Source of the DNA: Candidatus Acidiferrales bacterium
GTDB taxonomy: Bacteria; Vulcanimicrobiota; Vulcanimicrobiia; Vulcanimicrobiales; Vulcanimicrobiaceae
Assembly (NCBI GenBank): GCA_035507275.1
Contig: DATJOG010000005.1
Span: 37,854 to 101,853 of the forward strand
Direction: 5' to 3'
Length of the DNA: 64,000 bases
Part shown: piece after piece, positions 1-64,000 of the stretch
Layout: every line of letters starts with the position of its first letter
Numbering within the stretch: position 1 is the stretch's first letter
The notes under the pieces: generated by a model
Database searches by the model: none
What the model was told of the DNA's origin: nothing
What the model saw: the letters and a program-made list of their open reading frames with translations, nothing else
Made by a program: the position numbers and the translations under genes

Positions 1-95
1 GTGTCGCGCAGGTGCGCCGGCACGGCGAACTCGACCACGATGGCATCGCGCGTATCTTTGCGTACGTGACGAACCGGGAGCTTGTAGAAATCCAT
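1..95 (-). CDS. paaE: phenylacetate-CoA oxygenase reductase subunit PaaE, N-terminal fragment (continues off the window)
   Basis: Not in the ORF track because it has no stop in the window. The minus-strand ATG at 95-93 shares one nt with the paaD stop (TGATG). The translation MDFYKLPVRHVRKDTRDAIVVEFAVPAHLRD resembles PaaE N-termini, and the gene follows paaABCD. Confidence 0.55.
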   Translation of the reverse strand, partial: MDFYKLPVRHVRKDTRDAIVVEFAVPAHLRD

Positions 96-559
96 CAGTA
101 GGGCTTCACCGCGTCGAATGGCTCGCGGCAGGCTTCGCAGCGGTAGAGCGCTTTACACGGCGTCGATCCGAAGCGGCTGAGCTCGGTCGTGCGCCCGGAA
201 CCGCATCGCGGGCACACCACGCTCAAGACGACCGGGCCGAGCGTCAAATAATCAGGCGGCGCGATACCGTTTTCGGTCAGACGCGCGCGGCCGCGTGGAG
301 TGATCCAGTCGGTCGTCCATGCGGGTGCGAGGCGGCGCTCGATGCGCACGCGATCGACGCCGTGCTCGTGCAGCGCGCGCGTCACGTCGCGCTCGATGAC
401 CGCCGTTGCGGGACAGCCCGAATAGGTCGGCGTGAGCGCAACCACGACCTCGCCGCCTTCTTCATAGACGTCGCGTACGATGCCCAGATCGGTAATCGAG
501 ATCGACGGAAGCTCGGGATCGGGTACATCGTCGAGCCACGCCCAAACGCTCGCTACCAT
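95..559 (-). CDS. paaD: phenylacetate-CoA oxygenase subunit PaaD
   Basis: 154 aa. The N-terminal half is MIP18/SufT-like (PELPSISITDLGIVRDV) and the C-terminal half has a 4-Cys cluster (CPRCGS...CEAC). It sits between paaC and paaE. Confidence 0.8.
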   Translation of the reverse strand: MVASVWAWLDDVPDPELPSISITDLGIVRDVYEEGGEVVVALTPTYSGCPATAVIERDVTRALHEHGVDRVRIERRLAPAWTTDWITPRGRARLTENGIAPPDYLTLGPVVLSVVCPRCGSGRTTELSRFGSTPCKALYRCEACREPFDAVKPY

Positions 560-1302
560 GTCGCACCTGCGTACGAGCGCGGCAGCACCTGCATCTCGGC
601 AAGCATGTAGCCCAACGCCTCGCTATGACGGCCTTGCTTGCCGCCGCGCTGCATCCATCCGTCCGCCGGACGCGCGAGCGTCGCCGTTGCAAACGCAGCA
701 TCGGCGCGCTCGAGCCACGGATCGCGCAGCGACGCCGGATCGAAGCCGATGCCCGCCTCCATCATCGCGGCGTCGACCTCGTCGCCCAGAAAAAGCTCGC
801 CGGTGTAGCGCCACAACCGGTCGACCGCGTGCTGCGCGCGCTCGCGGCTGCACTCCGTCCCGTCGCCCAAACGCACCAGCCAGTCGTGGCTCCGGCGCAG
901 ATGGTAGGCCGTCTCTTTTGCCGATTTTGCCGCGATCGCGGCGATGCGCTCGTCGCGCGAGCGCGTCAGCTCCTCCCACGCGAGACTCGCCCAAAGATCG
1001 TAGAAATAGCCGCGGACGATCGTGTCGGCAAAGTTGCCGTTGGGTTGCTCGACGAGCAGCACGTTCGAGAACGCGGCGGCATCGCGGTGAAACGCGAACG
1101 CATCGGCGTCGCGGCCGAGCCCCTCGAGCTCGCCTGCGTACTCGAGCCAAAGCTTCGCCTGGCCGAAGAGATCGAGCGCGACGTTGGCAAGCGCCACATC
1201 CTCTTCCATGATCGGCGCGTGCGCGACCCAGGCGGCGCTGCGCTGTGCGAGCACGAGCGCGTTGTCGCCGAAGCGCAGCACGTACGAGATCCGCCCGCTC
1301 AT
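553..1302 (-). CDS. paaC: phenylacetate-CoA oxygenase subunit PaaC
   Basis: 249 aa with a ferritin-like PaaC pattern (YVLRFGDNALVLAQR, ALDLFGQAKLWLEYA). Its start overlaps the paaB stop as ATGA. Confidence 0.8.
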   Translation of the reverse strand: MSGRISYVLRFGDNALVLAQRSAAWVAHAPIMEEDVALANVALDLFGQAKLWLEYAGELEGLGRDADAFAFHRDAAAFSNVLLVEQPNGNFADTIVRGYFYDLWASLAWEELTRSRDERIAAIAAKSAKETAYHLRRSHDWLVRLGDGTECSRERAQHAVDRLWRYTGELFLGDEVDAAMMEAGIGFDPASLRDPWLERADAAFATATLARPADGWMQRGGKQGRHSEALGYMLAEMQVLPRSYAGATW

Positions 1303-1583
1303 AGATGCTTCACACCGTCGGGTACGCGATAGAAGGTCGCGTGCCGATAGGTCTTGTCTTCGGAGGGTTCGAAGAACGCGTCGCTCTCCGCGGGATCGGT
1401 AGCCGTAATGTCGCTCGACTTTACGACCCAGATGCTCACGCCTTCATTGCGACGCGTGTAGAGATCGCGTGCGTTCTGCAAAGCCATCTGCGCGTCAGCT
1501 GCGTGCAAACTTCCGACGTGCTTGTGCGCAAGGCCGTTCTCGCTTCGCACGAAGATCTCCCAAAGCGGCCAGTCTCTGCTCAC
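1299..1583 (-). CDS. paaB: phenylacetate-CoA oxygenase subunit PaaB
   Basis: 94 aa with the conserved PaaB signature [29 protein letters not shown]. The GTG start overlaps the paaA stop as GTGA. Confidence 0.85.
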
Positions 1584-2554
1584 ACCGCACGCTCCTTAGC
1601 GGCATGCTTTTCGGCATACGCCGCAGCGGCTTCGCGCACCCAGGCGCCATCGTTCCAGGCATCGTTGCGCGTCTGCATGCGCTCGCGGTTGCAGGGGCCG
1701 TCGCCCTTGACCACGCGATAGAACTCTTCCCAATCGATCGGCCCGATCTCGTAGTGCTGCGTCTCTTCGTTCCAGCGAAGGTCGGGATCGGGAATCTTCA
1801 GCCCGAGCTGCTCCGCCTGCGGAACGGTTTGATCGATGAACTTCTGACGCAGCTCGTCGTTGGTGAAGAGTTTGATCTTCCAGCGCATCGACTGCGCGTT
1901 GTGGGGCGAGGCCGAGTCCGGCGGACCGAACATCATGACCGAGGGCCACCACCAGCGGTCGAGCGCGTCCTGCGCCATCGCGTGCTGCTCCGGCGTTCCG
2001 TGCGCGAGCTTCCACATCACGTCGAAACCCTGGCGCTGATGGAAGCTCTCCTCTTTGCAGATACGAACCATCGCGCGCGCGTACGGGCCGTACGAACAGC
2101 GGGTGAGCGGAATCTGATTGATGATCGCCGCGCCGTCGACCAGCCATCCGATCGCACCAACGTCGGCCCAGGTCAACGTCGGATAATTGAAGATGCTCGA
2201 GTACTTGGCTTTGCCCGTCAGCAGCGCTTCGACCATGTCGTCGCGCGACGTGCCCAACGTTTCCGCCGCGCTGTAGAGATAGAGCCCGTGACCCGCTTCG
2301 TCTTGCACCTTCGCGAGTAGAATCAGCTTGCGCAGCAGCGACGGCGCGCGCGTGATCCAGTTTCCCTCCGGAAGCATGCCGACGATCTCGGAATGCGCGT
2401 GCTGCGAAATCTGGCGGACGAGCGTTTTGCGGTAAGCCTCCGGCATCCAGTCGTCCGGTTCGACCTTTATGCTGCGGTCGAGCCGCTCGTTGAAGGCTTC
2501 TTCGCGCTCGTCGCCCCGGCCCTCGACGATCCCGTCGCTGATCGATGTATACAT
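1580..2554 (-). CDS. paaA: phenylacetate-CoA oxygenase catalytic subunit PaaA
   Basis: 324 aa with di-iron carboxylate motifs ([29 protein letters not shown]). Its GAGGGA Shine-Dalgarno, 8 nt before the ATG, lies inside a repeat unit. Confidence 0.85.
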
Positions 2555-2560
2555 ACTATC

Positions 2561-2598
2561 CGTCCCTCGACTACCTTGCGCTACGCTCGGGATGACAA
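2561..2598. repeat. single short-variant copy of the 'TCCCTCGACTAC...CTACGCTCGGGATGACA' repeat family
   Basis: CGTCCCTCGACTAC-CTTGCG-CTACGCTCGGGATGACAA matches both ends of the units in the 26728-27253 island. It spans the paaZ stop and the paaZ-paaA spacer. Confidence 0.8.
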
Positions 2599-4644
2599 TT
2601 CGAGCGCCGGCACGTGCGCGGCCGTCGCGTTCATCGTGAGTAAATCGTAGGTTGCCACGATCTCGTCACGTTGATTGAAGACTGCAACCGACCAGCGGAC
2701 CTCGCCGTACTCGGGCTTGCGCGGTTTCTTCTCTTTCACCGTGAGCCGCACGCGCATCACGTCGCCCGGATAGACCGGGGTGAGGAAGCGCAGGTTTTCG
2801 AGACCGTAGTTCGCGAGCACGGGCCCCAACTGCGGGCGCACGAAGAGTCCCGCAGCGAACGAGAGGATCAGATAGCCGTGCGCGACGCGCCCCTCGAAGA
2901 ACGGACTCGCCTTTGCTGCCGCTTCGTCCATGTGCGCGTAAAACGCGTCGCCGGTAAAGTCTGCGAAGTGCTCGATGTCGGCAAGCGTGATCTCTCGCGA
3001 GCGCGTGTAAAACGTCTCGCCGATACGCAGTTCCTCGTAGGCGCGCTCGAAGGGATGGCCGTCCGCTTCGACTTCGCTCGCGCCCGCGTTCCAAACGCCG
3101 CTCACCGTCGCTAGGCGCTGCGGCGTCCCTTGCACCGCCGTACGCTGCATGTAATGGTAGACGCCGCGTACGCCGCCCATCTCTTCACCGCCGCCGGCGC
3201 GCCCCGGTCCACCGTGCACGAGCGGTGCGAGCGGCGAGCCGTGGCCCGTCTGTTCCTTCGCGTCGTCACGATCGACCACGAGCACACGGCCGTGGAACGG
3301 CGCGATGCCGAGCACGATCGCATCCGCGGCCGCCGCATCGTAGGAAAAGATCGAGGCAACCAGGCTGCCTTCGCCGCGATTGGCGATCTCGATCGCATCG
3401 TCGATCGAATCGTACGCCATGAGCGTCGTTACCGGGCCGAATGCCTCGATGCCGTGCACGCGCGTCGCCGCGAGCGGACGGTCGCAGCGCAGCACGATCG
3501 GCGAAAGAAAAGCGCCGGCCGTCGCGTCGGCGTCGACTAGCTGCGGCGGCGCATCGAGATCGCCGTAGACGATTTGCGCCTCCCGCGCGAGCTCTCGCAC
3601 CGCTGCGAGCACGTCCTCGCGCTGACTGCGGCTCACGAGCGCCCCCATCGTAACCTGGGCGCTGCGCGGATCGCCGAGCACGGCCTTGTCCAGGCGCGCT
3701 ACGAGTGCGCTCTGCACGCGATCGATCAGCGCGCGCGGTACGATCGCGCGGCGAATGCAGGTGCAGCGCTGACCCGCCTTGGTCGTGATCTCGCGCGCGA
3801 CTTCTTTGACGAACAGATCGAACTCCGGCGCGTCTTCGCGTACGTCGGGACCCAGGATGGCGGCGTTGAGCGAATCGCGTTCCGCGATGAAGCGCACGCT
3901 GTTCGCCGTGATCGCGGCGATGCGCTGCAGTTTGACCGCCGTGTGCGCCGAGCCGGTGAAGGAAACGACGTCTTGCCCAGTCAGCCGCTCGAGCAGATCG
4001 CCGAGCGATCCGGCGATGAACTGCACGCTGCCCTCGGGCAGAATACCCGATGCAACGATCTCTTCGAAAACGGCGTAGGCGACGTACGCGGTTTGCGTCG
4101 CCGGTTTCACGATCGCCGGAACGCCCGCGATGATCGCGGGCGCAAGCTTCTCGAGCATACCCCAGCACGGAAAATTGTACGCGTTGATGTGTACGGCGGC
4201 GCCGCGCAGCGGCGTCATGATGTGACGTCCGGCGAACGTCCCGCCCTTGGAGAGCGGCTCGACGGGCCCGTCGACCGCGACCCGCGAATCGGGAAGCTCG
4301 CGGCGCGCTTTCGACGCGAACGAGCGCAGCGTGATGATGCCGCCGTCGATATCGGTCCAACTATCCTTGCGCGTCGCTCCGGTCTCGAACGAGAGCTGAT
4401 AAAAGCGTTCCTTGCACTCATCCAGATGCGCGGCGAGACGCTTGATCGCGTCGGCGCGCTCATGGAAGGTCATCGAGCGAAGTGCCGGGCCGCCCACGTT
4501 GCGCGCGTAGTCGAGCACCCGCTGAAAATCGATGCCCGCACTCGAAACCAGCGCAACCGTACGCCCGTCTACCGCCGACGGTACTTCGGTGAACCCATCC
4601 GGAGCCTCGTACCAGGCGCCCTCGACGTAGCTGCGCAGTTTCAT
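2581..4644 (-). CDS. paaZ: bifunctional oxepin-CoA hydrolase / aldehyde dehydrogenase PaaZ (ALDH + MaoC hotdog)
   Basis: 687 aa. It has an N-terminal ALDH fold with the catalytic-Cys context [11 protein letters not shown] and a C-terminal MaoC-like dehydratase ([25 protein letters not shown]). The last five codons (LSSRA) and the TAG stop are repeat-derived. Confidence 0.85.
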
Positions 4645-4656
4645 CTTCCCTCCGGC

Positions 4657-4672
4657 CCTACCGAACGGTAGG
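4657..4672. promoter_or_regulatory. perfect 7-2-7 palindrome CCTACCG-AA-CGGTAGG, candidate TetR/PaaR operator
   Basis: It lies in the 41-nt gap between the TetR stop (4686) and the paaZ ATG (4644), immediately upstream of the paaZ Shine-Dalgarno (GGAGGGAAG). A 2-nt centre cannot form a hairpin loop, so a protein-binding site is more likely than a terminator. Confidence 0.4.
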
Positions 4673-4685
4673 TCAGCACTAAATT

Positions 4686-5282
4686 CTACCCTCTCGGCGG
4701 CGGAGCGTCAATGCCGCGAAAAACGATCGCCTCGACGGCCGCCGCGATCGCGGCCGCGGAGGTCCTGCCGCCGGGCCGGTACCATTCGACGACCGAGTTC
4801 GAGGTTCCGAAGACCAGCCGTACGATCAGCGCCGCCTCGATATCCGCGCGGACGTCGCCCGCGGCCTGCGCCTCCCGCACCAGCTCGGTTACGAGCGCAT
4901 CGAAGGCGCGCCGCCGCTCCATCGCGTCGCGCTCGGTCTTCGAGTTTCCGCGCACGCGAAAGAGTACGCTGACCTCGGCCCGCATCGAGATCGTGATTTC
5001 GGCGACGCGCCGCACGATCTGTACCAAGCGTTCGCGCGCGGCGCCGTTTCGAGCAGCTGGTTCGTCGAGCACGCCGAAAAGCGCGCTCAGCGCACGGTCG
5101 AGTCCGCGCGCGAGCAGCGCCTCTTTGCTCGGAACGTGGTGATAGATGCTCGCCTTGGTAATCCCCGCGGCACGCGCCACGTCTTCCATCGACGCCGCGT
5201 CGAAACCACGCTCGGCAAAGATGCGAAAGGCCACGTCGGTGAGCGAATCGATGTCGTAGGGACGCCGCGCTTCCATAGACAA
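4686..5282 (-). CDS. TetR family transcriptional regulator (candidate PaaR)
   Basis: 198 aa with the TetR HTH FDAASMEDVARAAGITKASIYHHVPSKEALL. It lies directly upstream of paaZ on the same strand. The start is TTG at 5282 or ATG at 5276. Confidence 0.8.
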   Translation of the reverse strand: MSMEARRPYDIDSLTDVAFRIFAERGFDAASMEDVARAAGITKASIYHHVPSKEALLARGLDRALSALFGVLDEPAARNGAARERLVQIVRRVAEITISMRAEVSVLFRVRGNSKTERDAMERRRAFDALVTELVREAQAAGDVRADIEAALIVRLVFGTSNSVVEWYRPGGRTSAAAIAAAVEAIVFRGIDAPPPRG

Positions 5283-5293
5283 CGACTTCAGCC

Positions 5294-6301
5294 ATGGCTA
5301 CCACTCGTCCCCCAACGTCCGTCTCGAACGAACAACTCCTCAAGCTGCTCGAGAACATGCTCCTCCAGCGCGCGGTGGACACCCGCGGCTTCCAGCTCAA
5401 TCGCCAGGGGAAGATCGGCATTGCGATGGGATCCGAAGGGCACGAGGCGGTTCAGGCCGGCGCCGGGATGGCTTTCGAACGCGGCAAGGACGTGCTCTAT
5501 CCCTACTACCGCAACACCGGCATCACGCTCGCTTGCGGGTTCGAGCTCGAGAACATTTTCCGCTCGCAATTCGCGCGTGCGACCGACACGACGGGGGGAA
5601 AATCGATCATCAATCACGTCACCGACAAAGGCAAAGGCATCGCGTCGATCTCTTCGATTCTCGCGGCTCAGTGTCCGCACGCGGTCGGTGCGGCGTATGC
5701 GATCAAACTGCGCGGCGAGCGCGACCGGATGGTGCTCTGCCAGTTCGGCGAGGGTTCGACGAGCGAGGGGGAGTGGCACGAGTCGATCAACTTTGCGGCG
5801 GTCCATCGCGTACCGGTGGTGTTTCTGTGCGAAAACAACCAATGGGCGATCTCGACGCCGATCAGCAAGCAGATGAAGAACCCGAGCGTCGCCGCGCGCG
5901 CGCAGGGCTACGGCATCGAAGGCGTCGTGGTCGATGGATTCGATCCCGTCGCGGTCTACGATGCGGTGCGCGCCGCACGGACCAAAGCGGTAAACGGAGG
6001 CGGCGCGACCATCGTGGAGGCCATGTGTTATCGCTTTCTCTCGCACACGACCGACGACGACGAGCGCACCTACCGGACGCGCGAAGAGGTCGCGCAGCAG
6101 CGCGTCAACGATCCCGTTCCGCGTTTCGAAGAGCGCCTGATCGAAGCCGGCGTCGTCACGCGCGAACGCATCGAGGAGATGCGCAAGGAGATTGCCGCGC
6201 GCGTCAACGCCGTGACCGACGCGGTCGAGAGCGAGCCGATGCCCGACCCCTCGACGCTCTATGACGCCGTTTATGCCGGATCGCACCACGCCTGGGTCTG
6301 A
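5294..6301 (+). CDS. thiamine-diphosphate-dependent 2-oxoacid dehydrogenase E1 alpha subunit
   Basis: 335 aa with a ThDP-binding region GEGSTSEGEWHESINFAAVHRVPVVFLCENNQWAIS (GEG in place of the usual GDG). No E1-beta gene is adjacent. Confidence 0.75.
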   Translation: MATTRPPTSVSNEQLLKLLENMLLQRAVDTRGFQLNRQGKIGIAMGSEGHEAVQAGAGMAFERGKDVLYPYYRNTGITLACGFELENIFRSQFARATDTTGGKSIINHVTDKGKGIASISSILAAQCPHAVGAAYAIKLRGERDRMVLCQFGEGSTSEGEWHESINFAAVHRVPVVFLCENNQWAISTPISKQMKNPSVAARAQGYGIEGVVVDGFDPVAVYDAVRAARTKAVNGGGATIVEAMCYRFLSHTTDDDERTYRTREEVAQQRVNDPVPRFEERLIEAGVVTRERIEEMRKEIAARVNAVTDAVESEPMPDPSTLYDAVYAGSHHAWV

Positions 6302-7020
6302 TGGAACAGCGTCCGCGACCGCGCGGGTTCGGCACGATCGCGGCGGCGATCGCCGTGGCGGCGCTCAAATTCAAAGCGCTCTTCGCCGTGAGCTGGACCT
6401 TCATACTCTCGCTCGTGCTCTACGGCGCAGCCTTCGGCTGGCAGATCGGCCTGGTTCTCGTTCTCTTGATCGCCGCGCACGAACTCGGCCATTTCTTTGC
6501 TTATCGCGCGTACGGTTTGCCCGTGAAGGCGCCGGTCTTCGTGCCCTTTCTGGGCGCCTATACCGCAGGCGCGATCGCGCCAGATCTAGAGTCGGACGCC
6601 TACATCGCGCTCGCCGGACCGGTGACCGGACTGGTGCTCGCGGGCGCCTGCTACACCGTCGGCGCCGCAACCGGCGACCGCTTCTGGCTCGCCTGCGCGA
6701 ACATCGGCGCGCTCCTCAATCTCTTCAACATGATCCCCATGCTTCCGTTTGACGGCGGACGCGTCATCGGCGCCATCTGGCCGCCGCTCTGGATTCTCGG
6801 CGCGCTGCTCTTCGTCGCGGCCGCCTACGTTCTCGGCGTGCCGATCGTGCTCGTCGCGATCATCGCGCTGCTCGGCCTTCCGGCGATGCTCGCCGCCATG
6901 CGCGGCCGCGTCGATCCGCGCGCCGCGGCGATGACGAACCCGGCGCGTGCGCGCGTGGGCCTCTGGTACGTCGCGACGGTAATCGGCCTCATCGCTCTCG
7001 TTGGCAGCCGTCCGGTATGA
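6301..7020 (+). CDS. M50 family (site-2-protease-like) membrane metalloprotease
   Basis: 239 aa, polytopic. It has HELGH and a second motif NLFNMIPMLPFDGG. There is a 1-nt stop/start overlap with the E1-alpha gene. Confidence 0.75.
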   Translation: MEQRPRPRGFGTIAAAIAVAALKFKALFAVSWTFILSLVLYGAAFGWQIGLVLVLLIAAHELGHFFAYRAYGLPVKAPVFVPFLGAYTAGAIAPDLESDAYIALAGPVTGLVLAGACYTVGAATGDRFWLACANIGALLNLFNMIPMLPFDGGRVIGAIWPPLWILGALLFVAAAYVLGVPIVLVAIIALLGLPAMLAAMRGRVDPRAAAMTNPARARVGLWYVATVIGLIALVGSRPV

Positions 7021-7574
7021 GCGAGAGGCCGCCGGATTTTGCGATGCAGCGCGCGGTCGAGATCCTTGCGAGCATTTACGAGCGCGCGCAGAAGCAGCAA
7101 AACGTTCCGCCCCCGCCCGCCGACAAACCGATCTTCATGTTCAGCGAGACGCTCGCGCTCGACGTCACGAAGACGACCCGCCCCGAAGTGGAACGGCAGT
7201 TCGGCGTCGCGTTCAGCTATCCGGCGCGCGGCTGGCATACCTACGCAGTCCGCGGCGCGCAAGGCGAGCGTCTGTTCTTGAGTCTCTTCTACAGCGCAGC
7301 ACGGCTCGCAGCGGTCGAACTCTATCCGCCCAAAGTCGATCGCGCGCCGAAGCTCGAACCGCAGGACGTCCGTTTTCGGCTCGTCCCGGGCGAGATCCAG
7401 ATCGGCGTGACGATTACCTCGCTTCCGCAGCACTTCGGCCGGATGCAAGGCATGCCGACGAAACTCGGTGCGTACGAGGAGATGTTCGAAGCGCGCTTTC
7501 CCGGCGGCGCTGCGTACGCGATGGGCAACGACGGTACCATCGAACGCCTGGCTCTCTACATACTGCAATCATGA
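7017..7574 (+). CDS. hypothetical protein
   Basis: 185 aa with balanced amino-acid composition. ATGA overlaps at both ends couple it to the M50 gene and the downstream membrane protein. I recognise no motif. Confidence 0.55.
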   Translation: MSERPPDFAMQRAVEILASIYERAQKQQNVPPPPADKPIFMFSETLALDVTKTTRPEVERQFGVAFSYPARGWHTYAVRGAQGERLFLSLFYSAARLAAVELYPPKVDRAPKLEPQDVRFRLVPGEIQIGVTITSLPQHFGRMQGMPTKLGAYEEMFEARFPGGAAYAMGNDGTIERLALYILQS

Positions 7575-8854
7575 AGGCGCGCCTCGCGTGCGCCGGCTGC
7601 GCGGCTTTGCTGATCGCGGTTTCGTTCGCGCAGCTGCATCCGGCCGCGGCCTTTTCGAGCGAGCCGATGCTTTCGCCCGGCGCCATGCTGCCCTTTGCCG
7701 GCGTTCGCGCTTCGACGCCGCTTTGGCGATGGGTATCCCACGTTCCGTTCGCGCACGCGGCGCTCGCGTGGGAGGCAATCTTCGTCTTCGCGCTCCTCGG
7801 TCTCATTGCGGGAGCAGCGCTTTTCGCGCGTGTGCGCGGCCTCTTCGACATCGTTTGCGTGGCGCTCGCGGCGCTTGCGTTCGCGCCGGTTGCGAGCGCC
7901 CTCACAACCGGAGCGACCGTCATCGTAGCAGCCGCTGCTGCCGCGCTCGCGGCCGGGCTGCGCACGCTGCCCGCGCTCGGTGCGGGTTCGTTCTTGGCGT
8001 TTGCCGTCCAACCGAACGCCGCGCTCGGACTCTTTGCGTCCGTGCGGCGCGGCGGCGCACCTGCGCTCGCGTTCGCCTTCGCCGCAATCTATCTCGGGAA
8101 CGCACTGATCGCCGGCTTCGCGTGGCCGCTCTTCTACGCGCGCACTCTGGTCGCGCTCGCACGCTCCGAGGGCGGCTCGGTTCTGCAATTCACGCCGGCC
8201 GCAATCGCACAAGGTTTGGGCGCACCGCCGCTGCTCGCAGCGGCAATCGGCGTCGCGCTCGGCCTCGCGGCAGCCGCCGCCGCAGTCACGGTCGCGCTGC
8301 GAGCGCGCGACGATTGCAGCGGATTCGTCGCGGGCTGCTGCGCGCTGCCGTTCGTCTGCGGCTTCTTTCACGCGGCCGGCTTCAGCGCGCTCTTTGCAGC
8401 GTCGATCGCCTCGCTGCGCGGACGCTCGCCCGGCGCTGCGCTCTGCGCGGTCATCGCACTCGGAGCGAATTGGCAGGCTCCGCTGCTCGGCCTAGCTTTG
8501 ATCGCGGCCTGCCTCGCGCTTGCGCCGCGCATCGAGATCCGCACCCTCGCCGGGGCCGCCGCGGGAGCTTTGATCCTCACCTTCGGGTCGTGGCTCGCGA
8601 TCGCACATCCGTTGCACGAGTGGACCGATGCGGTGCGTTCGCTCAGCCTGCCGGCAAACGCGAACTCCGCCGCGCTTTGGCACATCGAACTCGCGCATTC
8701 CGGCCTGCTCGGCGCCCATCCCGCCAACGCGCTGCTGCGTCTCCTTGCGCTGGGAGGCTGCGCGCTTCTGCTGGCGACGGCAGCGCGAACTTCAGATGTC
8801 GACGTCCATCATGTTGTCGAACGGCGTGACGCTGTTGGGATGGAAGTTCTTTAA
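7571..8854 (+). CDS. polytopic Ala/Leu-rich integral membrane protein, function unknown
   Basis: The track ORF 7001..8854 is trimmed to the in-frame ATG at 7571 (MKARLACAGCAALLIAV...), which forms an ATGA overlap with the previous stop. It has many hydrophobic segments. Its 3' end overlaps the convergent SBP gene by 63 nt. Confidence 0.5.
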   Translation: MKARLACAGCAALLIAVSFAQLHPAAAFSSEPMLSPGAMLPFAGVRASTPLWRWVSHVPFAHAALAWEAIFVFALLGLIAGAALFARVRGLFDIVCVALAALAFAPVASALTTGATVIVAAAAAALAAGLRTLPALGAGSFLAFAVQPNAALGLFASVRRGGAPALAFAFAAIYLGNALIAGFAWPLFYARTLVALARSEGGSVLQFTPAAIAQGLGAPPLLAAAIGVALGLAAAAAAVTVALRARDDCSGFVAGCCALPFVCGFFHAAGFSALFAASIASLRGRSPGAALCAVIALGANWQAPLLGLALIAACLALAPRIEIRTLAGAAAGALILTFGSWLAIAHPLHEWTDAVRSLSLPANANSAALWHIELAHSGLLGAHPANALLRLLALGGCALLLATAARTSDVDVHHVVERRDAVGMEVL

Positions 8855-10417
8855 GTCCTTGTTGTAGACGTAGATATCCGAAACGATCCAGAGCACGATC
8901 TCCGGCCGGTCTTTCGCGAGCTGCTCGAACAGGATACGATCGTCGGCGTTCCGTCCGGCTTGATCGTAATCCGAAAAGACCGCACGCATCGCGGCATCGG
9001 CCTTCGGATTGCACCAGCGCACGTCGTTCTGCCCCTGCGGCGGGATCTGATCGCACGCAAAGAGCTCCGAAAGATCGCCGATCGGATCGTCGACCCAGTT
9101 GAAGAGCACGACGTCCCACTTGCCGCCGTAGACGATGCCGCCGTCGCCGTAGGGTGCAAAGAGCATCTGCACCGGGAATTGACGCACCTCGATACCGACG
9201 CCGATCTGCTTCCACGTCGAGCGGAAGAACTCGATCTCGTGATCGACGTTGGGTGAGCCGGTCTGCTCCACGAGCAGCAGATTCAGCTTGACGCCGTTTT
9301 TCTCTCTGATTCCGTCGGGCCCGCGCTTCCATCCGGCCGCATCGAGCACGGCGTTGGCCTTCGCGACATCAAAGGGCACGAGCGGTATGTTGGGATCGTA
9401 GTACGGCGCGGTCGGCGCCGCGAGACTTTCCTGAACGACTTCGAGGCCGTGCTGAAATTTCCGATTCAGCGTCGCGCGATCGGTTGCGAGTTCGATCGCG
9501 TAGCGTACCGCCGGATCGGCAACCGCGGGATGCGAAAGATTGAAATCGAGGTGACCGAACGCGTAGCCGGGCTGGTGCATGAAGACGAATCCGTCGAGAT
9601 TCGAAACTTGATCGTAATACGAACCCGGCACGTCCTTCCACATATCGATCGCGTGGGAACGCAAGGACGTGAGCACCGTATCGCGATTGGGGATGATCGC
9701 GAAATCGACTTCCTTGAGCTTCGGCTGCCCGCGGAAGTAGTACGGATTCGGGACCATCACGACTTTCTGTCCGCGATCCCATTCCTTATATTTGAAAGGC
9801 CCCGCACCGACCGGAAGCGCGTTGAAAGGCACGTTGTTGACGTTGGGATACTGCGCGAGCAGATGCTTGGGAAGGATCGACGGATTGCCGCCGGCGCTCG
9901 AAAAGAACGTCACGATGAACGGCGCGTAGGGCTTGCTCAAGTGAAAGACGACGGTGTATTTGTCGGGCTCGTCGATCTTCACGATCCGGTCCCAGCCCGA
10001 CCGGCTGGTCACGTTGTTTGCCGGATTCATGATCGCGTGATACGTCCAGACGACGTCGTCGGCCGTCAGCGGCGCGCCGTCCGACCAGCGCAAGCCCTTG
10101 CGCAAGTGATAGGTGATCGTCAATCCGTCTTTGCTCACACCGCCGTTGGCCTTCGTGGGAACCTCGGTCGCAAGCTCGGGATAAGGCAAGTTGTGCGCGT
10201 TCCACTTGATGAGCCACGCCGCCGTCATCGACGACATGTATCCAACCGTCAGCTGCTGGCTGAGCAGCGGATTGAGCGAGTTGACGTCTTCGGCGTTGGC
10301 AAAGCGCAGCACGTGCGGAACCGTCCATCCGTTCGCGCGGCCTCCCTCGCCGGGTTGCGCGCTCTTCGTACATGCCGCGAGCATGACGAGAGCGAGTAAT
10401 GCGGCGAGCCGTTTCAC
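8792..10417 (-). CDS. ABC-transporter family-5 (peptide/nickel type) solute-binding lipoprotein
   Basis: It has a lipobox (VMLAAC) and a family-5 SBP core (ATEVPTKANGGVSKDGLTITYHLRKGLRWSDG). I trimmed the start to GTG at 10417, which forms a GTGA overlap with the upstream SBP stop; TTG at 10432 is the alternative. Confidence 0.8.
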   Translation of the reverse strand: MKRLAALLALVMLAACTKSAQPGEGGRANGWTVPHVLRFANAEDVNSLNPLLSQQLTVGYMSSMTAAWLIKWNAHNLPYPELATEVPTKANGGVSKDGLTITYHLRKGLRWSDGAPLTADDVVWTYHAIMNPANNVTSRSGWDRIVKIDEPDKYTVVFHLSKPYAPFIVTFFSSAGGNPSILPKHLLAQYPNVNNVPFNALPVGAGPFKYKEWDRGQKVVMVPNPYYFRGQPKLKEVDFAIIPNRDTVLTSLRSHAIDMWKDVPGSYYDQVSNLDGFVFMHQPGYAFGHLDFNLSHPAVADPAVRYAIELATDRATLNRKFQHGLEVVQESLAAPTAPYYDPNIPLVPFDVAKANAVLDAAGWKRGPDGIREKNGVKLNLLLVEQTGSPNVDHEIEFFRSTWKQIGVGIEVRQFPVQMLFAPYGDGGIVYGGKWDVVLFNWVDDPIGDLSELFACDQIPPQGQNDVRWCNPKADAAMRAVFSDYDQAGRNADDRILFEQLAKDRPEIVLWIVSDIYVYNKDLKNFHPNSVTPFDNMMDVDI

Positions 10418-12066
10418 ATCGAGTACTCCCAAGGATCCCAGAACGGCGAGATGACCGGCGAAGGATCGAAGCCTTGCAGATCGGTGTTGTAGACGAAGGG
10501 AACCTTGCGGAAGCCGATGATGATCGTCGGCGCGTCGAGCGCAAGCTGCTGCTGGAAGACCGCGTAGTCGGCCTTGCGTTTGCTCTCATCGATCGACGTC
10601 AGCCCATCGGCGAGCGCCCTGCTTGCGGCGGGATTCTGCCAAAAGAGCGAGTCCTGTCCGCGCGGCGCAAGATTTTCGTCGGAGTAGAGCGGATCGAGAT
10701 CCGGATCGGCGGCCCCCATCCACGCGAAGATCGCCGCATCGTAGTGGCCGCCCTCGAGCACACCCGAGTCGCCGTTGGCGAAGAATTCCGGCGTCGGGTA
10801 GTTCTTCACATCCGCCTGCACACCGATATCATGCCACTCGCGCTGCACGACGTCTTGAATCGCTTTGCCGAGCGTCGACTCGGTGGCGGCGCTCAGCGTG
10901 AATTCGAGCCGCTGGCCGTTCTTGATACGAATACCGTCGGGACCAACGCGCCAACCGTCGGCATCGAGCAGCGCGCGTGCTTTCGCGGGATCGTAACCGT
11001 AATGCATCGTGTCGGCGGTGTAGCCCCACGAGAGCGCCGGCTGCTCCGGTGAATCCGACGGAACGTCAGCACCGTGGAAGATCTTCGCGATGATCTCGGG
11101 GCGATTGGTCGCATAGGTCAGCGCGCGCCGCACCTGCAAGTCGCTCAGAATCGGATTCCTCACGTTGAAGTCGATGTGGTCGTAGGCATACGAATCAGCC
11201 AGGATCGCCTTCAGCCCGGAGTTCGGCTGGGCCGCCAGCGCCTGATAGCGCGGCCAGTTGATGGCGGTGCCGCGTGCGAGCATGTCGATCGCGTGCGTCT
11301 GGATCTGCGTCTCGAGCGTATTCTCGTCGGGCTCCGTATAGATGTCGACTTCGTTGAGTTTCGGTTTGCCCAAGAAGTAATTGGGGTTCGCCGCCAGCCG
11401 GACGACCGTGCCGCGCTCCCACTGGATGACGCGGAACGGCCCGCTCCCGATCGGCATCGAATTGAACGGCGCCGTGTTCTGCGTTCCTTTGGCGAGATAG
11501 GGCGCCAAGATGTGCTCCGGAAGGATCGGCGCGTTGCTGTTCACGCTCCACAACTGCTGCAGGTAGGGCGCGTAGAGGCGCTTCATGTGGATCACGGCGA
11601 CGAGCGGTGTCTTGCAATCGATCGAAGCGATGTCGCGATAGCCGTCGGTGACCGCTATGTTCGTCTTGGGGTCCATCACGTAGCGCCACGTGAACTTGAG
11701 ATCCTCGCACGTGAGCGGCTTGCCGTCCTGCCACTCGATGTTCGGGCGCAGCTTGTAGATCAGCGTGAGGCCGTCTTTACTGACGTCGCCGTTGGCGACC
11801 GTCGGAATCTCGCGGAGCGCGTCGGGAACCGGATTGCCCTGCGCGTCATAGCGCACCGACCACGAAAACACGAACATCGACACGTCGAGCGCGAGCGCGC
11901 TGCCGTCGAGCACCGGATTGAGCGATTTGACGTCGTAGTTCACGCCGATCCGCAGCACGCCGGGGCGCGTCCACGGATGGAGCCCGCCGGATGCCGTATT
12001 GACCTTCGTACACGCCGTGGCGAGGAGCGCGAGCGCGAGCGCCGCGCAACCGATCCGCCGCTTCAC
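10414..12066 (-). CDS. ABC-transporter family-5 solute-binding lipoprotein (paralog)
   Basis: 550 aa with lipobox LLATAC and a family-5 SBP pattern (REIPTVANGDVSKDGLTLIYKLRPNIEWQDG). The GTG start forms a GTGA overlap with the upstream gene. Confidence 0.8.
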   Translation of the reverse strand: MKRRIGCAALALALLATACTKVNTASGGLHPWTRPGVLRIGVNYDVKSLNPVLDGSALALDVSMFVFSWSVRYDAQGNPVPDALREIPTVANGDVSKDGLTLIYKLRPNIEWQDGKPLTCEDLKFTWRYVMDPKTNIAVTDGYRDIASIDCKTPLVAVIHMKRLYAPYLQQLWSVNSNAPILPEHILAPYLAKGTQNTAPFNSMPIGSGPFRVIQWERGTVVRLAANPNYFLGKPKLNEVDIYTEPDENTLETQIQTHAIDMLARGTAINWPRYQALAAQPNSGLKAILADSYAYDHIDFNVRNPILSDLQVRRALTYATNRPEIIAKIFHGADVPSDSPEQPALSWGYTADTMHYGYDPAKARALLDADGWRVGPDGIRIKNGQRLEFTLSAATESTLGKAIQDVVQREWHDIGVQADVKNYPTPEFFANGDSGVLEGGHYDAAIFAWMGAADPDLDPLYSDENLAPRGQDSLFWQNPAASRALADGLTSIDESKRKADYAVFQQQLALDAPTIIIGFRKVPFVYNTDLQGFDPSPVISPFWDPWEYSM

Positions 12067-13202
12067 GCGTCACCGTCGCGCATGGATTCGGGATCGATGC
12101 CCGCGCGCTCACAGAACGCGCGATAGGCTTGCGGCGCGATCTCCGAGGGTTTGATCTCGCTGCGTCCGCCCCAAAAAACGTTGGTATAGGCGAAGTCGAT
12201 GCCGGCTTCACGCAGATGCTGGTCGATCGCTGCTTTGTGCGCGAGCACGCGTTCCTTCTCCATGCCGTGCGCCACGGCCATCACGTTGACGTTCTTGAAC
12301 TCGGGGCCGCCTTCGCGCCAATAAGCGTGCGTGATGACGTAATGCCGTCCAACCTCACGGCCGGCCTCGATCTCCTGCCCCGGCGGCACGGCCCAGTGAA
12401 AGAGCGCGTTGTAACGCGTGACGCGTTCGTTGTTTGCCGTCGCTTTGACGTGTTCGAGAAAGGTCGAAAAGCGCCCGATCACGCCGCGCTCGTTGAGCAC
12501 CGTCGCGACGCCCTCGAACTCGTCGAGCGTCACGCCCGCTTCGCGTGCGCGCGCGTGCCAGAGGTCGCGCACCAGTTCGTCCGGTTCGAACTCGCGTTTT
12601 AGCGCGGTGAGCACGCGCCATTCGAGATCGGAGAGTTCGACGACCGCGGTGTCGACCGGTTGCGCGGGCGTCTCCGCGCGCGCGCCGGGTTCGAGGCCGC
12701 GGCGGCGCACGTGGCCGACGCCGAGCGCGAAGACCATCTTCGCCGGCATCAGCCGGAAGGATTGGGCGCCGGTTTGACGCGCGAGATACTCGGCGTGCTT
12801 GCGCAGTGAGTAGCCCTGCGGCACTTTCAGCGTCGTCCAGAGGCGATAACTGCTTCCCGGCGTCACCGCGTCGGTCGAACGGATGACGACGTGCCCCGAA
12901 AACGGGTCTTTCTCGAACATGTAATCGAATGCGCCGCCGAGGCGCGCTTCGGGTATTTGCCACGCGCAGAGCGCGCCGCGCGCGAGATTTGTCGACATAA
13001 GCGTCTGACGCACGCGCCGGATCGTCCCGGCGCGCAGCATCGCGACGATACGCTCGATGACGATCTCCGGTTCGATGCCGCTGCGCTGCGCGATCTCACC
13101 GAAGGGATCGCGCTGAAAACCTGCCAGACGATCTTCCGAGACCGCCAGGACAGCCGCGTTGACCGGGTCCGAGACGGCCGCCGGTACGGTGGGGTGAGAC
13201 AT
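12063..13202 (-). CDS. duplicated Lrp/AsnC-like protein resembling fused siroheme decarboxylase (NirDL/AhbAB family)
   Basis: 379 aa made of two similar halves. Each half has a wHTH-like segment (IVAMLRAGTIRRV / VLNERGVIGRF) followed by an AsnC-type alpha/beta domain (ALCAWQIPE.. / ALFHWAVPP..). The call is from pattern memory only. Confidence 0.45.
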   Translation of the reverse strand: MSHPTVPAAVSDPVNAAVLAVSEDRLAGFQRDPFGEIAQRSGIEPEIVIERIVAMLRAGTIRRVRQTLMSTNLARGALCAWQIPEARLGGAFDYMFEKDPFSGHVVIRSTDAVTPGSSYRLWTTLKVPQGYSLRKHAEYLARQTGAQSFRLMPAKMVFALGVGHVRRRGLEPGARAETPAQPVDTAVVELSDLEWRVLTALKREFEPDELVRDLWHARAREAGVTLDEFEGVATVLNERGVIGRFSTFLEHVKATANNERVTRYNALFHWAVPPGQEIEAGREVGRHYVITHAYWREGGPEFKNVNVMAVAHGMEKERVLAHKAAIDQHLREAGIDFAYTNVFWGGRSEIKPSEIAPQAYRAFCERAGIDPESMRDGDA

Positions 13203-13268
13203 AAAAGGCTGCTTTTGACAACGCGCACGAGCAGCCTCTTACGAATCGGCGGTACTGCGTTCGTGCGG

Positions 13269-14753
13269 CTACAAGGTCAGATCGCTGCTCCCGAGCGCGT
13301 AGGTATATTGTTGCTCGGCCAGCCGTTCGCCGTAGAGTGCCTGCACGTACGACGTTTGCGCCGTCGCCAGATTCGCTTCAGCCGTCACGATGGCGGTGAT
13401 CGTCGACGCGCCGACCTTATACTGGGCTTGCGTCGCTTGAAGGCTGACGGTGGAGCTCGTGACCTCCGCCTCCGCCTGAACGAGATTCGCACGCGCGGAG
13501 ATCAGTCCGGCAAGTCCGCCGCGAACGTCGGACTGCACTTGCAAACGCGACGTCGAGAGACCGGCGACGGCTTGATCGAGCTGATCTTTTGCGACGTGGA
13601 TGTTGTAATCGGTGAGACCCTGGTCCCAAATCGGAAGGCTGATCGTCGCGCCGATCGAGCCGCTCGGGCTCCACGAGGTCATCGCATTGGGATAGACCAA
13701 GTCGCGGCCCGTGCCCGCGCTGCCGTTGAGCGTAACCGTCGGCACGCGGCCGAGTTCGGCATAGAGCAGGTTCGCCTTATTGGAGTCGACCGTTGCTTGC
13801 GCGGCGAGGAAATCGGGGCGCAGCTTGAACGCTTCGGCCAATGCCTGCTGATAGGACAGAATCTTGACCTGCGGCGGCGATGCCTCGAGCGGTGTCGGCT
13901 GGATCAGCGTATCCGCATCGAGACCGAGCGAGGTCGCGAACGTGGCCTGTGCCGCAATTTGATTTCCCTGCGCCGTTACGAGCGCGCCGCGCGCCTGCGC
14001 GGTTTCGAACTGCGCTGCCGCGAGGTCCGAGCGCGGCGCCGCACCGGTGCGAATCTCGGCGGAAACGAATTGCTCGTTGATTTCGAACTCGCGCACGAGC
14101 GAGTTATCCGAAGCGACCGCCGCATTGTCTTCGAGGAGCGCATAGTAATTCGTGGCGACGGTAAACGCAAGCGTCTGCAGCTGCCGCAGCAGCGTGTCAC
14201 GCCCTGCGACGTCGGCAAACTGCGCGCTGCGCAGCCCTTCGATCAGATGCCCGCCGTCGAAGATGAGCTGGCTGACCGAAACCGAGCCCTGCTCCGTCGT
14301 GACGTAGCCGTTGACGGAGTTGGGGCCGCTCGACGGCGACGGCGAGGCACCGCTCAAGGAGCGTCCCCACGAACGGTCGACCGATCCGGATGCCGAGAGG
14401 CTCGGACCGAGCGCGCCTCTTGCGGCGCCGTACTTCGCGGCAATTTGGTAGTAGGCGGCGCGCTCCGACGCAAACGCCGGCGACTGTGCAACCGCGATAT
14501 CGATCGCCGATTTCAACGTCACCGTGACGGGAACGCCCGGCTTTTGCGCTTGAGCGGCGACGTCGGGCGCGGGCGTCCCGTACGCCGGGTACGGAATCGG
14601 CGTTCCCGAAGTCGTCGGCATCGGTGCCGGTGTCGGGACGACGACGGGCGTTTGATTCGCGGCAGGCTGTGCGCCCGCAACGTACGGCGCACACAAACCA
14701 AACGCGAGGGCCGTGATCAGCGATCGCGCTACGAAGCGGCGAGGCAGGGTCAT
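13269..14753 (-). CDS. TolC-family outer membrane efflux protein
   Basis: 494 aa with a signal peptide (ALAFGLCAPYVAGA) and two internal OEP-type repeats with long coiled segments. It overlaps the MFP gene as ATGA. Confidence 0.8.
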   Translation of the reverse strand: MTLPRRFVARSLITALAFGLCAPYVAGAQPAANQTPVVVPTPAPMPTTSGTPIPYPAYGTPAPDVAAQAQKPGVPVTVTLKSAIDIAVAQSPAFASERAAYYQIAAKYGAARGALGPSLSASGSVDRSWGRSLSGASPSPSSGPNSVNGYVTTEQGSVSVSQLIFDGGHLIEGLRSAQFADVAGRDTLLRQLQTLAFTVATNYYALLEDNAAVASDNSLVREFEINEQFVSAEIRTGAAPRSDLAAAQFETAQARGALVTAQGNQIAAQATFATSLGLDADTLIQPTPLEASPPQVKILSYQQALAEAFKLRPDFLAAQATVDSNKANLLYAELGRVPTVTLNGSAGTGRDLVYPNAMTSWSPSGSIGATISLPIWDQGLTDYNIHVAKDQLDQAVAGLSTSRLQVQSDVRGGLAGLISARANLVQAEAEVTSSTVSLQATQAQYKVGASTITAIVTAEANLATAQTSYVQALYGERLAEQQYTYALGSSDLTL

Positions 14754-15991
14754 TGCGTAGTGCTTCCCCCATTAGCGGAGTTGACGGCAACGATGCTTCC
14801 GTCTTTGAGTGTATCGGGACGCGTCGTTATGACTTTGGTACCCGGCTGAACCTTCGGCGAAATCACCTCGGTGAGCGTATCGGTTTGCACGCCCACGCGC
14901 ACGGGAACCTCTTGCGCCTTGTTGTCCGGGCCGACGACGTACACGGCGTAACCGTTTTGCGTCTGCGCCACGGCCGAACGGGGCACGACGATCGCGTTTT
15001 GGTGCGATTCACGCGGAAGTGTGGCCGTCACCAGCATGCCGCCGCGCAAGACGCCGCCGGGATTGGGCATCTCCACGCGAGCCAAGTACGAGAGTGTGCC
15101 GCTGGTCGGAACCGCGTTCACCGTCGTGATGTGCGCCGTGAAGCTGCGTCCGGGCAGCGAGCTGGAGGTGAAGGTCACCGCCGCGCCCGGCTGCACGAAG
15201 GGCAGATCGGTATCGGGAACGTTGATGTTGATCCAGAGCGAATCGACGCGCGAGATCCCGAGCACCGGCGCTTGAGGACCCGCATACGAACCGGGATCGA
15301 GCAAACGCTGCGTGATCACGCCGTCGTAGGGCGCGTAGAGCGTCGTCTGTGCGACCTGCGTGCCCAGCGTCTTCGCGTTTGCGTCGGCAGCCGACGCAGC
15401 CGCCACTGCAGCCTTCACGGCCTGCTCGCTCACGACGTTGTTACGCAACCCGATCTGCGCGGTGCTGTAGGTGTTTTGAGCCTGCACGTAGGCCGCGTGC
15501 GCGGCCTCTAGCGCAGCCTCCGACACGTAGCCGTCCTTGTAGAGCGCGGTGTCCTGATCGTAGACGAGCTTGGCGTTACGCAGCGCGGCTTGCGCGGTCG
15601 TAAGGGCCGCCTGATTCGTCTCGATCTGTACCGGAAGTCCGACCTGCGAACCCGTCGCGGTCGCCGTCTGCTGCTCGGCCTGCGCCCGCGCCTGCGCGAG
15701 TTGCGCGCGCAGCACCGAGCTATCGATCGTGGCGAGTGCCTGGCCCGCGCGTACGCGATCGCCGACGTTCACGGCGATCGACGTGATCGTTCCGTTCTGC
15801 TGAAACGCCAGCGTCGATTGTTCGAGCGGCGCTACCTGTCCGTCGAGCGACACGTAGGTCGCGATATTTTGGCGCACCGCCGATGCCGCGTCCACGTTCA
15901 GCGGCGGCGTCTGTTGCTGCGGCGCGTGGCTGCATGCGCTCAAGGTCAAGGCTGCGCCCAACGCGTAGACCGCAGCTCGCGGGTAATGCAT
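14750..15991 (-). CDS. HlyD/RND-type periplasmic adaptor (membrane fusion) lipoprotein
   Basis: The track ORF is trimmed to the ATG at 15991 (MHYPRAAVYALGAALTLSAC, lipobox). It has a lipoyl-like hairpin VNVGDRVRAGQALATID, a coiled coil and a beta-barrel domain. Confidence 0.8.
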   Translation of the reverse strand: MHYPRAAVYALGAALTLSACSHAPQQQTPPLNVDAASAVRQNIATYVSLDGQVAPLEQSTLAFQQNGTITSIAVNVGDRVRAGQALATIDSSVLRAQLAQARAQAEQQTATATGSQVGLPVQIETNQAALTTAQAALRNAKLVYDQDTALYKDGYVSEAALEAAHAAYVQAQNTYSTAQIGLRNNVVSEQAVKAAVAAASAADANAKTLGTQVAQTTLYAPYDGVITQRLLDPGSYAGPQAPVLGISRVDSLWININVPDTDLPFVQPGAAVTFTSSSLPGRSFTAHITTVNAVPTSGTLSYLARVEMPNPGGVLRGGMLVTATLPRESHQNAIVVPRSAVAQTQNGYAVYVVGPDNKAQEVPVRVGVQTDTLTEVISPKVQPGTKVITTRPDTLKDGSIVAVNSANGGSTTQ

Positions 15992-16114
15992 GATACTCCC
16001 TTTGTCGTAACGGATCGCTTGTCTATACCCCATACGCGCGATTCGCCCGCTTTGATTCACGATAGTGGCCTGGAATCCTGATAACCCCCGGAACACGCTA
16101 GGAGCACGCTCGGT

Positions 16115-16537
16115 TTGGGCGTATTCTCCCCCGGCATGAGCGCGAAACTGGAGATCGGCCGCGCGTACAGCCTTCAATCCCGGGTCGAAGAGTGGATGAC
16201 CGCCGAGAAGGCAGGGAACAAGGGTGTCGACGTTCTTTCGACCTCAATGCTGGTGCAGCTGATAGAAACTGCCGCGCTCGCGTGCATCGAGCCCGTGCTG
16301 GGGACCGAAATGGTCTCGCTGGGCACCCACATCGACCTCGAACACCACAAACCCGTGCCGGTCGGCTTCATCGTCCGTACCGAGGTAGAAATCGTCATGG
16401 TCGACGGTCCGCGGCTGAGTTTCGCGGTTGCCGTCTTCGACGAACAGGAAGCCGTCGCCGAGGGAACGCACGAACGCTACCTCATCGAACGCACGAAATT
16501 CCTCGCAAAGCTTGAAGAAAAGCTCGCCTCGGGCTAG
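16115..16537 (+). CDS. hotdog-fold thioesterase (fluoroacetyl-CoA-thioesterase-like family)
   Basis: 140 aa. The segment VLSTSMLVQLIETAALACI...VSLGTHIDLEHHKPVPVG is typical of this small thioesterase family. The TTG start has AGGAG 10 nt upstream; ATG at 16136 is the alternative. Confidence 0.6.
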   Translation: MGVFSPGMSAKLEIGRAYSLQSRVEEWMTAEKAGNKGVDVLSTSMLVQLIETAALACIEPVLGTEMVSLGTHIDLEHHKPVPVGFIVRTEVEIVMVDGPRLSFAVAVFDEQEAVAEGTHERYLIERTKFLAKLEEKLASG

Positions 16538-16586
16538 GGTTTAAATGAGCCCGGCTGGCCTGGGTCTCACTGCAGGGGGGGCAAAC

Positions 16587-16661
16587 GGCCTCCCGAACAC
16601 ATTAAGAAGGATTGTCTCGGGGGGCCATGCCCTCTCACCCCGAGTGGGTGGAGGTATGGCC
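16587..16661 (+). promoter_or_regulatory. structured 5' leader (two long, partly mutually exclusive hairpins) upstream of the OMP gene
   Basis: Hairpin 1 pairs GGCCUCCCGA (16587-96) with UCGGGGGGCC (16617-26). Hairpin 2 pairs GGCCAUGCCCUCUCACCC (16623-40) with UGGGUGGAGGUAUGGCC (16645-61) around a CGAG loop. The two hairpins share GGCC at 16623-26. No U-tract follows. Confidence 0.3.
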
Positions 16662-16725
16662 TTGAGCGCCGCGATGCGGCCCTGAAACAACTCGGAATTA
16701 TTACTCGATCTCCTAGGAGGAAAAC

Positions 16726-18066
16726 TTGAAGCGACTGAGCACCGGAGTCCTCGCCGTGCTGTTAGCAGCCGGTCTCGGACTTAACGCGGTCGCAGCCCAG
16801 AACACCTCCGCGTCGCATGGAAACATTGGAACCAACGCGATCGCGCAGGATTCAGGCTCGACCATGGCTCCGCCGGCGAACTTCGGTTCCCCACCGTCGG
16901 GGCAGATCCCGATCCTCTATAACGACCACCACGTTTATGCGAAGCCCGACGTCCTCAAGCAGGGTCGTGTGCTCGCTGCGCTCGTGCGCGGCGGCACCGT
17001 GCTCATCCCGCTTCGTTCGATGTTCGAGCAAATGGGCGCGACCGTTTCATACGATGCGTCCAGCAAGACGGTGGACGTCAGCAAACCCGGCGCCGACGTG
17101 AAGGTCACGGTCGGAAAGCCGGAAGTCGTGATCAACGGCGAATCGCGTCCGCTGGACGTGCCGCCGATCCTGTATCACGGCCACGTACTCGTGCCCGTCC
17201 GCGTGATTTCGGAAGGCATGGGCGCGTACGTTCAGTGGGTGCCCGATAAGCAGCTGGTCGTCGTGCGGTACATCCCGCCGACACCGCCGCCGACGCCCAC
17301 GCCGCCCCCGCCGCCGACCGCTCCGCCGGCAACTGCACCGCCCACGCCGACCCCGGCACCGGTTGCAACGCCGTACCGCGACCTCTTCATCGCGGGTGAC
17401 TATCTCGTCTCGCAAAAGGTCTACGACGAGTTCTCTCCGGGCAACACTGCAAGCGGCAACAACGGCAACGGGATCTCGTACCAGATCCATGGTGCGGGTG
17501 AATTCGACGTCTTCGGCATGCCGTGGATGATCGACGGGGCGTTGGAACAGATCAACTACCCGCATGATTGCGGCATCGATCCCACGACCGGTGCATACAG
17601 CGCCAACTGCTATGTGACGACGATCGGCGGAATGGGTTCAAACCCAATCGGCGCGACGGGCATCAGCAGCTACGAAGCCGAAGCGCACGTCGGTCTCAAG
17701 GTCGCCGATCCGCACATCTACATCGGCGTCGGCTACCTGTGGCGTTCGAACAACGTCGGTTATCCGCGCCTCTCGAACGTCGGCTTCGGCGCCGAGAAGC
17801 TTCCGGATCTCAACCATCCGTTCTCGGTTTACGGGAGCGTTTGGTACTACGGCAACGTGAAGGGCAACTTCACCGATCCGTCCGGCAACGTCTATCAACT
17901 GGCCTATAACATCCTCAAGGGCCAGCTTGGTGTGACCTACTCGTTCCAAGGCAGCCCGCTCTTCCTTGAAGCGGCCGTCATTGGCGAGGAGCTCAAGAAC
18001 AAGACCAACGCGCCGAGCGATGGGGGCAACTTCGGCCCCTACGTCGGTATCGGGTTGAAGTTCTAG
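16726..18066 (+). CDS. outer-membrane protein: copper-amine-oxidase-N-like domain + Pro/Thr linker + C-terminal beta-barrel
   Basis: 446 aa with a TTG start 7 nt after AGGAGG and a signal peptide. The CuAO-N1-type repeat is GRVLAALVRGGTVLIPLRSMFEQMGATVSYD / HGHVLVPVRVISEGMGAYVQWV. A PTPPPTPTPPPPP linker follows. The C-terminal half has alternating-residue strands and ends ...YVGIGLKF (terminal Phe). Confidence 0.7.
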   Translation: MKRLSTGVLAVLLAAGLGLNAVAAQNTSASHGNIGTNAIAQDSGSTMAPPANFGSPPSGQIPILYNDHHVYAKPDVLKQGRVLAALVRGGTVLIPLRSMFEQMGATVSYDASSKTVDVSKPGADVKVTVGKPEVVINGESRPLDVPPILYHGHVLVPVRVISEGMGAYVQWVPDKQLVVVRYIPPTPPPTPTPPPPPTAPPATAPPTPTPAPVATPYRDLFIAGDYLVSQKVYDEFSPGNTASGNNGNGISYQIHGAGEFDVFGMPWMIDGALEQINYPHDCGIDPTTGAYSANCYVTTIGGMGSNPIGATGISSYEAEAHVGLKVADPHIYIGVGYLWRSNNVGYPRLSNVGFGAEKLPDLNHPFSVYGSVWYYGNVKGNFTDPSGNVYQLAYNILKGQLGVTYSFQGSPLFLEAAVIGEELKNKTNAPSDGGNFGPYVGIGLKF

Positions 18067-18090
18067 ACTCGCCTCACGGCGGGTTGACGA

Positions 18091-18127
18091 AAGAGCCTCT
18101 GATGACTCAGAGGCTCTTTTCTTTTTT
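18091..18127. terminator. bidirectional rho-independent terminator
   Basis: A perfect 12-bp stem AAGAGCCTCTGA/TCAGAGGCTCTT with loop TGAC is followed by TTTTCTTTTTT on the plus strand. It sits between convergent genes, and the minus-strand stop lies at 18126-28. Confidence 0.85.
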
Positions 18128-18812
18128 ACGAACCGGCGGTTGGAACCGGTGAGGGCTCCACGCACTGCGGCGTAATCACGTCGATCGCCGGGCTGCCGGG
18201 TTTCGGCGACGGAGTCTGCGTTGCATTGGGCGTCGTCTCCGGCATGACGCCGCTCGGCAAAGGTGTCGGACAGAGCTGCGGATTTGCAAAGTAGTGCTCG
18301 GTGAAGCCGCGCGCAAGGTCGGCTCTTTCTAATTTTCCGAAGTACGTGTTGGGAAATCGCGACGTCAGGATGTGCATGTAGGTCCATGCTTTCTGCTGCC
18401 AAGGCAGCAGATAGATCTTCTTGTACATACGGATCGCGAGAAAATAGGAACGCGCGAGCTGGGGATCGCCGGGGTATTTATGCGACCAATCGCGCAGCGC
18501 TTCGTCGGCAAAGCCGACCTTCGAAACGATGCCGGGGTCGGTCGTGTAGTCGCCGGCGCGGATCGTCTCGTCGTGAAACGTGTTGTTGATGCCGAGATAG
18601 CTCAGCTTCATGCGCCCGAAGTACTCGTCGCCCGGGGCCGAATGCGTGAAGTCTTCGCATTGCACGCGGGCCCATTTGCTCGGCTTCTTCGCGCAAGAAT
18701 CTTTCGGTGCGGCGGTTGCCGCGGGTTTGGGAGCCGCGAGCGCGGCGGATCCAAGCACGGCGGCAAGCGCGATGACGGAGGCAACAGCAAAGAGCGGACT
18801 GCGTTTCACCAA
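18126..18812 (-). CDS. secreted hypothetical protein
   Basis: 228 aa with a signal peptide (FAVASVIALAAVLGSAALA), normal composition and a Pro-rich C-terminus. I recognise no motif. Confidence 0.55.
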   Translation of the reverse strand: MVKRSPLFAVASVIALAAVLGSAALAAPKPAATAAPKDSCAKKPSKWARVQCEDFTHSAPGDEYFGRMKLSYLGINNTFHDETIRAGDYTTDPGIVSKVGFADEALRDWSHKYPGDPQLARSYFLAIRMYKKIYLLPWQQKAWTYMHILTSRFPNTYFGKLERADLARGFTEHYFANPQLCPTPLPSGVMPETTPNATQTPSPKPGSPAIDVITPQCVEPSPVPTAGS

Positions 18813-18883
18813 ATCTCTCTCCTTCGGCGGGTTGCCGAGGTATTCGCAAGGCTACGAGCGGCTCCCGTGTAGAACTGCACCTC

Positions 18884-20182
18884 GTGGCACGAATGCTTCG
18901 AGTCGCCGCGCTGCAATTGCGCGCGCACGATCGCGCCGAGTACGAACGGGTACGCTCGTCAATCTTCGAGCGCGTCGAACGCGCCGCGCGCGATCGCGAC
19001 CTGCTCGTCTTGCCCGAGGGAACCTTCCCAGCCTACGTGCTCGGCGACGCAGACATAGACGAACGCTTGGTTGCCGGTTCGATCGAAGAGCTCGCGCGCA
19101 TCGCCCGCGCAGCGTCGTGCGCGATCGTCGCCGGTGCGGCGGTGCGCCGGGGCACAACGCTTTACAACAGCGCGATCGTGATCGATCGCGACGGCAGCTC
19201 CGCGGGCTCGGCCGAAAAGATATTTCTCTGGCACTTCGACCGGCAGTGGTTCTCACCCGGAGCATCGCTCGGGCCGGTGCAGACGTCGCTTGGAAATCTC
19301 GGCGTCTTGGTTTGCGCCGACGGACGGATGCCCGGCATCGCGCGCGCGCTCGTCGATCGCGGAGCCGAGCTCCTGGTCATGCCGACCGCATGGGTTACCT
19401 CGGGACGCGATCCCCACGCACGCGAGAATCTGCAGGCCGATTTACTCGCGCGGGTACGCGCGCTCGAGAACGACGTGCCCTTCGTGGCCGCGAATAAATG
19501 CGGCATCGAGCGCGGCATGGTCGCCTACTGCGGCAAGTCGCAGATCGTCGACGCGGCCGGCGAACTGGTTGCAATCGCTTCTCAAGAACACGAAGAGCTG
19601 GTGAGCGCGCAGATCGAACTGCGCGCGCCGCGGCCTTACCGCACGCTGCCTTCCTCGCCCGCGCCCCGCGCTGCAGCCGGCGAACGCGTGGTGCGAATTG
19701 CCGTCTCGATCGACGCGCTGCCCTCCGATATCGACGATCGCCTGCGCATTTTCGAAGCGCAGCTCGCGCTCGCCGCAGAAGGCGACGATGGATTCGCGAC
19801 CCTCGACCGCCTGCTTCCGGCGGTACGCCTCGACGCAGCGGCAGCCTTCGATCCCGGCTACCTCGTCGCGTACCGGATAGCCGGATATCGCGTCGCGGTG
19901 TTGGATGCCGCGCAGCCGCACCCGTGGCTCGAACGCATCGCGCGGACGCGCGCTGCCGAGCTGCGGCTCTACGTCATCGTCTTCGACCGGTCCGCGCGGC
20001 GCGCGTATGCGATCGATCCCGACGGCGCGCTGATTGCCGGAACCTTCGACGATTTCACCATCGCGAGCGTCGCGCTCGATCCCGTCCGTACCGCGCAGAC
20101 GCTGGTCGCTCCCGGCACCGACGTCGCTGCCGGCGTGGAACTCGTGCAGGTGCTGACGCGGCGCGAGGCGAGCGTTTCGTGA
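18884..20182 (+). CDS. carbon-nitrogen hydrolase (nitrilase superfamily) with extra degenerate C-terminal half
   Basis: 432 aa. The N-terminal half carries the Glu-Lys-Cys context (LLVLPEG, AEKIFLWHF, GVLVCADG). Residues ~260-432 repeat the fold pattern without these residues. Confidence 0.75.
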   Translation: MARMLRVAALQLRAHDRAEYERVRSSIFERVERAARDRDLLVLPEGTFPAYVLGDADIDERLVAGSIEELARIARAASCAIVAGAAVRRGTTLYNSAIVIDRDGSSAGSAEKIFLWHFDRQWFSPGASLGPVQTSLGNLGVLVCADGRMPGIARALVDRGAELLVMPTAWVTSGRDPHARENLQADLLARVRALENDVPFVAANKCGIERGMVAYCGKSQIVDAAGELVAIASQEHEELVSAQIELRAPRPYRTLPSSPAPRAAAGERVVRIAVSIDALPSDIDDRLRIFEAQLALAAEGDDGFATLDRLLPAVRLDAAAAFDPGYLVAYRIAGYRVAVLDAAQPHPWLERIARTRAAELRLYVIVFDRSARRAYAIDPDGALIAGTFDDFTIASVALDPVRTAQTLVAPGTDVAAGVELVQVLTRREASVS

Positions 20183-20676
20183 GCGCGCACGCCGCCGCGC
20201 CGAGCTCGGATCGCCTCGTCCCCTTCTTCACCGCCATCGTCGCAGTGCTCGCCGCACTCGGCACGCTTTTCGCCACGCACCGCTCGATTCAAGGGCTTGC
20301 GGTGCGCAACGACGCGGTCATTCTCACCGCCAAAGCTTCGGATCAATACCAGTACTTTCAAGCCAAAGAACTCAAGGCGACGCTCTACTCCGCGCTCAGC
20401 CAAAAAGGCAAAGTATCCGAGGAGCAGCGTACCTCGCTCGCTGTTTTCGCCGAAGCGAAACGCTTGGATGCCGAGGCGGACAAAGAGCAGGAACGTGCCG
20501 ACGCGCTGATGCGATCCTTCGAAATCTTGGAGATCGCGACGACGCTCTTCGAAATCGCGATCGCATTTGCATCGATCGCGGCGCTCACCGGCGCGCGCTT
20601 CGCGCTGTGGCCGGCGGTAGCGTTGAGCGCGGTCGGCATCGTCGTAGGAATCGCGGGGTATTTTCAAGCGCATTGA
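20179..20676 (+). CDS. DUF4337-like small membrane protein
   Basis: The last 165 codons of track ORF 19498..20676, starting at a GTG in a GTGA overlap with the nitrilase stop. It has TM-helix-TM topology with the central ILTAKASDQYQYFQAKELK helix recalled from DUF4337. Confidence 0.55.
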   Translation: MSAHAAAPSSDRLVPFFTAIVAVLAALGTLFATHRSIQGLAVRNDAVILTAKASDQYQYFQAKELKATLYSALSQKGKVSEEQRTSLAVFAEAKRLDAEADKEQERADALMRSFEILEIATTLFEIAIAFASIAALTGARFALWPAVALSAVGIVVGIAGYFQAH

Positions 20677-21857
20677 AACGACTCGCGCTGGTTCTCCTCG
20701 CGCTCGCCGTCGCGGCCGCGCCGCGCGATTTTCCCGTGCAGCGCGCGACCGGCACGATCCCCGGCGGCACGCTTCCCTTCCTTCCCGGCAGCACGCTTCC
20801 CACGCGCGTCAACGGATTCGGTGCGCCCTACACGCGCATCGTCAGCGGACCCGCGCGCACCCAGCGCTCGGTCATCGCTTCGGGCCCGAACGGCCTTGCA
20901 ATGCGCAGCTTTACCTTCGCACCCGCGCCCGATCCCGAAAAAGCGTTCATCGCGGTTGCGAGTTACGAAGACGGCGTCGTTCTGCACGACGCGCGCGCTC
21001 CGTTCAAGGCCGAAGCGGCGCTGGGGATCGGCGGCGCGCCGGGCGACGTTGCGCTCGATCCCGGCGGACGCCTCGCGTCGGCCGTGACCGACGGCGATAC
21101 GGCGACGATCGCGACGCTCGATCCGTGGACGGTTCGCACCTTTACCGGCGTCCCGTTCTGCGACGAACTCGCCTTCGATCCCGCTAGCGGCGCGCTCTTC
21201 ATCACCGATCGCGACGTCGACGGCGCGGGCGCGCTCACGCGCATCGCGCGCGACGGAACGGTGACGCGGCGCGTGCTCGGCCTCACCGCCGAGGGTCTGG
21301 TCATCGACCCGGTGCGCGAGCGCGTTTACGTCGCCAACGTCAACGACGGAACGGTCTCGATCGTCGACGCGCGCAGTCTGGTAGAGCTGCGGCGCTTTCA
21401 CGTTGTCGACCGCGTCTTCTCACTCGCGCTCTCGAGCGACGGTACGCGCCTCTACGCGGTCTCGAATCAAAGCCTGCACTCGCCCTTCGCCAAGGCCGGC
21501 GGCGTGGTCGCGGTCGACGTAGCCGGCGACCCGCGCGTCGTCGCGCGCAGCGAGCCTCTCTCCTTTCCGGTCGGCATCGTCTACGACGGCGCGCGCGACC
21601 GCCTGTACGTCACCGATGAAGATACCGACGCCGTCGACGTGCTCGACGCGCGTACGCTGCGGCCCGCGCACGCGCCGCTTGCAACCTGCACGACGCCGTG
21701 GAAACCGACGCTCGATCGCAATCTGCTCTATGTACCCTGCGCGCGCGGCGACCGGGTCGACGTCTTCGATACCTCGACGATGCGCCGCGTCGCCGGAGCG
21801 CCTTTTGCTACCGGTGGTTATCCGCTCGCCGTCGCCGTATGGCACCCGCCGTCGTGA
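20673..21857 (+). CDS. secreted YVTN-type beta-propeller repeat protein
   Basis: Trimmed to TTG at 20673 (TTGA overlap), giving LKRLALVLLALAVAAAP as a signal peptide. It has repeated RVYVANVNDGTVSIVDARS / RLYVTDEDTDAVDVLDART blades. Confidence 0.7.
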   Translation: MKRLALVLLALAVAAAPRDFPVQRATGTIPGGTLPFLPGSTLPTRVNGFGAPYTRIVSGPARTQRSVIASGPNGLAMRSFTFAPAPDPEKAFIAVASYEDGVVLHDARAPFKAEAALGIGGAPGDVALDPGGRLASAVTDGDTATIATLDPWTVRTFTGVPFCDELAFDPASGALFITDRDVDGAGALTRIARDGTVTRRVLGLTAEGLVIDPVRERVYVANVNDGTVSIVDARSLVELRRFHVVDRVFSLALSSDGTRLYAVSNQSLHSPFAKAGGVVAVDVAGDPRVVARSEPLSFPVGIVYDGARDRLYVTDEDTDAVDVLDARTLRPAHAPLATCTTPWKPTLDRNLLYVPCARGDRVDVFDTSTMRRVAGAPFATGGYPLAVAVWHPPS

Positions 21858-23932
21858 TCGCGGCTCTGCTCCTCGCAATCCTGCCCGTCCAGCTCGACGC
21901 CGCCGCGCCGTTTCCGCACATCGTGACGGACGCGCCGGCGATCGAAACGATCGCGCCGGGTGTCGAGTACGGCGAATACGATCTCGTCACGAGCGCCGGA
22001 CCGATCGTCATCCACGCCATCGCCGTCGCGCCGCACACGCCAAACATTCGCATCGACAGCGTGCTCGCCGGAGACGCTCTCGCGTCGCAGGGTGAAACGG
22101 TCTCCTCGATGGCGCAGCGCACCGGCGCGATTGCCGGCATCAACGGCGACTATTTCGATATCGGACGCACCAATCGGCCGACCAACATCGTCGTGCGCGG
22201 CGGCGAATTGGTGCGCACGCCGCGCAAACGCTACGCGCTTCTGATCGAACGCGACGGTACGGCGCAGATCGCGGAGGCCGATTTCACCGGCACGCTCCAG
22301 CTCTCCGGCCGCAGCGTGCCGCTTGACGCGATCGATGCGTCGCCCGGCGGCGGTACGACGCTGCTCACGCCCGCCTACGGTCCGGTCGCGCCGTCGAACA
22401 CGCTCACGCTGGTCGCGCTGGTTCCAACCGACGGCACGCCGCCGTTTGCTACGTATCGCGTGACCGGCGTGCTCGACAACACGACGGCGCAGCCGCCGGG
22501 CTATTATCTCGCGATCGGGCTCGATGCGTATGCGAGCGTCGGCGTGCCGAACGACGGCGACACGATCGCGATCGGCGGCGATCTCTCACCGGTCGCGCTC
22601 GCGGATCTGCAAGCGGCTGTCGGCGGCGGCCCTCTGCTTCTGAACGACGGTGCATGGACGGAGGATCCCGACGGTCCGAACGGCGGCGAGTACGAGCAGC
22701 GAATTCCCTGCAGCGGCGCGGCGATCGGCGCCGACGGCACGCTCTACCTCCTCGAAGTCGACGGGCGTCAGCCGCTCTATTCGGTCGGCATCACGCGCCC
22801 CGAATTTGCGGCCTTGATGCGCGCATTCGGCGCGGTGCGCGGGATGGCGTTCGACGGCGGCGGCTCGTCGGAGATCGTTGCGCGCACCCTGACCGAGCCG
22901 GATGCGACGCTCGCCGATGCACCCTCGGACGGCAAAGAGCGTAAGGTCGCCGACGGCATCTTCGTCTACGACACATCCACGCCCGGACCGCCGGCGCAGT
23001 TAGTGGCCGCACCGGCGGTCGTGCGCGCGTTTCCCGGCGCCGCGGTTGCGGTGCGCTTTGCGGTCGCCGATACCGACGAGCGCGTCGTCTCCTCCGACGC
23101 GCCGCTCGAGGTACGCGTCGACCCGGCAACACTCGGGCGTTACGATGACGGAACCTTCACTGCGGCGCAGCCGGGAGACGGCGCACTCGTCGCACGCGAA
23201 GGGGCCTTCACACTGCAGCTTCCCGTACACGTTGCGAGCGATCCGGCACGATTGATCGTGCTTCCGCCCGACCCCAGCGTCGCGCAGGGCGGGCGGCTGA
23301 CGCTTCAGGCGCGCGCCTACGACGCGCAGGGTTATGCGATCGCTCTGCCTCCTACGCTGCCATGGCGCGCGCAAGGTGGATCGATCGACGCCTACGGCAC
23401 GCTGACCGCCGGAACGAGCGATGCGCTCATCTCACTTCTGCTCGGCGACCATCTCGCAAATGCGCTCGTCACGGTCGGCTTTCACGACGTCGCGCTCGCG
23501 GCAAAGCCCTCGTTCATGACGATCCCGCGCGGCGGCGAGGGATCGGTCGTGCAGAGCGCAGATTGCCCAACATGCGAAACGCTGCAGTACGCACTCGGGC
23601 CGCAAGAACGGGCCGCCTATATGATCACCGACGTGACGCTGCCGCCACGCACCGTGGCAATCGCTTTCAGCGTCTTCGACGACGGCCAGGGCGCGCGGCT
23701 GAAACTCGCACTGCGCAATGCGATCAACGAAGAGGTGCTCCTGGCAGTGGGTCCTATGGATCATGCGGGCTGGCGCGACGTCGTCGTGCGGCTTCCGCAG
23801 GGAATCGCACAGCCCGCACGTTTGGTGGGAATCTACGTCATCGGTGCAGACCCTGCATCGGCAATCGCCGGCCGCATTTCCATAAAGAATCTTCACGCAA
23901 TCGCAGCAGGCGCGCAGCCGGAGCGACCCTAA
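21839..23932 (+). CDS. secreted phosphodiester glycosidase family protein with C-terminal beta-sandwich domains
   Basis: Trimmed to the ATG at 21839 (MAPAVVIAALLLAILPV, signal peptide), overlapping the previous gene by 19 nt. AGINGDYFDIGRTNRPTNIVVRGGELV and MAFDGGGSSE are typical of the DUF2233/NAGPA family. Confidence 0.65.
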   Translation: MAPAVVIAALLLAILPVQLDAAAPFPHIVTDAPAIETIAPGVEYGEYDLVTSAGPIVIHAIAVAPHTPNIRIDSVLAGDALASQGETVSSMAQRTGAIAGINGDYFDIGRTNRPTNIVVRGGELVRTPRKRYALLIERDGTAQIAEADFTGTLQLSGRSVPLDAIDASPGGGTTLLTPAYGPVAPSNTLTLVALVPTDGTPPFATYRVTGVLDNTTAQPPGYYLAIGLDAYASVGVPNDGDTIAIGGDLSPVALADLQAAVGGGPLLLNDGAWTEDPDGPNGGEYEQRIPCSGAAIGADGTLYLLEVDGRQPLYSVGITRPEFAALMRAFGAVRGMAFDGGGSSEIVARTLTEPDATLADAPSDGKERKVADGIFVYDTSTPGPPAQLVAAPAVVRAFPGAAVAVRFAVADTDERVVSSDAPLEVRVDPATLGRYDDGTFTAAQPGDGALVAREGAFTLQLPVHVASDPARLIVLPPDPSVAQGGRLTLQARAYDAQGYAIALPPTLPWRAQGGSIDAYGTLTAGTSDALISLLLGDHLANALVTVGFHDVALAAKPSFMTIPRGGEGSVVQSADCPTCETLQYALGPQERAAYMITDVTLPPRTVAIAFSVFDDGQGARLKLALRNAINEEVLLAVGPMDHAGWRDVVVRLPQGIAQPARLVGIYVIGADPASAIAGRISIKNLHAIAAGAQPERP

Positions 23933-23942
23933 CATCGCAGGA

Positions 23943-25391
23943 ATGGGTTTCGAGGATCTTGCTCGCCGGGCGTTAGACACGGCGAGCGTTCGTGGCGCCC
24001 GCTACGCGGACATTCGATTCGAGAACGTGCGCAGCGAACGTATCGAGGTACGCAACGGAGTCGTGGCTTCGCTCGCGGACGCGCGGAGCGTGGGCTACGG
24101 CATTCGCGCCCTCGTCGACGGGGCGTGGGGATTCGCCGCCAGCAGTGACTGCACGCACGCCGGCATCGACGCGACCGCGGCGCGAGCGGTCGCGATCGCT
24201 CGCGCAAGCGCTTCGATCGCGCGCAACCGCTTCGGCGAACCGCCGCCGCACGCGTACGTCGATCGCTATCACACGCCGCTCGTGCGCGATCCGCAAGAGG
24301 TTCCGCTGGGCGAGCGCGTGGCGCTGCTCCTAGAAGCCGAGAAACTCGCGCGAGCGAGCGATCGCATCGCGGTCTCGCGCGCATGGCTCGATCTATGGCG
24401 CACGCAGAAGTGGTTCTACAGCACGATTGGTTCGGCGATCGAGCAAACGATCGTGCAGACCGGAAGCGGTGTCCAGGCGATGGCGATCGGCGACGGCGAC
24501 GTACAGACGCGCAGCTTTCCCGGCGACTACGGCCTCTACAAAAGCGGCGGATGGGAGATCGTCGAGGAGGCCGCGCTCACGGAAAACGCGCAGCGCATCG
24601 GAGAAGAGGCGACCGCGCTCCTTTCGGCCCCGCAATGCCCGAGCGGCACCTTCGACATCGTCTTGGGCGGCTCGCAGGTTTCGCTTCAGATTCACGAGTC
24701 GTGCGGTCATCCCGCCGAACTCGATCGCGTGATGGGCTGGGAGGCGAACTTCTCCGGCACCAGTTTTCTCGAGATCGGCGAGCTCGACAAATTACGCTAC
24801 GGTTCGCCCATCGTTACGATCGTGATCGACAACACGCTGCCGCACGGCATGTCGACCTGCGGATACGATGACGAGGGCACGAAGTCCGGAGTCTCCGATA
24901 TCGTGCGCGAAGGGGTGCTGCGCGGCTACGAGATGAGCAACGATACCGCGCGCGCCATCGGCCGCGAAAGCAACGCCTGCGTCCGCGCGCAGAGCTGGGA
25001 ATTCGTCCCGATGATCCGCATGTGCAATCTGAATCTGCTGCCCGGCGAGGTTCCTTTCGACGGTCTCTTCGACGGCGTGCGCGACGGGATCTATATGGAG
25101 AGCAACCGCTCGTGGTCGATCGACGACCGCCGCCTGAACTTTCAATTCGGCTGTCAGATCGGGTGGGAGATCAAGAACGGAAAACGCGGGCGGATGCTCA
25201 AGAATCCGACCTACGCCGGTATGACGCCGCAGTTTTGGAATTCGTGTGACGCGATCGCGGACGTGCGCTCGTGGAACGAGTGGGGAACGCCGAACTGCGG
25301 TAAGGGCGAACCGATGCAGACCGGACGCACGACCCAGGCTGCGTCGCCGGCGCGTTTTCGTAACGTCGACGTCGGAGTAGCGTACCAGTGA
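23943..25391 (+). CDS. tldD: TldD family metalloprotease
   Basis: 482 aa with the HExxxH motif HESCGHPAELDR and a conserved C-terminal GxC region (NCGKGEP). Confidence 0.85.
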   Translation: MGFEDLARRALDTASVRGARYADIRFENVRSERIEVRNGVVASLADARSVGYGIRALVDGAWGFAASSDCTHAGIDATAARAVAIARASASIARNRFGEPPPHAYVDRYHTPLVRDPQEVPLGERVALLLEAEKLARASDRIAVSRAWLDLWRTQKWFYSTIGSAIEQTIVQTGSGVQAMAIGDGDVQTRSFPGDYGLYKSGGWEIVEEAALTENAQRIGEEATALLSAPQCPSGTFDIVLGGSQVSLQIHESCGHPAELDRVMGWEANFSGTSFLEIGELDKLRYGSPIVTIVIDNTLPHGMSTCGYDDEGTKSGVSDIVREGVLRGYEMSNDTARAIGRESNACVRAQSWEFVPMIRMCNLNLLPGEVPFDGLFDGVRDGIYMESNRSWSIDDRRLNFQFGCQIGWEIKNGKRGRMLKNPTYAGMTPQFWNSCDAIADVRSWNEWGTPNCGKGEPMQTGRTTQAASPARFRNVDVGVAYQ

Positions 25392-26719
25392 ACGCCGGGG
25401 ATCGCGAAGCGCTGGCAAAACGCGCGCTCGCACGCTCGCGCGCCGATCAGACAGAGGTACGCGTCAGCAGCAGCGACGAGTCCTTGACGCGCTTTACGCA
25501 CGGCATTTCGAACCAGAACGTGGCCGCGGCCGACGTCGCGATCGCGGTACGCGCGATCGTCGACGGACGAACCGGCGTCGCGACGGCAAACGACGCGAGC
25601 GATGCGTCGATCGATGCGCTGCTCGATCGCGCGCGCGAAATGGCCTCGTTCGCGCCGCGCGACGACCTTCAACCCGCGCTGCCCGCCGGCGGGCCGGCGC
25701 CCGCACCCGCCGGCTGCTACGTGAACGCGACCGCCGCCGCCGATCCGCGTGCGCGCGCGTCGATCTGCGACGCAATCGTGACACGCGCCGAACGCTTCGG
25801 CTATTGGTGCGCGGGCTTCGTGTCGAGCGCAAGCGGCGGTACGACCATCGCAAACTCTTCCGGAGCGCTCGCTTCGTTTGACGGCACCGATGCGCAAGTA
25901 AACGTCAAAGTGACGGCCCCCGATTCGACCGGCTTTGCAGAACGCTATTCGACCGACATTGCAGATCTCGCCGGCGACGCGGTTGGCGAGCGCGCGGTCG
26001 AGAAGGCTCGGGCGAGCGCGCATCCTCGAGAAGTCGAACCGGGAACGTGGACCGTGATCCTGGAGCCCCCGGCCTTCGGCGAGCTCTTCGCCTATCTTCT
26101 CGGCCATTTCTCGGCGCAGAATTTCAGCGACGGCTCGTCGTTCTGTTCGCAGGGGTTGGACCGCACGTATTTCGACGAGCGCGTGAACGTCAGCGACGAC
26201 TACGCGAATCCGCTCGCACCGTCGATGCCCTTCGATTACGAGGGCCAACCCAAGATGCGCGTACCGCTCGTCGAAGCCGGCGTCGTGCGCAATATCGTCA
26301 CCGATAGTTACTACGCAAAGAAGCTCGACCGCCCGAACACCGGCCACGCGCTGCCTGCACCGAACACGTTCGGTCCGCAACCGCTCAATATCGTAATCGG
26401 AACTGGAACGCGCAGCACCGGCGAGCTGATCGCCGGCACGAAGCGCGGACTCCTGATCTCGCGCTTTTGGTACATTCGTCCAGTCGATCAGAAGCGCGCC
26501 ATCGTCACCGGCATGACGCGCGACGGCACGTTCCTGATCGAAGACGGCAAGATCACGGGCGGCGTGCGCAACATGCGCTTCAATCAGAGCATCGTCGAGG
26601 CGTTGGGCTCGGTCGAATTCTCGAACGTACAGCAGCGTACGGGCCAATACTCTTACTCGCTCGTCGTGCCCACTGCCAAAATCGAGAAGTTCACCTTTAC
26701 CAGCACCACGGAGTTCTAG
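25388..26719 (+). CDS. pmbA: PmbA/TldE family protein (TldD partner)
   Basis: 443 aa, paralogous to TldD but lacking HExxxH. The GTG start forms a GTGA overlap with the tldD stop. Confidence 0.8.
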   Translation: MNAGDREALAKRALARSRADQTEVRVSSSDESLTRFTHGISNQNVAAADVAIAVRAIVDGRTGVATANDASDASIDALLDRAREMASFAPRDDLQPALPAGGPAPAPAGCYVNATAAADPRARASICDAIVTRAERFGYWCAGFVSSASGGTTIANSSGALASFDGTDAQVNVKVTAPDSTGFAERYSTDIADLAGDAVGERAVEKARASAHPREVEPGTWTVILEPPAFGELFAYLLGHFSAQNFSDGSSFCSQGLDRTYFDERVNVSDDYANPLAPSMPFDYEGQPKMRVPLVEAGVVRNIVTDSYYAKKLDRPNTGHALPAPNTFGPQPLNIVIGTGTRSTGELIAGTKRGLLISRFWYIRPVDQKRAIVTGMTRDGTFLIEDGKITGGVRNMRFNQSIVEALGSVEFSNVQQRTGQYSYSLVVPTAKIEKFTFTSTTEF

Positions 26720-26727
26720 CGCTCCCC

Positions 26728-26886
26728 CTGTCATCCCGAGCGTAGCCCTGTCATCCCGAGCGTAGCGAACGCAGTGAGCGTAGTCGAGGGACCGCCATGT
26801 CATCCCGAGCGTAGCGAACGCAGTGAGCGTAGTCGAGGGACCGCCTGTCATCCCGAGCGTACGCGCGAAGCGCCGTAGTCGAGGGA
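26728..26886 (+). repeat. forward array of 3.5 tandem ~45-50-nt repeat units (TGTCATCCCGAGCGTA...GTAGTCGAGGGA)
   Basis: The units are at 26728-46 (truncated), 26747-96, 26797-845 and 26846-86. Units 2 and 3 share an identical 48-nt core. Unit 4 has a different middle (CGCGCGAAGCGCC). Confidence 0.9.
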
Positions 26887-27038
26887 GAACTCCACGGGCC
26901 GTTGCGAGGCGAAGGCTCGAAGTTTTGCGCCATTCGCAGGATGCGAACTTCCTTTGGTCGTGGCGCAAAACTCGCGCAGCAGGAGCGGCACAGGACGGGC
27001 CGCGACGAGCGTCTTCGCCGGCAACGGCCCGTGGAGCT
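26887..27038. other. unique, strongly self-complementary core of the repeat island (candidate structured RNA or MITE core)
   Basis: It contains nested inverted repeats: CTCCACGGGCCGTTGC (26890-905) with GCAACGGCCCGTGGAG (27021-36), GGCGAAG with CTTCGCC, GCTCG with CGAGC, and AGTTTTGCGCCA (26921-32) with TGGCGCAAAACT (26961-72). Confidence 0.6.
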
Positions 27039-27253
27039 TCCCTCGACTACGCTCACTGCGTTCGCTACGCTCGGGATGACATGGCGGTCCCTCGACTACG
27101 GCGCTTCGCGCCTACGCTCGGGATGACATGGGTATGCGTCCCTCGACTACGGCGCTTCGCGCCTACGCTCGGGATGACAGGCGGTCCCTCGACTACGGCG
27201 CTTCGCGCCTGCGCTCGGGATGACAGAGCGCGAGCCTACGCTCGGGATGACAG
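27039..27253 (-). repeat. inverted array of 4.5 units of the same repeat family
   Basis: The units are at 27039-82, 27083-129, 27130-80, 27181-226 and 27235-53 (truncated). All are reverse complements of the forward-array units. The last unit encodes the proC C-terminus and stop. Confidence 0.9.
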
Positions 27254-27985
27254 CGGCGAACCCGCGGCCAGCGCTGCTTTCATCAGCGTCGCGCGGAGTT
27301 TGCCGTCTTCGAGTTCCAGCAAACCGCGGATCGTGCGACCGGCGGGCGTCGTTACCTCGTGCTTGAGCGCGCCCGGGTGCGTTTCGCTTTCGAGTACCAG
27401 CCGTGCCGATCCGAGCACCGTTTGCGCGACCAGAATGCGCGCCTGTTCGTAGGGAATGCCCAGCGCGATCGCGGCGTCGATGAGTGCTTCCACCGCGACG
27501 AACACGAAGGCGGGGCCGCAGCCGCTGATTGCCGTCACGGCGTCCATCAACGACTCATCGAGTACCAGGGTGCGCCCAAGGGCGTCGAAGAGCTCGCGCG
27601 TGCGTTCCAGCGCAGCGTCGTCGCTCTCGCGGGTGCGCGCAAGCACGGTCATCGCCGACGCCACGCGAGCCGGGGTATTGGGCATCACGCGCACCACGCG
27701 GGCGCGATCCTGCGTCCACGCGCGCAGCGATCCGGTGTCGATCGCAGCCATTGCCGAGACCAGGACCTGATCGTCGCGCAAAACCGGCGCGATCTGCGCG
27801 CAGACCTCGGCGGCGTCGCGCGGCTTCACGCACACGACGACGACGTCGCTCGTCTCGGCCAGTTCGCAATTACGCGCAGAAGTCGCGCGCGTCGTCGCGT
27901 CGATCCCGCGCACGTGCGGATGGCGCTCGAATCCCCGCGCGAGCGCGCCTCCCAACGTTCCTCGTCCGATGATTCCGATTCGCAT
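27236..27985 (-). CDS. proC: pyrroline-5-carboxylate reductase
   Basis: The track ORF is trimmed to the ATG at 27985 (MRIGIIGRGTLGGALARG, Rossmann motif). It has VMPNTPA and a C-terminal dimerisation domain (VTTPAGRTIRGL). The final LSSRA and TAG stop come from a repeat unit. Confidence 0.85.
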   Translation of the reverse strand: MRIGIIGRGTLGGALARGFERHPHVRGIDATTRATSARNCELAETSDVVVVCVKPRDAAEVCAQIAPVLRDDQVLVSAMAAIDTGSLRAWTQDRARVVRVMPNTPARVASAMTVLARTRESDDAALERTRELFDALGRTLVLDESLMDAVTAISGCGPAFVFVAVEALIDAAIALGIPYEQARILVAQTVLGSARLVLESETHPGALKHEVTTPAGRTIRGLLELEDGKLRATLMKAALAAGSPLSSRA

Positions 27986-27996
27986 GATTCCCCCGA

Positions 27997-28037
27997 CAAA
28001 ATGAAAAAACGAGCCGCTCCGGTATCCGGAGCGGCTC
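27997..28037 (-). terminator. rho-independent terminator-like hairpin just upstream of proC
   Basis: A perfect 12-bp stem GAGCCGCTCCGG/CCGGAGCGGCTC with a 3-nt loop is followed on the minus strand by GTTTTTTCATTTTG. It lies 100 nt after the upstream gene's stop and 12 nt before the proC ATG. Confidence 0.6.
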
Positions 28038-28137
28038 GCTGTACGTTGCTCGACGACGCGCGCTACCGAACCGGCATCTCCCGATGCGGCTGCGGCGGGC
28101 ACGGCAGAACGTGCGCGTACATCATCGTTGGGCGATC

Positions 28138-28971
28138 TTACCCCGGGGCGCTGCGCCGCGTCAAGAGCAGGCCGGCGAGGATCGCGAGCGCACCCGCGAA
28201 GAGCACGGCGAGGTTGGGAATCGGTACGACCTCGACGGCGGCGTAGGTGAAGACGCGCGGCCGCAGGCGCAGGCCGCCGATCGCGACGCTTCCGCCGTCG
28301 GGCGCCATGCCGATGCCGTTTGCGATCGGCGCACCGGTATCGTCCTCGACGGAAAAGAGCACGACCGGTCCGCGCGCCGCAGCGAGCGCCGGCATCGAAG
28401 CCGCTTGGGCTTGCGAAAACAGTACCGCCTTGACGATGCAATGCGCGGCGGGCACTGCGAACGAATCGTACGGCAGCGTGAGCCCGGCGATGCTCTGCGT
28501 GTTCTGCATCAAGAGCACCGGTGAGAGAAAAGCGCTGCCGGTCGGCTGCGTGATCGTGAGATGCGCGCCCCGGCGATCGTACGCGTCGACGGCAACGACG
28601 CTGCGCGGCACGCTGCGAAGAAAGGCCGTCATCGTGAAGCGTACCGTCTTCACCGCCGGCGGGTCGCCGCGCGTCAAGGGAAAGACCAGCGTCGTGCTCG
28701 CTTCATCGACGCGCACGGCTGTGCCCGGCGCCCCGATCACCGTGCGCGCACCCGGTGCAAGCAGTCCGCACGCGACACCCGCGAACGCTATTGCGCCGAT
28801 CCCCAAAGCGATAAGCGGCGCACGCCACGTTCGCGCGATCGCCCAGATCCCAAACGCCGCGAGCACGACGTTGTACCAGCCGGCATGATAGAGGTCTGCC
28901 CCCGGAACGGCGAGTTGCGCGGCGACCATCGCAACGACGGCCGCGGCGAGATAGGGAGCGACGCCGTTCAC
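28138..28971 (-). CDS. membrane protein (N-terminal TM cluster, periplasmic domain, C-terminal TM; ResB/Ccs1-like topology)
   Basis: The track ORF is trimmed to the GTG at 28971 (GTGA overlap with the TlpA stop). The upstream part of the ORF is Arg/Ala-rich junk. Functional assignment is weak. Confidence 0.5.
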   Translation of the reverse strand: MNGVAPYLAAAVVAMVAAQLAVPGADLYHAGWYNVVLAAFGIWAIARTWRAPLIALGIGAIAFAGVACGLLAPGARTVIGAPGTAVRVDEASTTLVFPLTRGDPPAVKTVRFTMTAFLRSVPRSVVAVDAYDRRGAHLTITQPTGSAFLSPVLLMQNTQSIAGLTLPYDSFAVPAAHCIVKAVLFSQAQAASMPALAAARGPVVLFSVEDDTGAPIANGIGMAPDGGSVAIGGLRLRPRVFTYAAVEVVPIPNLAVLFAGALAILAGLLLTRRSAPG

Positions 28972-29501
28972 GTAGAGTGCACGGCCTGCGCCAGCGTCGC
29001 ACGCATCTGCGCGATCGTGAGCGGTCCGTCGAACCCGCGCAGAACGACGCCGTGCCGATCGATCACGATCGTCGTCGGCAGCCCGAGCGCCGCGTACACG
29101 CGGCCGTAACGTTGCGCGTCGTCGATCCAAATCGGGAATGCGATCGCGAGCGAACGCGCAAAGGCGGAAGCGCGCCGCGCGGACTCGCCTTCGTTGACGC
29201 CGACCACGACGACCCCGTCGCGCGCGAACTCGCGCGAGATGGTTTGCAGGTCCGGCATCTCCGCACGGCAGGGCGGACACCACGACGCCCACAGGTTCAT
29301 CACGACGATCTTGCCGCGATACTGCGCGAGCGAGACCGCCGCGCCGCGCGTATCGTGCAGCGCAAAGACCGGCGCCGTCTCCCCCGCCATACCCGCCGGC
29401 CCGGCCACGCTCGCGGTTTGCGAGCGAAAGAGCGGAACGAGAACGAGCAGCGCGATAGCCGCTGCGGCGGCGATCACGAGCCAGCGCACGGGCGCGTTCA
29501 C
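28968..29501 (-). CDS. TlpA/ResA-family periplasmic thiol:disulfide oxidoreductase
   Basis: Trimmed to the GTG at 29501 (GTGA overlap). It has an N-terminal anchor WLVIAAAAAIALLVLV and a thioredoxin fold with NLWASWCPPCRAEMP. Confidence 0.8.
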   Translation of the reverse strand: MNAPVRWLVIAAAAAIALLVLVPLFRSQTASVAGPAGMAGETAPVFALHDTRGAAVSLAQYRGKIVVMNLWASWCPPCRAEMPDLQTISREFARDGVVVVGVNEGESARRASAFARSLAIAFPIWIDDAQRYGRVYAALGLPTTIVIDRHGVVLRGFDGPLTIAQMRATLAQAVHST

Positions 29502-29773
29502 CAATCGCCCATCCGGTCCGCGTCGACCTCGCCCTCGAATGCAATCGTTCCGCTTGGAAGCACCGCGGCCAGCACCGGAATGCCGCGGAAGCGCACCTCG
29601 CGCTGACGCGCGGCGTCGACACCGGATTCGAAGAGGCGGCAGTAGCGCTCGAGCACGTCCGGGCTGCAGCGCGCAACCGCCGGCATCACGTTGTACGTCT
29701 GCACGAAACGATCGAAGGCGCGTTCGAATGCCTCCGGCGCAAAATTCGATCCGAGGCGCACCTCGCGCCGCAC
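29498..29773 (-). CDS. small hypothetical protein
   Basis: 91 aa with protein-like composition. Its stop is coupled (GTGA) to the TlpA start. The GTG start has only a distant GAGGAGG. Confidence 0.4.
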   Translation of the reverse strand: MRREVRLGSNFAPEAFERAFDRFVQTYNVMPAVARCSPDVLERYCRLFESGVDAARQREVRFRGIPVLAAVLPSGTIAFEGEVDADRMGDW

Positions 29774-29817
29774 GTGTTCCAGGGTCCTCTCCTCCTCTAC
29801 GGCGAAACCGCGTCCGC

Positions 29818-30681
29818 GTGCCCGCCATCATACTCGACGGCCGCGCTCTTGCTGCCGAGCTGCGCGCCGAACTCCTTGCTCGTACGAGTGCGCTGCGCGA
29901 TGCCGGGATTCATCCCAGGCTCGTCATCGTTTTCGTTGGAGAGAACGAGTCGAGCCTCGCCTACGTTCGCAATCTCGTGCGGACCGGCGAGCGGGTCGGC
30001 ATCACGATCGACGTCGACCGTCTGCCGGAGTCCGCGGCTTCCCGCGACGTGCGCGCGCGTTTGGAACGCTTGCACGGCGACGCGAGCGTGCACGGCGTGA
30101 TGCTCCAACAGCCGCTCCCGCCGCATCTCTCGATTCGCGAGATCGCCGACGCGATTCCGGTGCGTAAGGACGTCGACGGAACGCATCCGACCAATCAAGG
30201 GCACTTGGCCTTCGGCAGCGGCACCGAGTTCGTACCGGCCACGCCCGCCGCCGTCATGCTGCTGCTCGAACGCAGTCCGCACTGGCCGCTTCGCGGCCGC
30301 CGCGCGGTGATGATCGGCCGCTCGATCGTGGTCGGGGCGCCGGTCGCGCTGCTGATGCTCGCCCACGACGCGACCGTCACCGTCTTGCACAAAGAGAGCG
30401 CGAGTCTGCAGCCGTATGTGAAGATGGCCGACGTGGTCGTCGTCGCGACGGGTGTCCCCAATCTCATCGGCGGCGACGACATCGCGCCCGGCGCGACGGT
30501 GATCGACGTGGGCACGACCGTCGTCGACGGCGTTCTCAGGGGCGACTGCGATTACGAATCGATGCTGGACGTCGCCGGCGCAATCACGCCGGTCCCCGGC
30601 GGCGTCGGCCCGGTGACGAATATCGCGCTCTTACGCAACGTCGTGAAATCCGCCGAGCACCTCGCTTCGGATTCAGTTTAG
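29818..30681 (+). CDS. folD: bifunctional methylenetetrahydrofolate dehydrogenase/cyclohydrolase
   Basis: Trimmed to the GTG at 29818 (VPAIILDGRALAAELR...). It has KDVDGTHPTNQG, GRSIVVGAPVALLM and PVPGGVGPVT. Confidence 0.9.
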   Translation: MPAIILDGRALAAELRAELLARTSALRDAGIHPRLVIVFVGENESSLAYVRNLVRTGERVGITIDVDRLPESAASRDVRARLERLHGDASVHGVMLQQPLPPHLSIREIADAIPVRKDVDGTHPTNQGHLAFGSGTEFVPATPAAVMLLLERSPHWPLRGRRAVMIGRSIVVGAPVALLMLAHDATVTVLHKESASLQPYVKMADVVVVATGVPNLIGGDDIAPGATVIDVGTTVVDGVLRGDCDYESMLDVAGAITPVPGGVGPVTNIALLRNVVKSAEHLASDSV

Positions 30682-31389
30682 CGAGAAAAACTTCCCGAAC
30701 AGCTTTTCTTGCTGACCGCGATACGTCAGATCTTCGCCGTCCTCCGAGCGATTGAGCAATTCGTTGCGGCGGCGTTCGAGCAAGCGGCGCAATTGCGGGA
30801 GCAGGCGCTCGAGGAAATCGTATTCCGCGCGCAGGCGCGCCTTGGTATCGGCGAGTTCGAGCAGACGCTGTTTCACCCGTTCCGCGACTTGGAGCATGTC
30901 GCCGATCAAATACGAGGTGCCTTGCGGATCGTCCGGAAGCGAGACCGTGCTCTCCTGTCCGGAAAACTCGACCAACATCGCGAGGTACTCTTCGAAACGC
31001 TGACGGACCGCGGGCAATAGCTCCTCGACCTCGCGATCGGATTGCTGTTCGGGTTCTTCGATTTCGTCGACTTCGGCGATCAGATACGGATCGCGGCTGA
31101 TGACCTCGCGAATGCGAAAACGATTTCGCCCAACGGTTGAAATGAAATACCGGCCGAACGGCAGCGGCTGCACGTCGACGATCTCCGCAATCGAACCAAC
31201 CTCGTGCGGAAGCACGTTGGGATCGCCCGCCTCCTCGCCTTGCGCGATCAACGCGACGCCGAAGCCTTCGCCGGCTTCGAGGCACTCGCTGATCATCTGT
31301 TTGTAGCGCGGCTCGAAAATATGAAGGTTGAGCACGGCGCCCGGAAACAGCACCGAGTTGAGCGGAAAGAGGCGCAAACGCCGGCCCAT
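30673..31389 (-). CDS. LON N-terminal (substrate-binding) domain protein
   Basis: Trimmed to the ATG at 31389. LRLFPLNSVLFPGAVLNLHIFEPRYKQM is the Lon-N signature. There is no AAA+ or protease domain. Confidence 0.75.
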   Translation of the reverse strand: MGRRLRLFPLNSVLFPGAVLNLHIFEPRYKQMISECLEAGEGFGVALIAQGEEAGDPNVLPHEVGSIAEIVDVQPLPFGRYFISTVGRNRFRIREVISRDPYLIAEVDEIEEPEQQSDREVEELLPAVRQRFEEYLAMLVEFSGQESTVSLPDDPQGTSYLIGDMLQVAERVKQRLLELADTKARLRAEYDFLERLLPQLRRLLERRRNELLNRSEDGEDLTYRGQQEKLFGKFFSLN

Positions 31390-31449
31390 AGAGATCCTTT
31401 TGATTCGAGCAGGTCGGCGAGGGTTCCCCGCTAACAGGAGATCGGTACG

Positions 31450-32031
31450 ATGGTCGATCAGAAGCGCTATCTCGATGCCCTGCATCCCGAGCAGCCCTCG
31501 CTCTTGCTCGAGTTGGAGCAACACGGGCGCAAGGACGGCGTTCCGATCGTCTCGCGCGAGACCGGACGTTTCCTCTCGGTCATGGTCCACATGATGCAGG
31601 CGAGCCGCATCCTCGAGATCGGAACCGGCTACGGCTATTCGACCCTGTGGATGGCTTTGGCGCAGCCGCAGCTGGGAAAGATTTGGACGATCGATCCGAA
31701 CAGCGAGCGAACCAGCGTCGCGCTTTCGTACTTCCGTCGCGCCGGCGAAGACGATTTCATCACGATCTTCAACCAAGACACGCTCGAATGGCTCGAAACC
31801 TTTCAGCAGCGTAACCTCGACATCGTCTTCATCGACGCGGACCGCGCGCATTATCGCGAGTACCTCGATTTAGTGATTCCGATGCTCAAGCTCTCGGGAA
31901 TCGTCGTCGTCGATGATTGTCTCGTGGGCGGGCTCGACGAGTTCAACGAATACTTCCTCGCGCATCCGAGCCTCGATGCAACGATTCTCGCCGTCGGCAA
32001 CGGGACGGGCATCGGAGCGCGTATCACGTGA
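31450..32031 (+). CDS. class I SAM-dependent O-methyltransferase (family 3, caffeoyl-CoA OMT-like)
   Basis: 193 aa with ILEIGTGYGYSTLWMA and DIVFIDADRAHYREY. Confidence 0.75.
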   Translation: MVDQKRYLDALHPEQPSLLLELEQHGRKDGVPIVSRETGRFLSVMVHMMQASRILEIGTGYGYSTLWMALAQPQLGKIWTIDPNSERTSVALSYFRRAGEDDFITIFNQDTLEWLETFQQRNLDIVFIDADRAHYREYLDLVIPMLKLSGIVVVDDCLVGGLDEFNEYFLAHPSLDATILAVGNGTGIGARIT

Positions 32032-32522
32032 ACGCGCACGCGGCCGGCCCGGCCGCGTTCAAGGCGGTCATGCGCCGCCATCCGACCGGAGTCACCGTCG
32101 TCACCTCGCTGCGCGAACGCGAGCCGCGCGGGATCACGCTCAGTGCGTTCGCGAGCGTTTCAGCGCAACCGCCGATGCTGCTGATCTGCGTCAATCGCGA
32201 AGCGCGCAGCTACCTCTATATCTCGAGTTCGCGTATCTTTTGCGTCAATCTGCTCGCAGCGGAGCAGAGCGAACTTGCGGAACGTTTTTCGGGACGCGTC
32301 AAGGAACACCAGTTCGACGACATCGAGTGGTCGACCGACGTCACCGGCGCGCCGGTCCTAGCCGGTACGATCGGCCACTTCGACTGCGCGGTCGAAGCCG
32401 AGCACTATGCCGGCTCGCACTCGATCTTCATCGGGCGCGTGCTCGCGTGCGCTGCGCGCGAAGGCCGTCCGCTCGGCTACTATGAGGGCCGCTTCCGCGA
32501 CTTCCATCTCGAGGCGCCGTGA
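32028..32522 (+). CDS. flavin reductase (FMN-binding split-barrel) family protein
   Basis: Starts at a GTG in a GTGA overlap. It has FKAVMRRHPTGVTVVTS and the segment SAFASVSAQPPMLLICV. Confidence 0.8.
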   Translation: MNAHAAGPAAFKAVMRRHPTGVTVVTSLREREPRGITLSAFASVSAQPPMLLICVNREARSYLYISSSRIFCVNLLAAEQSELAERFSGRVKEHQFDDIEWSTDVTGAPVLAGTIGHFDCAVEAEHYAGSHSIFIGRVLACAAREGRPLGYYEGRFRDFHLEAP

Positions 32523-33154
32523 TCGTCGAGACCTTCTCCGTCGGTCTGCTCGCCTGCAATGCGACGATCGTCGGCGACGAAACGACGCGCGAGGCGATCG
32601 TCGTTGACGGCGGTGACGGTGTCGACGAGGTGCTGGCGCGTCTGAAGCGTCTGGGCTTGCGCGCGCGCTATCTCGTGCACACGCACGCGCACTTCGACCA
32701 TATTGCCGACGTCGGCCGCCTGCGAGAATCGACCCGCGCCCAAGCGCTGCTCCACCACGCCGACTTGCCGATCTACCGCGAGCAGCCGCGGCTGGTCAAG
32801 CTCTTCGGCCTCCCCGCGATTCCCGATCCGGTGACGCTCGACGGCGATCTCGTCGACGGCGAGCGCATCACGCTGGGCGCAACGACGTGCGAGGTTTTGC
32901 ACACCCCCGGACACACCCCCGGCAGCGTTTGCTTCGCGATCCGCAGCGACGGCGCGCTGCGCCTGCTCACCGGCGATACGCTCTTCGCGGGCGCCATCGG
33001 CCGCTGGGATCTCGGCGGAACCTCGATGGAAGACATCGTCGATTCGATTCACCGCAAGCTGATGGATTATCCCGACGAAACGCCGGTCGTTCCTGGTCAC
33101 GGCGCGTTCACGACGATTGGAAAAGAGCGGACGACGAATCCCTATCTCGCGTAG
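32519..33154 (+). CDS. MBL-fold hydrolase (glyoxalase II-like)
   Basis: 211 aa with HTHAHFDHI and HTPGHTPGS. The start forms a GTGA overlap. Confidence 0.8.
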
Positions 33155-33161
33155 CACGGTT

Positions 33162-34229
33162 ATGGCGCGCATGAGCACACAGACTGCAGTTCTCACCAAA
33201 GGCTATGCGGCGCCGGCCGCCAAGGCGCCGCTCGCACCCTTCACCTTCGAACGCCGCGAACCGGGTCCACACGACGTCGTCATCGCGATCAAGTACTGCG
33301 GTATCTGCCACTCCGACATCCACCAAGTTCGCGACGAATGGGGCGGCTCGAGCTTCCCGATGGTTCCGGGCCACGAGATCGCCGGTGTCGTCGAGCGTGT
33401 CGGAAGCGCCGTGACCTCGTTCCGGCCCGGCGATAAAGCCGGCGTCGGCTGCTTCGTCGACTCGTGCGGTGAATGCGCCGCGTGTACGCGCGGCATGGAA
33501 CAGTTCTGCCTGAAAGGCGCCGCCTTCACCTACAACAGCACCGAGATGGATCGCAAGACGCCGACCTACGGCGGTTACTCCGAACGTATCGTGGTCAAGG
33601 ATCGCTACGTTCTGCGCATCCCCGACGGCCTTGCGCTCGACGCCGCTGCGCCGCTGCTCTGCGCCGGCATCACGCTCTATTCACCCCTGCGTCATTGGAA
33701 TGCCGGTCCCGGTAAGCGCGTCGCGATCGTCGGCCTGGGCGGGCTCGGACACATGGGCGTGAAGCTCGCGCATGCGATGGGCGCCGAGGTCACGGTGCTC
33801 AGCCAGTCGCTGCGCAAAGAAGCCGACGGCAAACGCCTGGGCGCCGATCACTTCTATGCGACCTCGGATCCCAAGACGTTCGAACGGCTTGCCGGCAGCT
33901 TCGACCTGATCGTCAATACCGTCTCGTCGAAGATGGATTGGGACGCGCTCCTGAGCTTACTGACGATCGACGGCACCATGATCGTCGTCGGAATTCCCGA
34001 AGATGCCGTTCCGATGGACGCCGGGTCGCTCGTGCGCGGACGCAAGAGCCTGGCGGGCTCGATGATCGGCGGCATTTCCGAGACGCAAGAGATGCTGGAC
34101 TTTTGCGGCAAGCACGGCCTCACCGCAGATATCGAACTGATCCCCTTCGCAAACGTCAACCAAGCCTACGACCGCGTCGTCAATTCCGACGTACGCTATC
34201 GTTTCGTTTTAGATATCGCGACGCTCTAG
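33162..34229 (+). CDS. zinc-dependent NAD(P)-alcohol dehydrogenase (cinnamyl-ADH/YahK-like)
   Basis: Trimmed to the ATG at 33162. It has [16 protein letters not shown], the structural-zinc motif [10 protein letters not shown] and [13 protein letters not shown]. Confidence 0.85.
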
Positions 34230-34717
34230 CGCAGAGCGCGGAGGCTGATGGTGACTTTGCCGTCGCCGGCGTCACTGCCGCCCGCAGCGGATTCGGCCTT
34301 CGGCCGGTCCGCGGCAGGCATGGCGCCGTAATCGGGAACCGAGCCGTTCGCGACTTTGGTGCGATAATCGTCGATTGCGATCTTCAACGCCTCGAGCGCG
34401 CGCTCGGGGTAATCTTTTTTCTTCTCCGGATAGCCGGAGAGTTGCGCTTCGACCTCGCCGGTCGTGATCGCGAGTGCTTCCTCGACGGTCTTGCCCTTTG
34501 CGAGCTCGACCACCAAGCTGCACGTGGCCGTGCCGAAACCGCAGCCGGTCGTGAAGTACGAGATGTCCTCGATGACCGCGCCCGGGCCGACCTTCAGGAA
34601 GAAATTGTACATATCGCCGCACGAGTCGCTGAAATACTCGCCGCTTGCCGTCGGCGATTCCATCGTTTGGAATCCCGGGCGGGCTTCTACGAGACGCTGA
34701 AACTTCGCAAAATCCAC
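34226..34717 (-). CDS. IscU/NifU-N-like Fe-S scaffold-type protein with C-terminal extension
   Basis: Trimmed to the GTG at 34717, 6 nt after the SufR-like stop. It has [14 protein letters not shown] and [13 protein letters not shown]. The usual third Cys (..HCS..) position reads [10 protein letters not shown]. Confidence 0.6.
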
Positions 34718-34722
34718 GGTAA

Positions 34723-35379
34723 CTAACTGACCCCTTTGAGCGCAAACGTGCAACTTTTTCCGCCGGTCGCGAGCGACTCGATCTGTTCGTGCTCGCCGCC
34801 GATCGTCTCGTCGATGACATGGTGGATCACCGAACAGACTTCGGGATGCTCTTTGACGACGCCCGAGTACGGACAGGTGTGTTCTTGCAGCAAGAACCCG
34901 CCGTCGATCAAACTGTATTCGGCGACCACCCCGCGATCGCGTAAGAGCTGCGTGAGCTGTGCGACTTTCCCTTCGGGATCCGTCGCGGTCACGCGTTCCT
35001 TCGTTCGCTCGACCGAGCGCCGCGCGATGCTATCGAAGATCTGCCCGACCGCCGGCGACCCAAACTGCTCCTTGACCTCGCGTAGCACCGCCGAAAGCAT
35101 CTTGTCGTAATGCTGCGGGAAGAGCGTATCGGCTTTCGCGGTCAGCGAAAACTCGAGGGTCGGCTTGGTCGGGCCGCGACGGACCGCGTGCTCCTCGACC
35201 AGACCGTCGCGTTCGAGCACGACGAGCTGCTGGCGTACCGCGTTGGGCGAGAGCCCGAAAAGCGCAGCAAGGTCGGCGGCCGAGGCGCCGCCTCGTTCGC
35301 GCAGCTCGGCAACGATCTTGCCGCGAGTGGTCTGGAAAAAACGGTCGACCTGCATGGCGTTCGAACGGTATCCTACCAC
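34723..35379 (-). CDS. wHTH transcriptional regulator with C-terminal Cys-x12-Cys-x27-Cys (SufR-like)
   Basis: 218 aa with an ArsR/DeoR-type wHTH (ASAADLAALFGLSPNAVRQQLVVLERDGLV) and the C-terminal segment HTCPYSGVVKEHPEVC...GGKSC. It is divergent from sufC. An alternative start is the ATG at 35355. Confidence 0.6.
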   Translation of the reverse strand: MVGYRSNAMQVDRFFQTTRGKIVAELRERGGASAADLAALFGLSPNAVRQQLVVLERDGLVEEHAVRRGPTKPTLEFSLTAKADTLFPQHYDKMLSAVLREVKEQFGSPAVGQIFDSIARRSVERTKERVTATDPEGKVAQLTQLLRDRGVVAEYSLIDGGFLLQEHTCPYSGVVKEHPEVCSVIHHVIDETIGGEHEQIESLATGGKSCTFALKGVS

Positions 35380-35407
35380 GGAATGGCCCAGATAGTAAAG
35401 TAAATCC

Positions 35408-35436
35408 TTGACTTTCTAAGGCGCCCCGCGTACGCT
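35408..35436 (+). promoter_or_regulatory. candidate sigma70-type promoter of the suf operon
   Basis: TTGACT (35408-13), a 17-nt spacer and TACGCT (35431-36) sit in the only conspicuously A/T-rich stretch of this region. GGAGGAAG lies 3 nt before the sufC ATG. Confidence 0.35.
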
Positions 35437-35466
35437 ACACAAGCAATATTTTTTACCGGAGGAAGC

Positions 35467-36237
35467 ATGTCCGAACCAGGGCTCCGCATCGCGGGTCTGC
35501 GCTGCAGCGTCGAGGGAAACGAGATTCTCAAGGGGATCGATCTGACGGTCGAGCCGGGCAAGGTCCACGCGCTGATGGGCCCCAACGGCAGCGGCAAATC
35601 GACGCTGGCGTTCTCGCTCACCGGTCACCCCCAGTACGAGGTCACCTCCGGGACGGCCACGCTCGACGGCGAGGATCTGCTCGCGCTCACGCCCGACAAG
35701 CGAGCGCGTGCCGGACTCTTTCTCTCGTTCCAATATCCCGCCGCGATCCCGGGCGTCAAAGTGCCGAACTTCCTCTTCGCTGCGCGCCAGGCCGTGCGTC
35801 CCGGTGAGCTGACGCCGGCAAAATTCCGCGCGCTCTTGCTCGAGAAGATGGACGTGCTGGGCATGGACCCGTCGTTCTTGGGCCGCTATCTCAACGACGG
35901 TTTCTCCGGCGGCGAAAAGAAGCGGCTGGAAATGCTGCAGCTGGCGGTGCTCGCGCCGAAGTACGCGGTTCTCGACGAGACCGACTCGGGGCTCGACGTC
36001 GACGCGCTCAAAGACGTCGGCGATACCGTGAGAGCGCTGCGCGAGAGCGAGGCGGGCAAGACGGCGGGTTTTCTGATCATCACGCACTACCCGCGCATTC
36101 TGCAGCACATTCCGCCCGACGTCGTGCATGTCATGATCGACGGCCGCATCGTAAAAACCGGCGGGCCGGATCTTGCGCAGCGTATCGAACGCGAAGGCTA
36201 CGACGTGCTTCGCGAGGAGAGCAGCACGCTTGCCTGA
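35467..36237 (+). CDS. sufC: Fe-S cluster assembly ATPase SufC
   Basis: 256 aa with Walker A GPNGSGKST, the signature FSGGEKKR and Walker B AVLDETDSGLD. Confidence 0.9.
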   Translation: MSEPGLRIAGLRCSVEGNEILKGIDLTVEPGKVHALMGPNGSGKSTLAFSLTGHPQYEVTSGTATLDGEDLLALTPDKRARAGLFLSFQYPAAIPGVKVPNFLFAARQAVRPGELTPAKFRALLLEKMDVLGMDPSFLGRYLNDGFSGGEKKRLEMLQLAVLAPKYAVLDETDSGLDVDALKDVGDTVRALRESEAGKTAGFLIITHYPRILQHIPPDVVHVMIDGRIVKTGGPDLAQRIEREGYDVLREESSTLA

Positions 36238-37387
36238 CCTTCTCTCGCCGCACGAGCGTAAGGCGGAGCTCGAGGCATTCGCAACCACACGCAGCGGGCG
36301 CGAAAAGCCCGGCCGCTACTGGAAGATCGATCTCGATTCGCTGCCCGCTGACGCGGAAGGTTTCCGCTCGTGGGTCAACGGGCTCACGATCGAATCGAAG
36401 CATCCGCGCGTCATCGCCTGTGCGCTGGGCCAAGCCAAAGCGGAGCACGGCGATCTGCTGGCGCGCGCGTACCGCAAAGCGATCGAACCGGAGCAGAAGT
36501 TCAGCCACCTCACGCTCGCGCATGCGGCCTTTGGGGCCTTCATTTACGTACCGGCCGATTGCAGCGTCGACGACCCGATCGTGGTCCAATACACGACCCG
36601 GAGCCGGATGTACCCGCACACGGTCGTGCTCGCCGAACGCGGCGCTCGCGTAACGGTGATCGAACGCGTTCTCGTGAAGGTGGACGAGTTCAATCCGCCT
36701 CTCGATAAAGGCATCTACGTGTGCGGTGTTGCGGAGATCGTGACGGGCGAAGGCGCCGACGTTACCTACGCTAGCGCTCAACTCTTACCCGACGACTCGA
36801 CGATCCTCTTCACCCGTGCCGCAAGGCCCGGCAAAGATGCGCGCGTGAGGTGGGCGAGCGCCGAGCTCGGCGCAGCGCTTTCCGTCACGGATCTTTCCGT
36901 TACGCTGGCGCAGCCGGGCGCCGATGCACAGATCGCAACGCTCTTCTTTCCAACCGGGACGCAGCACGTCGACATCGCGAGCAGCGTCGACCACCAAGTC
37001 GGAAGCGCGACCTCGGATACGCTCGTGAAAAGCGCGGCCGCAGGGCGCGGGCAAGGCCGCTACTTCGGCAATATCCGTATCGCCGCCGATGCGCAGCACA
37101 GCGATGCCTCGTTGCGCGACGACGCTCTGCTGCTCTCCGAAACGGCGCACATCGATTCGGTTCCGGCTCTCGAGATCGCTGCGAACGACGTCAAAGCCTA
37201 TCACGGCGCGACCGTCGGGGCGCTCGATGCGGAGAGCATCTTTTACATGACCAGCCGCGGCATCGATCGCACGCAAGCAGAACGCATGATCGCGCTCGGC
37301 TTCTTCGAGCCGGCGATCGACCGCTTCCCGACGGAAGCACTGCGCGACGAACTGCGCGACGCTCTACAGGCGAAGATCGCACCATGA
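36230..37387 (+). CDS. SufB/SufD-family Fe-S assembly protein (short, SufD-like)
   Basis: Trimmed to the TTG at 36230, overlapping sufC by 8 nt. It has a beta-helix core and the C-terminal FYMTSRGIDRTQAERMIALGFF. It is the only SufB/D-family gene in the operon. Confidence 0.7.
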   Translation: MPDLLSPHERKAELEAFATTRSGREKPGRYWKIDLDSLPADAEGFRSWVNGLTIESKHPRVIACALGQAKAEHGDLLARAYRKAIEPEQKFSHLTLAHAAFGAFIYVPADCSVDDPIVVQYTTRSRMYPHTVVLAERGARVTVIERVLVKVDEFNPPLDKGIYVCGVAEIVTGEGADVTYASAQLLPDDSTILFTRAARPGKDARVRWASAELGAALSVTDLSVTLAQPGADAQIATLFFPTGTQHVDIASSVDHQVGSATSDTLVKSAAAGRGQGRYFGNIRIAADAQHSDASLRDDALLLSETAHIDSVPALEIAANDVKAYHGATVGALDAESIFYMTSRGIDRTQAERMIALGFFEPAIDRFPTEALRDELRDALQAKIAP

Positions 37388-38622
37388 TCGCGGTACGTAC
37401 TCCGGAAGCCATCGCGGCGGATTTCCCGATTTTGCACAAGCCGACGTCGCGCGGGAAGCGATTGGTCTATCTCGACTCGGCCGCGACCTCGCAGAAGCCG
37501 CAGGCCGTCATCGACGCACTCGTAACCTACTACACGGAGTACAACGCCAACATTCATCGCGGCGTCTACGAAATCGCCGCGCGCGCAACCGAAGCATTCG
37601 AAGACGCACGCGCAAAAATCGCGCGTTTCATCAATGCCGACACGCGCGAGGTGATTTGGACGCGCAACGCCACCGAGGCGATCAATCTCGTGGGCTACAG
37701 CTGGGGTCTACGCAACGTCAAACCGGGCGACGCGATCCTGACCACGCAGCTCGAACACCACTCGAATCTCGTGCCGTGGCAGCTGCTCGCCGAAAAGACG
37801 GGCGCGACGCTGCGCTTCATCCCGGCCGACGATCGCGGCGTACTCCAGCTCGAGAAGCTCGATGCGCTGCTCGACGGAGCAAAGCTGCTCGCGATCTCGC
37901 ACGTGAGCAACACGCTCGGCACGATCGCGCCGCTCGAGCGCATCGTTCCCATTGCCCGTCGAGCCGGAGCGACGATTCTGGTCGACGGTGCACAGGGCAT
38001 TCCCCACTTGCCGGTCGACGTGCGCGCGCTCGACGTCGATTTCTATGCGTTCAGCGGGCACAAGATGCTCGGCCCGACCGGTATCGGCGTGCTCTACGGC
38101 AAGCGCGCGCTTCTCGAGGCGATGCCGCCGTTTCTCGCCGGCGGCGACATGATCCGTAAGGTCGAGTACGAGCACACCACCTTCAACGATCTGCCGTGGA
38201 AGTTCGAGGCCGGCACGAGCAACATCGCCGACGCGATCGGGCTCGGCGTCGCGGCCGATTATCTCCACGACCTCGGTATGGAGTGGGTGCGCGCCCACGA
38301 GCAAGAGTTGCTCGCTTACGCGCTGGCGCGCCTGGCCCCGCTCGAGTCACGCGGCTTGGCGATATACGGTCCCCGCGACGCGGCGCTCGCGTCGGGCGTG
38401 CTCTCGTTCAATTTTGCCGACGTGCACGCACACGACCTCGCCTCGATCCTCGACACGGAGGGCATCTGCGTACGTGCGGGCCATCACTGCACCATGCCGT
38501 TGATGGAAAAGATGGGCTGGCCGGCAACCGCGCGCGCCTCGTTCTACATCTATAATTCACGCGCCGACATAGATGCGCTCGCCGAGGGCATCGAAAAGGC
38601 GGCGCGCGTTTTTAAAGTGTGA
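37384..38622 (+). CDS. sufS: cysteine desulfurase SufS
   Basis: The start forms an ATGA overlap. It has YLDSAATSQKP, the PLP lysine in FSGHKMLGPTGIG and the catalytic Cys in RAGHHC. Confidence 0.9.
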   Translation: MIAVRTPEAIAADFPILHKPTSRGKRLVYLDSAATSQKPQAVIDALVTYYTEYNANIHRGVYEIAARATEAFEDARAKIARFINADTREVIWTRNATEAINLVGYSWGLRNVKPGDAILTTQLEHHSNLVPWQLLAEKTGATLRFIPADDRGVLQLEKLDALLDGAKLLAISHVSNTLGTIAPLERIVPIARRAGATILVDGAQGIPHLPVDVRALDVDFYAFSGHKMLGPTGIGVLYGKRALLEAMPPFLAGGDMIRKVEYEHTTFNDLPWKFEAGTSNIADAIGLGVAADYLHDLGMEWVRAHEQELLAYALARLAPLESRGLAIYGPRDAALASGVLSFNFADVHAHDLASILDTEGICVRAGHHCTMPLMEKMGWPATARASFYIYNSRADIDALAEGIEKAARVFKV

Positions 38623-39014
38623 GCATGGACGATTTCTATCGGGATTTTATCCTCGACCACTATCGCAACCCGCGCAATTTCGGGCACCTCGAACACCCCT
38701 CGGCCTCGGCCGAGGATCTCAATCCGCTCTGCGGCGACACGATCCGCATGGAGCTCGAAATCCATGACGGCGTCGTACGCGACGTCCGGTTCTCGGGACG
38801 CGGCTGCGCGATCAGCCAGGCCTCGGCCTCGATCTTGACCGAGGAGCTCAAAGGCATGCGTCTCGAGGACGTGGCCAAGCTCTCGAAGGATATCGTGCTC
38901 GAGAACGTCGGCATCGGCATCAGCCCGACGCGCATGAAATGCGCGACGCTCGGTCTGCGCGTCGCTAAGAGTGCCGCCATCGGCGAAATCGCCGGCTGGC
39001 CGGACGAAGAGTAG
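38619..39014 (+). CDS. sufU: SUF-type Fe-S scaffold/sulfur acceptor SufU
   Basis: 131 aa with NPLCGD, GRGCAIS and RMKCATL. The GTG start forms a GTGA overlap; ATG at 38625 is the alternative. Confidence 0.85.
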   Translation: MSMDDFYRDFILDHYRNPRNFGHLEHPSASAEDLNPLCGDTIRMELEIHDGVVRDVRFSGRGCAISQASASILTEELKGMRLEDVAKLSKDIVLENVGIGISPTRMKCATLGLRVAKSAAIGEIAGWPDEE

Positions 39015-39044
39015 ACCTTCGGGCGGGCATCGAATGCCCGGCCG

Positions 39045-39374
39045 ATGCAGCATCACCATTTTACGCCCGGCGAATGGGAGGCGCTTGCAAACGATCCCGA
39101 ATTCGTCGCGCTGCTGCGAGCCCGGCGGCGGTTCATCATCCCGCTGACGATTTTCTTTTTGCTCTTCTATCTCGCGCTGCCGGCCGGAATCGCGCTGGCG
39201 CCCGGCGTGATGAATCGCGCGGTTTTTGAATCCTTGAGCGTCGCGAACCTCTTCGGGTTCGCGCAAATCATCGTGGCGTGGGGACTGCTCGCTCTCTACA
39301 TGCGCGAAGCCCGCTCGTTCGACAAACGCGCGCAGGCTTTGGTCGAGCGCGCCGCCGCGGAGTTCGCCAAGTGA
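39045..39374 (+). CDS. DUF485 (YjcH-like) small membrane protein
   Basis: 109 aa with two TM segments and FVALLRARRRFIIPLTIFFLLFY. It occupies the typical position directly upstream of actP. Confidence 0.75.
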   Translation: MQHHHFTPGEWEALANDPEFVALLRARRRFIIPLTIFFLLFYLALPAGIALAPGVMNRAVFESLSVANLFGFAQIIVAWGLLALYMREARSFDKRAQALVERAAAEFAK

Positions 39375-40996
39375 CGCAAGCCACACTGGTCATGTTCGCG
39401 GTCTTCGTCGCGATGGCGCTCGTCATTACGTATTGGGCGTCGGGACGCAGTGCGTCGCGGCGCGGATTCTACACCGCGCACCGCGAGATCACCGGGATCC
39501 AGACCGGATGGGCGATTGCCGGAGATTACATGTCGGCGACGTCGTTTTTGGGTATCACCGGTCTGATCGCGTTCTACGGTTACGACGGCTTCATGTACGC
39601 GATCGGATGGCTCGTCGCATATCTCACCGTGCTCTTCTTGCTGGCGGAGCCGCTGCGCAACACCGGGCGCTACACCGTTGCCGACGTCATCGCATTTCGT
39701 CTGCGCGGCCGCGGCGTACGCGCGATCGCGGCCTGCACCACCCTGATCATCACGCTCTTCTATATGGTCGCTCAGATGGTCGGAGCGGGATCGCTCATCA
39801 ATCTTCTGATTCAACGTATCAGCGAGACCTACGCGATCATCGTCGTCGGCCTCCTGATGGTGATCTACGTGCTCTTCGGCGGGATGCTCGCGACGACGTG
39901 GGTGCAGATCATCAAGGCCGGGCTGCTCCTCGCCTCGTCGATCGTGTTGAGCGTTGCAGTGCTCGCGCATTTTCACTTCTCACTCTTTGCGCTGCGCGAC
40001 GCCGCCATGGCGGCACCGGCCGGCGGGCACACGATCGACCTGCTGAAAACGGGATTGCTCTTCTCGGGCCGGTTCGGCGGCATCGAAGTCTTCTCGCTCT
40101 CCCTCGCGCTCGTGCTTGGGACGGCCGGCCTGCCGCACATCCTGATGCGGTTTTTCACTGTGCCGACCGCAAACGCCGCGCGCATATCCGTTGGCTGGGC
40201 GATGGCGTTGATCGGTGTCTTCTACTTCTTGACGACGATCATGGGGCTGGGCGCCGGGACGATCGTCGGTCAGCACGACATCGGCAAACATCTGCGCGAC
40301 ACGCAGGCCATTCGCTATATCGTGCGTCACCCCGAGGACGCCGCGCGCCTCAATCCCGAGCTTGCGCGCAACGGGTACATCGTTCCGCAGAAAAACACCA
40401 ACCTGGCGGCGCCGCTCTTGGCCGACAGCGTCGGCGGACCGCTTCTCACGGCCTTCGTCGCCGCCGCCGCTTTCGCGACGATTCTCGCGGTTGTCGCAGG
40501 ACTGACCATTGCCGCCGCGTCGGCGTTCGCGCACGACATCTGGTACAGCTTGATCCGCACCGAAGAGGGCAGCGACCGGGAACATATCTTCGTCGCGCGC
40601 GGAACGGCGATCGTCATCGGCTTCATCGCGATCGCGTGCTCCGTCGGCCTGCGCACCGTCAACGTCGCGTTTCTGGTCGGGCTCGCGTTCTCGGTGGCGG
40701 CGAGCACCAACGCGCCCGCGCTCATCCTGGCGCTGACGTGGCGGCGCTTTTCACGCACGGGAGCCATTTGCGGCATGCTCGCGGGTCTGATCTCCTCGCT
40801 CGCCCTCATCGCGGCGAGCCCCGACGTGATGGGCGAGCGCGCGATCTTTCCGCTGCACAACCCCGGCATCGTTTCGATTCCGCTCGGTTTCCTGGCCGCG
40901 TTCGTCGGAACGCTGCTCGCGCGCGATCCCGAATCGGAAGCAGTGTTCAACCAGCTCCAGGTGCGGGCGAATACGGGAATAGGCGCTGAAGTCTAA
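39371..40996 (+). CDS. actP: cation/acetate symporter (SSS family)
   Basis: Trimmed to the GTG at 39371 (GTGA overlap). It has WAIAGDYMSATSFLGITGLIAFYGYDG, which is typical of ActP. Confidence 0.85.
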   Translation: MTQATLVMFAVFVAMALVITYWASGRSASRRGFYTAHREITGIQTGWAIAGDYMSATSFLGITGLIAFYGYDGFMYAIGWLVAYLTVLFLLAEPLRNTGRYTVADVIAFRLRGRGVRAIAACTTLIITLFYMVAQMVGAGSLINLLIQRISETYAIIVVGLLMVIYVLFGGMLATTWVQIIKAGLLLASSIVLSVAVLAHFHFSLFALRDAAMAAPAGGHTIDLLKTGLLFSGRFGGIEVFSLSLALVLGTAGLPHILMRFFTVPTANAARISVGWAMALIGVFYFLTTIMGLGAGTIVGQHDIGKHLRDTQAIRYIVRHPEDAARLNPELARNGYIVPQKNTNLAAPLLADSVGGPLLTAFVAAAAFATILAVVAGLTIAAASAFAHDIWYSLIRTEEGSDREHIFVARGTAIVIGFIAIACSVGLRTVNVAFLVGLAFSVAASTNAPALILALTWRRFSRTGAICGMLAGLISSLALIAASPDVMGERAIFPLHNPGIVSIPLGFLAAFVGTLLARDPESEAVFNQLQVRANTGIGAEV

Positions 40997-40999
40997 GCG

Positions 41000-41779
41000 C
41001 TAGAGATGCGTCGCCGCGTGTTCGGTGATCTGCATCCCGTAGGTGCCCATGCGCAGCGTGAAGCTCGCGAGGTAGGTGCCCTTTGACGTTACGATCTGTG
41101 CGGTAACGCCGAAGCTTCCGTCCGGATTGCGGCTCGCGCGCAGATCGCTGAGGCTGACGGTGACATTCGGATTGATGAACGTCTCGGTCGGCAGCCCGCT
41201 CGCGAGATAGCCGGCCGCGGTTGCGGAGTCGCCGCGTGCCAGCGCGGCAACATAGGCCCGCACGATCGAAGCCGCATGATCGCTGCTATTCGCGCCGGTG
41301 ATGAGCACCGGCGTCGCCGTCGCGGCGGCGGGAGCAAAGCTAGGCGGCGCGGAGGGCGCAGCACTGGCGGCCGTAACGCGCGGCGCCGGTGTGGGCGTCA
41401 AGATGATGATCGGCGGGGTCTTGCGCGCCGCCGGCGTCAGGCTCGGTGCGGCGCTGGGTGTCACACTCGGCGACGAGAGCGGCGACGCCGCCGGCGATGC
41501 GTGCTTCTCGTGCTTCGGCGTCTCCTTCGCGTGGGGCGACTTCGTCGCCGCTGGCAGCGGCGTTTGTGCCGCGGTAAAGGTCGCGGTCGCTTCGGGCAAA
41601 GGGGTAAAGCTCGGCAGCGGCGTCGGCGCCTGCACTGCATTCACGCCAAAAATCTTGGTCAGCAAACCGCCGAGCAGCAGTCCGCCGAGGATGACGAGCA
41701 CGACGAGCGGGACGATCGGAAGGCCGCCGCGCTTGGGCGGTTCGGGCTCGAGCCGGCGGCGGCGCGGATAATCGCTCAA
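41000..41779 (-). CDS. single-pass membrane protein with long Pro/Ala/Thr/Ser linker and small C-terminal domain
   Basis: 259 aa with a basic N-terminus, one TM (LPIVPLVVLVILGGLLLGGLL), a ~120-aa low-complexity linker and a ~90-aa globular end. Confidence 0.55.
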   Translation of the reverse strand: MSDYPRRRRLEPEPPKRGGLPIVPLVVLVILGGLLLGGLLTKIFGVNAVQAPTPLPSFTPLPEATATFTAAQTPLPAATKSPHAKETPKHEKHASPAASPLSSPSVTPSAAPSLTPAARKTPPIIILTPTPAPRVTAASAAPSAPPSFAPAAATATPVLITGANSSDHAASIVRAYVAALARGDSATAAGYLASGLPTETFINPNVTVSLSDLRASRNPDGSFGVTAQIVTSKGTYLASFTLRMGTYGMQITEHAATHL

Positions 41780-41782
41780 TGG

Positions 41783-42169
41783 TTACAATGCGCCCGCGAT
41801 GCCGTCGACGAGTTGCGCCGGTAACTGCTCGAGATGCGTGGTGTGCTCCTGCGCGTAGTGCGCCATCGCTTCCTTGAGAAGGCCCGGGTTCGCGCGCGCA
41901 TACTCGACGAGTGCGCTCACCGCTTGCGCGTCCGCGCCCGCGAGGCGATCGAGCGAAGCGTTCGCACCCTCGGCAGCGTCTTCCGACGATTCGCCTCGAT
42001 CGCGGAACGCATCGAAGATCGACGCGACGAGCGCGCTGCGCGCGTCGTGCGGCATCGTCGGCATGCCGCTGCGAAGGAGATCGGCCAATGCGGCATCGTC
42101 CATGCGCGCGACGTGCTTTTCGACCGCGTCGACCAGTGTCTGCGCCGGTACGTTCCCAAAGGGAGGCAT
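41783..42169 (-). CDS. small helical hypothetical protein
   Basis: The last 128 codons of track ORF 41783..43051, from the ATG at 42169. Composition becomes protein-like only from here. It lies 3 nt upstream of the next gene. Confidence 0.45.
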   Translation of the reverse strand: MPPFGNVPAQTLVDAVEKHVARMDDAALADLLRSGMPTMPHDARSALVASIFDAFRDRGESSEDAAEGANASLDRLAGADAQAVSALVEYARANPGLLKEAMAHYAQEHTTHLEQLPAQLVDGIAGAL

Positions 42170-42230
42170 CGGATAGTACGGTACTCCCTCGTGGCAGGCG
42201 GCTCCTCGAAGATGCGCCAAAAGATACGCT

Positions 42231-42551
42231 GTGATTCGCGTGCGCGTCCCGCTCGATCTCCACGCCGTCCGCGCTGCCGGCTCGGCGGTGTTTGCGCTCG
42301 CGACGCCGCTGCGCGTGCGCGAGCTCCTCGCGCTGGCGGTACGCGAAGCGATCGGCGAACGCGCGCCGCACGACAAATTCCAGCGCAGCATGGTCCGCAC
42401 GCTCGCGGGTCTGGCGGCGGGCGATTTCACCGTCGACATCGACGGCCGCCACTTCAACGACGGCGAAGCCGTCGTGATGTGCGAGAGCTCGGTCTGCGTG
42501 CGCTTCTTCCTCAACCGCAGTCGCCGCGCAGGCCTCGAGCTGCGGCCGTAG
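42231..42551 (+). CDS. small hypothetical protein
   Basis: 106 aa with a GTG start and plausible composition (DKFQRSMVRTL..DFTVDIDGRHFNDGEAVVMCE). It is divergent from the 41783..42169 gene. Confidence 0.4.
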   Translation: MIRVRVPLDLHAVRAAGSAVFALATPLRVRELLALAVREAIGERAPHDKFQRSMVRTLAGLAAGDFTVDIDGRHFNDGEAVVMCESSVCVRFFLNRSRRAGLELRP

Positions 42552-42625
42552 ATCCCTCGCCCGCGCCGCACGCCTCGTTCTTCGTCCTCACCGGACGCAC
42601 GCTGCGTTCGCTCGGACGTCACGCG

Positions 42626-43270
42626 GTGCTCTATGTCCTGAGCGCCGCGATCGTGATCGCCGCGCAAGCTGCGGTGGTCTTCATGTGGCACAATAGCGCG
42701 GCGCTGATCGTCGCGAGCGTGGTGACCGAGCCGTTCTTCGTCGCGGTCGTCACGGCGTTCACCTATGCCGACGTCCGCGGCGACTTCTCGACCGGCACGA
42801 CCTGGCTTCGCGTGCTCGAACGTGCGTGGGCCGTCGTCCTCATCGGCCTGTTCGTCGACCTGATCGCGGTGCTCGGGCTCGAATCGATCGTCACAGCCGA
42901 CCTCTTGCAGAAAATCCTCGGCGCGGCGGTGATCGTCGTCGCCGTTTCGCTCATCTTCGCCGACGTGCACGCGACCGTCGTCGACGACGCCGAGCCGTGG
43001 TGGCTCCTCGTGCCGCGTTCGTTCGGCGCCAGCATGGCGGTCGCGTGGCAAGGCGCGACCTTCGCGCGCGCGATCGTCCTGTTCGTACTCTCGGAGCTGC
43101 TGCCGTCATTGGTCGCCGGGCTCGTGCAGAACGCACTCGATGCGCGCCACGTCCCGCAAGCTGCGCTCTGGTCGAACGCGATCGCAGTCGTGCTTCTCTT
43201 GCCGTTTGTGCAAGCGCTCTGCACGATGGTCTATCTCGACGCCGCCGGTTATGAATCGAAGCGCTCTTGA
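42626..43270 (+). CDS. multi-pass membrane protein, function unknown
   Basis: This is the hydrophobic C-terminal part of track ORF 41834..43270. The start is uncertain: GTG at 42626, CTG at 42602, or the later ATG of MWHNS. Confidence 0.45.
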   Translation: MLYVLSAAIVIAAQAAVVFMWHNSAALIVASVVTEPFFVAVVTAFTYADVRGDFSTGTTWLRVLERAWAVVLIGLFVDLIAVLGLESIVTADLLQKILGAAVIVVAVSLIFADVHATVVDDAEPWWLLVPRSFGASMAVAWQGATFARAIVLFVLSELLPSLVAGLVQNALDARHVPQAALWSNAIAVVLLLPFVQALCTMVYLDAAGYESKRS

Positions 43271-43295
43271 TGCCGATGGTACTGTAAAGATAAGA

Positions 43296-44021
43296 ATGCT
43301 CTCCCCGCTTCGGGTCGCCGTCGTCGTCGCTGCGCTGATCCCCACCTTGACCGCAATCGCGCTCGCCGATCAGCTCTACGGTGTTGCGGGCGAGGACACG
43401 TACCGCGTCGGCAAAGACCTCGGCGCGACGCATATCGTCTATCAAGGCTCCGAGCGGCTCACGGTCGCGCGCAATAGCCAAGGCGAGCACTACGTCGCCG
43501 ACGTCGCGTACACGCGTGTCGACGAGAGCGGTAAAGCGTCGGTGCACGCGAGCTTCGTGCAGGAGCTGCTGCACGACGGAACCTTTGAGGACCGCGGTGA
43601 CGAGGATCCCGATTTTCTCACGATCCTCAACCAACCGTTCGCCGTCCAGCTCGACGCGACCACGCTGCGCGATTTGGAGCGTCTGCAGGGAATGGTTCCC
43701 TTCGAGGCCGCCTCGCCGCTGGGAGGCTCGCACCTCTCGGGCTACTTGCGCTCGGCGCCGCGCGGGCAAGTCATGGGGCACGACGTGGTGGGCGTGCGCT
43801 TCAGCGCCCAGGGACCGATGACCGGATCGCTGCCGCAGCATCCCGAGGCGCTGCTGACCGGCACGATGCGCATGAACGGCACGGCATACTATGCCGAAAA
43901 AGGCGCGCTCTTACTCGCGCTCGACGCGACGCTCACGATCGAGGGCAAACTGCAGAGCGGTCACGACTCCATCCCGGTGGAGATCGTGTATCACCGCAGC
44001 ATCAGGGCGACGCAGCCGTAG
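43296..44021 (+). CDS. secreted hypothetical protein
   Basis: Trimmed to the ATG at 43296 (MLSPLRVAVVVAALIPTLTAIALA, signal peptide). It has balanced composition. I recognise no motif. Confidence 0.55.
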   Translation: MLSPLRVAVVVAALIPTLTAIALADQLYGVAGEDTYRVGKDLGATHIVYQGSERLTVARNSQGEHYVADVAYTRVDESGKASVHASFVQELLHDGTFEDRGDEDPDFLTILNQPFAVQLDATTLRDLERLQGMVPFEAASPLGGSHLSGYLRSAPRGQVMGHDVVGVRFSAQGPMTGSLPQHPEALLTGTMRMNGTAYYAEKGALLLALDATLTIEGKLQSGHDSIPVEIVYHRSIRATQP

Positions 44022-44025
44022 AAAT

Positions 44026-44418
44026 CTAGAACGTTCCGACGAGCTGGACCTCGAGCGGATGACGGAAGGGCATCTCCGAGAGATAGGTGAGCGGCGTGAA
44101 GGCGAGATGATTCTGGTGGCAATCGATCAACATCTCGAGGCCGCGCTTCACGCATCCCGTCTCCTCGATGTACTTCGAGAGCTTCTTCGTGAAGTACGAG
44201 TGCGGATCGTGCAGCACTTTGGCGTAATACGGATCGTCGGTCAAACCGACGGCCGAGATTCCTTCTTTGGGAACGAGCCAGACGAACCACGGATCTTGAT
44301 TGCGACGGTACCCGATCATGACCAGCGGAATCGCCCGCGAGGAGTCGAGGTGCGGAAGGAAACTGCACAGCGTGTACGCGTCGAATGAAATCTCCGTTGG
44401 TTCGATCGTCTGGTGCAT
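44026..44418 (-). CDS. hypothetical protein, compositionally atypical (more A/T-rich)
   Basis: 130 aa from the second ATG (44418), which has GAGAGAGGAA 6 nt upstream. It is rich in Y/F/K/H/I, unlike its neighbours. I recognise no motif. Confidence 0.55.
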   Translation of the reverse strand: MHQTIEPTEISFDAYTLCSFLPHLDSSRAIPLVMIGYRRNQDPWFVWLVPKEGISAVGLTDDPYYAKVLHDPHSYFTKKLSKYIEETGCVKRGLEMLIDCHQNHLAFTPLTYLSEMPFRHPLEVQLVGTF

Positions 44419-44440
44419 GGGCGTTCCTCTCTCGAATGCC

Positions 44441-44484
44441 ATAAAACAACAACCGCCGCGTCGTTACGAACGACCGGCGGTTGT
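44441..44484 (-). promoter_or_regulatory. terminator-like hairpin in the leader of the 44026..44418 gene
   Basis: ACAACCGCCG (44449-58) pairs with CGGCGGTTGT (44475-84), with an inner GTCGTT/AACGAC stem. On the minus strand it is followed by TGTTTTAT. No upstream minus-strand gene exists for it to terminate. Confidence 0.35.
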
Positions 44485-44619
44485 CGGAAAGGCGCGTGCG
44501 GCACATCGTGTACCATGATCGAAGGTTCCCCCGGCGCCCGCGGCGGCCCTGGCGCCTCAGGAATTTCTTGGCGCGGGCGTGAAACCGTAGGGAGGCCGGG
44601 AGCGGTCAAGTACGAGAGT

Positions 44620-45288
44620 ATGAGCGTGCTCGCACCACTCCCTCTGGGAGTCTACGTGCCACCAGCGATCCAGCCGGTCAAACCAGCGCCCGACCGGGCG
44701 CCGGGCAAGGCCGCGCCGAGTGTCGAGAACTTCGATCAGATCGTGGACGATTACCAACGCCGTCTCTACGGTTTCGCCCTTCGTATGACGGGCAATCGCG
44801 AAGACGCCGAGGAGATCGTACAGGACGCGTTCGTGCGCGCTTACCGCGCGCTTGGTAAAATGTCGTTCGAGCAACGCGCCGATCTGCGCTTGCAGCCGTG
44901 GCTCTACACCATCACCCTCAACGTCACGCGCAACCGCCTGCGCAGCAAGCGTCCGACGAACGTTGCGCTCGACTCGCTCGCCGATCCGGACGCGCTGCTT
45001 CGCGAATCGCACGAGGGACCGCCGCAGCCTGAGACGATCGTCGAGCAGAACGCCGAGGTCGCGCTCGTCGAGCAGGCGCTGCTGCAGCTGCCGGTACACT
45101 TGCGCGCCGCTGCCACGCTGCGCTTCATCGAAGGGCGCAGCCACCCGGAGATCGCCGAGATCCTCCATCAGCCGATCGGCACGGTAAAGTCGCACGTTCA
45201 TCGCGCGGTGCGTATCTTGCGGCGCATTCTCGGTCCGCAGATCGGACGCATCGCTCCCGAAGGAGACCCTTTACATGCGCTGTCGTGA
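44620..45288 (+). CDS. ECF-type RNA polymerase sigma-70 factor
   Basis: Trimmed to the ATG at 44620. Region 2 is DAEEIVQDAFVRAYRAL...QPWLYTITLNVTRNRLR. Region 4 is RFIEGRSHPEIAEILHQPIGTVKSHVHRAVRILR. Confidence 0.85.
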   Translation: MSVLAPLPLGVYVPPAIQPVKPAPDRAPGKAAPSVENFDQIVDDYQRRLYGFALRMTGNREDAEEIVQDAFVRAYRALGKMSFEQRADLRLQPWLYTITLNVTRNRLRSKRPTNVALDSLADPDALLRESHEGPPQPETIVEQNAEVALVEQALLQLPVHLRAAATLRFIEGRSHPEIAEILHQPIGTVKSHVHRAVRILRRILGPQIGRIAPEGDPLHALS

Positions 45289-46018
45289 CGTCGAACAACT
45301 CTGGGACGAGGTTCGCGCCGATTGCCGCGAAACGGTTAAAGAAGCCGTCGACATCCATCTGCGCGCATGCGAGCATTGCCAGGAGCTTTATAAGGAGTTC
45401 GAAGGCGTCGCCTATTGCCTCTCCTGCCTGCCCTCGCCGGAGCCGTCCTGCAATCTGACCAAGAAGGTCGTCGAGCACATCGCTCAGATCAAGGCGCGCG
45501 AGCGCACGACGCCGGTCGTGCTTTCGTCGGCGCAGACGCCGATCGGCCGCCTCTACGTCGGCTTCAAGGAAGATCGCATCGCGTACATCGGCATCGACAC
45601 CGGTGAAGCGTTCGAAGCGGTGCGCGCGCGCGTCGAGAGCCGCCTGCGCCGTCCCGTCGTCGCGGGCGAAGCGCCGTTTTGGCTGAGCAAGACGCTCGAG
45701 CAATTCTTCGACACGTGGCGGGTCGACGACCGGGTCGTGGACATCGAGGACTTGACCCCTTTCGAACAGGCGGCGCTCCGGGCGGCAGCTCGGATCCCTC
45801 CGGGTGAGGTGCGCTCCTACTCGTGGGTCGCCTCGCAGATCGGGCGCCCGCGTGCAGCGCGCGCGGTCGGCCAGGTCATGGCCCGCAATCCGCTCCCGCT
45901 GCTTTTCCCGTGCCACCGTGTGGTCGACGCACGAGGCGAACTCCACAACTACGGCTACGGGATCGAGATGAAGGCACGCCTGCTCAAGATGGAAGGCTAC
46001 ATCGCGCGCAAGCTGTAA
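45275..46018 (+). CDS. zf-HC2 (ZAS-type) anti-sigma domain fused to O6-alkylguanine-DNA alkyltransferase (Ogt/MGMT)
   Basis: One 247-aa ORF that overlaps the sigma gene by 14 nt. It has C3...H28-x3-C32-x2-C35 (HLRACEHC) and no TM segment. The C-terminal ~170 aa form an MGMT domain (TPFEQAALRAAARIPPGEVRSYSWVA..RAVGQVMARNPLPLLFPCHRVV). Confidence 0.8.
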   Translation: MRCRDVEQLWDEVRADCRETVKEAVDIHLRACEHCQELYKEFEGVAYCLSCLPSPEPSCNLTKKVVEHIAQIKARERTTPVVLSSAQTPIGRLYVGFKEDRIAYIGIDTGEAFEAVRARVESRLRRPVVAGEAPFWLSKTLEQFFDTWRVDDRVVDIEDLTPFEQAALRAAARIPPGEVRSYSWVASQIGRPRAARAVGQVMARNPLPLLFPCHRVVDARGELHNYGYGIEMKARLLKMEGYIARKL

Positions 46019-46026
46019 CCTAGAGC

Positions 46027-46740
46027 GTGGTGGCTAAACACATCCTCATTGCGGGCTTCGAGCCCTTCTCCGGCGACAAAGTCAACCCCAGCGAGATGGT
46101 TGCCCGCAGTTTCGAGGGCGCGCTGCTAGCCGGGCGTCCCGTCGCGGTACGCGTCATCCCGGTCGAAACGCGCAACATCCACGAGCGCTTCGAGCAAGCG
46201 CTGCTGCAAGACCACCCCGACATCGTGATCCTGCTTTCGCAGTTCGGCGGCCGCACCGCGCTTTCGATCGAGCGCGTCGCCGTCAACGTTCTCGATTTCG
46301 AGGGCGACAACGTCGGCGTCGTTCGCAAGAACGACGTCATTACGCGCGGCGGTCCCGAGGCGCGTATTTCCAATCTGCCGTTCTCGCAGATCGTCGAAGC
46401 GTGGAACGCGGCCGGCGTCCCCGGATACGTCTCCAACACGGCCGGCACGTTCATCGGCAATCAAGCGCTCTACGAGGTGATCGCGATCACCGAAAATGCC
46501 GTGCCGCCCGCAATCGTGGGCCTGGTGCATCTACCCTATCTGCCCGCGCAGGCGATCGCCGCCGGTGCCGAAACGAACCCCTCGATGTCATTCGATGTGA
46601 TGAAAAAAGGCGTCGAGGTCATGGTCGAGACCCTCGTTCCGTGGGTCGACGGCCGCACGCCGGAGGCTACCAAGACTCCACGCCTCGGCGCGAAACCCGG
46701 AGCCTGGATCCCGCGCGGTGTAAAGGAAGTAGAACGCTGA
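46027..46740 (+). CDS. pyroglutamyl-peptidase I (C15) homolog lacking the catalytic cysteine
   Basis: 237 aa with GFEPFSGDKVNPS, the Glu context SIERVAVNV and the His context GLVHLPYLPAQ. The nucleophile motif TAGTFVCN reads TAGTFIGN here. Confidence 0.8.
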   Translation: MVAKHILIAGFEPFSGDKVNPSEMVARSFEGALLAGRPVAVRVIPVETRNIHERFEQALLQDHPDIVILLSQFGGRTALSIERVAVNVLDFEGDNVGVVRKNDVITRGGPEARISNLPFSQIVEAWNAAGVPGYVSNTAGTFIGNQALYEVIAITENAVPPAIVGLVHLPYLPAQAIAAGAETNPSMSFDVMKKGVEVMVETLVPWVDGRTPEATKTPRLGAKPGAWIPRGVKEVER

Positions 46741-48320
46741 GCGACCCTCGTATTGCTGCGATTCCCGATGTGCACGGTCACGCGAAGGGCGAGCACCGCC
46801 CGTTTGCCGAGGAACGGCCGATCGCGTATTCGCCGCGCATGCTCTTTTTGTGGTTCTACCATGCATGCCGGCGCAATTCGCCGCGCTTTCTCATGGTTTC
46901 GGACCATATCAACTATTTGACGTTCGAAGATCCCGGCGCGGTGCATACCGTGCGCCGTGCGCTCAAGCTCGCGCACGCCGGCGATCTCTACGGCGCCGCG
47001 GAGACCGCCGGCGTCGACGTGACTCACGCCGCCGTGGTCGGCGAAAGCTTGCGGCGAGGAATGCGCTTCTCGATCGGCGCTGAGGTCGACAACGATCCAC
47101 GCGCAAGACCGGATGCGCAGAATATCGTGGACGCGATGCGGCCGGACGGAATCATCCGCTCGGTCCATTTCTTGCCGATCGATCATCCGGAGAAGGGGGC
47201 CGACTACATGTGGCCCTACGACAATCCGGAGTTCGCGCATCTCTTCGAGCATGTCGGCGTCGACAAGGTGTGGGAGCTATACACCGCGCGCCTCTTCGAC
47301 GACATCGAGAAACTACCGGGACACGTCGTGGGCCACTTCTATCGCCCCGCCATTCTGGGTCGCTGGCCCGACGAGAAAAAACTCGAGGCCTACGAAGACC
47401 GGCTGCTCGATCTCGCGCACGCGCGCGGGATGGCGGTCGAGATCAGCACGCGCCAGATCTACCGCGCAAGCGACGACGAGCAGCGCGCGAAGTACATCGC
47501 CGCCAACAAGCGCCTGATGCGCAAAGCGCAGGCGCGCGGCGTCGGTATCTCGATCGGCTCGGATGCGCACAGCCCGAAGGATCAGGGCGGAGCCTTCGAC
47601 GTCGTGCTCGCGATGCTCGACGAGTGCGGCATCAACGAGGTCTGCTTTCCGGTGGCCGGACGTCTGGCTCGCGTCGTCTTACGCGCAACGCGCGAACATC
47701 TCGAAGCGCACGCGCAGCGTTCGCCCGAACCGGTACAGCCCGGCAGCAGCATCAGCGGCTTCAGCCGCGCCGAACTCGGCCTTCCCGAAGAGGCCGAGCT
47801 GCAGCCGCGCGCGCGAGAGGGCGCCAAAGGGCGCGAAGCGGGTCCAAAGAAGCGCGCGAGCAGTCCGGAGCGCACGACCAAGAAGCCGACGCCGCCGGCA
47901 GCTCCGGCGAAGTCTTCCTCCAAACGCAGTCCCGAATCGGCAGCTTCTTCGAAAGCCGCGTCCGCAAAAAAGAGCGCCGCGGTGAAAAAAGCCGCTCCGG
48001 TGAAGAAAGCAGCCGATGTTAAGAAGGCCGCGCCCGCTAAGAAGGCGCCGGCCAAGACCGCACCTGCGAAAAAAGCGGCACCCGCGAAGAAGGCGGCACC
48101 CGTAAAGGCAGCGCCCGCAAAGAAGGCGCCCGCGAAAAAGGTGCCCGCAGGTAAGGCGCCCGCGAAAAAGACGCCGGTGAAGAAGGCCGCCGTGAAAAAA
48201 GCGGCGCCCGTCAAGAAAGCTGCGGCGAAGAAAACCGCCGTCAAGAAAGCGAAGCCCGCCGCCAAGCCGGCAGCGAAGAAAAAAGGTTCGACCAAGAAGA
48301 AAACGACCAAACGCCGTTAG
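46737..48320 (+). CDS. PHP-domain phosphoesterase fused to a histone-H1-like Lys/Ala/Pro-rich tail
   Basis: PHP motifs are IPDVHGH, SDHINY, SVHFLP, VGHFY and IGSDAHSP. The tail (~47841-48317) has AAPAKKA/AVKKAAPVKK repeats. The start is uncertain: the only in-frame candidate before DVHGH without a long overlap is the CTG at 46737 (CTGA overlap). Confidence 0.65.
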   Translation: MSDPRIAAIPDVHGHAKGEHRPFAEERPIAYSPRMLFLWFYHACRRNSPRFLMVSDHINYLTFEDPGAVHTVRRALKLAHAGDLYGAAETAGVDVTHAAVVGESLRRGMRFSIGAEVDNDPRARPDAQNIVDAMRPDGIIRSVHFLPIDHPEKGADYMWPYDNPEFAHLFEHVGVDKVWELYTARLFDDIEKLPGHVVGHFYRPAILGRWPDEKKLEAYEDRLLDLAHARGMAVEISTRQIYRASDDEQRAKYIAANKRLMRKAQARGVGISIGSDAHSPKDQGGAFDVVLAMLDECGINEVCFPVAGRLARVVLRATREHLEAHAQRSPEPVQPGSSISGFSRAELGLPEEAELQPRAREGAKGREAGPKKRASSPERTTKKPTPPAAPAKSSSKRSPESAASSKAASAKKSAAVKKAAPVKKAADVKKAAPAKKAPAKTAPAKKAAPAKKAAPVKAAPAKKAPAKKVPAGKAPAKKTPVKKAAVKKAAPVKKAAAKKTAVKKAKPAAKPAAKKKGSTKKKTTKRR

Positions 48321-48331
48321 GCGATCGGAGA

Positions 48332-50386
48332 GTGGCCATGGATATCTCGCGGCAGCGCAATATCGCTTTCGTCGGTCCGCATCACGCCGGCAAAACCACG
48401 CTCGTGGAAGCCGTGCTCGCGCAGAGCGGCGCGATCCCGCGCCGCGGTTCGATCACCGACGGAACCACGGTCACCGACTACGAGCCCGAGGATGTTTCGC
48501 ACGCGCAGTCCACGACGGCGGGATTTGCGCACTGTACGACCGGCCAGATCGATCTCACCATTCTCGACGCGCCGGGCTTCATCGATTTCTTCGAAGAGAC
48601 GAAGCTCGTGCTGTGCGGATCGGATGCCGCCGTGATCGTCGTCGAAGCCGACCCCGCGCGCGTCGTGCAAACCAAGACGCTCGTCGACTACCTCGAGGCA
48701 CGCAAGATGCCGCACTGTTTCGCGGTCAACAAGCTCGATCGCCCCGGTGCGGATTTCGAAGGAACGCTTGCGGCGCTGCAATCGCTCTACGGCCGCCACG
48801 TCGTCGCCGAACAATGGCCGATTTTCACGCGCTCCGCTGCCAATGAGAAGACCAGCGGTTTTTCAGGCTACGTCGATCTCGCCGACATGAAGGCGTACGC
48901 CTTCGATGGTGAGCGCGAACGCGAAGGTGCGGTCCCGGGCGACGTGCTCGAACGCGTGAAGACCGCGCACGCCGAACTACTCGAAGCAATGGCCGACTTC
49001 GACGACCATCTGATGGAAGAGCTGCTCGAAGGCATCGAACCGCCGCTCGACGAGGTCGAGCGCGATCTTTGCAGCGAGTGCTCCCACGATCAAATCGTTC
49101 CGGTGCTGGTTACCGCCGGCTCGAGCGGAGCGGGGATACCCGCGCTGCTGCGCGCGCTCGAGCGATGGTTCCCCTCGCCCGCGGACGCACCGGTGCTCGA
49201 CGCGGAGGGCCGCGCGATTGCGGCCGATCCCGCAGGCCCGGTGATCGCGCAGGTCATCAAGACGGCCATTCACCCGCAGTCCGGCAAGCTTTCGATCGTG
49301 CGCGTGCTCTCGGGAACGCTGAAAGCGGACGCGACGCTCACCGACATTTCACAAGGCGATGAGAAAGTGCGTTCGGGCGGGCTCTATCGCTTGCAAGGCA
49401 AGAAACAGGAGGCGATCGCCGAGGCCGGACCCGGCTCGATCGTTGCGATCGCGCGCCTGGAGCCCGTCAAGACGGGCGACGTGCTCACGAGCAACGGCGC
49501 CAAGGTATTACTGCCGCGCGTCTCGCTCTGCGCGCCGTGCTTTGCGATCGCGATAAAACCGAAGGAGCGCATCGACGAAGCAAAGATCTTCCAAATGCTC
49601 GCGCGCATCGTCGACGAGGATCCCTCGCTGCAATTGACGCGCGCCGAGATCACCGGCGAGCTGCTCCTGCTCGGCTCGGGCGAGCAGCACGTGACGATCG
49701 CGGTCGAACGGCTCGCGCGTAAGTACAAGGTCGAAGTCGAGACGGCGGCGCCGCAGATCCCGTATCAGGAAACGATCACGGCCGGTACGGAAGTCCATTC
49801 ACGCTACAAGCACCAAACCGGCGGTCACGGGCAGTTTGCCGACGTTTGGCTGCGCTTCGAGCCGCGCGAGCGCGGCGCCGGGGTTTCGTTCGACGAAAAA
49901 ATCGTCGGCGGCGTCGTCCCGCGGCAGTTCATTCCGGCCGTCGAAAAGGGCGTCCGCGAAGCGCTCGCGCACGGGCCCGGCGGTTATCCGGTGACCGACG
50001 TTCACATTACGCTCTACGACGGTCAATATCACGACGTTGATTCGAGCGAGCAATCGTTCAAAACGGCGGCCGGCATGGGCGTGCGCGACGCGCTCCCCAA
50101 GTGCCACCCGGTCGTGCTGGAACCGATCTCGCGCGTTACGGTCACCGTGCCGACGCAATATACCTCGACCGTGATTCAGCAGCTTACGGGCAAGCGCGGT
50201 CAAATTCTGGGCATGAACCCGGCGGATCAGACCGGGTTCGACCTGGTCGAAGCCGACGTTCCGCAAGTCGAGCTTTCGCGCTACATCACGGAACTTCGCA
50301 CCGGAACGCAGGGCCTGGGGACCTTCTCCGCCCGGCACGAGCGGTACGATCCGGTGCCCGGAAACAAGGTGGCGTCTAAGGTATAG
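48332..50386 (+). CDS. elongation factor G family GTPase (divergent paralog)
   Basis: 684 aa with G1 GPHHAGKTT and G4 NKLD. All five EF-G domains are recognisable (e.g. HSRYKHQTGGHGQFADV, GVVPRQFIPAVEKG). G3 reads DAPGFIDF instead of DTPGHVDF. Confidence 0.8.
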   Translation: MAMDISRQRNIAFVGPHHAGKTTLVEAVLAQSGAIPRRGSITDGTTVTDYEPEDVSHAQSTTAGFAHCTTGQIDLTILDAPGFIDFFEETKLVLCGSDAAVIVVEADPARVVQTKTLVDYLEARKMPHCFAVNKLDRPGADFEGTLAALQSLYGRHVVAEQWPIFTRSAANEKTSGFSGYVDLADMKAYAFDGEREREGAVPGDVLERVKTAHAELLEAMADFDDHLMEELLEGIEPPLDEVERDLCSECSHDQIVPVLVTAGSSGAGIPALLRALERWFPSPADAPVLDAEGRAIAADPAGPVIAQVIKTAIHPQSGKLSIVRVLSGTLKADATLTDISQGDEKVRSGGLYRLQGKKQEAIAEAGPGSIVAIARLEPVKTGDVLTSNGAKVLLPRVSLCAPCFAIAIKPKERIDEAKIFQMLARIVDEDPSLQLTRAEITGELLLLGSGEQHVTIAVERLARKYKVEVETAAPQIPYQETITAGTEVHSRYKHQTGGHGQFADVWLRFEPRERGAGVSFDEKIVGGVVPRQFIPAVEKGVREALAHGPGGYPVTDVHITLYDGQYHDVDSSEQSFKTAAGMGVRDALPKCHPVVLEPISRVTVTVPTQYTSTVIQQLTGKRGQILGMNPADQTGFDLVEADVPQVELSRYITELRTGTQGLGTFSARHERYDPVPGNKVASKV

Positions 50387-50403
50387 GGCAATAAAGGGCG
50401 GAT

Positions 50404-52059
50404 TTGTTCGCTTCGAAGGGGATTTTTCGCTTCGTGAAACGTCTATTCGCGCTTGCTGCCTTAGCCGGAATCCTCGCGGGTTGCTCCAAGGTCTCGAACG
50501 GATCGGGCGGCGATCACTCGTGGACGCAACCCGGCGTGCTGCGCATCGCGCTGCAGACCGAACCGAAAAATCTCGATCCGCTGCTGACGTCGGAGACGAC
50601 CGACGTCTTCGTCAGCCGCTTCATGTTCCTGCCGCTCATTCAACCCGACGGCAACGGCGTGCAACAGCCGCTGCTGGCGACCGAAGTTCCAACCAGAGCG
50701 AACGGCGGGGTGAGTGCGGACGGCCTCACGATCACGTATCACCTGCGCAAGGACGTGAAATGGAGCGACGGTGTCCCCGTCACGAGCAAGGACGTCAAGT
50801 GGACGTGGACGGCGATCATGAACCCGAACAACAATATCGTCTCGCGTCACGGCTACGACGAAGTCAAATCGGTCGATACACCCGATCCGTATACCGTGAT
50901 CGTGCATCTGAAAGAAAAATTCTCGCCCTTCGTCAACACGTTTTTCACCGACAGCGATCAACCGTACAGCGTCGCGCCCGAGCACGTGCTAGCGAAATAC
51001 CCCAACGTCAATCAGATCCCGTTCAATAGCGAGCCGACCGTCACCGACGGGCCTTTCCGCTTCGGCGAGTGGGTTCACAACGATCACATCTCGCTCGTGG
51101 CGAATCAGAATTTCTTCCTCGGCAAGCCCGGGCTCGATCGCATCGAGATCAAGATCATTCCCGACGAGAACACGTCGGTCGAAGAGTTCAAAGCGCACGC
51201 CATCGACTGGATCTATCAGGCCTCGATCCATCTCTATCCGCAAGTGAAGGATACCGAAGGCACCAAAATCGTGTGGATGCGCGTCAACGGCTATTACGAC
51301 GTGCAGTTCAATACCGCGAGCCCGTCGCTGAAGAACGTGCTCGTGCGGCAAGCGATCGCTTACGCGATCGACAAGCAGAGCTTGGTAAACACGACGATGT
51401 ACGGTCAGGAGACGCCCGCGACCGAAGACATTCCCGATTGGATGTGGGCCTACGATCCGACACTGAAGTCATATCCGTATGACGTCGACAAAGCGCGCCA
51501 GCTGCTCACACAAGCGGGCTACAGTCCGGGCGCGAACGGTATGATGCAAAAGGGCGGCGCACCGCTCTCGCTTCTCCTCGTGACCGAGAACTCGAACGTC
51601 ACCTACAGGCAACTCGCGTTGCTCGTGCAAGCCCAGCTGCGCCGCGTCGGCATCGACTCGCAGATCAAGCTCTTTCCTGGGGCGCAGCTTTATGCGCCGG
51701 CCGGCGAAGGCGGCATCCTGCAGCTCGGGCATTTCGACTTGATCGTCGACGGCTGGTACTCCGGCATCGATCCCGACGATTCCGCGCAATTCATGTGCGA
51801 AAACGTACCGCCCGGCGGGTACAATTACAGCCGGTATTGTAGTCCCGAGATGGACGCGGCAGAGACGATGGCGCTCACGCACTACGACCAAGCCACGCGC
51901 AAGGCCGCGTACGCCAAGACCCAGGCGCTGCTGGCGCGCGACGTTCCCGAGCTGTTCATCAACTGGTTGCGTCAGATGCACCCCATCAACGCCGACTTCA
52001 AAGGTCTCGATCCGAACCCGGTCGTCGAGAACTGGAACGCATGGCAATGGAGCATTTAG
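50404..52059 (+). CDS. ABC-transporter family-5 solute-binding lipoprotein (third paralog)
   Basis: It has lipobox ILAGC, and ATEVPTRANGGVSADGLTITYHLRKDVKWSDG nearly matches the 8792..10417 protein. The start is TTG at 50404 or the GTG of VKRLFAL. Confidence 0.8.
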   Translation: MFASKGIFRFVKRLFALAALAGILAGCSKVSNGSGGDHSWTQPGVLRIALQTEPKNLDPLLTSETTDVFVSRFMFLPLIQPDGNGVQQPLLATEVPTRANGGVSADGLTITYHLRKDVKWSDGVPVTSKDVKWTWTAIMNPNNNIVSRHGYDEVKSVDTPDPYTVIVHLKEKFSPFVNTFFTDSDQPYSVAPEHVLAKYPNVNQIPFNSEPTVTDGPFRFGEWVHNDHISLVANQNFFLGKPGLDRIEIKIIPDENTSVEEFKAHAIDWIYQASIHLYPQVKDTEGTKIVWMRVNGYYDVQFNTASPSLKNVLVRQAIAYAIDKQSLVNTTMYGQETPATEDIPDWMWAYDPTLKSYPYDVDKARQLLTQAGYSPGANGMMQKGGAPLSLLLVTENSNVTYRQLALLVQAQLRRVGIDSQIKLFPGAQLYAPAGEGGILQLGHFDLIVDGWYSGIDPDDSAQFMCENVPPGGYNYSRYCSPEMDAAETMALTHYDQATRKAAYAKTQALLARDVPELFINWLRQMHPINADFKGLDPNPVVENWNAWQWSI

Positions 52060-52601
52060 GGCGCCCCAACCAACCCGTCGGTCCGCTGCCCGAACTCGTC
52101 TGGCTGCGCAAGATCATCGTGGAACGCGCGATCACGCGGGGCGACTACGTGCTCTCGGGCGGCGTGCGCAGCGACTACTACATCGATAAATTTCGCCTTT
52201 TCTCCGATCCGCACGTGCTGCGGCGTATCGCCCGGCTCTTCGTGCCGCTCGTGACCGAGATCAATCCCGATTTGATTGCCGGGACCGAGCTTGGCGGCGT
52301 CGTCATCGCGACCGCCGTCTCTCAGATGACGGGTCTGCCGCTCATCGCCGTGCGCAAATCACCCAAAGGCTACGGTGCTTTCGCCGACGAGTATGTCGAA
52401 GGCCCGTACGAACCCGGGCAGCACATCTTGTTACTCGAAGATGTCGTGACCTCGGGCGGCGAGTTGCTCGCGGCGAAAGCGCGCCTCGAAGAGTTGGGCC
52501 TGAAGGTCACACCGTGCGCCGTCGTGAGCCGGGGCCTCGCGCCCGTCCGCGCGCTGATCCAGTTTTCACTGCCGCGCGGCGAAGCAAAGCTCGATAATTA
52601 G
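52041..52601 (+). CDS. pyrE: orotate phosphoribosyltransferase-like type I PRTase
   Basis: 186 aa with SGGVRSDYYIDKF and the PRPP loop ILLLEDVVTSGGE, resembling short actinobacterial-type PyrE. It overlaps the SBP gene by 19 nt. Confidence 0.6.
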   Translation: MAMEHLGRPNQPVGPLPELVWLRKIIVERAITRGDYVLSGGVRSDYYIDKFRLFSDPHVLRRIARLFVPLVTEINPDLIAGTELGGVVIATAVSQMTGLPLIAVRKSPKGYGAFADEYVEGPYEPGQHILLLEDVVTSGGELLAAKARLEELGLKVTPCAVVSRGLAPVRALIQFSLPRGEAKLDN

Positions 52602-53374
52602 ATAGTAAGTTCGGTGCCGTCGTCCGCGATGGCGCACGGCCCGTGATAGACGCTGCGCGCCGCGTCTTCGAGTTCGCCCGGAGCGAACTCCGTGCCGTAG
52701 TGCGTGAGCACGAGGCGGCGCGCGCCGGCGCGCTGCGCCATCTCGCCCGCTTCGATCGCCGAGAGATGCCCGCGCACAGGCCCGGTTTCGACCGCTAAGC
52801 CCAGCGCCGACTCGCAGAGAAAGATGCTGCAGCCGCGCGCGAGTTCTTCGACGCGCTCGCACGGCGCGGTGTCGCTCGAATAACAGACGCTGGCGCCGTC
52901 GCGTTCCACGCGCACCGCGTACGCATCGATGTAATGTATCGTCTTCGCGAACGTGACCGCGAGGCGTCCGACCTCGAGCGTACCGCTCGGATCGTACTCG
53001 TGAATATCGTACACCTCGTCGAGAAAATCGCTGGGCCCTTCGCTCGCAAACGTAGCGGCGAAAGCGCGCAGCTGCGCTTCACCGCCCGGCGGCAGATAGA
53101 TCGGCATGCGGTCTTCGCGCAGCAGCGGTCCGTACTTGAGGCCGTATCTCAGCGGGATCAAATCGAGGAAGTGATCGGCATGCATGTGCGTGATCACGAT
53201 TGCGTCGAGGTCCGGATAGTCCATCACGATGCGCAGGTTCGCGAGCGCGCCGGTGCCGATGTCGAGCAGCAGGTTCGTACCGCGCGCACGGATCAAGTGA
53301 CAGCTGCACGCACGGCCCGGTCGCGGAACGGAAGCGCTCGATCCCACGACGCGCACGCGCATCGCGGCGGCCAT
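52598..53374 (-). CDS. MBL-fold metallo-hydrolase
   Basis: 258 aa with ITHMHADHFLDL and LTHYG. Confidence 0.75.
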   Translation of the reverse strand: MAAAMRVRVVGSSASVPRPGRACSCHLIRARGTNLLLDIGTGALANLRIVMDYPDLDAIVITHMHADHFLDLIPLRYGLKYGPLLREDRMPIYLPPGGEAQLRAFAATFASEGPSDFLDEVYDIHEYDPSGTLEVGRLAVTFAKTIHYIDAYAVRVERDGASVCYSSDTAPCERVEELARGCSIFLCESALGLAVETGPVRGHLSAIEAGEMAQRAGARRLVLTHYGTEFAPGELEDAARSVYHGPCAIADDGTELTI

Positions 53375-53835
53375 TACGGTAGCGATGCGAGCACCTCATC
53401 CGCGTGATCGTCGACTTTGACCTTCGGCCAAACCCTGACGATGACGCCTTTCTCGTCGATCAGAAATGTCGAGCGCTGTATGCCCATCGACTTCTTGCCG
53501 TACATATTCTTCTCGACGATGACGCCGAACGCGTTGCACAGCTTCGACTCGGTGTCGGCGAGCAGCGTGAACGGAATCTTGTACTTCGCTTTGAACTTTT
53601 GATGGGAAGCGGCGTCGTCGCGGCTGACGCCGACGATCCGCGCGCCCTTTTTTTGAAACTTCGGGAATAGATCGCGGAACTGCGACGCTTCGTTGGTGCA
53701 GCCCGGTGTATCGTCTTTTGGATAAAAATACAAGATCAGCGGACCGCCGAGAAGCTCGGCCGTTCTAACCGGCTTTCCCGCATCGTCCGCAACCGTGAGG
53801 CTTGGCAGCTTGTCGCCTTCGCCGAGCATTCCCAC
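53374..53835 (-). CDS. bcp: thioredoxin-dependent peroxiredoxin Bcp
   Basis: 153 aa with LYFYPKDDTPGCTNEA. Confidence 0.85.
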   Translation of the reverse strand: MGMLGEGDKLPSLTVADDAGKPVRTAELLGGPLILYFYPKDDTPGCTNEASQFRDLFPKFQKKGARIVGVSRDDAASHQKFKAKYKIPFTLLADTESKLCNAFGVIVEKNMYGKKSMGIQRSTFLIDEKGVIVRVWPKVKVDDHADEVLASLP

Positions 53836-53840
53836 CCTTT

Positions 53841-55775
53841 CTACGCCGACTCGCTGAACTGGTCGAGAGGTACCATAAATAACAGCCGGTCGCCAGGTCT
53901 GACGTCCTGTTCAAACTTGTGTACCGGCACGGCAACACCTTTGCCGGCGCCTTGCTCGCGCCACGCGTAGAGCGGTACCCAACGTACCTTGTAGCCCGGG
54001 CGCTCGGGCGGCGCGGGCGGCGGCGAGTTTTCGGCTCCCTGAAAGCGCTCCGCAAGCTGAAAAACCCTCGCAAACGAGTGGTTCGGAAAGATCGCGAAGC
54101 GCCCGCGCGTGCTTTCGAAACGCGCGAGGCCGGCGATAGTCGGCGCGGTCAGCTCGGTCGTCGAAAAGGAAGCGATGCCGAAATGCCGTTTTATCGACGC
54201 CCCGAAGGCCAGGTCGTCGATGCGGAGCACGACGTGCATATCGGAACGCGCGTGTTCGCGCGTGCGCGTACGCGCGCCGAGCGCAACCTCGAGATTCGAC
54301 GTGTCGCTGTTGGTGACGCCGACCAGCGCCTTGGCGCGCTCGGGCGAGCAATACGCGATCGTCTCGTCGTTGGTCGCGTCGCCGGTCAAAAGGTCGATCT
54401 TCCGGTCGCGCGCAAGCTCGATCAAAATCGCGTCGGGATTGCGCTCGACCACCACCACGTCTTCGCCCAGCTCGCGCAGGTAGTCGATGACCAGCGAGCC
54501 TACGTTGCCGGCTCCGCAAACGATCACGTGCCCCGAACGATGAATTCGTCTCAGTCCTCGGGTGCGGCGCGTCGACGCGGCGTTGAGCGCCGAGGTCACG
54601 GTCGCGGTGAAGACCGCGAAGATCGTAACACCGACGAGCATCGTGCACATCGCGACGAGCAGCGTGGCGATCTGAGCGGGACCCAGGCTCCCGGTGCAGT
54701 TCGTGCACGGCGTGATATCGCCGTAACCGACCGTCGTCATCGTGGTCATCACGAAATAGAGCGCCGCCAGCGGATTGATGTGCAGCGCGATAGCGAAGTA
54801 GATCGAAAAGAGCAGATACATCACCAGGCCGAGGCCAAAGACGGTGCGCAGGATCGGTTCCGTGCGCCGCGTCGCGACCCGCAGATCGCGGATCGACGCG
54901 TTCACACGGCTGCGCCACGAGGTTTCGCGCTTGCGCTCGCCGTTCGGCCACGTGCGCTTGATATTGGCAATCGGTCCGAAGACGCAGACGCGCGCATTCT
55001 CCGGGATCGGCGTACCGAGCGTCTCCGCGTTCGCGTGATCCTCGTCGCCATGGCAGATGTACGGTGGGCTTCCGTCGATGGCGACGACGCGTGCGCGCAA
55101 GCGCTCTTCCGCCTGCATCACGTCGAGACCGTCGATGCCAAACTCCTGCGCATCGCGTTCGCAAAAGCCGAAGAGCCCCGCCGTTGCGTGTTGGCTCCCG
55201 CTCTCGTCGATCGCATCGTGACGGTGTACGGCCTTTGCCACCAAGGTCTCGAGCGTCGGAAACGGCAGCGCGTAAAAGCACGAGGGGTCGACCGCCGAGG
55301 CCGCATAGGTCGCCGCCGCATGCGCCGCCGGCGAGATCGCGGTGCAGTTATACTTGAGTCCTTCCTGAATCTTGTGGCCGAGCACCGGGTTGAACTGACG
55401 GATCGTCACGCGCGTGCGCTCGTTGATGTCGCGCGCGATCAGCGCGACGCGAAGATTCAGACGGTCATCTTGCGAGACCGCCACGATACAAAAATTCGGC
55501 TGATCGGGGCGGGCGCCCGGTGATTCGAGGCCGGCCTCGCGCAGGCTCGCGGACTCGGCCGGGTCCAGGGCGTAGTGCGCGAACGTTTGCGGAAACTCCG
55601 CACGAAATTTCCGCACGGTTTGCGCGAGCAGGTTTGCAGCACGCTCTTCTTCGTGCTTCCAAACGAGCGCAACGCGCTGCCCGGCCGTCTTTAAAATCTC
55701 ACGGCAGATTTCATACGCCAGGTAGTCACCGCCGACGACGATAATCAGCGTCTCGGTCGCCATAGATGACATCAC
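53841..55775 (-). CDS. potassium channel (2-TM pore) flanked by RCK/TrkA-N-like domains
   Basis: It has the selectivity filter TTVGYGDITP followed by a Cys-containing insert (CTNCTGSLG), and a C-terminal Rossmann motif VIVCGAGNVGSLV. The alternative starts GTG 55775, ATG 55772 and ATG 55763 all abut the divergent gene. Confidence 0.75.
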   Translation of the reverse strand: MMSSMATETLIIVVGGDYLAYEICREILKTAGQRVALVWKHEEERAANLLAQTVRKFRAEFPQTFAHYALDPAESASLREAGLESPGARPDQPNFCIVAVSQDDRLNLRVALIARDINERTRVTIRQFNPVLGHKIQEGLKYNCTAISPAAHAAATYAASAVDPSCFYALPFPTLETLVAKAVHRHDAIDESGSQHATAGLFGFCERDAQEFGIDGLDVMQAEERLRARVVAIDGSPPYICHGDEDHANAETLGTPIPENARVCVFGPIANIKRTWPNGERKRETSWRSRVNASIRDLRVATRRTEPILRTVFGLGLVMYLLFSIYFAIALHINPLAALYFVMTTMTTVGYGDITPCTNCTGSLGPAQIATLLVAMCTMLVGVTIFAVFTATVTSALNAASTRRTRGLRRIHRSGHVIVCGAGNVGSLVIDYLRELGEDVVVVERNPDAILIELARDRKIDLLTGDATNDETIAYCSPERAKALVGVTNSDTSNLEVALGARTRTREHARSDMHVVLRIDDLAFGASIKRHFGIASFSTTELTAPTIAGLARFESTRGRFAIFPNHSFARVFQLAERFQGAENSPPPAPPERPGYKVRWVPLYAWREQGAGKGVAVPVHKFEQDVRPGDRLLFMVPLDQFSESA

Positions 55776-56320
55776 ATTCGCCGGAGCCCACCCCCCGTCC
55801 GCCGCACCCCCTCGCGCTCGCCCTCATCGAGCGCTTGCGGGACCGGCCGGGCGCGCGTGTGGTCGAAATCGGTGCGGGGAGCGGGCGGAACACGCGCGCG
55901 CTCCAGGCAGCAGGCCTGCACGTCTACACACTGCCCCCGGGCGAGCCGGCGGCAGCGGCGCTCACGACCCACGCGCTGCTGCACGGAAGGCTCGCCGAGA
56001 TCCGGGACACGCTCGACGCGATCGCCGCGTCGCTCGAGCCCGGCGCGCCGCTCTTTGGGACCTTCGGCTCAACCAGCGATGCGCGCTTCGGCAGCGGCGA
56101 CGAGTTGGAGGCACACGTCTACGCGGCACGCAGCGGCGACGAGGCCGGGGTCGCCCACGCGTATTTCGACGAACCGCGGCTACGCGCGCTGCTCGCAGCG
56201 CGCTTTACGATTGAATCGTTGAGAGAGGTCGACGTCGACGAAATCGCCGGGCGGTGGGCGCATCCGAACGATCCGCTGCGCGGAGCCGTTCACTGGTTTG
56301 CGATTGCACGCAAGCGATGA
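55766..56320 (+). CDS. class I SAM-dependent methyltransferase
   Basis: 184 aa with motif I VVEIGAGSGRNT. Confidence 0.6.
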   Translation: MTSHSPEPTPRPPHPLALALIERLRDRPGARVVEIGAGSGRNTRALQAAGLHVYTLPPGEPAAAALTTHALLHGRLAEIRDTLDAIAASLEPGAPLFGTFGSTSDARFGSGDELEAHVYAARSGDEAGVAHAYFDEPRLRALLAARFTIESLREVDVDEIAGRWAHPNDPLRGAVHWFAIARKR

Positions 56321-56321
56321 T

Positions 56322-56642
56322 TTAGTATCTGGAAAGCGACGTGTCGATCCGCTGCGCATACGCATCGATCCCGCCATCGACGTTCATCACATCTTTGAAT
56401 CCATGCGCGCGCAGAAAAGCCGCGACGCGTTCGCTGCGTCCGCCGTGGTGACACATGACGGCCGTTGGGACCGAGGGATCGAGTTCGCCGATTCGCTGCG
56501 GGATCTGTCCCATCGGAATCCAGAGGGCGCCGTCGATCTTCACCGTCGCGACTTCATCGGGCTCGCGTACGTCGAGAAGCACGAACGGTTCGGCCGACTG
56601 ACGGCGGCGCGCGAGCTCCTCAACCGTAATCTCTTGCATCAT
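56322..56642 (-). CDS. single-domain rhodanese sulfurtransferase
   Basis: Trimmed to the ATG at 56642 (ATGA overlap with the thiG stop). It has [11 protein letters not shown] and the active-site loop CHHGGRS. Confidence 0.8.
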
Positions 56643-57424
56643 GTTCCTTTGGTAACGATGAGATCGCGCATCGGGCTCGACGCATTCGCGTAGAGGCGTT
56701 TCTCCATCCGGCCCGCGCGATATGCTTCCCGTCCCGCAATGACCGCATGCTTCATCGCATCGGCCATGAGCACGGGGTCGCGCGCGGCGGCTATACCGGT
56801 ATTCATGAGCAGCGCGTCGACGCCGAGCTCCATCGCAATGGCGGCATCGCTTGCGGTTCCCACGCCGGCGTCGACGATGACCGGAACGTTCGCGCGTTCT
56901 TTGATGATCGCAATCGTGTACGGATTGCACACGCCCAAGCCGCTGCCGATCGGGGCCGCGAGCGGCATCACCGCCGCGCAGCCGAGTTCCTCGAGCTGCT
57001 TGCAAACCACCGGGTCGTCGCCGACGTACGGCAGCACGGTGAAACCGTCGTTCACGAGTGCTTCGGCAGCCTCGAGCGTCCCGCGCGCGTCGGGGTGAAG
57101 CGTCTGCGCGTCACCGATGACCTCGAGTTTGATGAGATCGGTCTCGAGCAATTCTCGCGCGAGCTGCGCGGTCAGCACCGCGTCTTTCGCGCTATAGCAG
57201 CCTGCGGTGTTGGGCAGCACCCGCAACTTGGTGCGGTCGATGAAGTCCAGAAGTGTCTTGCCGCTGCGATCGTCGATATTGATCCGGCGAATCGCGACGG
57301 TCACCATCTGCGCGCCGCTCGCCTCGTGCGCAGCCCGCATCACCTCGATCGAAGGATACTTGCCGGTGCCGACGATCAGCCGCGACGTGAATTCGTACGA
57401 ACCGATTTTTAGAATGTCTTGCAT
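56639..57424 (-). CDS. thiG: thiazole synthase
   Basis: 261 aa with GTGKYPS, LPNTAGC, KLEVIGD and [10 protein letters not shown]. Confidence 0.9.
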
Positions 57425-57425
57425 G

Positions 57426-57626
57426 CTATCCGCCTGCGACGGCCTTGATGATCTCTACCGCATCGCCCTCGGCAATCGCGCTTTGCTCGTACTCGGCACG
57501 GCGCACGACGCGATCGTTCTTTGCGACGGCGATGCCGTTGCGCGCAACGCCGAGCTGTTCGAGCAAGCTCGCGACGGTCGTGCCGTCGGGCAGGTCGCGC
57601 GGTTCGCCATTGATCGTCGCTTTCAC
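57426..57626 (-). CDS. thiS: sulfur carrier protein ThiS
   Basis: 66 aa from the GTG at 57626 (GTGA overlap with the thiO stop). It ends ...EIIKAVAGG (C-terminal Gly-Gly). Confidence 0.8.
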
Positions 57627-58717
57627 GCTGGAAGTATTTCGCGCAGAGGCGCGATATCGCCCGTCTCGACAAAACTCGCAACCAGTTCGGCGGTGACCGG
57701 CGCAAGCAAGATGCCGTTGCGGTAATGTCCGGTCGCGAGGATCAGACCGTCGATCGCCGTCGGTCCGATCAGCGGCCGCCCGTCGGGCGTTGCCGGGCGC
57801 AGTCCGGCCCACGTTTCCGTGACGGTGAAGGCGCCCAACGCCGGAGCCGCCGCCAGCGCCGCGTGCAACAGCGCGTGCGTCGCCGCTGCGGTCACGCGTT
57901 CATCGAAACCCGCTTCGGGTTCGACCGTCGCGCCGATCAGTAAACGTCCGTCGGGCCGCGGTACGAGATAAGCGCCCGGTACCCACGTCGCGCGGCGCAA
58001 GAAGCCTTGCGGCGCGGCGAGCGCGAGCATTTGCCCTTTGACCGGCGTCACGGGCGGACGCGCGAAGTCGGGCAGACCCGGCACGAATGCCGCCCACGCA
58101 CCCGCAGCATTGATCACCGTTCGAGCGGGGGTAAACCCGAGTTCGCTGCGAATGCCGAGCGCGCGCCGTCCATCGCATTCGAGCGCAACGTCGCGCACGG
58201 GAGCGTGCACGACGACGCCGCGCGCGCGACACGCTTCGAGCAGCGCACGGCCGAGTCGCCGATTGTCGACGTATCCTTGGCCGCGCACGACCAGCGCGCC
58301 GGTAACGTGTTTCCCGAGCGACGGTTCGGCGATGAGCGTCGCGCGCCGGTCCAGCAGCTCGCACGCGATACCGCGCGCCGGTAATTCGCGCGCGTACGCT
58401 GCGAGCGCGTCGAGACGCGCGTCGTCGAAGGCCGCTTCGACGATGCCGTCGAGCGCAACCTCGACACTTACACCGCCGGCTCGGCTGACGCGCTCGACAA
58501 AGGCAGGATAGCGCGCAAGCGAATCGCGGCAGAGCGCGAGCATCGGCTCATCCTCGATGCGCTCCGCGAACGGCGCGAGCATTCCCGCGCCCGCCCACGA
58601 CGCACCGTGCCCCGGTTCACCGCGATCGTAGACCCGCACCGCGGCGCCGCGCTCGGCAAGCTCGAACGCGATTGCAAGACCGATCAGACCGCCGCCGACG
58701 ACGAGAACGTCACCCAT
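57623..58717 (-). CDS. thiO: FAD-dependent glycine oxidase
   Basis: 364 aa with the FAD motif VVGGGLIGLAIAFELAERG and a DAO-family fold. It is adjacent to thiS and thiG. Confidence 0.8.
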   Translation of the reverse strand: MGDVLVVGGGLIGLAIAFELAERGAAVRVYDRGEPGHGASWAGAGMLAPFAERIEDEPMLALCRDSLARYPAFVERVSRAGGVSVEVALDGIVEAAFDDARLDALAAYARELPARGIACELLDRRATLIAEPSLGKHVTGALVVRGQGYVDNRRLGRALLEACRARGVVVHAPVRDVALECDGRRALGIRSELGFTPARTVINAAGAWAAFVPGLPDFARPPVTPVKGQMLALAAPQGFLRRATWVPGAYLVPRPDGRLLIGATVEPEAGFDERVTAAATHALLHAALAAAPALGAFTVTETWAGLRPATPDGRPLIGPTAIDGLILATGHYRNGILLAPVTAELVASFVETGDIAPLREILPA

Positions 58718-58720
58718 GCG

Positions 58721-60382
58721 CTACATGCCGGTATAGACCGGCCCCTCGCCGCCTTGGGGCGGCACCCACGTGATGATTTGATAGGGATCGGCGATGTCGC
58801 AGGTCTTGCAGTGCACGCAGTTCGTGAAATTGATCTGCAGCCTGCCGTGCACCGCACCTTCGTCGCCGTCTTTTTCGAACATCGGTTCGTAGACTTTCGC
58901 CGGACAAAAATACGCGCACGGGTTACCGTACTCGACGGTGCAGCGATCGCGGCAGATATTCGTGTCGGCCACAAGCAGGTGGCAGGGCTGGTTCTCTTCG
59001 TGCACCGTGCCCGAGTTGTAGACGTCGGTGAGTTTATCGAACGTCAGCACGTTGTCGATCTTCGCGCGCGGCGTCTCCTGCGGACGGTAGCCGGCCTTCT
59101 CCATGTTCTCGTAGCCCGGTTTCGACGGGAGTTTGTCGATGAATCCGAAAGCACGCCCGCCGGTATACGTAGCGAGACCCGCATTGAACATGCCCGCCCA
59201 CATGCCGTGTTCGAAACCTTGATGGAAGTTACGCGCGCTGCGCATCTCCGTGTAGGCCCACGAATCGCGGAAGCGCTGCTCGTAAACCGAGAGCTGCTCG
59301 CGGTCGAAGTTGTCCGCTTGCAACGCGTCCCACGCGGTCTCGGCCGCCATCATGCCCGACTTCATCGCCAGATGCACCCCTTTGAGGCGCATGCCGTTGA
59401 GGAAACCGGCCGAATCGCCCGCGATCATCAAACCGTCGGCGTACGAACGAATCATCGCGAAGAACCCGCCTTCGGGGATTGCCTTCGCGCCGTAGCGGAT
59501 CAGCTTAGCGCCCTCGAGCATCTTGCGAATCTCGGGATGCTCTTTCATGCGCTGCAGCTCGTTGTGCGGATCGGTCGTGGGATTCTTGTAGTCGAGTCCG
59601 GTCACGTGACCGATGTCGAGCACGCGATCCTTCATGCCGTAGATGAAGCCGCCGCCGAAGGTTTCCGGCGGCAACGGATAACCCAGCGTGTGAATTACCG
59701 TACCGGCCGGGAACCGGTCGTCGGGAAGCTGCCACAGCTCTTTCACGCCCGCGGCGTAGACTTGCGGCTCTTTGCCTTCGTCGAGATTCAAACGCGGGAT
59801 CGCCTGCTTTGCGAGCGTGCCGCGCGGCCCTTCGCCGAGGACCACGATCTTTGCCATCAAATCGGCGCCGGGCTCGTAATTCGCTTTGGGCTTACCCTCG
59901 TGATCGAGGCCTTTGTCGCCGGTGCGCACGCCGATCACACGATCGCCGTCCCACAATAATTCTTGCCCGGGAAATTCGCCGAAGACTTGCACGCCGAGCT
60001 CTTCGGCCTGCGCGGCCATCCATTTCGTCAGACGCTGCAGTGACGAGACGTACTTGCCGTGGTTGTTGAGCGGCGGCGGAGTAAAAGGCGCTTTGATCTT
60101 GCCGCTTTTGGTGAGAAACCAGAGCTCGTCGCGTCCAACCGGCGCTTCGATCGGCGCGCCGCGCTCGATCCAGTCCGGCATCAACTCGGCAATCGCGCGC
60201 GGATCGAGCACGAGTCCGGAGAGCCCGTGGTTGCCGATCTCGGCGGCTTTCTCGATCACGAGAATCTCCAGCTCGCGTCCGGCCTCTTTGGCAAGCTGCC
60301 CCAGACGAATCGCGCCCGCCAGCGAGGCGGGGCCCGCGCCGACGAAGAGTACGTCGACTTCTAATTGATCACGCTGCGCCAT
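58721..60382 (-). CDS. electron-transfer flavoprotein:ubiquinone oxidoreductase
   Basis: 553 aa with the FAD motif VLFVGAGPASLAGA and the C-terminal ferredoxin-like segment CVHCKTCDIADP. Confidence 0.85.
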   Translation of the reverse strand: MAQRDQLEVDVLFVGAGPASLAGAIRLGQLAKEAGRELEILVIEKAAEIGNHGLSGLVLDPRAIAELMPDWIERGAPIEAPVGRDELWFLTKSGKIKAPFTPPPLNNHGKYVSSLQRLTKWMAAQAEELGVQVFGEFPGQELLWDGDRVIGVRTGDKGLDHEGKPKANYEPGADLMAKIVVLGEGPRGTLAKQAIPRLNLDEGKEPQVYAAGVKELWQLPDDRFPAGTVIHTLGYPLPPETFGGGFIYGMKDRVLDIGHVTGLDYKNPTTDPHNELQRMKEHPEIRKMLEGAKLIRYGAKAIPEGGFFAMIRSYADGLMIAGDSAGFLNGMRLKGVHLAMKSGMMAAETAWDALQADNFDREQLSVYEQRFRDSWAYTEMRSARNFHQGFEHGMWAGMFNAGLATYTGGRAFGFIDKLPSKPGYENMEKAGYRPQETPRAKIDNVLTFDKLTDVYNSGTVHEENQPCHLLVADTNICRDRCTVEYGNPCAYFCPAKVYEPMFEKDGDEGAVHGRLQINFTNCVHCKTCDIADPYQIITWVPPQGGEGPVYTGM

Positions 60383-60417
60383 GGCCGGAAGCTTCGAGCT
60401 TGACCAAAATGATCATT

Positions 60418-61125
60418 TCACGGGAGCCTGAGAAGCGCGAGTTTCACTGCTGCGACATGCGTCGCAACCCGTTCTTCGAACGGGCGTCGCGAAGCCGTTT
60501 CGAAGGTCAGCGCGCGCCGCGCCGCGTTGCGCGCGAGCAGCAGCACGAGTGAAAAGCCGCCGATCTCCTGCGCCTCGGCGATCGGATCTGGAGTCAAGTG
60601 TCCGCGCGCATCGATCGGCACGCCGCGAGCGGCGACGGCGTCGACGACGCTCGCGCCGATTCCGGCGCCGCCGTACTCATAGCAGTAGAAGCCGCTCGCC
60701 CCATCGTCCTCGTGCAGGTCGATCGCGAGCTCGAATTTATAGTCACGATTGGCGGTCACGATTGCGCGCGCTTCGGGCGATCCTCCGCCGCGCCCAAAGG
60801 TGCGGTTGATGTCGACGGCGTCGATGCTTTCACGCGTGCGCGCGTCGAAACCGCTCGGATTGGTGCACGGCCAAAGACGATAGGAAAAACGAGGATCCAG
60901 CGCATCGGTTTCGAGCAGTTCGAGCAGCGCGTGCGGTCCGGCCGGTTCGTCTCCGTGGACGCCGGCGGCAATCAAGACCGCAGGCAGCGCGTGATCGCCA
61001 TACTCCGCACACAGGAGCGTGCGCGGCGCGCCGACGCATGCGACTTCGCGCACGCGCAAGCCGCGCGAACGCAGCCTCTTCCACCGCGCCGCGAGATCTT
61101 GGTAGGTAGCCTCTTGCATCGCCAT
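60418..61125 (-). CDS. M14-family zinc carboxypeptidase / succinylglutamate-desuccinylase-like protein
   Basis: 235 aa with the zinc ligands GVHGDEPAG and IDLHED. Confidence 0.65.
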   Translation of the reverse strand: MAMQEATYQDLAARWKRLRSRGLRVREVACVGAPRTLLCAEYGDHALPAVLIAAGVHGDEPAGPHALLELLETDALDPRFSYRLWPCTNPSGFDARTRESIDAVDINRTFGRGGGSPEARAIVTANRDYKFELAIDLHEDDGASGFYCYEYGGAGIGASVVDAVAARGVPIDARGHLTPDPIAEAQEIGGFSLVLLLARNAARRALTFETASRRPFEERVATHVAAVKLALLRLP

Positions 61126-61139
61126 AAACCTTACGCCCC

Positions 61140-61709
61140 ATGAAAATGCAAATCGGTGTAATGGGTTCCGCCGGCGGGGACATTACGAAGCCCGAGCTCG
61201 AGCTTGCGCGCCGTTTGGGGCGCCGCATCGCCGAGCGCGGTGCCACGATCGTGACCGGCGCAAGTCCGGGCCTGCCGCACGCGGCGGTTCTGGGCGCGCA
61301 CGAAGCCGGCGGTGTCAGCCTCGGGGTCTCGCCCGCGCTTTCGCGCGAAGAGCACGTCAACATCTATGATTCGCCGCTGCAGCCCTATACGGCGATGGTC
61401 TTCACCGGCTCGGGCCTGATGGGACGCGAGACCCAGAATATCCATAGCTCCGATTTCGTCCTCTTCATCGGCGGGCGCAGCGGCACGCTCGGCGAGTTCT
61501 CGATCGCCTACGACGAGGGAAAGTTGATCGGCATCGTGACCCATTCCGGCGGCATCTCCGACGAGTTCGTCAATATTGCAAAGATGGTGAAAAAAGAGAC
61601 CGGCGCAACGATTCTGAGCGACGATTCGCCGGAGAGTCTGGTCGACCGTTGTCTCGAGCACTATCTGCGTCAAGGTTTGCCTTCATCGGTGGTGTTCAAT
61701 CGTGGCTGA
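61140..61709 (+). CDS. LOG/TIGR00725-like Rossmann-fold protein
   Basis: 189 aa with IGVMGSAGG, IVTGASPGLPHAA and FIGGRSGTLGEF. Confidence 0.6.
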   Translation: MKMQIGVMGSAGGDITKPELELARRLGRRIAERGATIVTGASPGLPHAAVLGAHEAGGVSLGVSPALSREEHVNIYDSPLQPYTAMVFTGSGLMGRETQNIHSSDFVLFIGGRSGTLGEFSIAYDEGKLIGIVTHSGGISDEFVNIAKMVKKETGATILSDDSPESLVDRCLEHYLRQGLPSSVVFNRG

Positions 61710-63060
61710 GCTCACCTTCGTCGGTGCAGCCGACACGGTAACCGGCAGCAAGCATCTGCTCACCGTGGGCGGCAAGCACGTCTTCGTCGACTGCGGGATG
61801 TTTCAGGGCGTCGCCAGCGTGCGCGCGCTCAATGATGCGCCGCTTCCCGTCGCCGCATCGCAGATCGCCGCCGTAATTCTTACCCACGGTCATCTCGATC
61901 ACGTCGGGTATCTGCCAAAACTCATTCACGACGGATTCGCCGGTCCGGTCTACTGCACGCCGCCGACCCGGCCGATCGCGCAAATCGTGCTCGACGACTC
62001 GGCGCACCTGCAACAAGAGCTGCAAGAGCGCGGCTACGAACACCAGCGTCCGTACGCACCGCCGATCTACTACAACCAGCGCGACGTCGACGCTACGATG
62101 AAGCTCGTACACCCGGTCGCACTGCACCAGGCCTTTGACGTCGCGGGCGTCATCGAAGCAACGTACTATAACGCCGGGCACATTCTCGGCTCGGCCTTTG
62201 CCGCGCTTGCCTTCGAGGGAAAGCGCGTCGTCTTCTCCGGCGACCTCGGCCGCTACGACCGTCCGCTGCTCTACGATCCCGAGCCGATGGGCGCGGCAGA
62301 CGAACTCATCTGCGAATCGACCTACGCAAGCCAGGTGCACCCGCCGCAACCCATCGAGGATCTGCGGCGCGTCCTGCACGAGGGCATCGCGCGCGGAGGC
62401 GCCATCGTCATCCCGGCTTTTGCCATCGAACGCTCGCAAGACATCCTGCTCGCCATCGCGACGATCCAGGCAAATGACGACGCCGTCGCGCGGCTGCCGA
62501 TTCATCTCGACAGTCCGATGGCCGAGAAGATCGACGACGTCTTCGAGGCTTTTCCCGATGCGCACAAGCCGATCCCGAACGATACGCCCACGACGCCGTT
62601 TGGTTTACGCAACCTCACCATACACGTAACAACCGAAGAATCGAAAGCGCTCAATCACCTTACCGGCCCGCACGCGATCATCTCGGCAAGCGGCATGGCC
62701 TCGGGCGGGCGGATTCTCCATCATCTCTACAACCATCTGGGCGATCGCAAAGCAACGGTGATCTTCCCGGGCTACCAAGGCGCCGGCACGCTCGGCTACA
62801 TCCTCACCCACGGCGCCGCAGCCGTCTCGCTCTACGGCGACAAAATTCCGGTTCGCGCCACGATCGCGCATCTCGCCGGTTTCAGCGCGCACGCCGACCG
62901 CAATGAATTACGGCGCTGGCTGCAGACCTGCACGACGAAGCCGCACCTCTACGCCGTACACGGCGAGATCGCGTCCGCTGCGGCACTAGCAGCGACGGCC
63001 ACCGCGGCCCTGGGTTGGAAGGCCGACGTGGCGCATCGGGGAACGACGGTGCAATTGTGA
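61702..63060 (+). CDS. beta-CASP MBL-fold hydrolase (RNA-metabolising family)
   Basis: 452 aa with LTHGHLDHVGYLP, beta-CASP motifs (ESTYA, the SAH in GFSAHAD) and a C-terminal VHGE. It overlaps the LOG-like gene by 8 nt. Confidence 0.8.
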   Translation: MAELTFVGAADTVTGSKHLLTVGGKHVFVDCGMFQGVASVRALNDAPLPVAASQIAAVILTHGHLDHVGYLPKLIHDGFAGPVYCTPPTRPIAQIVLDDSAHLQQELQERGYEHQRPYAPPIYYNQRDVDATMKLVHPVALHQAFDVAGVIEATYYNAGHILGSAFAALAFEGKRVVFSGDLGRYDRPLLYDPEPMGAADELICESTYASQVHPPQPIEDLRRVLHEGIARGGAIVIPAFAIERSQDILLAIATIQANDDAVARLPIHLDSPMAEKIDDVFEAFPDAHKPIPNDTPTTPFGLRNLTIHVTTEESKALNHLTGPHAIISASGMASGGRILHHLYNHLGDRKATVIFPGYQGAGTLGYILTHGAAAVSLYGDKIPVRATIAHLAGFSAHADRNELRRWLQTCTTKPHLYAVHGEIASAAALAATATAALGWKADVAHRGTTVQL

Positions 63061-64000
63061 CGCAGCGCAGTTTTGCAAGCGACAACAACGCTCCGGTCGC
63101 ACCCGAGATTTTGCAAGCGATTCTGGATGCGAACGAGGGTGACGCGGTCGGCTATGGTGACGATCCATGGACCGCACGCGCAGTCGAACGCTTCCGCGCG
63201 CACTTCGGCGCGGAGACCGACGTCTATTTCACGTTCAACGGTACGGGCGCGAACGTCGTCGCACTCAGCTGTCTCACGCGTCCCTGGGAGGCCGTGCTCG
63301 CTCCAGCGAGCGCGCATCTCCAAACCGACGAATGCGGCGCTTTCGAGCGTTTCGCCGGGTCGAAGGTCATCGCGATTCCAACCGTCGACGGCAAGTTACG
63401 CCCCGCCGACCTCGAGCCATATCTTCTCGGAGGGCACGGCGAGCATTTTCCCCAGCCGCGCGCAGTCTCGATCTCGAACACCACCGAGTACGGAGGGATC
63501 TACGAGGCGCAGGAACTGCGCGAGCTCTGCACCTTCGCGCACGCGCACGGGTTGGCCGTACACGTCGACGGCGCGCGCATTTCTAACGCGGCGGCCGCGC
63601 TCGGTACGACACCGCGTGCCATTACGAAAGATCTCGGCGTCGATGTCCTCAGCTTCGGGGGCACCAAGAACGGACTCATGGGTGGTGAGGCGATCTGCTT
63701 CTTCGATCCCGAGCTCAGCGCGAACGTCGCGCCGTTCGTACGCAAACAAGCGATGCAGCTGGCCTCGAAAATGCGCTACATTGCGGCGCAGTTCGAAGCG
63801 CTCCTCGCCGACGCGCGCTGGCTGCGCTACGCGTCGCACGCCAACTCGATGGCGCAGCGTTTGCTCGCCGGTGTGAGCGCAATTCCCGGTGTGACCATCA
63901 CGCGTCCGGTGCGCGCCAACGCAGTCTTCGCCACGATGCCGCGCGAGGCGATCGCTCGCGTGCAGGAACAATTTTTCTTCTACTTCTTCAACGAGGCTCT
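63057..64000 (+). CDS. ltaE: low-specificity L-threonine aldolase (partial, continues off the window)
   Basis: Not in the ORF track because it has no stop in the window. The GTG at 63057 forms a GTGA overlap. The translation runs VTQRSFASDNNAPVAPEIL...GDDPWT...TFNGTGANV...HVDGARISNA...SFGGTKNG (PLP lysine context). Confidence 0.75.
   Translation, partial: MTQRSFASDNNAPVAPEILQAILDANEGDAVGYGDDPWTARAVERFRAHFGAETDVYFTFNGTGANVVALSCLTRPWEAVLAPASAHLQTDECGAFERFAGSKVIAIPTVDGKLRPADLEPYLLGGHGEHFPQPRAVSISNTTEYGGIYEAQELRELCTFAHAHGLAVHVDGARISNAAAALGTTPRAITKDLGVDVLSFGGTKNGLMGGEAICFFDPELSANVAPFVRKQAMQLASKMRYIAAQFEALLADARWLRYASHANSMAQRLLAGVSAIPGVTITRPVRANAVFATMPREAIARVQEQFFFYFFNEA

What the first reader, a model, noticed from the sequence alone, without database searches (positions are those of the whole stretch)
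46737..48320. PHP phosphoesterase fused to a ~160-aa histone-H1-like Lys/Ala/Pro tail, with no canonical start codon before its first metal motif
Seen in sequence: all PHP His/Asp motifs are present (DVHGH, SDH, VHF, GHF, GSDAH). From ~47841 the protein becomes AKKAAPAKK/AVKKAAPVKK repeats and ends KKKGSTKKKTTKRR. Upstream of DVHGH, the only in-frame start candidate that avoids a ~100-nt overlap with the Pcp-like gene is the CTG at 46737. This forms a CTGA stop/start overlap analogous to the GTGA/ATGA overlaps seen throughout the window.

Established knowledge: such Lys/Ala repeats are non-specific DNA-binding tails (eukaryotic H1, chlamydial Hc1, Pseudomonas AlgP, mycobacterial HupB). PHP domains are metal-dependent phosphoesterases, including DNA-end-processing enzymes.

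Inference: this is a nucleoid-tethered phosphoesterase, possibly for DNA-end or lesion processing given the MGMT context.
Basis: partly seen in the sequence, partly recalled or inferred. Interest (0 to 1): 0.6.

Follow-up and report, generated by a model that had tools for sequence, protein, structure and literature searches.

The report
Tailed histidinol-phosphatase paralog with CTG start
This gene is a copy of a histidine-pathway phosphatase that has gained a long, strongly positive, histone-like tail and starts at a rare CTG codon; relatives keep the tailed protein even without the histidine pathway, so it probably has a second, non-enzymatic job.

Summary
The ORF 46737-48320 carries all the PHP metal motifs and a 159-aa tail (31% Lys, 30% Ala, 13% Pro, net +51). 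No ATG, GTG or TTG gives a start conserved among relatives that retains the conserved residues 2-11.

Comparative data strongly support CTG 46737 as the start codon. That position is CTG in 41 related loci and ATG or GTG in sister clades. Nine or more orthologs have no canonical start after the last in-frame stop. AAGGAAG lies 7 nt upstream and is frozen at pcp-synonymous sites. It persists where pcp is deleted.

The DNA-end-processing idea is not supported. The domain is nearest in sequence and fold to histidinol-phosphate phosphatases. Tail-less relatives (about 52-59% identical) sit inside his operons. This genome's his operon lacks that gene, so the tailed protein probably supplies the step.

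The tailed proteins sampled form one Eremiobacterota clade. Only 11 of 50 further genomes carrying the gene have IGPD. Where the enzyme is dispensable, ligands H144, H200 and D276 are lost repeatedly (at least 11 events), yet domain and tail stay conserved. This points to a second, tail-dependent role that remains unknown.

It is a new variant of a known kind.

The parts
46737..48320 (+). Coding sequence of the tailed PHP protein (527 aa, CTG start, TAG stop)
   Evidence: Orthologs were found in 319 species genomes.
46737..46739 (+). CTG initiation codon. Its C is the wobble base of the last Arg codon of pcp, and its TG begins the pcp stop TGA
   Evidence: This position is CTG in all 41 CTG-clade loci and ATG or GTG in sister clades. 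Orthologs L015, L018/L092, L021, L022, L051, L058, L064, L067 and L099 have no ATG, GTG or TTG between the last in-frame stop and the conserved N-terminal residues.
46723..46729 (+). Shine-Dalgarno-like AAGGAAG, 7 nt upstream of the CTG
   Evidence: It is present at this offset in 37 of 41 CTG loci and shifted by about 1 nt in the rest. Synonymous pcp sites inside and 3' of it (-12, -9, -6, 0) are invariant, while those further upstream vary freely. It is retained in four loci where pcp is deleted. The 16S 3' end is not in the assembly, so pairing could not be checked.
46027..46740 (+). Upstream Pcp-like (Peptidase_C15) gene that overlaps the start by 4 nt (context)
   Evidence: Pfam E 3e-50. 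It is present upstream in 32 of 36 CTG loci with enough flank, and in 0 of 42 non-CTG loci.
46737..47720 (+). PHP domain of the HisJ/HisK (histidinol-phosphate phosphatase) type, aa 1-328
   Evidence: AF2 model pLDDT 91.5. Foldseek best hits are 2yxo, 4gyf and 3dcp. NCBIfam PRK07328 gives 1.8e-18, below its cut-off.
46773..46781 (+). HxH metal motif (H13, H15)
   Evidence: Invariant in all 71 orthologs examined.
47556..47570 (+). GSDAH metal motif (D276, H278). The other ligand codons are H57 at 46905, E116 at 47082, H144 at 47166 and H200 at 47334
   Evidence: All ligands are intact in the window. D276, H200 and H144 are lost recurrently in relatives that do not need the enzyme.
47742..47792 (+). 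Conserved linker motif GSSISGFSRAELGLPEE between the domain and the tail
   Evidence: Nearly invariant in alignments A1 and A3. Low confidence in the model. Function unknown.
47841..48317 (+). Polycationic Lys/Ala/Pro tail (159 aa, net +51) ending KKKTTKRR
   Evidence: Predicted coil with pLDDT below 50. NCBIfam hist_H1_lk_Burk scores 27 bits, below its cut-off.

Best explanation
The gene is real and is translated from CTG 46737, using the AAGGAAG 7 nt upstream inside the 3' end of pcp.

It encodes a member of an Eremiobacterota-specific clade of tailed paralogs of the PHP-type (HisJ/HisK) histidinol-phosphate phosphatase. In this genome all eight metal ligands are intact. The his operon (hisG-C-B-H-F-A/IE-D) has no phosphatase gene of its own. 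No other PHP-type homolog exists. The protein therefore most likely carries out the histidinol-phosphate to histidinol step.

The disordered tail of charge +51 is a conserved appendage that should bind polyanions. DNA is the most likely partner by analogy with the HupB, Ku, AlgP and PhaF tails. The tail gives the protein a second role that does not depend on catalysis, and this is why the protein is kept in relatives that cannot make histidine.

Shown: gene structure, start position, family relationships, phyletic patterns and ligand patterns. Inferred: the enzyme's substrate, the binding partner of the tail and the nature of the second role.
For: START CODON
- The aligned codon is CTG in 41 loci and ATG (29) or GTG in sister clades.
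- In G023 an in-frame TGA lies 6 nt upstream of the CTG. L015, L018/L092, L022, L051, L058, L064, L067 and L099 have no canonical start before the conserved N-terminus.
- Upstream of the CTG, variation falls on pcp wobble sites. Downstream, it falls on third positions of the PHP frame.
- The -33 codon takes all four first bases, so it is neutral.
- The SD and CTG survive in four loci where pcp is reduced to remnants.

ENZYME
- By sequence, the nearest solved structure is the T. thermophilus histidinol phosphatase (E 1e-12).
- By fold, the best matches are 2yxo (E 1e-13), 4gyf and 3dcp.
- Tail-less relatives of 296-319 aa lie between hisB and hisH, and one is fused to HisH.
- The window's domain is 58.7% identical to an in-operon copy. 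The other His enzymes of the two genomes are 46-58% identical.
- Ninety-one positions are conserved and identical in both clades, with one switch.
- This gene is the own genome's only hisJ_fam match (below cut-off); its other PHP matches lie in open frames of 1166, 1087 and 759 aa (taken as DnaE-like, not checked), and its his operon has no phosphatase gene.
- The HAD and IMPase candidates fail the curated HolPase cut-offs.
- All 28 genomes that have IGPD and no in-operon paralog keep every ligand.

SECOND ROLE
- The tailed proteins form one clade with SH-aLRT 98.
- They coexist with the in-operon paralog in three genomes.
- The gene is kept in 39 of 50 genomes that lack IGPD.
- Ligand losses number at least 11 events, confined to H144, H200 and D276, and all occur where the enzyme is dispensable. 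Overall identity stays at 82% and the tail persists.
- Tail charge is held at +44 to +63 while tail length varies from 143 to 290 aa.
Against: - No experiment or expression data bear on any of this.
- Scores to the curated HolPase models are far below their cut-offs (47.7 against 90.2; 66.9 against 202).
- The gene lies outside the his operon.
- N237, which is nearly invariant across the family, is Ser in the window and in part of its genus.
- Most genomes with the gene lack the histidine pathway, and 28 of those 43 still keep all ligands. Catalysis may therefore serve another substrate.
- The link between ligand loss and dispensability is not corrected for phylogeny (Fisher p = 2e-4). The independent-pairs test had only 4-6 pairs.
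- IGPD absence in MAGs may partly reflect incompleteness.
- CUG initiates at only 1-2% of AUG in E. coli (bioRxiv 10.1101/063800). This is low for a biosynthetic enzyme.
- Binding of the tail to DNA is an argument from analogy only.
Confidence: 0.55

Rival explanations
1. The PHP domain acts on DNA (3'-phosphate or end cleaning, or lesion processing), is held on the nucleoid by the tail, and works together with the neighbouring MGMT fusion.
For: - The gene lies next to the ECF sigma / anti-sigma::MGMT pair across the whole tailed clade.
- A polycationic tail of the kind known to bind DNA is present (PMC3553676; PMC9239181).
- Some PHP domains are nucleases (PMC2665239, listed).
- The gene is kept in genomes without the histidine pathway, often with intact ligands.
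Against: - HolPases are the best matches in sequence and fold. PolX PHP (3b0x) scores E 2.7e-5, against 1e-13 for 2yxo.
- Only one class-specific residue switch separates this protein from the in-operon HolPases.
- In two distant tailed loci a 400-500-nt gap separates it from the MGMT gene.
- Ligands are lost repeatedly while the protein is kept, so catalysis on DNA cannot be the conserved function.
Confidence: 0.1
2. The tailed protein does not serve histidine biosynthesis in this genome. A HAD-IIIA or IMPase-family enzyme does that step. The tailed PHP protein has only its other role, structural or regulatory, possibly with a different small-molecule substrate.
For: - The gene is mostly found in genomes without IGPD (39 of 50).
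- It coexists with the in-operon paralog in G041-G043.
- The genome has a HAD 'Histidinol-ppas' domain protein above that model's cut-off and a HisN-like IMPase of 167 bits.
- N237 is Ser in the window.
Against: - Ligands are never lost in the 28 genomes that have the pathway and no in-operon paralog.
- The HAD protein scores equally as GmhB, and the IMPase equally as SuhB. Both fall below the HolPase equivalog cut-offs, and neither lies near his genes.
- The window protein has diverged from an in-operon HolPase no more than the other His enzymes have.
Confidence: 0.22
3. The tail does not target DNA. It binds another polyanion, such as polyphosphate granules, RNA or ribosomes, or acidic membranes.
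For: - AlgP has a net charge of +55 and a KPAA tail of similar size, and it localises to polyphosphate granules (PMC9239181).
- Ribosomal protein S20 of this genome also carries such a tail.
- An EF-G paralog lies immediately downstream in 76 of 80 loci.
Against: - In this genome the HU-like protein also carries such a tail, as HupB does in mycobacteria.
- The characterised Lys/Ala/Pro tails bind DNA in vitro (PMC3553676).
- Nothing here distinguishes between the possible partners.
Confidence: 0.15
4. Translation starts elsewhere. One option is the ATG of MLFLWF (46839), as public annotations of the closest relatives assume, which would give a truncated, inactive protein. The other is GTG 46641, with a 100-nt overlap on pcp.
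For: - Gene callers chose MLFLWF, or a later Met (MVSDH), for about 27 of the 120 listed relatives.
- GTG 46641 is a canonical in-frame codon.
- CUG is a weak start codon in E. coli (bioRxiv 10.1101/063800).
Against: - Residues 2-34, which include the HxH motif, are conserved under purifying selection.
- Many relatives have in-frame stops between -96 and 0.
- The region upstream of the CTG evolves in the pcp frame.
Confidence: 0.05

Closest known systems
PHP-type histidinol-phosphate phosphatases (HisJ/HisK: B. subtilis HisJ, L. lactis HisK 4GYF, T. thermophilus 2YXO, Listeria HisK 3DCP)
   Same: It has the same (beta/alpha)7 PHP fold and the full set of trinuclear metal ligands. These are its best sequence and fold matches. 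Tail-less members of its own subfamily sit inside his operons.
   Different: It is only 20-31% identical to the characterised enzymes and scores below the curated cut-offs. It has about 60-80 extra residues, including a three-helix insert at aa 65-106. It carries a 159-aa polycationic tail and lies outside the his operon. Orthologs persist without the pathway and lose ligands.
Lys/Ala/Pro histone-H1-like tails of bacterial proteins (mycobacterial HupB and Ku PAKKA repeats, Pseudomonas AlgP and PhaF KPAA repeats, Chlamydia Hc1/Hc2)
   Same: Composition, repeat style, predicted disorder and net charge all match (+51 here, +55 in AlgP). In these proteins the tail is also appended to a folded domain that has another function (PMC3553676).
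   Different: Here the folded partner is a small-molecule metabolic phosphatase rather than a protein that binds DNA or granules. No HMM reaches its cut-off. Binding has not been tested.
PHP domains that lost catalysis but were kept for a structural role (E. coli DNA polymerase III alpha PHP domain, PMC3666897)
   Same: In about a fifth of the tailed orthologs sampled (15 of 71), metal ligands are replaced while the fold stays conserved.
   Different: In this family the losses are recurrent within one orthologous group and follow the dispensability of a metabolic pathway. The window's own copy is intact.
Non-AUG initiation and 4-nt stop/start overlaps in bacteria (AUU of infC; rare annotated CUG starts; termination-reinitiation coupling, PMC10666635, PMC2268962)
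   Same: It has a near-cognate start with an SD at normal spacing, and an NTGA overlap with the upstream gene.
   Different: CTG is conserved across dozens of species, although any other base at that pcp-synonymous site would give a canonical start. It also persists where pcp is deleted, so coupling is not required.

Membership tests
PHP-type histidinol-phosphate phosphatase (HisJ/HisK, TIGR01856 / PRK07328) | PHP (beta/alpha)7 barrel fold | tested here: met
   AF2 model with pLDDT 91.5 and pTM 0.88. Foldseek gives 2yxo at E 1e-13 with TM(target) 0.73, and 4gyf at 2.5e-9.
PHP-type histidinol-phosphate phosphatase (HisJ/HisK, TIGR01856 / PRK07328) | Complete set of trinuclear metal ligands (HxH, H, E, H, H, DxH) | tested here: met
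   H13, H15, H57, E116, H144, H200, D276 and H278 are all present in the window. The assignment to metal sites is by homology, from memory of the L. lactis structure.
PHP-type histidinol-phosphate phosphatase (HisJ/HisK, TIGR01856 / PRK07328) | Score above the curated family cut-off | tested here: not met
   TIGR01856 scores 47.7 bits against a cut-off of 90.2, PRK07328 scores 66.9 against 202, and Pfam PHP scores 23.3 against 26.4.
PHP-type histidinol-phosphate phosphatase (HisJ/HisK, TIGR01856 / PRK07328) | Genomic or phyletic link to histidine biosynthesis | tested here: inconclusive
   Tail-less subfamily members lie in his operons, and the own his operon lacks a phosphatase gene. However, the window gene is elsewhere, and most genomes carrying the tailed gene lack IGPD.
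PHP-type histidinol-phosphate phosphatase (HisJ/HisK, TIGR01856 / PRK07328) | Hydrolysis of L-histidinol phosphate | not testable with these tools
   This needs an enzyme assay or a complementation test.
Histone-H1-like / Hc1 / AlgP-type Lys-Ala-Pro DNA-binding tails | Lys/Ala/Pro-rich, repetitive, disordered, strongly basic segment | tested here: met
   The tail is 74% K+A+P with net charge +51. It has tandem units and pLDDT below 50.
Histone-H1-like / Hc1 / AlgP-type Lys-Ala-Pro DNA-binding tails | Match to a family model above its cut-off | tested here: not met
   NF038053 scores 27.2 bits against a cut-off of 80. Pfam gives no hit on the tail alone.
Histone-H1-like / Hc1 / AlgP-type Lys-Ala-Pro DNA-binding tails | Non-specific DNA binding | not testable with these tools
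   This needs EMSA and localisation experiments.
DNA-processing PHP enzymes (PolX PHP, DnaE PHP exonuclease) | Closest similarity to nuclease-type PHP domains, or fusion or linkage to polymerase, ligase or Ku | tested here: not met
   3b0x scores E 2.7e-5 with TM 0.27-0.42, well behind the HolPases. The neighbouring genes are sigma, anti-sigma::MGMT, pcp, an EF-G paralog, an SBP and a PRTase.
Bacterial genes initiated at CUG | No canonical start available upstream of conserved coding residues, with the codon conserved and orthologous to AUG or GUG | tested here: met
Bacterial genes initiated at CUG | Direct evidence of initiation (N-terminal peptide, start-site profiling) | not testable with these tools

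The most novel reading that the evidence does not exclude
The tailed protein is primarily a non-enzymatic protein built on a histidinol-phosphatase scaffold. It would be histone-like, or would organise some polyanion. This would be an enzyme caught in transition to a structural or regulatory protein. It would act as the pathway's phosphatase only in lineages, such as this one, that kept the histidine pathway but lost the in-operon copy. Its synthesis would be held low on purpose by a selected CTG start codon.
Probability: 0.35. Interest if true: 0.75.

Novelty: new variant of a known kind. Interest (0 to 1): 0.6.

Why it matters
1. Annotation. Public annotation often truncates this protein at Met35 or a later Met and so removes its first metal motif. 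A conserved CTG start with its own Shine-Dalgarno site corrects a whole gene family in a poorly known phylum. It is also an unusually clean comparative case of a CUG start that appears to be maintained rather than merely tolerated.

2. Enzyme evolution. The family offers a natural series for studying how an enzyme acquires a second function and then sheds catalysis. The series runs from the in-operon enzyme, to a tailed and catalytically intact paralog, to tailed paralogs with recurrent, site-specific ligand loss.

3. Metabolic reconstruction. It identifies the likely missing histidinol phosphatase of Aquilonibacter-like Eremiobacterota.

4. Ecology. The sampling suggests that most of the Eremiobacterota examined lack histidine biosynthesis.

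5. Cell biology. If the tail binds the nucleoid, this would be a metabolic enzyme recruited as a chromatin-like protein in bacteria.

Tried and rejected
- A start at -33 (CTG 46704). Relatives have GTG, TTG, ATG or CTG there, but the varying base is the wobble of a pcp Ala codon. All changes between -33 and 0 are synonymous in pcp and non-synonymous in the PHP frame. Rejected.
- Starts at GTG 46641 or 46401. Many relatives have in-frame stops downstream of these positions. Rejected.
- A -1 frameshift fusion of pcp and PHP. There is no slippery site, and clades and loci without pcp use the same N-terminus. Rejected.
- The tail as a by-product of genome composition. Only 5 ORFs in the genome have such a segment. 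Rejected.
- The opposite-strand ORF 47582-48310. It mirrors the low-complexity repeat and has no support.
- A canonical HisJ in the sister family that might have been displaced. None was found. That family lacks IGPD and HisD altogether.
- Reading the L. lactis HolPase paper for its substrate-contact residues. The paper is not held, so substrate-pocket residues were not scored.
- The 16S anti-SD sequence. The rRNA 3' end is absent from the assembly.
- Pfam search on the tail alone gave no hit.
- The full-length AF2 model gave no confident docking of the linker motif or the tail onto the domain.
- Sequencing-run and read evidence.
Full report
**What is there**

The frame 46401-48320 is open. 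Translated from 46737, it gives a 527-aa protein.

From aa 369 the protein becomes a 159-aa tail with 49 Lys, 48 Ala, 21 Pro and a net charge of +51, ending KKKGSTKKKTTKRR. The tail is encoded by imperfect 15/18/30-nt tandem units. AlphaFold predicts it as coil with pLDDT below 50.

Only five ORFs in the 2.83-Mb genome contain such a segment:
- this gene
- an HU-like protein with a basic tail
- a 79-aa H1-like ORF
- ribosomal protein S20 with a tail
- a secreted Lys-rich protein

The neighbours are an ECF sigma factor, a zinc-finger anti-sigma::MGMT fusion, a Peptidase_C15 (Pcp-like) gene that ends in the CTGA overlap, and an EF-G paralog 11 nt downstream.

**The start codon**

In-frame candidates upstream of the HxH motif are GTG 46401, GTG 46641, CTG 46704, CTG 46737, two ATT codons and GTG 46770. 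I compared 41 genomes of the same class and 80 further species-level genomes (319 species carry the gene, and all those listed are Eremiobacterota/Vulcanimicrobiota).

At the codon aligned with 46737, the 80 loci have CTG 37 times, ATG 29 times and GTG once. The rest start 1-2 codons away. Many orthologs begin M-[ST]-D-P-R-I-A-A-I-P-D-V-H-G-H, where the window reads L-S-D-P-R....

- **No alternative start in some orthologs.** In G023 an in-frame TGA lies 6 nt upstream of the CTG. L015, L018/L092, L022, L051, L058, L064, L067 and L099 have no ATG, GTG or TTG between the last in-frame stop and the conserved N-terminus.
- **The coding frame changes at the CTG.** A per-site tally over 37 CTG loci shows that upstream variation falls on pcp wobble sites (-36, -33, -27, -24, -18, each with three or four bases). 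Downstream variation falls on third positions of the PHP frame.
- **The ribosome-binding region is frozen.** The pcp-synonymous sites at -12, -9, -6 and 0 are invariant. These lie inside AAGGAAG-N7-CTG. The C of CTG is the wobble base of the last Arg codon of pcp, and any other base there would give a canonical start.
- **The site works without pcp.** Four loci (L051, L058, L064, L067) have lost most of pcp but keep AAGGAAG, the spacer and the CTG in what is now intergenic DNA. The site is therefore an autonomous ribosome-binding site and does not depend on termination-reinitiation.
- **The -33 codon is not a start.** Gene callers use it in some relatives, but it takes all four first bases and is simply the wobble of a pcp codon.

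Public annotations of the nearest relatives instead start at MLFLWF (Met35) or a later Met, which deletes the first metal motif. I put the probability that CTG 46737 is the start at about 0.9. CUG initiates at 1-2% of AUG in E. coli (bioRxiv 10.1101/063800), so this start is expected to be weak.

**What the domain is**

- **Model scores.** Pfam PHP, TIGR01856 hisJ_fam and PRK07328 all match but fall below their cut-offs.
- **Solved structures.** The only one found by sequence is the T. thermophilus histidinol phosphatase.
- **Fold.** A confident model (pLDDT 91.5) matches histidinol-phosphate phosphatases best: 2yxo at E 1e-13, L. lactis 4gyf, and Listeria 3dcp/6nlr. PolX PHP and YcdX are far behind.
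- **An isolated family.** Against 1.84 billion representative proteins, 40 hits score below 1e-30. The scores then drop to ordinary HisJ proteins of about 265 aa at roughly 1e-10 and about 30% identity.
- **Two forms within the family.** Lengths are bimodal. Tail-less proteins have 296-319 aa. Tailed proteins have 450-816 aa and all end in K/R-R-R.
- **Tail-less members lie in his operons.** P0263 lies in hisG-hisC-hisB-PHP-hisH-hisA/F-hisIE-hisD, and P0132 is the same domain fused to HisH in that slot.
- **One origin for the tail.** A tree places all 48 tailed sequences in one clade (SH-aLRT 98), nested among the tail-less ones.
- **No visible change of specificity.** Ninety-one positions are conserved and identical in both groups. 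Only one is a class-specific switch, H97 against Q.

**This genome**

Its his operon on contig C11 has the same gene order but no phosphatase gene between hisB and hisH. The window gene is the only homolog of the in-operon phosphatase. It is 58.7% identical to it, and the other His enzymes of the two genomes are 46-58% identical.

The other PHP matches lie in open frames of 1166, 1087 and 759 aa, which I took as DnaE-like without checking. A HAD-IIIA protein and an IMPase exist, but they score no better as histidinol phosphatases than as GmhB or SuhB. Neither lies near his genes. The tailed protein is therefore the best candidate for the histidinol-phosphate step here.

**Evidence for a second role**

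- **Coexistence with the in-operon copy.** Three Eremiobacterota genomes carry both a tail-less in-operon copy and a tailed copy in the sigma / anti-sigma::MGMT context.
- **Conserved neighbourhood.** The order ECF sigma, anti-sigma::MGMT, [pcp], PHP-tail, [EF-G paralog], SBP_bac_5, PRTase holds across the whole tailed clade.
- **A sister family has neither.** It lacks the tailed gene, IGPD and histidinol dehydrogenase in 11 of 11 genomes.
- **The gene outlives the pathway.** Near-closed genomes G022 and G023 lack IGPD and HisD but keep the gene. Only 11 of 50 further genomes carrying the gene have IGPD.

Ligand loss follows dispensability. I scored eight metal ligands in 71 non-redundant orthologs:

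| Genome class | Genomes | With ligand substitutions |
|---|---|---|
| IGPD present, no in-operon paralog | 28 | 0 |
| IGPD absent, or in-operon paralog present | 43 | 15 |

Fisher p = 2e-4, not corrected for phylogeny. The tree needs at least 11 independent losses, and none falls in a lineage where the enzyme is needed. The independent-pairs test is underpowered.

The substitutions are site-specific:
- H200: at least 7 events, mostly to Asn
- D276: at least 8 events
- H144: at least 3 events
- H13, H15, H20, H57, E116, D118, E235, H278: never substituted

The degenerate orthologs are as conserved overall as the intact ones (82% against 82-84% identity to the consensus). They keep the tail, except G022/L022, whose tail frame is broken, so they are not pseudogenes. 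Tail length varies from 143 to 290 aa while net charge stays at +44 to +63.

**Interpretation**

The catalytic function that selection protects looks like the histidinol-phosphatase step. It is strictly kept only where that step is needed from this gene. However, the fold plus the tail is retained for something else.

By analogy with the PAKKA and KPAA tails of Ku, HupB, AlgP and PhaF (PMC3553676; PMC9239181), that second role probably involves binding DNA or another polyanion. Which polyanion, and to what end, is unknown.

**Limits**

- There is no proteomic or biochemical evidence.
- Absence of genes from MAGs is imperfect evidence.
- Substrate-contact residues could not be scored, because the key paper is not held.
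- Earlier first-reader notes record the same architecture in five other genomes, one of them with a non-canonical start. They are consistent with this report but are not independent evidence.

Noticed in passing
L051, L058, L064, L067 (intergenic region between the MGMT gene and the PHP gene); window 46018-46040: In four species the Pcp-like gene is reduced to remnants of its 5' and 3' ends. The motif AACCTTAGCGAAGGTGG, which lies upstream of the PHP gene in clades without pcp, lies upstream of pcp in clades that have it. It looks as if pcp was inserted just after the ancestral PHP start region and was later deleted again in some lineages.
   Followed up: partly
Genomes G030-G040 and 39 of 50 genomes reached through L031-L102: Most of the Eremiobacterota genomes sampled have no IGPD. 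The five of these checked for histidinol dehydrogenase (G018, G022, G023, G032, G037) lack it too. Histidine auxotrophy seems to be widespread in this phylum.
   Followed up: partly
Own genome, contig C40 (minus strand, about 16.7 kb); C27 (about 83.9 kb); C40 (about 102.7 kb): An HU/IHF-like protein carries a Lys/Ala-rich C-terminal tail like that of HupB. There is also a 79-aa ORF that is wholly H1-like, and ribosomal protein S20 has a Lys/Ala/Pro tail.
   Followed up: no
L115/L116 6001-7596 (P0132): A metagenomic his operon encodes the same PHP subfamily domain fused to HisH (glutamine amidotransferase) as a single 531-aa protein.
   Followed up: partly
Own genome, contig C11 19965-21190: hisA and hisIE lie in one continuous open frame, so they may form a HisA-HisIE fusion. 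A second gene similar to histidinol dehydrogenase lies on C39 at 38057-39232.
   Followed up: no
window 47742-47792: A linker motif, GSSISGFSRAELGLPEE, lies between the PHP domain and the tail. It is nearly invariant in the near clades and absent from the most distant tailed members. It could be a short binding motif.
   Followed up: partly
window 47445-47447 (residue 237): Asn237 is nearly invariant in the whole HisJ family, including distant outgroups. It is Ser in the window and in part of its genus.
   Followed up: partly
L080, L093, L096, L022: In four orthologs the tail frame is broken and the ending is Arg- or Gly-rich instead. At least three (L080, L093, L096) come from MFD-series MAGs and may be homopolymer errors in the A-rich Lys codons rather than real changes.
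   Followed up: no
P0003-P0011, P0013, P0017 and others: Public gene calls for the closest relatives start at MLFLWF or MVSDH. This removes the HxH motif, so the family is systematically truncated in annotation wherever no GTG, ATG or TTG happens to lie at -33.
   Followed up: yes
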